This document shows, piece after piece, positions 1 through 11,165 of a DNA stretch of 11,165 nucleotides. How positions within the stretch are numbered: the first letter of the stretch is position 1; every line of letters begins with the position of its first letter. Location: contig JAHQXB010000167.1 of assembly GCA_029856435.1 (NCBI GenBank), positions 1 through 11,165 on the forward strand, given 5' to 3'. Both the position numbers and the translations under genes were made by a program. The notes beneath the pieces are model-generated. The model saw nothing but the letters and a program-made list of their open reading frames with translations, was not told the DNA's origin and made no database searches. The DNA is from Candidatus Jordarchaeia archaeon. GTDB taxonomy: Archaea; Asgardarchaeota; Jordiarchaeia; Jordiarchaeales; Jordiarchaeaceae.

Positions 1-306
1 ATATAGCTCCCTCACGAGTTCATAGGGAGCCTTCTGCTCCGCCCCTGTCTGGAAGTACCCGCCCACAAGAGTTGGGAGGATGTTTTTGTCCCACAATCCT
101 CTCTCGTGGGGAACTCCCTCCATCTTCAGGTACAGGTTGATTGCAGCGTTCGATTGCCTGTCTATTTTGAGTCCGCATGTTTTACACTCGAAGACTGCTC
201 CTCTCAGGTCTCTGTTTATGCACCCGCATCTGGAGCATCTTTGAGAGCTGAAAAGCGGTGGAAGATCTTTAACGTTGCAATCAACCTCCTTCAGCCTCTT
301 GACCAT
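1..306 (-). pseudogene. tnpB: 5'-truncated TnpB (IS200/IS605 family RNA-guided nuclease) relic: zinc ribbon + RuvC-III + C-terminal tail, open at the left window edge
   Basis: Manual translation of the - strand from ATG at 306 (preceded by GAGGGGAT; in-frame TGA just upstream): MVKRLKEVDCNVKDLPPLFSSQRCSRCGCINRDLRGAVFECKTCGLKIDRQSNAAINLYLKMEGVPHERGLWDKNILPTLVGGYFQTGAEQKAPYELVRELY. SQxCSxCG...FxCxxCG...DRxxNAAxN is the TnpB C-terminal signature. About 300 N-terminal residues of a normal TnpB are absent. Confidence 0.88.
6..30 (-). ncRNA. Hairpin inside the tnpB 3' coding tail, probably part of the overlapping omegaRNA scaffold
   Basis: Perfect 7-bp inverted repeat GCTCCCT (6-12) / AGGGAGC (24-30) with an 11-nt loop. 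omegaRNAs are known to overlap tnpB 3' ends. The rest of the RNA lies outside the window. Confidence 0.4.
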
Positions 307-532
307 ATCCCCTCATGAGTCAAAGAAATCAACTTCACTATGTATGGCGTCCTTCAATTGGTAAAGGGTGTGAAATGAAAACTTAGTGTAGTAATTAACT
401 ATTTTTTTCTGGTAGTGGGTTTTATATTTTATAATATTCCGACTTTGGTCTGTGGAATTTGGTTGGATTGTTGGTTTTTTGGTCGTTTGGTTTCCCGAAT
501 TTTATTAATGATGCGAAATATTTTTATGTATT

Positions 533-565
533 TTTTATTAAGATTAATATAAAAAATTAATAAAA
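533..565 (+). promoter_or_regulatory. AT-rich promoter of the cbiMQO operon with an overlapping 9-15-9 inverted repeat (candidate metal-regulator operator)
   Basis: TTTTATTAA (533-541) - N15 - TTAATAAAA (557-565), overlapping TATA-like TTTATTAA and TATAAAAA, directly upstream of SD AGGTG (568-572). Confidence 0.4.
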
Positions 566-578
566 TTAGGTGTGGATT

Positions 579-1415
579 ATGGCCCACATACATTTACCCG
601 ATGGAATTATGCCACTTGAATGGTGCGCTCTGTGGCTGGCGGTGACTGCAGGGATACTCCTTGTCAGCCTCTACATGATAAAAAGGAAGGGCGCTTCCCA
701 ACGCCAAATAGTGCTATTTGCTCTGCTCACCGGTCTCCTGTTTGTGTTAATGCAGATTCCGGTTCCAGCACCGCTGGGAGGCACACACCTGAACTTCACA
801 CCCCTTGCAGGCATACTGGCAGGTCCATGGTTTGGGGCGATAATTGTTTTCCTAATAAACGTTTTCGGGGCCGCAATGGGACACGGTGGGGTTACAGTTA
901 TCGGGGCGAATACTGTGGTTCTCTTTGTGGAGGTCTCCTTAGGTTTTGGACTGTATTTGGGCTTAAAGCGCTATTTTAAAAGGAGAGATGTTTCTGCGGG
1001 GTTGGCGACATTCACAGCTCTCATTGCTGGAACCTTTGTGGCAGTTACCATTATTACCCTTTCTGGTGGTTTCCAGCAATTTCAAACCGCACTGATTAAC
1101 TTTTTGGATAATCCTTTGATTCCCGTCCCGCAAATCTTTCCACATGAATTGGAGGCTTTGGGCGAAATGCTTTTGGGGTGGCTTCTGGAACCAGTCTTCG
1201 GCCCCATAATGGAAATAAACATTTACTACGCTGTTTTCAATGCGATTATAGCCAGTATGAACTCGTTCAGCGCCTTTTTGGCGTCTATGCTGCCGGTCAA
1301 TGCTGGCGTGGGATTGATTGAAGCTGTGGTAACTGGAGTAATAGTTGAAACTCTGGCTAAAACTAGGCCCGACATACTAGAAGAATCAGTCATAGTAGAG
1401 GACTCAGCCGAATAG
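579..1415 (+). CDS. cbiM: ECF-type Co2+/Ni2+ transporter substrate-binding component CbiM/NikM (278 aa)
   Basis: N-terminal MAHIHLPDG, GGTHLN (second metal His), GILAGPW, GHGGVTVIGAN and C-terminal IEAVVTG...KTRPDIL motifs; multiple TM segments. Start placed at ATG 579 (SD AGGTG 6 nt upstream) rather than GTG 570. Co versus Ni specificity not determinable. Confidence 0.92.
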   Translation: MAHIHLPDGIMPLEWCALWLAVTAGILLVSLYMIKRKGASQRQIVLFALLTGLLFVLMQIPVPAPLGGTHLNFTPLAGILAGPWFGAIIVFLINVFGAAMGHGGVTVIGANTVVLFVEVSLGFGLYLGLKRYFKRRDVSAGLATFTALIAGTFVAVTIITLSGGFQQFQTALINFLDNPLIPVPQIFPHELEALGEMLLGWLLEPVFGPIMEINIYYAVFNAIIASMNSFSAFLASMLPVNAGVGLIEAVVTGVIVETLAKTRPDILEESVIVEDSAE

Positions 1416-1502
1416 TTGCGATTACAAAATTTAAGTATGTTCAGCAAAGCTTTGATTGAGAGACCTGTTCATTTTCAATTTTTGGAATGGGAGGTGGCTG
1501 TT

Positions 1503-2243
1503 TTGGAGTTTCACTCATTGTTTCCTAACCCTATGATTGTTGATTATTATTCTGGCGGGGATTCAGTTTTGCATAGGTTGCACCCTGTGGTGAAGCTTGT
1601 TTTCTCCATAGCTATGGTTTTGACTACGGTGTATCTTCAGAACCTACGCCTAATCTTAGTTTTGTCAGTGTTGGTTTGGTTGCTGTTTTTTGTTGCCAGG
1701 CTACCTTTAAGGAGATTGCTGGTGTGGAGTGCTTTGCCCGCATTTTTTGTAGTTTCAATTGTAATATTTCTGCCGCTCATGGGGTATAGTTGGGAGTACA
1801 TTCTCAAAATTTTGGTTAAGGGAGTGACTGCTGCTTGGTACATGTTTCTACTGGTTCTGTCCACTCCCACCATGAGTTTGGGTAAATATGTATCTCGGAT
1901 TTTTCCCTCCTGGTTGTCCGACGCCTTTTTACTCTCACTGAGGTACATTTTCTACTTTTTTGGAGAGGCCCAGAAAACCTTTATTGCGGCTAACGCCAGG
2001 CAGGGAGAAGGCATTCCTTGGAGTAGAAAAATTAAACTTTTTGGATCCATGATAGTTAATCTGATTTTGAAGGGGTATGATAAGACCGAAAAAGTTTATG
2101 TGGCCATGAAGTCGAGGGGATACACAGGCCGCCTAAATCTGGTCTCAGAGGAAAAATTCAGGTGGAAAGACGCGGCGTACCTGGCACTGGCCACAGTTTT
2201 ACCCTTACTTTTAGTGTATTTGGAGAGGGTGGTAATATTATGA
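1503..2243 (+). CDS. cbiQ: ECF transporter transmembrane T component CbiQ/NikQ (246 aa)
   Basis: SVLHRLHPVVKL N-terminal motif and two coupling-helix XRX motifs (ANARQG, MKSRGY); hydrophobic. Start placed at TTG 1503 with SD GGAGGTG at 1490-1496; ATG 1533 is an alternative. Confidence 0.92.
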   Translation: MEFHSLFPNPMIVDYYSGGDSVLHRLHPVVKLVFSIAMVLTTVYLQNLRLILVLSVLVWLLFFVARLPLRRLLVWSALPAFFVVSIVIFLPLMGYSWEYILKILVKGVTAAWYMFLLVLSTPTMSLGKYVSRIFPSWLSDAFLLSLRYIFYFFGEAQKTFIAANARQGEGIPWSRKIKLFGSMIVNLILKGYDKTEKVYVAMKSRGYTGRLNLVSEEKFRWKDAAYLALATVLPLLLVYLERVVIL

Positions 2244-3103
2244 CTCTGGCAGTGAGGATGGAAGATGTAAAACACCGGTATCCCGATGGGACGATTTCAC
2301 TAAATGGTGTAGATTTGAGTGTAAAGGAAGGCGACTCGGTTGCCATACTGGGGGCAAACGGAAGTGGAAAAACCACTCTCCTCCTGCATTTGAATGGAAC
2401 CCTACACCCCTTCAGCGGCTCAGTTTACATCTACGGAGTAAAGATCACCAAGAAAAATGTGAACTATGCCCGAAGAAATGTGGGTATCGTTTTCCAAGAG
2501 TCCGACGACCAACTATTTATGCCGACGGTGCTGGATGACGTAGCCTTCGGGGCACTAAACACGAAACCCAGAGAGGAAGCCCTGGAAGAAACAGAGAAGA
2601 TACTGAAAAAATTGGGCCTCTACCAGTCTCGAAACAAGGTTCCACACTTCCTAAGCGGGGGCCAAAAAAAGCTGGTAGCATTAGCAGGCGTTTTGGTAAT
2701 GAAGCCCAAAATTCTAGTAATGGATGAGCCAACAGCAAACCTAGACTTCGAAACAAAGAACACGATAATCTCAATCATAAAAAGCTTACAGAAGGAGCAA
2801 AAATTAACACTAGTGTTTACAAGCTTCGACGTACAAATCATTCCCCAACTCGCAAACAAAGTGGCAATAATGAAGAAGGGAAAAGTAGTAGCATACGACG
2901 AAACGAGAAAAATTCTAACAGACGAAGAACTTCTCAGGGAAGCAGGAATAGAACCACCACCCTTCGTCCCACTAAGCAAAAAAATGGGATTCAGTAAAGT
3001 GCCCCTAACACTAGAAGAAGCAGAAGAAGAATTCCAAAAAATGGGGCTCCTCAGCAAAATATCCGAACAAAAAATATGCGTTAAACATACAAAAACTATC
3101 TAA
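2240..3103 (+). CDS. cbiO: ECF transporter ATPase CbiO/NikO (287 aa)
   Basis: Walker A GANGSGKT, Q-loop FQESDDQLF, signature LSGGQKK, Walker B/D-loop ILVMDEPTANLD, EcfA-type tail VPLTLEEA. ATG 2240 overlaps the cbiQ stop (ATGA). H-switch reads TSFD (see findings). Confidence 0.93.
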   Translation: MTLAVRMEDVKHRYPDGTISLNGVDLSVKEGDSVAILGANGSGKTTLLLHLNGTLHPFSGSVYIYGVKITKKNVNYARRNVGIVFQESDDQLFMPTVLDDVAFGALNTKPREEALEETEKILKKLGLYQSRNKVPHFLSGGQKKLVALAGVLVMKPKILVMDEPTANLDFETKNTIISIIKSLQKEQKLTLVFTSFDVQIIPQLANKVAIMKKGKVVAYDETRKILTDEELLREAGIEPPPFVPLSKKMGFSKVPLTLEEAEEEFQKMGLLSKISEQKICVKHTKTI

Positions 3104-3139
3104 GAGCATCCCCATGCCTTAGACTCGATTTACGTGGTT

Positions 3140-3171
3140 CCAAAAAAAGGGAGAGTTAGCTAAATTTTTGG
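3140..3171. terminator. Probable bidirectional oligo-T terminator region between convergent cbiO and the AGPS-like gene
   Basis: A7 run at 3142-3148 (T7 on - strand) and T5 run at 3165-3169 on +; CCAAAAA/TTTTTGG inverted pair. Archaeal intrinsic terminators are oligo-T tracts. Confidence 0.4.
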
Positions 3172-3188
3172 TCTGCAGCCTTTCATCC

Positions 3189-4634
3189 TTATTCAAATCC
3201 CATTTTTCCGGGGTTCATTATGTTGTTTGGGTCGAGTGCCCTTTTGATGGCTTGCAGCACCCTGAATCCTTCTTCGCCGTATTCTTTCCTCATCCATTTT
3301 GCCCTTAGTAGACCAACGCCGTGATGGTGGGCTACCGAGGCACCTATTTTGTGGCAGGCTTCCAGGCCATCATTCCAGATTTCAGTGTACATTTGGAGAG
3401 CCTTCTCCCTGTCGGGCTCCTGGTAAGCAAATATTATGTATATGCTGCCTCCCTCAGGATAGAAGTGGGAGAAGTGGGACATTATGAAAACGTTGGGATG
3501 CCTGTCAGTTATAGCCTTCTTTACTCCATAGTAGAGGTCTTCCAGCTTGTCCCAAGTTGTCACCACATCTATTGTGTCGGCAACTAGGCCCATTTTTGTG
3601 CGGTCTGGATGAGGGAAATACATGTCGTACCTGTGGTTCCACCAATACTCGGCTAGCTCCTTTTCCACTTCCTTGCCCTCATTTTTCAAGCAGATTTTGG
3701 TGGTTTGTTTATCTTCAAAGTCCACCATCTCCCGCTCTCCATCAAAGGCTAAGATTAGGTAGCAAGCCCCCGGCGGTATTTGGAGTTTTCCCTTTAGTGT
3801 GAACACTGTGTCTAGCTCGTCGTAGAGCCTTATGACAGCTGGTCTGAGACCCTTCCTAAAGATTTGCCTTACTGTTTCTAGGCCTGTTTTGAGGTCTTTC
3901 ATTATGAATGCCTTAAATCTCCTCTCCTCGGGTAGGGGATGCAATCTTAAGGTTACCTCAGTAATTACTCCCAGTGTTCCCTCAGACCCTAGGAAGAGTT
4001 GGTTCAGATTGGGTCCTGTGGAGGTTCTGGGGGTGGTTTTCGTGCGTATAATTTCGCCGTTGGGTAGCACCACCTCCATGGAGATTACCATGTCCTCTAT
4101 TTTCCCATACTTGGAGGAGAGGGAACCCGCTGAGCGGCAGGCCACAAATCCCCCCAAGCAGGAAGTGTACTGGGAGGCGGGGAAGTGCCCCATGGTGAAT
4201 CCTCTCTTGTTTAGCTCCCTTTCCAGGTCCTCTCCAATTATTCCCGGCTGGGCGGTTACAGTGGCGGATACTTCGTCTATTCTCAGAATTTTGTCCATTT
4301 TTTTAACATCAAGAATTATTCCTCCATATATGGGTACAACCTGTCCACAGGCTCCAGCTCCCCCGGCAAAGGGGATAACGGGAATTTTCCTGATGTTGGC
4401 AAGCTTGAGAATCCTTGATACTTGCTCCTTATTTTCAACATGGACAATGTAGTCGGGTAGGGGTAATTTTTTGGCCAAGTCAATCCACATTAACACTTTG
4501 GGCCAAGCATCTCGAGAGTAGCAAATTTTGTCAGCCTCAGACACCGAGACATTTTCAGCCCCCACAATTTCCACGAGTTCATCATAAATCATCTTCTTCA
4601 CAAAATCGGACTCCAAATTTTTCTTCATCACCAT
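3189..4634 (-). CDS. Alkyl-dihydroxyacetone-phosphate synthase (AGPS/ADPS)-like FAD-linked protein (VAO/PCMH fold), about 480 aa
   Basis: PFAGGAG, GHFPAS...LGGFVACR, KYGKIEDMV, PRTSTGP...GSEGTLGVITE, PAVIRLYD, SHFYPEGGSIY, AHHHGVG and NPNNIMNPGK motifs. HHHGVG (not the GEHG of GlcD/D-lactate dehydrogenases) places it with AGPS. Start ATG 4634 or 4628 (SD GGGTGA fits 4628 better). Confidence 0.85.
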   Translation of the reverse strand: MVMKKNLESDFVKKMIYDELVEIVGAENVSVSEADKICYSRDAWPKVLMWIDLAKKLPLPDYIVHVENKEQVSRILKLANIRKIPVIPFAGGAGACGQVVPIYGGIILDVKKMDKILRIDEVSATVTAQPGIIGEDLERELNKRGFTMGHFPASQYTSCLGGFVACRSAGSLSSKYGKIEDMVISMEVVLPNGEIIRTKTTPRTSTGPNLNQLFLGSEGTLGVITEVTLRLHPLPEERRFKAFIMKDLKTGLETVRQIFRKGLRPAVIRLYDELDTVFTLKGKLQIPPGACYLILAFDGEREMVDFEDKQTTKICLKNEGKEVEKELAEYWWNHRYDMYFPHPDRTKMGLVADTIDVVTTWDKLEDLYYGVKKAITDRHPNVFIMSHFSHFYPEGGSIYIIFAYQEPDREKALQMYTEIWNDGLEACHKIGASVAHHHGVGLLRAKWMRKEYGEEGFRVLQAIKRALDPNNIMNPGKMGFE

Positions 4635-4735
4635 TCACCCTTTTCATAAACCCGCAACTTTACACAAGCAAAACAAACGTACGGAACAGGAGTTAAATGC
4701 GAGTATTTTGAGGATTTCTCTTTTTCTGTTACTGT

Positions 4736-5968
4736 TCATGCCCCGTATAATCTTTTCGCTAGGAATACCGTGTAGTCGAGGGCTTGGGTTTTGGACCTCT
4801 TTTTGAAAAGTGCCTGGTCTAATTGCACAAGGCAGAGGGGGCAGGGAGTGACCACATTATGCACGTTTAATTTCTGTATTTCTTCAATTTCTTTCCTGAC
4901 TATCTCTCTTGATATTCGGGGATTGTAGAGGTTGAGTAGTCCTCCTGCCCCGCAGCACCTTCCCGGTTCCTCCAGTCTTTTGAACTCCACTTGGGGAAGC
5001 ATTTTTAGGAGTTCCTCTGCATAGTCTGTGGTGTACTTGCCCACGTGTCTGTCTAGGTGGCAGGGCGAGTGCAGAGTTACACTAACATTTTCAGGATGAT
5101 TGGGAACCAGTTTTCCAAATTTTTCCTTTCCAAAATCCTCCAAAATGTATTCAAGGAGATGCTTTACCTCGAAATCGCCACTACACCTGTTCTTTATTTC
5201 TGCCAGAGTAGCGGTGCAACCCGCACAGGTGGTGACAACTATTTTGGCACCCACACTCTTCACTTTTTCCAGAAAGTCCTTTTGCAACCTATCGGCGGTT
5301 TCTGAGTCACCTATAAGTATTGAGGGAAGGCTACAACATTTTAGGTCTGGCAATAGGGTGTAGTCAACCCCCATTTTCTCCATAACCAGCTTAGCACTCT
5401 CCCTAATTTCTGGAAGAAGATTCTCCGCCTGACACCCTGGAAAATAGAGAATCTCAGCATTGGGTTTTACTTTGTCCGGCAAGTAGGGAAGCCCCAATAT
5501 TTCCAGTCTTCCCCTGGCACTCTCCACCCTCGCCTCTTCATCCATTGGTTCAAATGCTAAACCGTAATTACTTAGGTTCTCAAGCATAGCCTGAAAGTTT
5601 GCAGGCACCAATTCTTTTCTCTGCTTAAATAGTTTTGATCGGATGAGGCTTACAACCTTTGGCACGGGCACATTCTTGGAGCAGATTTCTTGGCACCGCC
5701 CACACAGAGTGCAAAGATACACCACATCTTTGGCCTTCCAGAATTCCCTAACGGTTCTTGAGAGTTCGCTGGTTATGCTTCGGGGACCAGAGTAGGATTC
5801 ATGTTGGAGAACCTCAAGTATGGGGCAAACGGCCAAGCATAATCCGCAGTTCTGACATGCCTCAACCTTTTTGTATGTTTCCTCCTCCTCTGGCCTCATG
5901 AGTATTATATCTTCCTCCCGCAGTATTCCCTCTATGTGTTCTAACTCTTTTTCCGGCATTGCACCCAT
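4736..5968 (-). CDS. glpC: GlpC-type Fe-S subunit (2x[4Fe-4S] ferredoxin motifs + two CCG domains), 410 aa
   Basis: CQNCGLCLAVCP and CTLCGRCQEICS; CCG-domain motifs YFPGC/CCSLP/TTCAGC and HSPCH/CCGAGG/TPCPLC; directly downstream of glpB; SD GGTGG. Confidence 0.88.
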   Translation of the reverse strand: MGAMPEKELEHIEGILREEDIILMRPEEEETYKKVEACQNCGLCLAVCPILEVLQHESYSGPRSITSELSRTVREFWKAKDVVYLCTLCGRCQEICSKNVPVPKVVSLIRSKLFKQRKELVPANFQAMLENLSNYGLAFEPMDEEARVESARGRLEILGLPYLPDKVKPNAEILYFPGCQAENLLPEIRESAKLVMEKMGVDYTLLPDLKCCSLPSILIGDSETADRLQKDFLEKVKSVGAKIVVTTCAGCTATLAEIKNRCSGDFEVKHLLEYILEDFGKEKFGKLVPNHPENVSVTLHSPCHLDRHVGKYTTDYAEELLKMLPQVEFKRLEEPGRCCGAGGLLNLYNPRISREIVRKEIEEIQKLNVHNVVTPCPLCLVQLDQALFKKRSKTQALDYTVFLAKRLYGA

Positions 5969-5981
5969 CCACCACCCTAAA

Positions 5982-7316
5982 CTAACTTGACGCCTTAAAT
6001 CCGGCCAGGTAGCCTGTTGCTATGGCTACGCCCATTCCGCTCTTTTCCGCCATAAAATTGTATCCGGAGAGTACGGCTCCCGCAGCGTATAGGTTGCTGT
6101 ACACTGGTTCACCCCTTTCTGATAGGGGCTGAAAATTTTCATCCACAAGGATTCCACTGGAAAAAAGCTGGTGTCCACCTTTGGGAAACACGTTTCTACT
6201 AAGCAGCTTTTCTAAGTAGACCTCCTCAAGGTTTAAGCCGTCACTGCTGTAGACCGGCAGATTGAATATTGACTCTCTAACAAAATCCTTTTCTTCCCTT
6301 AGGCCTCCCCCAAGAAAGCCTCCTGAGGCCAGTATATACACGTCGGCTTCAATTTCGACTATTTTTCTGCCAATCTCCACCTTCAAGCTTTTCACATTTT
6401 TGTCAAAGTTTGCATCCAAAACTTTGTATCCCCGCTGAACACTAACGCCAGCCTTTTGGGCCCACTTTTCAAGACTTTTAACCAAACGGTATCCGGGAAC
6501 TGAGGGGGGAAAAGAAGCCAGTTCGAAAACATTGGCTCCAGTGGCTTCCGCAAGAGTTTTAATGTTTTCCTCGGGAAATTGAACTCCACATGTGGGGATA
6601 GCCAAGTGTTCTGCAGAACCTACAACCTTTTGTAGACTCCGCCCAATCTTTTCCAGAGCTTCAGAATCGTCCATCTTTCTTGCAATTTCAATTGCCAAAA
6701 TGTCTCCCCTACTCTCAAGACCCGGAACATCTATGTAAGCGTGACTCACAGACTTGGGCTTAATCCCAAGACGGGGCAAAATATCCCATAGAGATTGGGC
6801 GCAGAAACGAGAGTCATAGTCGGGAAACCCCTTAACCCCCACAAGCACCAGTGAAGAACCGTCCAACCTCCTCAAATCACCACTATACATTGTGGAGGGG
6901 CAGAGGCAGGTAGGCTTAAATGTGCCCACAAAATTGGTCACCAAAACATTTTCATCAAGGGAACCCATAAAATTGACACCCACAGACTTCATACCCTCCA
7001 CAAAAAATTCCAAGGCTCTTCTAACGTTTCTTTCCGATTCTCGGCCCCTCTTTTCCGGCTCAGCCTTCCCGCCGCCCCCAATAATTGAGTAGGGATGATT
7101 CTTAACCTTTTCCGCTATGGTACGCACACCCTCAGAAGCAGAAACAAACATATGATTGGGGGGAAAGTATCCCGCCACATCAACTACACCCGATGATTGT
7201 ATAGTAGCTCCAGAACCCTTTTCAGCAGCCAGAACTTTAAGCCCCTTTTCAGCCGCCTTTATTGCAGCTGTCAAGCCAGCTACCCCGGCGCCTATAACGC
7301 AAACATCCACCTTCAC
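5982..7316 (-). CDS. glpB: Anaerobic glycerol-3-phosphate dehydrogenase subunit B-like flavoprotein (444 aa)
   Basis: DVCVIGAGVAGLTAA, SSGVVDV, PPSVPGYRL, LASGGFLGGGL, GILVDENFQP, NLYAAGAVLSGY...SGMGVAIATG match GlpB. Start placed at GTG 7316 (SD GGAGG about 7 nt upstream, just after the glpA stop) rather than 7397. Confidence 0.92.
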   Translation of the reverse strand: MKVDVCVIGAGVAGLTAAIKAAEKGLKVLAAEKGSGATIQSSGVVDVAGYFPPNHMFVSASEGVRTIAEKVKNHPYSIIGGGGKAEPEKRGRESERNVRRALEFFVEGMKSVGVNFMGSLDENVLVTNFVGTFKPTCLCPSTMYSGDLRRLDGSSLVLVGVKGFPDYDSRFCAQSLWDILPRLGIKPKSVSHAYIDVPGLESRGDILAIEIARKMDDSEALEKIGRSLQKVVGSAEHLAIPTCGVQFPEENIKTLAEATGANVFELASFPPSVPGYRLVKSLEKWAQKAGVSVQRGYKVLDANFDKNVKSLKVEIGRKIVEIEADVYILASGGFLGGGLREEKDFVRESIFNLPVYSSDGLNLEEVYLEKLLSRNVFPKGGHQLFSSGILVDENFQPLSERGEPVYSNLYAAGAVLSGYNFMAEKSGMGVAIATGYLAGFKASS

Positions 7317-7317
7317 C

Positions 7318-8967
7318 TCAATCCCTCCTCCAGAAGTCTGGTAGAACATCATAATTTGCAACTCCAGCGTATATTGCCTGGTTGATTTCCTCCTCACTCA
7401 CCTGGTCCCCTCGCAGTAGGACACATTTTCCCTTCCACCTCTCTTGGGCGAACTCCAAGGCATCTTTGTGAGCTTGTTCAGGACTGAGATTAAGCTCATC
7501 GGCAATTATGGCAAGGGCTTTAAAGTTGCAGAAGGTGCTCTGGCAGGGACCCATTCCCAGTCTCACCCTCCTGCGAAGGTCGCTCAGACTGGTTGCAAAC
7601 TCGTTTCGTAAAGAGTACCTTATCTCAGCTTCAGTTACAGACTCACACCTGCAAATGGTGGACTTGTACTCAGGATTCTCCCGAGTGAGCTTCAAGACTT
7701 CCGGAGTGTTGGAGCCGTGCCTGCTCGCTATTCTCCCTACTGTGTGTGTGGGCATGTTATATTCTTCGGACCACAATTCTATGTCCACTTCGCCCTCTGC
7801 GCCGGGCAGGGGTTCTATGTGTGTTCTACACTCAGCTTTTATGCCTAGCTTCTTACAGATGAGGTCGGTCATCTTTTCCGCCATTACCCTATAGATAACC
7901 AGTTTTCCTCCCTCAAAGCTCACAATTCCCTTAACTCCATCGCGTTCCTCGTGGTCTACCAGTTTAAAGTTGCGGGTGGCCTCATCTTCAGTTATCCACC
8001 ATTCAGGGAGCATGGGCCGCACACCACACATGGTTCTTATAACTCGGGCTTCCCTAATGGAGGGCACAGCCACCTCAATACTTGAAATGAGGTACTCCAC
8101 ATCATCGTAGCTGGTTTCGGCATCGTCCGGGCTTCCGAAAATGTCCCAAGCGGTTGTGCCCAGAACAGTGGTGTCGAAGTGTGGAAAGAGGTAAACTGAT
8201 CTTCCATCCAGAGCCCTGCAGACCACTCCCACCCCGGTTACTCTCCGATCAAAAACAACGTGGGAGCCCTTGTTTAGTCTGAGTGGTTGGTCTATGCCCG
8301 CCATTTTGGAAATCCGGGATACCCAAGGACCGGCGCAGTTGGCGACAAACTTGCCGTAGATTTCTTCAACTTTCCCGGTTTTTTTGTCCTTTGCTATTAC
8401 GCCTTCTACTCTGTCGCCGTTTCTTATGATGTCTATGACTTCAGTATAGTTGCGAACCACTGCGCCGTGGTTCTTGGCTGATAGTGCGTTTAGCATGCAG
8501 AGTCTGAAGGGGTCGATGAACATTTCGTCGAAGTAGGCTGCGAGGAGTATCTTGTCGCTTAGTTTGGGTTCTATTTTTCTGGCTTCCTCCTTGCTTAGCA
8601 GCATAATGGGGCTAGCTCCCCGCAGGGCTGTATACTTGCTGTAGTCTGTTTTTTTCGAAGTTCGGGCTTTGAGGTCGATTTCGTTAATGATAGCAGTGAT
8701 GATTGGGAGGCGGAAAACAATGTGTTTGGCTATTTTTTGCAGGTACACGACCTCCTTGGTGCACAGTTCAACCATTTCCGGCTCATCCAGATACTTTACT
8801 CCTCCAGATATCATGCCGGCGCAGGCACCAGCGGTTCCTGAACCAAAGTCATTCCTCTCAAGAAGAATGGTTTTCAATCCGCGCATAGCGCAGTCTCGGG
8901 CAGTACCTGCCCCAGAAGAGCCACCACCAATTACGATAACGTCGTACTCTTCCTTCAAACAAAACAT
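7318..8967 (-). CDS. glpA: Anaerobic glycerol-3-phosphate dehydrogenase subunit A-like flavoprotein with C-terminal BFD-like [2Fe-2S] domain (about 549 aa); substrate-site motifs altered
   Basis: DVIVIGGGSSGAGTARDCAMRGL, DPFRL, NCAGPW, NKGSH, GVRP, GGKL, and ICRCE...LRRRVRLGMGPCQSTFC (four Cys of the GlpA BFD domain). Start uncertain: ATG 8967, TTG 8958 (SD GGAG) or TTG 8988. Confidence 0.92.
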   Translation of the reverse strand: MFCLKEEYDVIVIGGGSSGAGTARDCAMRGLKTILLERNDFGSGTAGACAGMISGGVKYLDEPEMVELCTKEVVYLQKIAKHIVFRLPIITAIINEIDLKARTSKKTDYSKYTALRGASPIMLLSKEEARKIEPKLSDKILLAAYFDEMFIDPFRLCMLNALSAKNHGAVVRNYTEVIDIIRNGDRVEGVIAKDKKTGKVEEIYGKFVANCAGPWVSRISKMAGIDQPLRLNKGSHVVFDRRVTGVGVVCRALDGRSVYLFPHFDTTVLGTTAWDIFGSPDDAETSYDDVEYLISSIEVAVPSIREARVIRTMCGVRPMLPEWWITEDEATRNFKLVDHEERDGVKGIVSFEGGKLVIYRVMAEKMTDLICKKLGIKAECRTHIEPLPGAEGEVDIELWSEEYNMPTHTVGRIASRHGSNTPEVLKLTRENPEYKSTICRCESVTEAEIRYSLRNEFATSLSDLRRRVRLGMGPCQSTFCNFKALAIIADELNLSPEQAHKDALEFAQERWKGKCVLLRGDQVSEEEINQAIYAGVANYDVLPDFWRRD

Positions 8968-8995
8968 CTCCAAAAATTTGAAGACCAAGCCACAA

Positions 8996-9003
8996 TTAAT
9001 AAG
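8996..9003 (-). promoter_or_regulatory. Candidate TATA box for the glp operon
   Basis: - strand CTTATTAA about 30 nt upstream of ATG 8967, matching archaeal TATA spacing. Confidence 0.3.
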
Positions 9004-9170
9004 ATTACAAAGTGTTGATTAGGCCTTTTTTTAGCCTCCAACCGTTTGGGCGGGAGCTGTATGGTAGTGCTCCCATCTGTTATTAAATGTAGTTCCTTAA
9101 AAGTTTAATCGCCGACTTTCGAACCGCTATTTTTGGATCCGAAAAGCATGTTTGGCTTTTTTCAGTCTTT

Positions 9171-9180
9171 TTGATGCCTC
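9171..9180 (+). repeat. Left copy of 10-bp target-site duplication TTGATGCCTC
   Basis: Identical to 9290-9299 and abuts the left terminal inverted repeat exactly. Confidence 0.85.
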
Positions 9181-9289
9181 GGTGATGTAGAATCGTTCGA
9201 TTTCGCCTCAAAAAGGGGGGTGTTTATAGTGCTTCTTTCACGATTTGGAGCTTTATTAGGGGGATGAAATCGAATAAATCTACATCACC
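9181..9289. mobile_element. 109-bp MITE (non-autonomous miniature inverted-repeat element)
   Basis: Left TIR GGTGATGTAGAATCGTTCGATTTC (9181-9204) vs reverse complement of 9266-9289 GGTGATGTAGATTTATTCGATTTC: 21/24 identical, outer 11 bp perfect. Flanked by an exact 10-bp direct repeat; no coding capacity. Confidence 0.88.
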
Positions 9290-9299
9290 TTGATGCCTC
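9290..9299 (+). repeat. Right copy of 10-bp target-site duplication TTGATGCCTC
   Basis: Identical to 9171-9180 and abuts the right terminal inverted repeat exactly. Confidence 0.85.
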
Positions 9300-9300
9300 A

Positions 9301-9318
9301 AAGAAATGATTTATAAAA
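9301..9318 (+). promoter_or_regulatory. Candidate BRE + TATA box for the membrane-protein gene
   Basis: Purine-rich AAGAAATGA followed by TTTATAAAA (9310-9318), predicting a transcription start near 9340, upstream of ATG 9374. Confidence 0.5.
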
Positions 9319-9373
9319 GGGTAAGGACGTAATAGTTTTGAGGGTGTTGATTGTTTGGGTTGAGGGTTTTGAG

Positions 9374-10981
9374 ATGAGGAAATCTTCGGGTTTGGCGGTA
9401 ATTTTTTTCGGCCTGCTGCTCATTGTCGGCATTTATGGTATTAGTGTTAGTAGGCATACAGACCTTGTTTGGGGAGGCTTCAAGTTTCCCTCATCGGCCT
9501 TCATGTATCATAGTCAGTTCGGACAGTTTCAAGAAGTCACTTATCCGCTTCTCATTGGTTCTTACACTTTTGGTGGAGCTAGTGTTTTTCCCGTTTTTAG
9601 TGGTGGAAAATCCATATTTCTGGTTCCCGGAACTTATAGTGGTTGTCTCGAGCTCAGTCTAGTATCTAGCGCTGAAGTTAATGTTTCAATCTATAGTTTT
9701 GAGGAGTTTATGGCGAGTCTTTTTTGGGGCGGAGGCACCCCCCTATTCTCCGCAAGTAATGTGGCGGGAATCTCTCATTCCCAGCCATTCACAAGTGGGT
9801 TGCTCGGCGTAGCTTCTAAAGTTTTTTTGGATACTCAGCTGTTTCCCTCACCCTCCCTCACAGCCACCACCCTACCGCCCCTAGTGGTCTCCATAGAGAA
9901 TCAGGGTGTCGGGGACGCCTTTGTTAGCGTTAACTCTTATGTTTGGGGCTACCACATAGTCCAGAACTCCCAGTACCTATTTTCATGGGCGATACTAATT
10001 TTCTCAGCCATATTCACCATTCTGGCGCTGATAAGTGAGGTGGTCCCCAGAATAACAAGTGAAGATATTTACGAAGGAAGCACTGTTAAGGGAGCCCTCA
10101 AGATTGCTCTGCGTGAACCCATCCGGGTTGTCCTGCCCTATACTCTTCTCCTCGCTCCCATTCTTTATGTGGCAAATTACAATATTTGGGTGGCGGGAAA
10201 AGGTCTACCCTCTTTTCAATCCATAAACACCCTATTTGCGGGCTCCTATATTAGTACGGCTCCGGTGCCCTTCCCCCTCGAATTTGCGCTAATGGGCAGC
10301 ACAGTTATTTTTCTCATACCTCTAATTTATTTGGCTCAAATTGTGGTTTACTCACGCGTGGGAGCAATACATTTCGAAGTCGCTGAAATTGAGCCCAAAC
10401 AAGGTTTAGGAGGAGCAATCAGCACCTACCTAGCGTTGGGAGTAGTACTCTCAGCAATTTTACTATACGCTAACTTCCAGTTTTTCACCAGTATGGCTGC
10501 AATCGTCTCCTACTATGAACTGTACAAGTTTGGATTCATAGCACTTATTCTGGCACTTGCAATCCCCACCGCAACGTTTCTCTTCTCCATAGGGTACACC
10601 CTAAAAGTTATTTCCGCATCAGCAGATAGGGACGAGAGAAGCCCAGAAGAAATAGTTTCGGAAATGTGGCAACCCAAAAGAAGCCTCCTAAAAACATACA
10701 TAACAGGCTCCTTCCTACCGGTTATAGGCTTCATTCTGACTATCATGGTAGCATATTTTCTCAACCCCTTCTGTTACCCCACACCCTACATTCTCTCCCC
10801 AATAGTTGAAAACAGCGTAAACACCCTTCTCCTCTCAGGCTCCCTAATAATCAGTGCCACACTCAACCTCTTCCTAATCTTCATCCCCATAATGCAAACC
10901 ATAGTCTACTTCAGACTAAAAGGGGAACCAATACAGAAACCAATGTGGAAAACACTAGGCCGCCCATATCCCCCTCCCTAA
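9374..10981 (+). CDS. Hypothetical multi-pass membrane protein (about 535 aa): N-terminal signal/anchor, about 170-aa beta-rich extracytoplasmic domain, C-terminal multi-TM domain
   Basis: Long ORF with MRKSSG + hydrophobic stretch, a Ser/Val/Phe-rich soluble region, then roughly 6-7 hydrophobic helices ending ...IPIMQTIVYFRLKGE. ATG 9374 (GAGG upstream) preferred to TTG 9338. No confident family assignment. Confidence 0.8.
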   Translation: MRKSSGLAVIFFGLLLIVGIYGISVSRHTDLVWGGFKFPSSAFMYHSQFGQFQEVTYPLLIGSYTFGGASVFPVFSGGKSIFLVPGTYSGCLELSLVSSAEVNVSIYSFEEFMASLFWGGGTPLFSASNVAGISHSQPFTSGLLGVASKVFLDTQLFPSPSLTATTLPPLVVSIENQGVGDAFVSVNSYVWGYHIVQNSQYLFSWAILIFSAIFTILALISEVVPRITSEDIYEGSTVKGALKIALREPIRVVLPYTLLLAPILYVANYNIWVAGKGLPSFQSINTLFAGSYISTAPVPFPLEFALMGSTVIFLIPLIYLAQIVVYSRVGAIHFEVAEIEPKQGLGGAISTYLALGVVLSAILLYANFQFFTSMAAIVSYYELYKFGFIALILALAIPTATFLFSIGYTLKVISASADRDERSPEEIVSEMWQPKRSLLKTYITGSFLPVIGFILTIMVAYFLNPFCYPTPYILSPIVENSVNTLLLSGSLIISATLNLFLIFIPIMQTIVYFRLKGEPIQKPMWKTLGRPYPPP

Positions 10982-11020
10982 AAACAAGTTTCACTAGCAT
11001 CAATGAATTCATAGCCCTAG

Positions 11021-11165
11021 TTGACACTTTCCACGGCCGAAGCCGGGAGATTCCTGCTTCTAAGGTTTTCATCGGCTCTGTGTTCATTGCCCTTTTTAGG
11101 CTTCCACCTCACTCCACTCCACCTTAGCAGGGGCTGTGCCACCAGCCCGTTAACCTCGCCTCCAT
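11021..11165 (-). mobile_element. Right end of an IS200/IS605-family element with tnpB tail / omegaRNA scaffold (element continues beyond the window)
   Basis: - strand ends ...GAAGCAGGAATCTCCCGGCTTCGGCCGTGGAAAGTGTCAA, the typical IS605/IS1341 right-end pattern: subterminal hairpin CGGC-TTCG-GCCG (11031-11047) and terminal TCAA at 11024-11021. Translation gives tnpB-tail-like VNGLVAQPLLRWSGVRWKPK and, in another frame, AMNTEPMKTLEAGISRLRPW. Confidence 0.8.

Follow-up and report, generated by a model that had tools for sequence, protein, structure and literature searches.

An Asgard archaeal genome (Jordarchaeia/Freyarchaeia) carries the gene for a flavoprotein resembling AGPS, the eukaryotic ether-lipid enzyme (alkyl-dihydroxyacetonephosphate synthase, AGPS/ADPS, EC 2.5.1.26), beside a set of glpABC-like genes. 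Does this locus serve ether-lipid metabolism, as an earlier note on this DNA had proposed, or another reaction? The comparisons described below speak less for ether-lipid synthesis than for a redox enzyme whose substrate would be a small compound resembling glycerol phosphate.

Organisation of the locus

The window analysed here is a stretch of 11,165 nucleotides. Four of its genes lie one after the other on the minus strand: glpA′ (7318–8967), glpB′ (5982–7316), glpC′ (4736–5968) and the gene for an AGPS-signature FAD-linked oxidase (3189–4634), which encodes a prokaryote-sized protein of 481 amino acids. Gene starts were set by alignment to orthologs from a genome of the same genus (G038). 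The alignment placed the start of glpA′ at ATG 8967 and that of glpB′ at GTG 7316, 1 nt past the glpA′ stop codon and preceded by a GGAGGAGG stretch. For glpC′ the start is ATG 5968, 13 nt past the stop codon of glpB′; for the AGPS-like gene it is ATG 4634. With the starts corrected, the gap of about 100 bp before the AGPS-like gene in the earlier note measures 101 nt as read from the sequence (4635–4735, minus strand); it contains a T-rich stretch and a GGGTGA motif a few nucleotides upstream of the ATG. Because the corresponding spacers in orthologous operons are 5–40 nt long, glpC′ and the AGPS-like gene are likely to be co-transcribed. A scan of the operon for sigma-70 promoters and terminators, a procedure that is not applicable to archaea, returned counts at the level of shuffled sequence.

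The remainder of the window encodes CbiM/Q/O, a TnpB fragment and a hydrophobic 547-residue open reading frame without annotation. Pfam and TIGRFAM profile matches agreed with the open reading frames and domains described previously, and a search for genes for a kinase, including glycerol kinase, a facilitator or GlpT found none in the window, again as described.

A divergent GlpABC set

The three Glp-type proteins have the composition of a three-subunit GlpABC enzyme, and their gene order is that of E. coli glpABC. GlpA′, the FAD dehydrogenase subunit, combines DAO and DAO_C domains with a Fer2_BFD [2Fe-2S] domain. The flavoprotein subunit GlpB′ scored 204 bits against TIGR03378, over the cut-off of 174. 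GlpC′ is an HdrD/GlpC-like iron–sulfur subunit with a 4Fe-4S dicluster (Fer4_8), two CxxCxxCxxxC cysteine motifs, located at residues 38 and 86, and two CCG domains. It is 48–49 % identical to GlpC′ of loci L012 and L013, and ~30 % identical to the second CCG protein of the same loci.

GlpA′ scored 441 bits against TIGR03377, under the cut-off of 553, whereas the GlpA of a separate FGGY kinase–GlpABC set on another contig of the same genome (C39) reached 610 bits. The two paralogs also differ in the H-S-G-A-R-Y motif: the C39 copy keeps LHSGARY, within the sequence NHGLLHSGARY that it shares with the E. coli protein, while GlpA′ has ISGGVKY, within CAGMISGGVKY. In the Asgard GlpA′ proteins, Ser and Lys occupy the positions of the conserved His and Arg of GlpA/GlpD. 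We take His50 and Arg54 of GlpD to be substrate residues; a literature search on GlpD substrate residues found nothing useful. The claim of the earlier note that the altered GlpA site points to a non-standard substrate holds in so far as the window GlpA′ is a divergent paralog that is likely to use such a substrate.

The closest known counterpart is the GlpK–GlpABC pathway of E. coli and haloarchaea, which has the same three subunits and domains and, like the full Asgard operon described below, an upstream kinase. This pathway has been predicted in Freyarchaeia/Atabeyarchaeia (PMC11291895). The window set differs from it in the low profile score and the two replaced residues of GlpA′, and in an operon kinase whose model scores point away from GlpK (see below).

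Conservation of the linkage

Is the proximity of the two gene types meaningful? Among 151 Asgard genomes surveyed, 39 carried the divergent GlpA′, and in 35 of these 39 an AGPS-like gene was located 3–6 kb away. In 33 of the 35, both genes were on the same strand, with a spacing that fits glpB plus glpC. The linkage spans four families and recurs in several bacterial loci, in bacterial clades of the tree. Since it recurs in this way, the adjacency is not chance, and the neighbourhood survey confirms that the coupling of GlpABC to an AGPS-like protein is conserved. One could still suppose that the flavoprotein gene is independent and stands beside glpABC by accident, given the 101-nt spacer in the window and the fact that about half of the Asgard genomes with an AGPS-like gene have no GlpA′ nearby. 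However, the same-strand recurrence across families and in bacteria, together with the short spacers of the orthologous operons, makes this very improbable.

The fuller form of the Asgard operon is FGGY kinase–GlpA′B′C′–AGPS-like–CCG′, a six-gene order common to Thorarchaeota, Atabeyarchaeia, Jordarchaeales and the same-genus genome G038. The window holds a rearranged remnant of it, and the orthologs of the kinase (contig C101; 84.5 % to the G038 kinase) and of CCG′ (contig C19; 78.5 % to the G038 CCG′) are found elsewhere in the genome. A comparison of C101 and C19 with the ends of the window contig revealed no overlap, so the split of the operon is not attributable to assembly alone. On contigs from other assemblies that are 95–98 % identical (L010 and L011), the locus has the same CbiO neighbour, and on L010 also the same neighbouring 547-residue open reading frame. 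Half of the sampled Asgard genomes encode a member of the prokaryote-sized AGPS-like subfamily, as do E. coli (YgcU) and many bacteria of the PVC group, which comprises Planctomycetes, Verrucomicrobia and their relatives.

Signature residues and domains of the flavoprotein

The flavoprotein has the VAO-type FAD and cap domains of AGPS (PF01565, 132 bits; PF02913, 144 bits). Its best matches among solved structures were AGPS from Dictyostelium (2uuu, 215 bits) and guinea pig (4bby, 195 bits), followed by D-lactate dehydrogenase (161 bits). A published attempt at an AGPS phylogeny reports too little phylogenetic signal; the comparison with true AGPS was made by PDB alignments and signature residues. 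Arg269, Tyr399 and His436–438 of the window protein align with Arg419, Tyr578 and His615–617 of guinea-pig AGPS. Of the 20 paralogs that the genome encodes, the window protein alone has this signature, and among 73 family members the Arg is invariant and the Tyr is present in 70. The description of the flavoprotein as AGPS-like therefore holds at the residue level.

Other features set the window protein apart from AGPS. AGPS proteins are 584–658 residues long and include an N-terminal gating domain, which is missing here: residues 53–478 align to residues 131–583 of Dictyostelium AGPS, leaving ~52 residues before the FAD domain compared with ~130 in 2uuu and ~204 in 4bby. A gate-keeping helix in this domain is said to control entry to the channel for the aliphatic chain (PMC3509576). 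In addition, the second catalytic Arg of AGPS (Arg447 in Dictyostelium, Arg515 in guinea pig) is not kept. Its counterpart is His342/Pro343, at a site that varies across the window family, although this part of the alignment falls in a loop, which leaves some uncertainty on the mismatch.

D-2-hydroxyacid dehydrogenases of the GlcD/Dld/LDHD type carry a metal signature of His, His and Glu-His. In the window protein, Tyr and His-His stand at these positions, and a plain D-lactate or glycolate dehydrogenase was rejected on account of the missing signature; three other paralogs in the genome do carry it (C5, C55 and C70). A literature search found no assayed member of the prokaryotic AGPS-like subfamily, and a search for agpS/Rv3107c returned nothing useful.

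Electron-transfer partners and kinases

Across 67 archaeal and bacterial loci, a CCG iron–sulfur gene directly follows the AGPS-like gene in 59, and in all ten Asgard operons compared a CCG/HdrD-like gene adjoins the flavoprotein gene. In the window, the sole adjoining iron–sulfur gene is glpC′, with the dedicated CCG′ ortholog on C19. The arrangement follows the same logic as GlcDEF glycolate oxidase and D-lactate dehydrogenase/HdrD-type pairs, in which an FAD-linked oxidase is followed by a GlcF/HdrD-like protein. Seven loci contain flavoprotein–flavoprotein–CCG tandem sets resembling GlcDEF, and tandem flavoproteins as in GlcD–GlcE occur in some bacterial loci; the metal signature described above distinguishes the GlcDEF enzymes from the window flavoprotein. 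AGPS, in contrast, requires no acceptor, whereas members of the window family are tied to sugar kinases and to a partner of the Fe-S or ETF kind.

An FGGY kinase gene was found near the AGPS-like gene in 25 loci, and the Asgard operon kinase scores nearer to the models for xylulokinase and AI-2 kinase than to that for GlpK. In the PVC group and Bacteroidota, the loci are clusters of the soluble-sugar kind and encode a PfkB kinase, an IolB-like protein, a class II aldolase, an isomerase-like protein and MFS transporters. In seven bacterial loci, a DAGK/YegS-type lipid kinase gene follows the AGPS-like/CCG pair; for that bacterial clade, this is a hint that the substrate is a lipid. An aldehyde dehydrogenase gene lies downstream in Thorarchaeota and in locus L014.

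E. coli YgcU is 32 % identical to the window flavoprotein over its full length and keeps the Arg, the Tyr and the His triad. Its gene is surrounded by genes for ETF alpha/beta, an ETF-QO-like protein, a G3P-antiterminator-family protein, an FGGY kinase and a sugar transporter. The K-12 cluster (ygcNOPQRSUW, yqcE, ygcE) thus likewise combines an FGGY kinase (YgcE) with electron-transfer proteins; it has the ETF and ETF-QO-like proteins in place of CCG and is without a GlpAB-type enzyme. To our knowledge, E. coli makes no ether lipids. A literature search for ygcU found no functional study.

Lipid-pathway genes in the genome

The genome, which is 97.8 % complete, was searched for the acyltransferase and acyl-CoA reductase that ether-lipid synthesis would call for. 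PF01553, the GNPAT/PlsC-type acyltransferase profile, had zero matches; the same profile matched 10 of 14 control genomes, including all 10 bacteria. The fatty acyl reductase profile PF07993 gave only weak matches of 22–34 bits, a level reached by all 14 controls and not convincing as a reductase. The AGPS partners FAR and GNPAT were thus not found. The genome does hold a G1P dehydrogenase-like gene and the gene for GGGPS, which belong to the standard route to archaeal lipids, and the archaeon therefore probably makes G1P lipids.

A probable dehydrogenase for a glycerol-phosphate-like compound

On balance, we lean towards the AGPS-like protein being the flavin subunit of a dehydrogenase for a small phosphorylated glycerol- or DHAP-type compound. 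The four window genes form the centre of an operon that is conserved in Asgard archaea and has been rearranged in this species. In this model, the AGPS-like protein would be the flavin subunit that oxidises the substrate in a two-component dehydrogenase, and the CCG′ ortholog, which now lies on C19, and possibly also the adjoining GlpC′ would act as its Fe-S partner. The kinase would phosphorylate a small polyol or glycerol derivative. GlpA′B′C′ and the AGPS-like/CCG pair would each take electrons from the phosphorylated compound or its DHAP-type product, and the electrons would pass through the HdrD-like iron–sulfur subunits to the acceptor pool of the cell.

We infer both the dehydrogenase activity and the small, soluble, glycerol-phosphate- or DHAP-like substrate from gene content, signature residues, linkage and partners. 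The regular CCG neighbour, the FGGY kinases, the GlcDEF-like tandem sets, the sugar-cluster contexts, YgcU with its ETF genes and the separate GlpABC set on C39 all speak for a dehydrogenase; gene context is unable to name its substrate. Against a dehydrogenase stand the retained catalytic Arg, Tyr and His triad of AGPS, the position of the dedicated CCG′ away from the window and the bacterial loci with a lipid kinase. The AGPS reaction is a redox-neutral exchange and its catalytic residues are kept, so exchange or hydrolysis on a C1-substituted DHAP would also be chemically plausible for the flavoprotein.

Such chemistry underlies the catabolic variant of the earlier note, read here as an operon that degrades scavenged 1-O-alkylglycerols by running the AGPS-type flavin-adduct reaction in reverse: the kinase would yield alkyl-glycerol-phosphate, GlpA′B′C′ would oxidise it to alkyl-DHAP, and the AGPS-like protein with water would release the alcohol and DHAP. 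Besides the conserved AGPS residues, the changed GlpA′ site, the DAGK/YegS-type kinases and the downstream aldehyde dehydrogenases fit this scheme, and since C2 of alkyl-DHAP is not chiral, either glycerol stereochemistry could give rise to this compound. But the kinase linked to these genes belongs to the FGGY type for soluble sugars, hydrolytic exchange requires no Fe-S or ETF partner and yet one is nearly always there, and the contexts in the PVC group and E. coli are sugar-like. With the AGPS-only domain for chain entry and the Arg447/Arg515 equivalent also missing, we consider this route unlikely. A true AGPS making sn-1-alkyl-DHAP for bacterial/eukaryote-type G3P ether lipids in an archaeon, as the earlier note also proposed, would be in keeping with the signature residues, the AGPS structures as best matches and the G3P/DHAP interconversion that GlpABC could provide. 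This is highly improbable given the acyltransferase and reductase searches, the genes for G1P lipids, the absent gating domain, the redox partners and catabolic contexts across the family, and the E. coli homolog with the same signature; a published survey of the plasmalogen pathway also did not find it in Archaea (bioRxiv 10.1101/2025.10.10.681575). The overarching idea of an anaerobic glycerol-ether-lipid route is one we hold to be quite doubtful. In it, the kinase, the altered GlpABC and the AGPS-type enzyme would turn alkylglycerols, among them the isoprenoid glyceryl ethers of archaea, into DHAP and alcohol by way of alkyl-DHAP, or would carry out these steps in reverse. The reverse direction would mean that G3P-type ether lipids are built in archaeal relatives of eukaryotes. 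The most constant partners of the family, an Fe-S subunit for electron transfer and an FGGY kinase of the soluble-sugar type, support neither ether-lipid synthesis nor scavenging.

An alternative that retains the redox role is that the AGPS-like/CCG pair oxidises sn-glycerol-1-phosphate or another D-polyol phosphate to DHAP while GlpA′B′C′ takes the sn-3 (L) form, which would channel both glycerophosphate stereoisomers into glycolysis. The characterised VAO/GlcD-type flavoenzymes known to us act on D-2-hydroxy substrates and the DAO/GlpD-type ones on L-forms, and by analogy the presence of both types in one operon, each with its own Fe-S subunit, would suit such a division of labour. The probable G1P lipids of this archaeon, with the G1P dehydrogenase-like and GGGPS genes behind them, are consistent with it too, as is an AGPS active site that binds the DHAP moiety (PMC3509576). 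Yet one stereospecific kinase in the operon would supply one enantiomer only, NAD-dependent G1P dehydrogenase is reversible and a gene resembling it is already present, and the bacterial pair sits in hexose- or inositol-like clusters. This assignment of enantiomers appears rather unlikely, and we retain the dehydrogenase for a glycerol- or DHAP-type compound as the preferred reading.

Implications for the AGPS-like subfamily

Automatic annotation and KEGG-based reconstructions label proteins with the AGPS signature 'alkyl-DHAP synthase', and this enzyme is listed among those recovered in a reconstruction of LUCA (PMC11383801). For Asgard archaea, the label encourages conclusions on ether lipids and on the lipid divide. 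An ether-lipid route in either direction would, if true, tie Asgard archaea to the ether-lipid enzyme of eukaryotes; on the evidence presented here, a redox function is the more likely one for the prokaryote-sized AGPS-like subfamily. YgcU makes E. coli a tractable test bed for this subfamily. Its substrate, once identified, would fill a widespread gap in the glycerol and polyol metabolism of anaerobes and would reveal the ancestral chemistry of the eukaryotic ether-lipid enzyme.

Gene content of the contig and rearrangement of the operon

The window is the complete contig C80 (11,165 bases) of a 3.54 Mb Jordarchaeia/Freyarchaeia (Asgard) genome (G000) that is 97.8% complete. Its minus strand carries a GlpA-type flavoprotein with DAO, DAO_C and BFD [2Fe-2S] domains (7318–8967), a GlpB-type flavoprotein (5982–7316), a GlpC/HdrD-like iron–sulfur protein with two CxxCxxCxxxC motifs and two CCG domains (4736–5968), and a 481-residue FAD-linked oxidase (3189–4634; PF01565 and PF02913) resembling alkyl-dihydroxyacetonephosphate synthase (AGPS), the animal ether-lipid enzyme. 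Start codons (8967, 7316, 5968 and 4634) were placed by alignment with the same-genus orthologs, and the spacers measure 1, 13 and 101 nt in this order. A CbiM–CbiQ–CbiO ECF transporter (570–3103, plus strand) is convergent to the operon, and a TnpB/Cas12f-like C-terminal fragment (1–306, minus strand) lies at the contig edge. At the other end, a stretch called a MITE in the earlier note (8989–9337) adjoins a divergent, single-copy hydrophobic ORF of 547 residues (9338–10981, plus strand) without a Pfam or NCBIfam match. Kinase, facilitator and GlpT genes are all absent from these 11,165 nt, so the earlier observation of four co-directional genes lacking these companions was correct as stated.

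The fuller operon encodes an FGGY kinase, GlpA'B'C' (primes mark the divergent operon version), the AGPS-like protein and a dedicated second CCG iron–sulfur protein, CCG'. In the window's species this operon is rearranged. The position of the FGGY kinase in a same-genus complete genome (G038) is filled by the MITE and the 547-residue ORF; the kinase ortholog (84.5% identity to its G038 counterpart) is found on contig C101, and the CCG' ortholog (78.5%) on C19, next to DNA-repair genes. Three features are particular to this window: the scattering of the operon, whose kinase and CCG' genes lie on other contigs; its coexistence with a GlpABC set on contig C39 whose GlpA passes the curated model; and the genome-content test of the AGPS pathway.

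Conservation of the linkage

Of 151 Asgard genomes searched, 76 have a flavoprotein ortholog (E ≤ 1e-110) and 39 the divergent GlpA' (E ≤ 1e-125). Linkage to the flavoprotein gene holds in 35 of the 39 GlpA'-bearing genomes; these 35 span four families, Thorarchaeota and Atabeyarchaeia among them. In 33 of these the pair shares a strand with a gap of about 2.7–5 kb, leaving room for glpB and glpC, with additional DNA in one genome; one pair lies on opposite strands 6 kb apart, and the remaining linkage is inferred, in a fragmented assembly, from the contig of the flavoprotein (L009), which bears glpB-glpC-AGPS-like. All six components of the fuller operon were present in the ten loci examined, in identical order in nine, the tenth (L098) being split into two divergent units. 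In a family tree rooted on the genome's own D-lactate-dehydrogenase-like paralogs, GlpA/B-linked flavoproteins occur in at least five clades, including bacterial ones. The linkage reported in the earlier note is thus strongly conserved, and adjacency without meaning is a very improbable explanation of it.

The flavoprotein resembles AGPS but lacks its gating domain

The closest solved structures are AGPS from Dictyostelium (215 bits) and guinea pig (195 bits), followed by mitochondrial D-lactate dehydrogenase (161 bits). In structure–sequence alignments, Arg269, Tyr399 and His436–438 correspond to guinea-pig Arg419, Tyr578 and the His615–617 loop, where D-lactate dehydrogenase has Glu-His; the Arg419His and Tyr578Phe mutants are entries 4bc7 and 4bca. 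These residues are conserved in the family (Arg 73/73, Tyr 70/73, last His 71/73). Among the 20 FAD-linked-oxidase paralogs of the genome, the AGPS signature is confined to the window protein, and three others show the His/His/Glu-His metal signature of D-2-hydroxyacid dehydrogenases. The protein is therefore AGPS-like at the level of sequence signature. By contrast, Dictyostelium Arg447 (guinea-pig Arg515), reported important for catalysis, is a variable His/Pro in the family. About 52 residues precede the FAD domain, compared with about 130 and 204 in the two AGPS structures, so the flavoprotein is missing the domain unique to AGPS, in which a gate-keeping helix governs access to the aliphatic-chain channel (PMC3509576).

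The roughly 20 paralogs (PF01565/PF02913-type) mostly adjoin their own CCG/HdrD-like iron–sulfur gene, some as tandem pairs, on contigs including C5, C7, C22, C25, C30, C62, C68, C70, C82, C146, C158, C160 and C170. Together they form a large expansion of flavin/Fe–S dehydrogenase modules, and their active-site residues vary.

Electron-transfer partners and kinases in the wider family

In a sample of 67 archaeal and bacterial loci, a CCG iron–sulfur gene follows the flavoprotein in 59, two tandem flavoproteins plus CCG reproduce the GlcD-GlcE-GlcF pattern in seven, and an FGGY kinase is nearby in 25, mostly directly upstream. These kinases match xylulokinase and AI-2-kinase models best, not GlpK. 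Soluble-sugar catabolism genes surround the trio in Planctomycetota, Verrucomicrobiota, Lentisphaerota, Kiritimatiellia and Bacteroidota, including those for a PfkB kinase, IolB-like and isomerase-like proteins, a class II aldolase and MFS transporters.

Over its full length, E. coli K-12 YgcU is 32% identical to the window protein, and it retains the Arg, Tyr and HHH. Its cluster encodes electron-transfer proteins of another kind (ETF alpha/beta, YgcQ/R, and ETF-QO-like YgcN), together with the FGGY kinase YgcE, an SDR, sugar-type transporters and YgcP, of the glycerol-3-phosphate-responsive antiterminator family (211 bits). E. coli is not known to make ether lipids. The AGPS reaction is redox-neutral and proceeds without an external acceptor (PMC3509576), so the chief argument for regarding the short subfamily as dehydrogenases is its near-universal electron-transfer partner.

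Other neighbours were also recorded. Seven bacterial loci (L025, L028, L032, L035, L046, L068, L087) have a gene for a DAGK/YegS-type lipid kinase downstream of the AGPS-like one, after the CCG gene wherever one was called; their flavoproteins, where the ORF was called whole, bear an N-terminal extension (507–553 residues). This is the sole lipid-flavoured context observed. In Thorarchaeota and one other Asgard lineage, CCG' is followed by genes for a radical SAM protein of the MSMEG_0568 family (277 bits, cut-off 304), a GNAT protein and a 555-residue aldehyde dehydrogenase (L095:13155–16535, L014:10570–16899 and other Thorarchaeota loci); elsewhere, this radical SAM/GNAT pairing is known in bacteria, from the Nit1C-type cluster. 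On a Helarchaeota contig, B12-binding radical SAM and fucose-isomerase-like genes follow glpB-glpC-AGPS-like (L040:3302–4720).

A second GlpABC set and the substrate of the operon

Contig C39 carries an FGGY kinase followed by GlpA, GlpB and GlpC. On the xylulokinase model this kinase reaches 413 bits, above cut-off; it is also the best GlpK-model match of the genome at 376 bits, below that cut-off. The C39 GlpA passes its curated model (610 bits; cut-off 553) and shares the E. coli motifs, whereas the window GlpA is divergent (441 bits; motifs CAGMISGGVKY and LVIYR), making the window operon a paralogous system. Scores and motifs indicate that its substrate is probably other than plain sn-G3P. 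The non-standard substrate proposed earlier is thereby supported, but with no pointer to lipids. An extra GlpABC operon in Freyarchaeia has been published, with the AGPS-like gene unmentioned (PMC11291895). Directly upstream of the C39 operon lies the gene for a 201-residue gelsolin-repeat protein, which counts as a eukaryote-like signature protein (G000:C39:31131–31736; L091:9132–9737).

Ether-lipid synthesis, the headline of the earlier note, is highly improbable: neither an acyltransferase nor a convincing fatty acyl reductase partner was found. PF01553 (PlsC/GNPAT) has no match in the 97.8% complete genome, the same search having matched all ten bacterial control genomes, and PF07993 gave weak matches (22–34 bits), a level attained by every control. 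The genome also carries G1P-dehydrogenase-like and GGGPS genes, which cover two steps of the customary archaeal lipid pathway. A 2025 preprint reports finding no plasmalogen pathway in Archaea (bioRxiv 10.1101/2025.10.10.681575). Alkylglycerol catabolism via alkyl-DHAP could draw on the retained AGPS residues, the DAGK-type kinases of the seven bacterial loci and the altered GlpA' site, and we consider it unlikely; that the operon might encode an enantiomer-specific glycerol-1-phosphate dehydrogenase, an idea drawn purely from analogy, seems to us quite doubtful.

In the best-supported reading, which we hold to be somewhat probable, the AGPS-like protein provides the flavin subunit for a flavin/iron–sulfur dehydrogenase so far uncharacterised. 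The operon kinase would make a small phosphorylated compound of the glycerol or DHAP type, on which this dehydrogenase would act alongside the divergent GlpA'B'C'.
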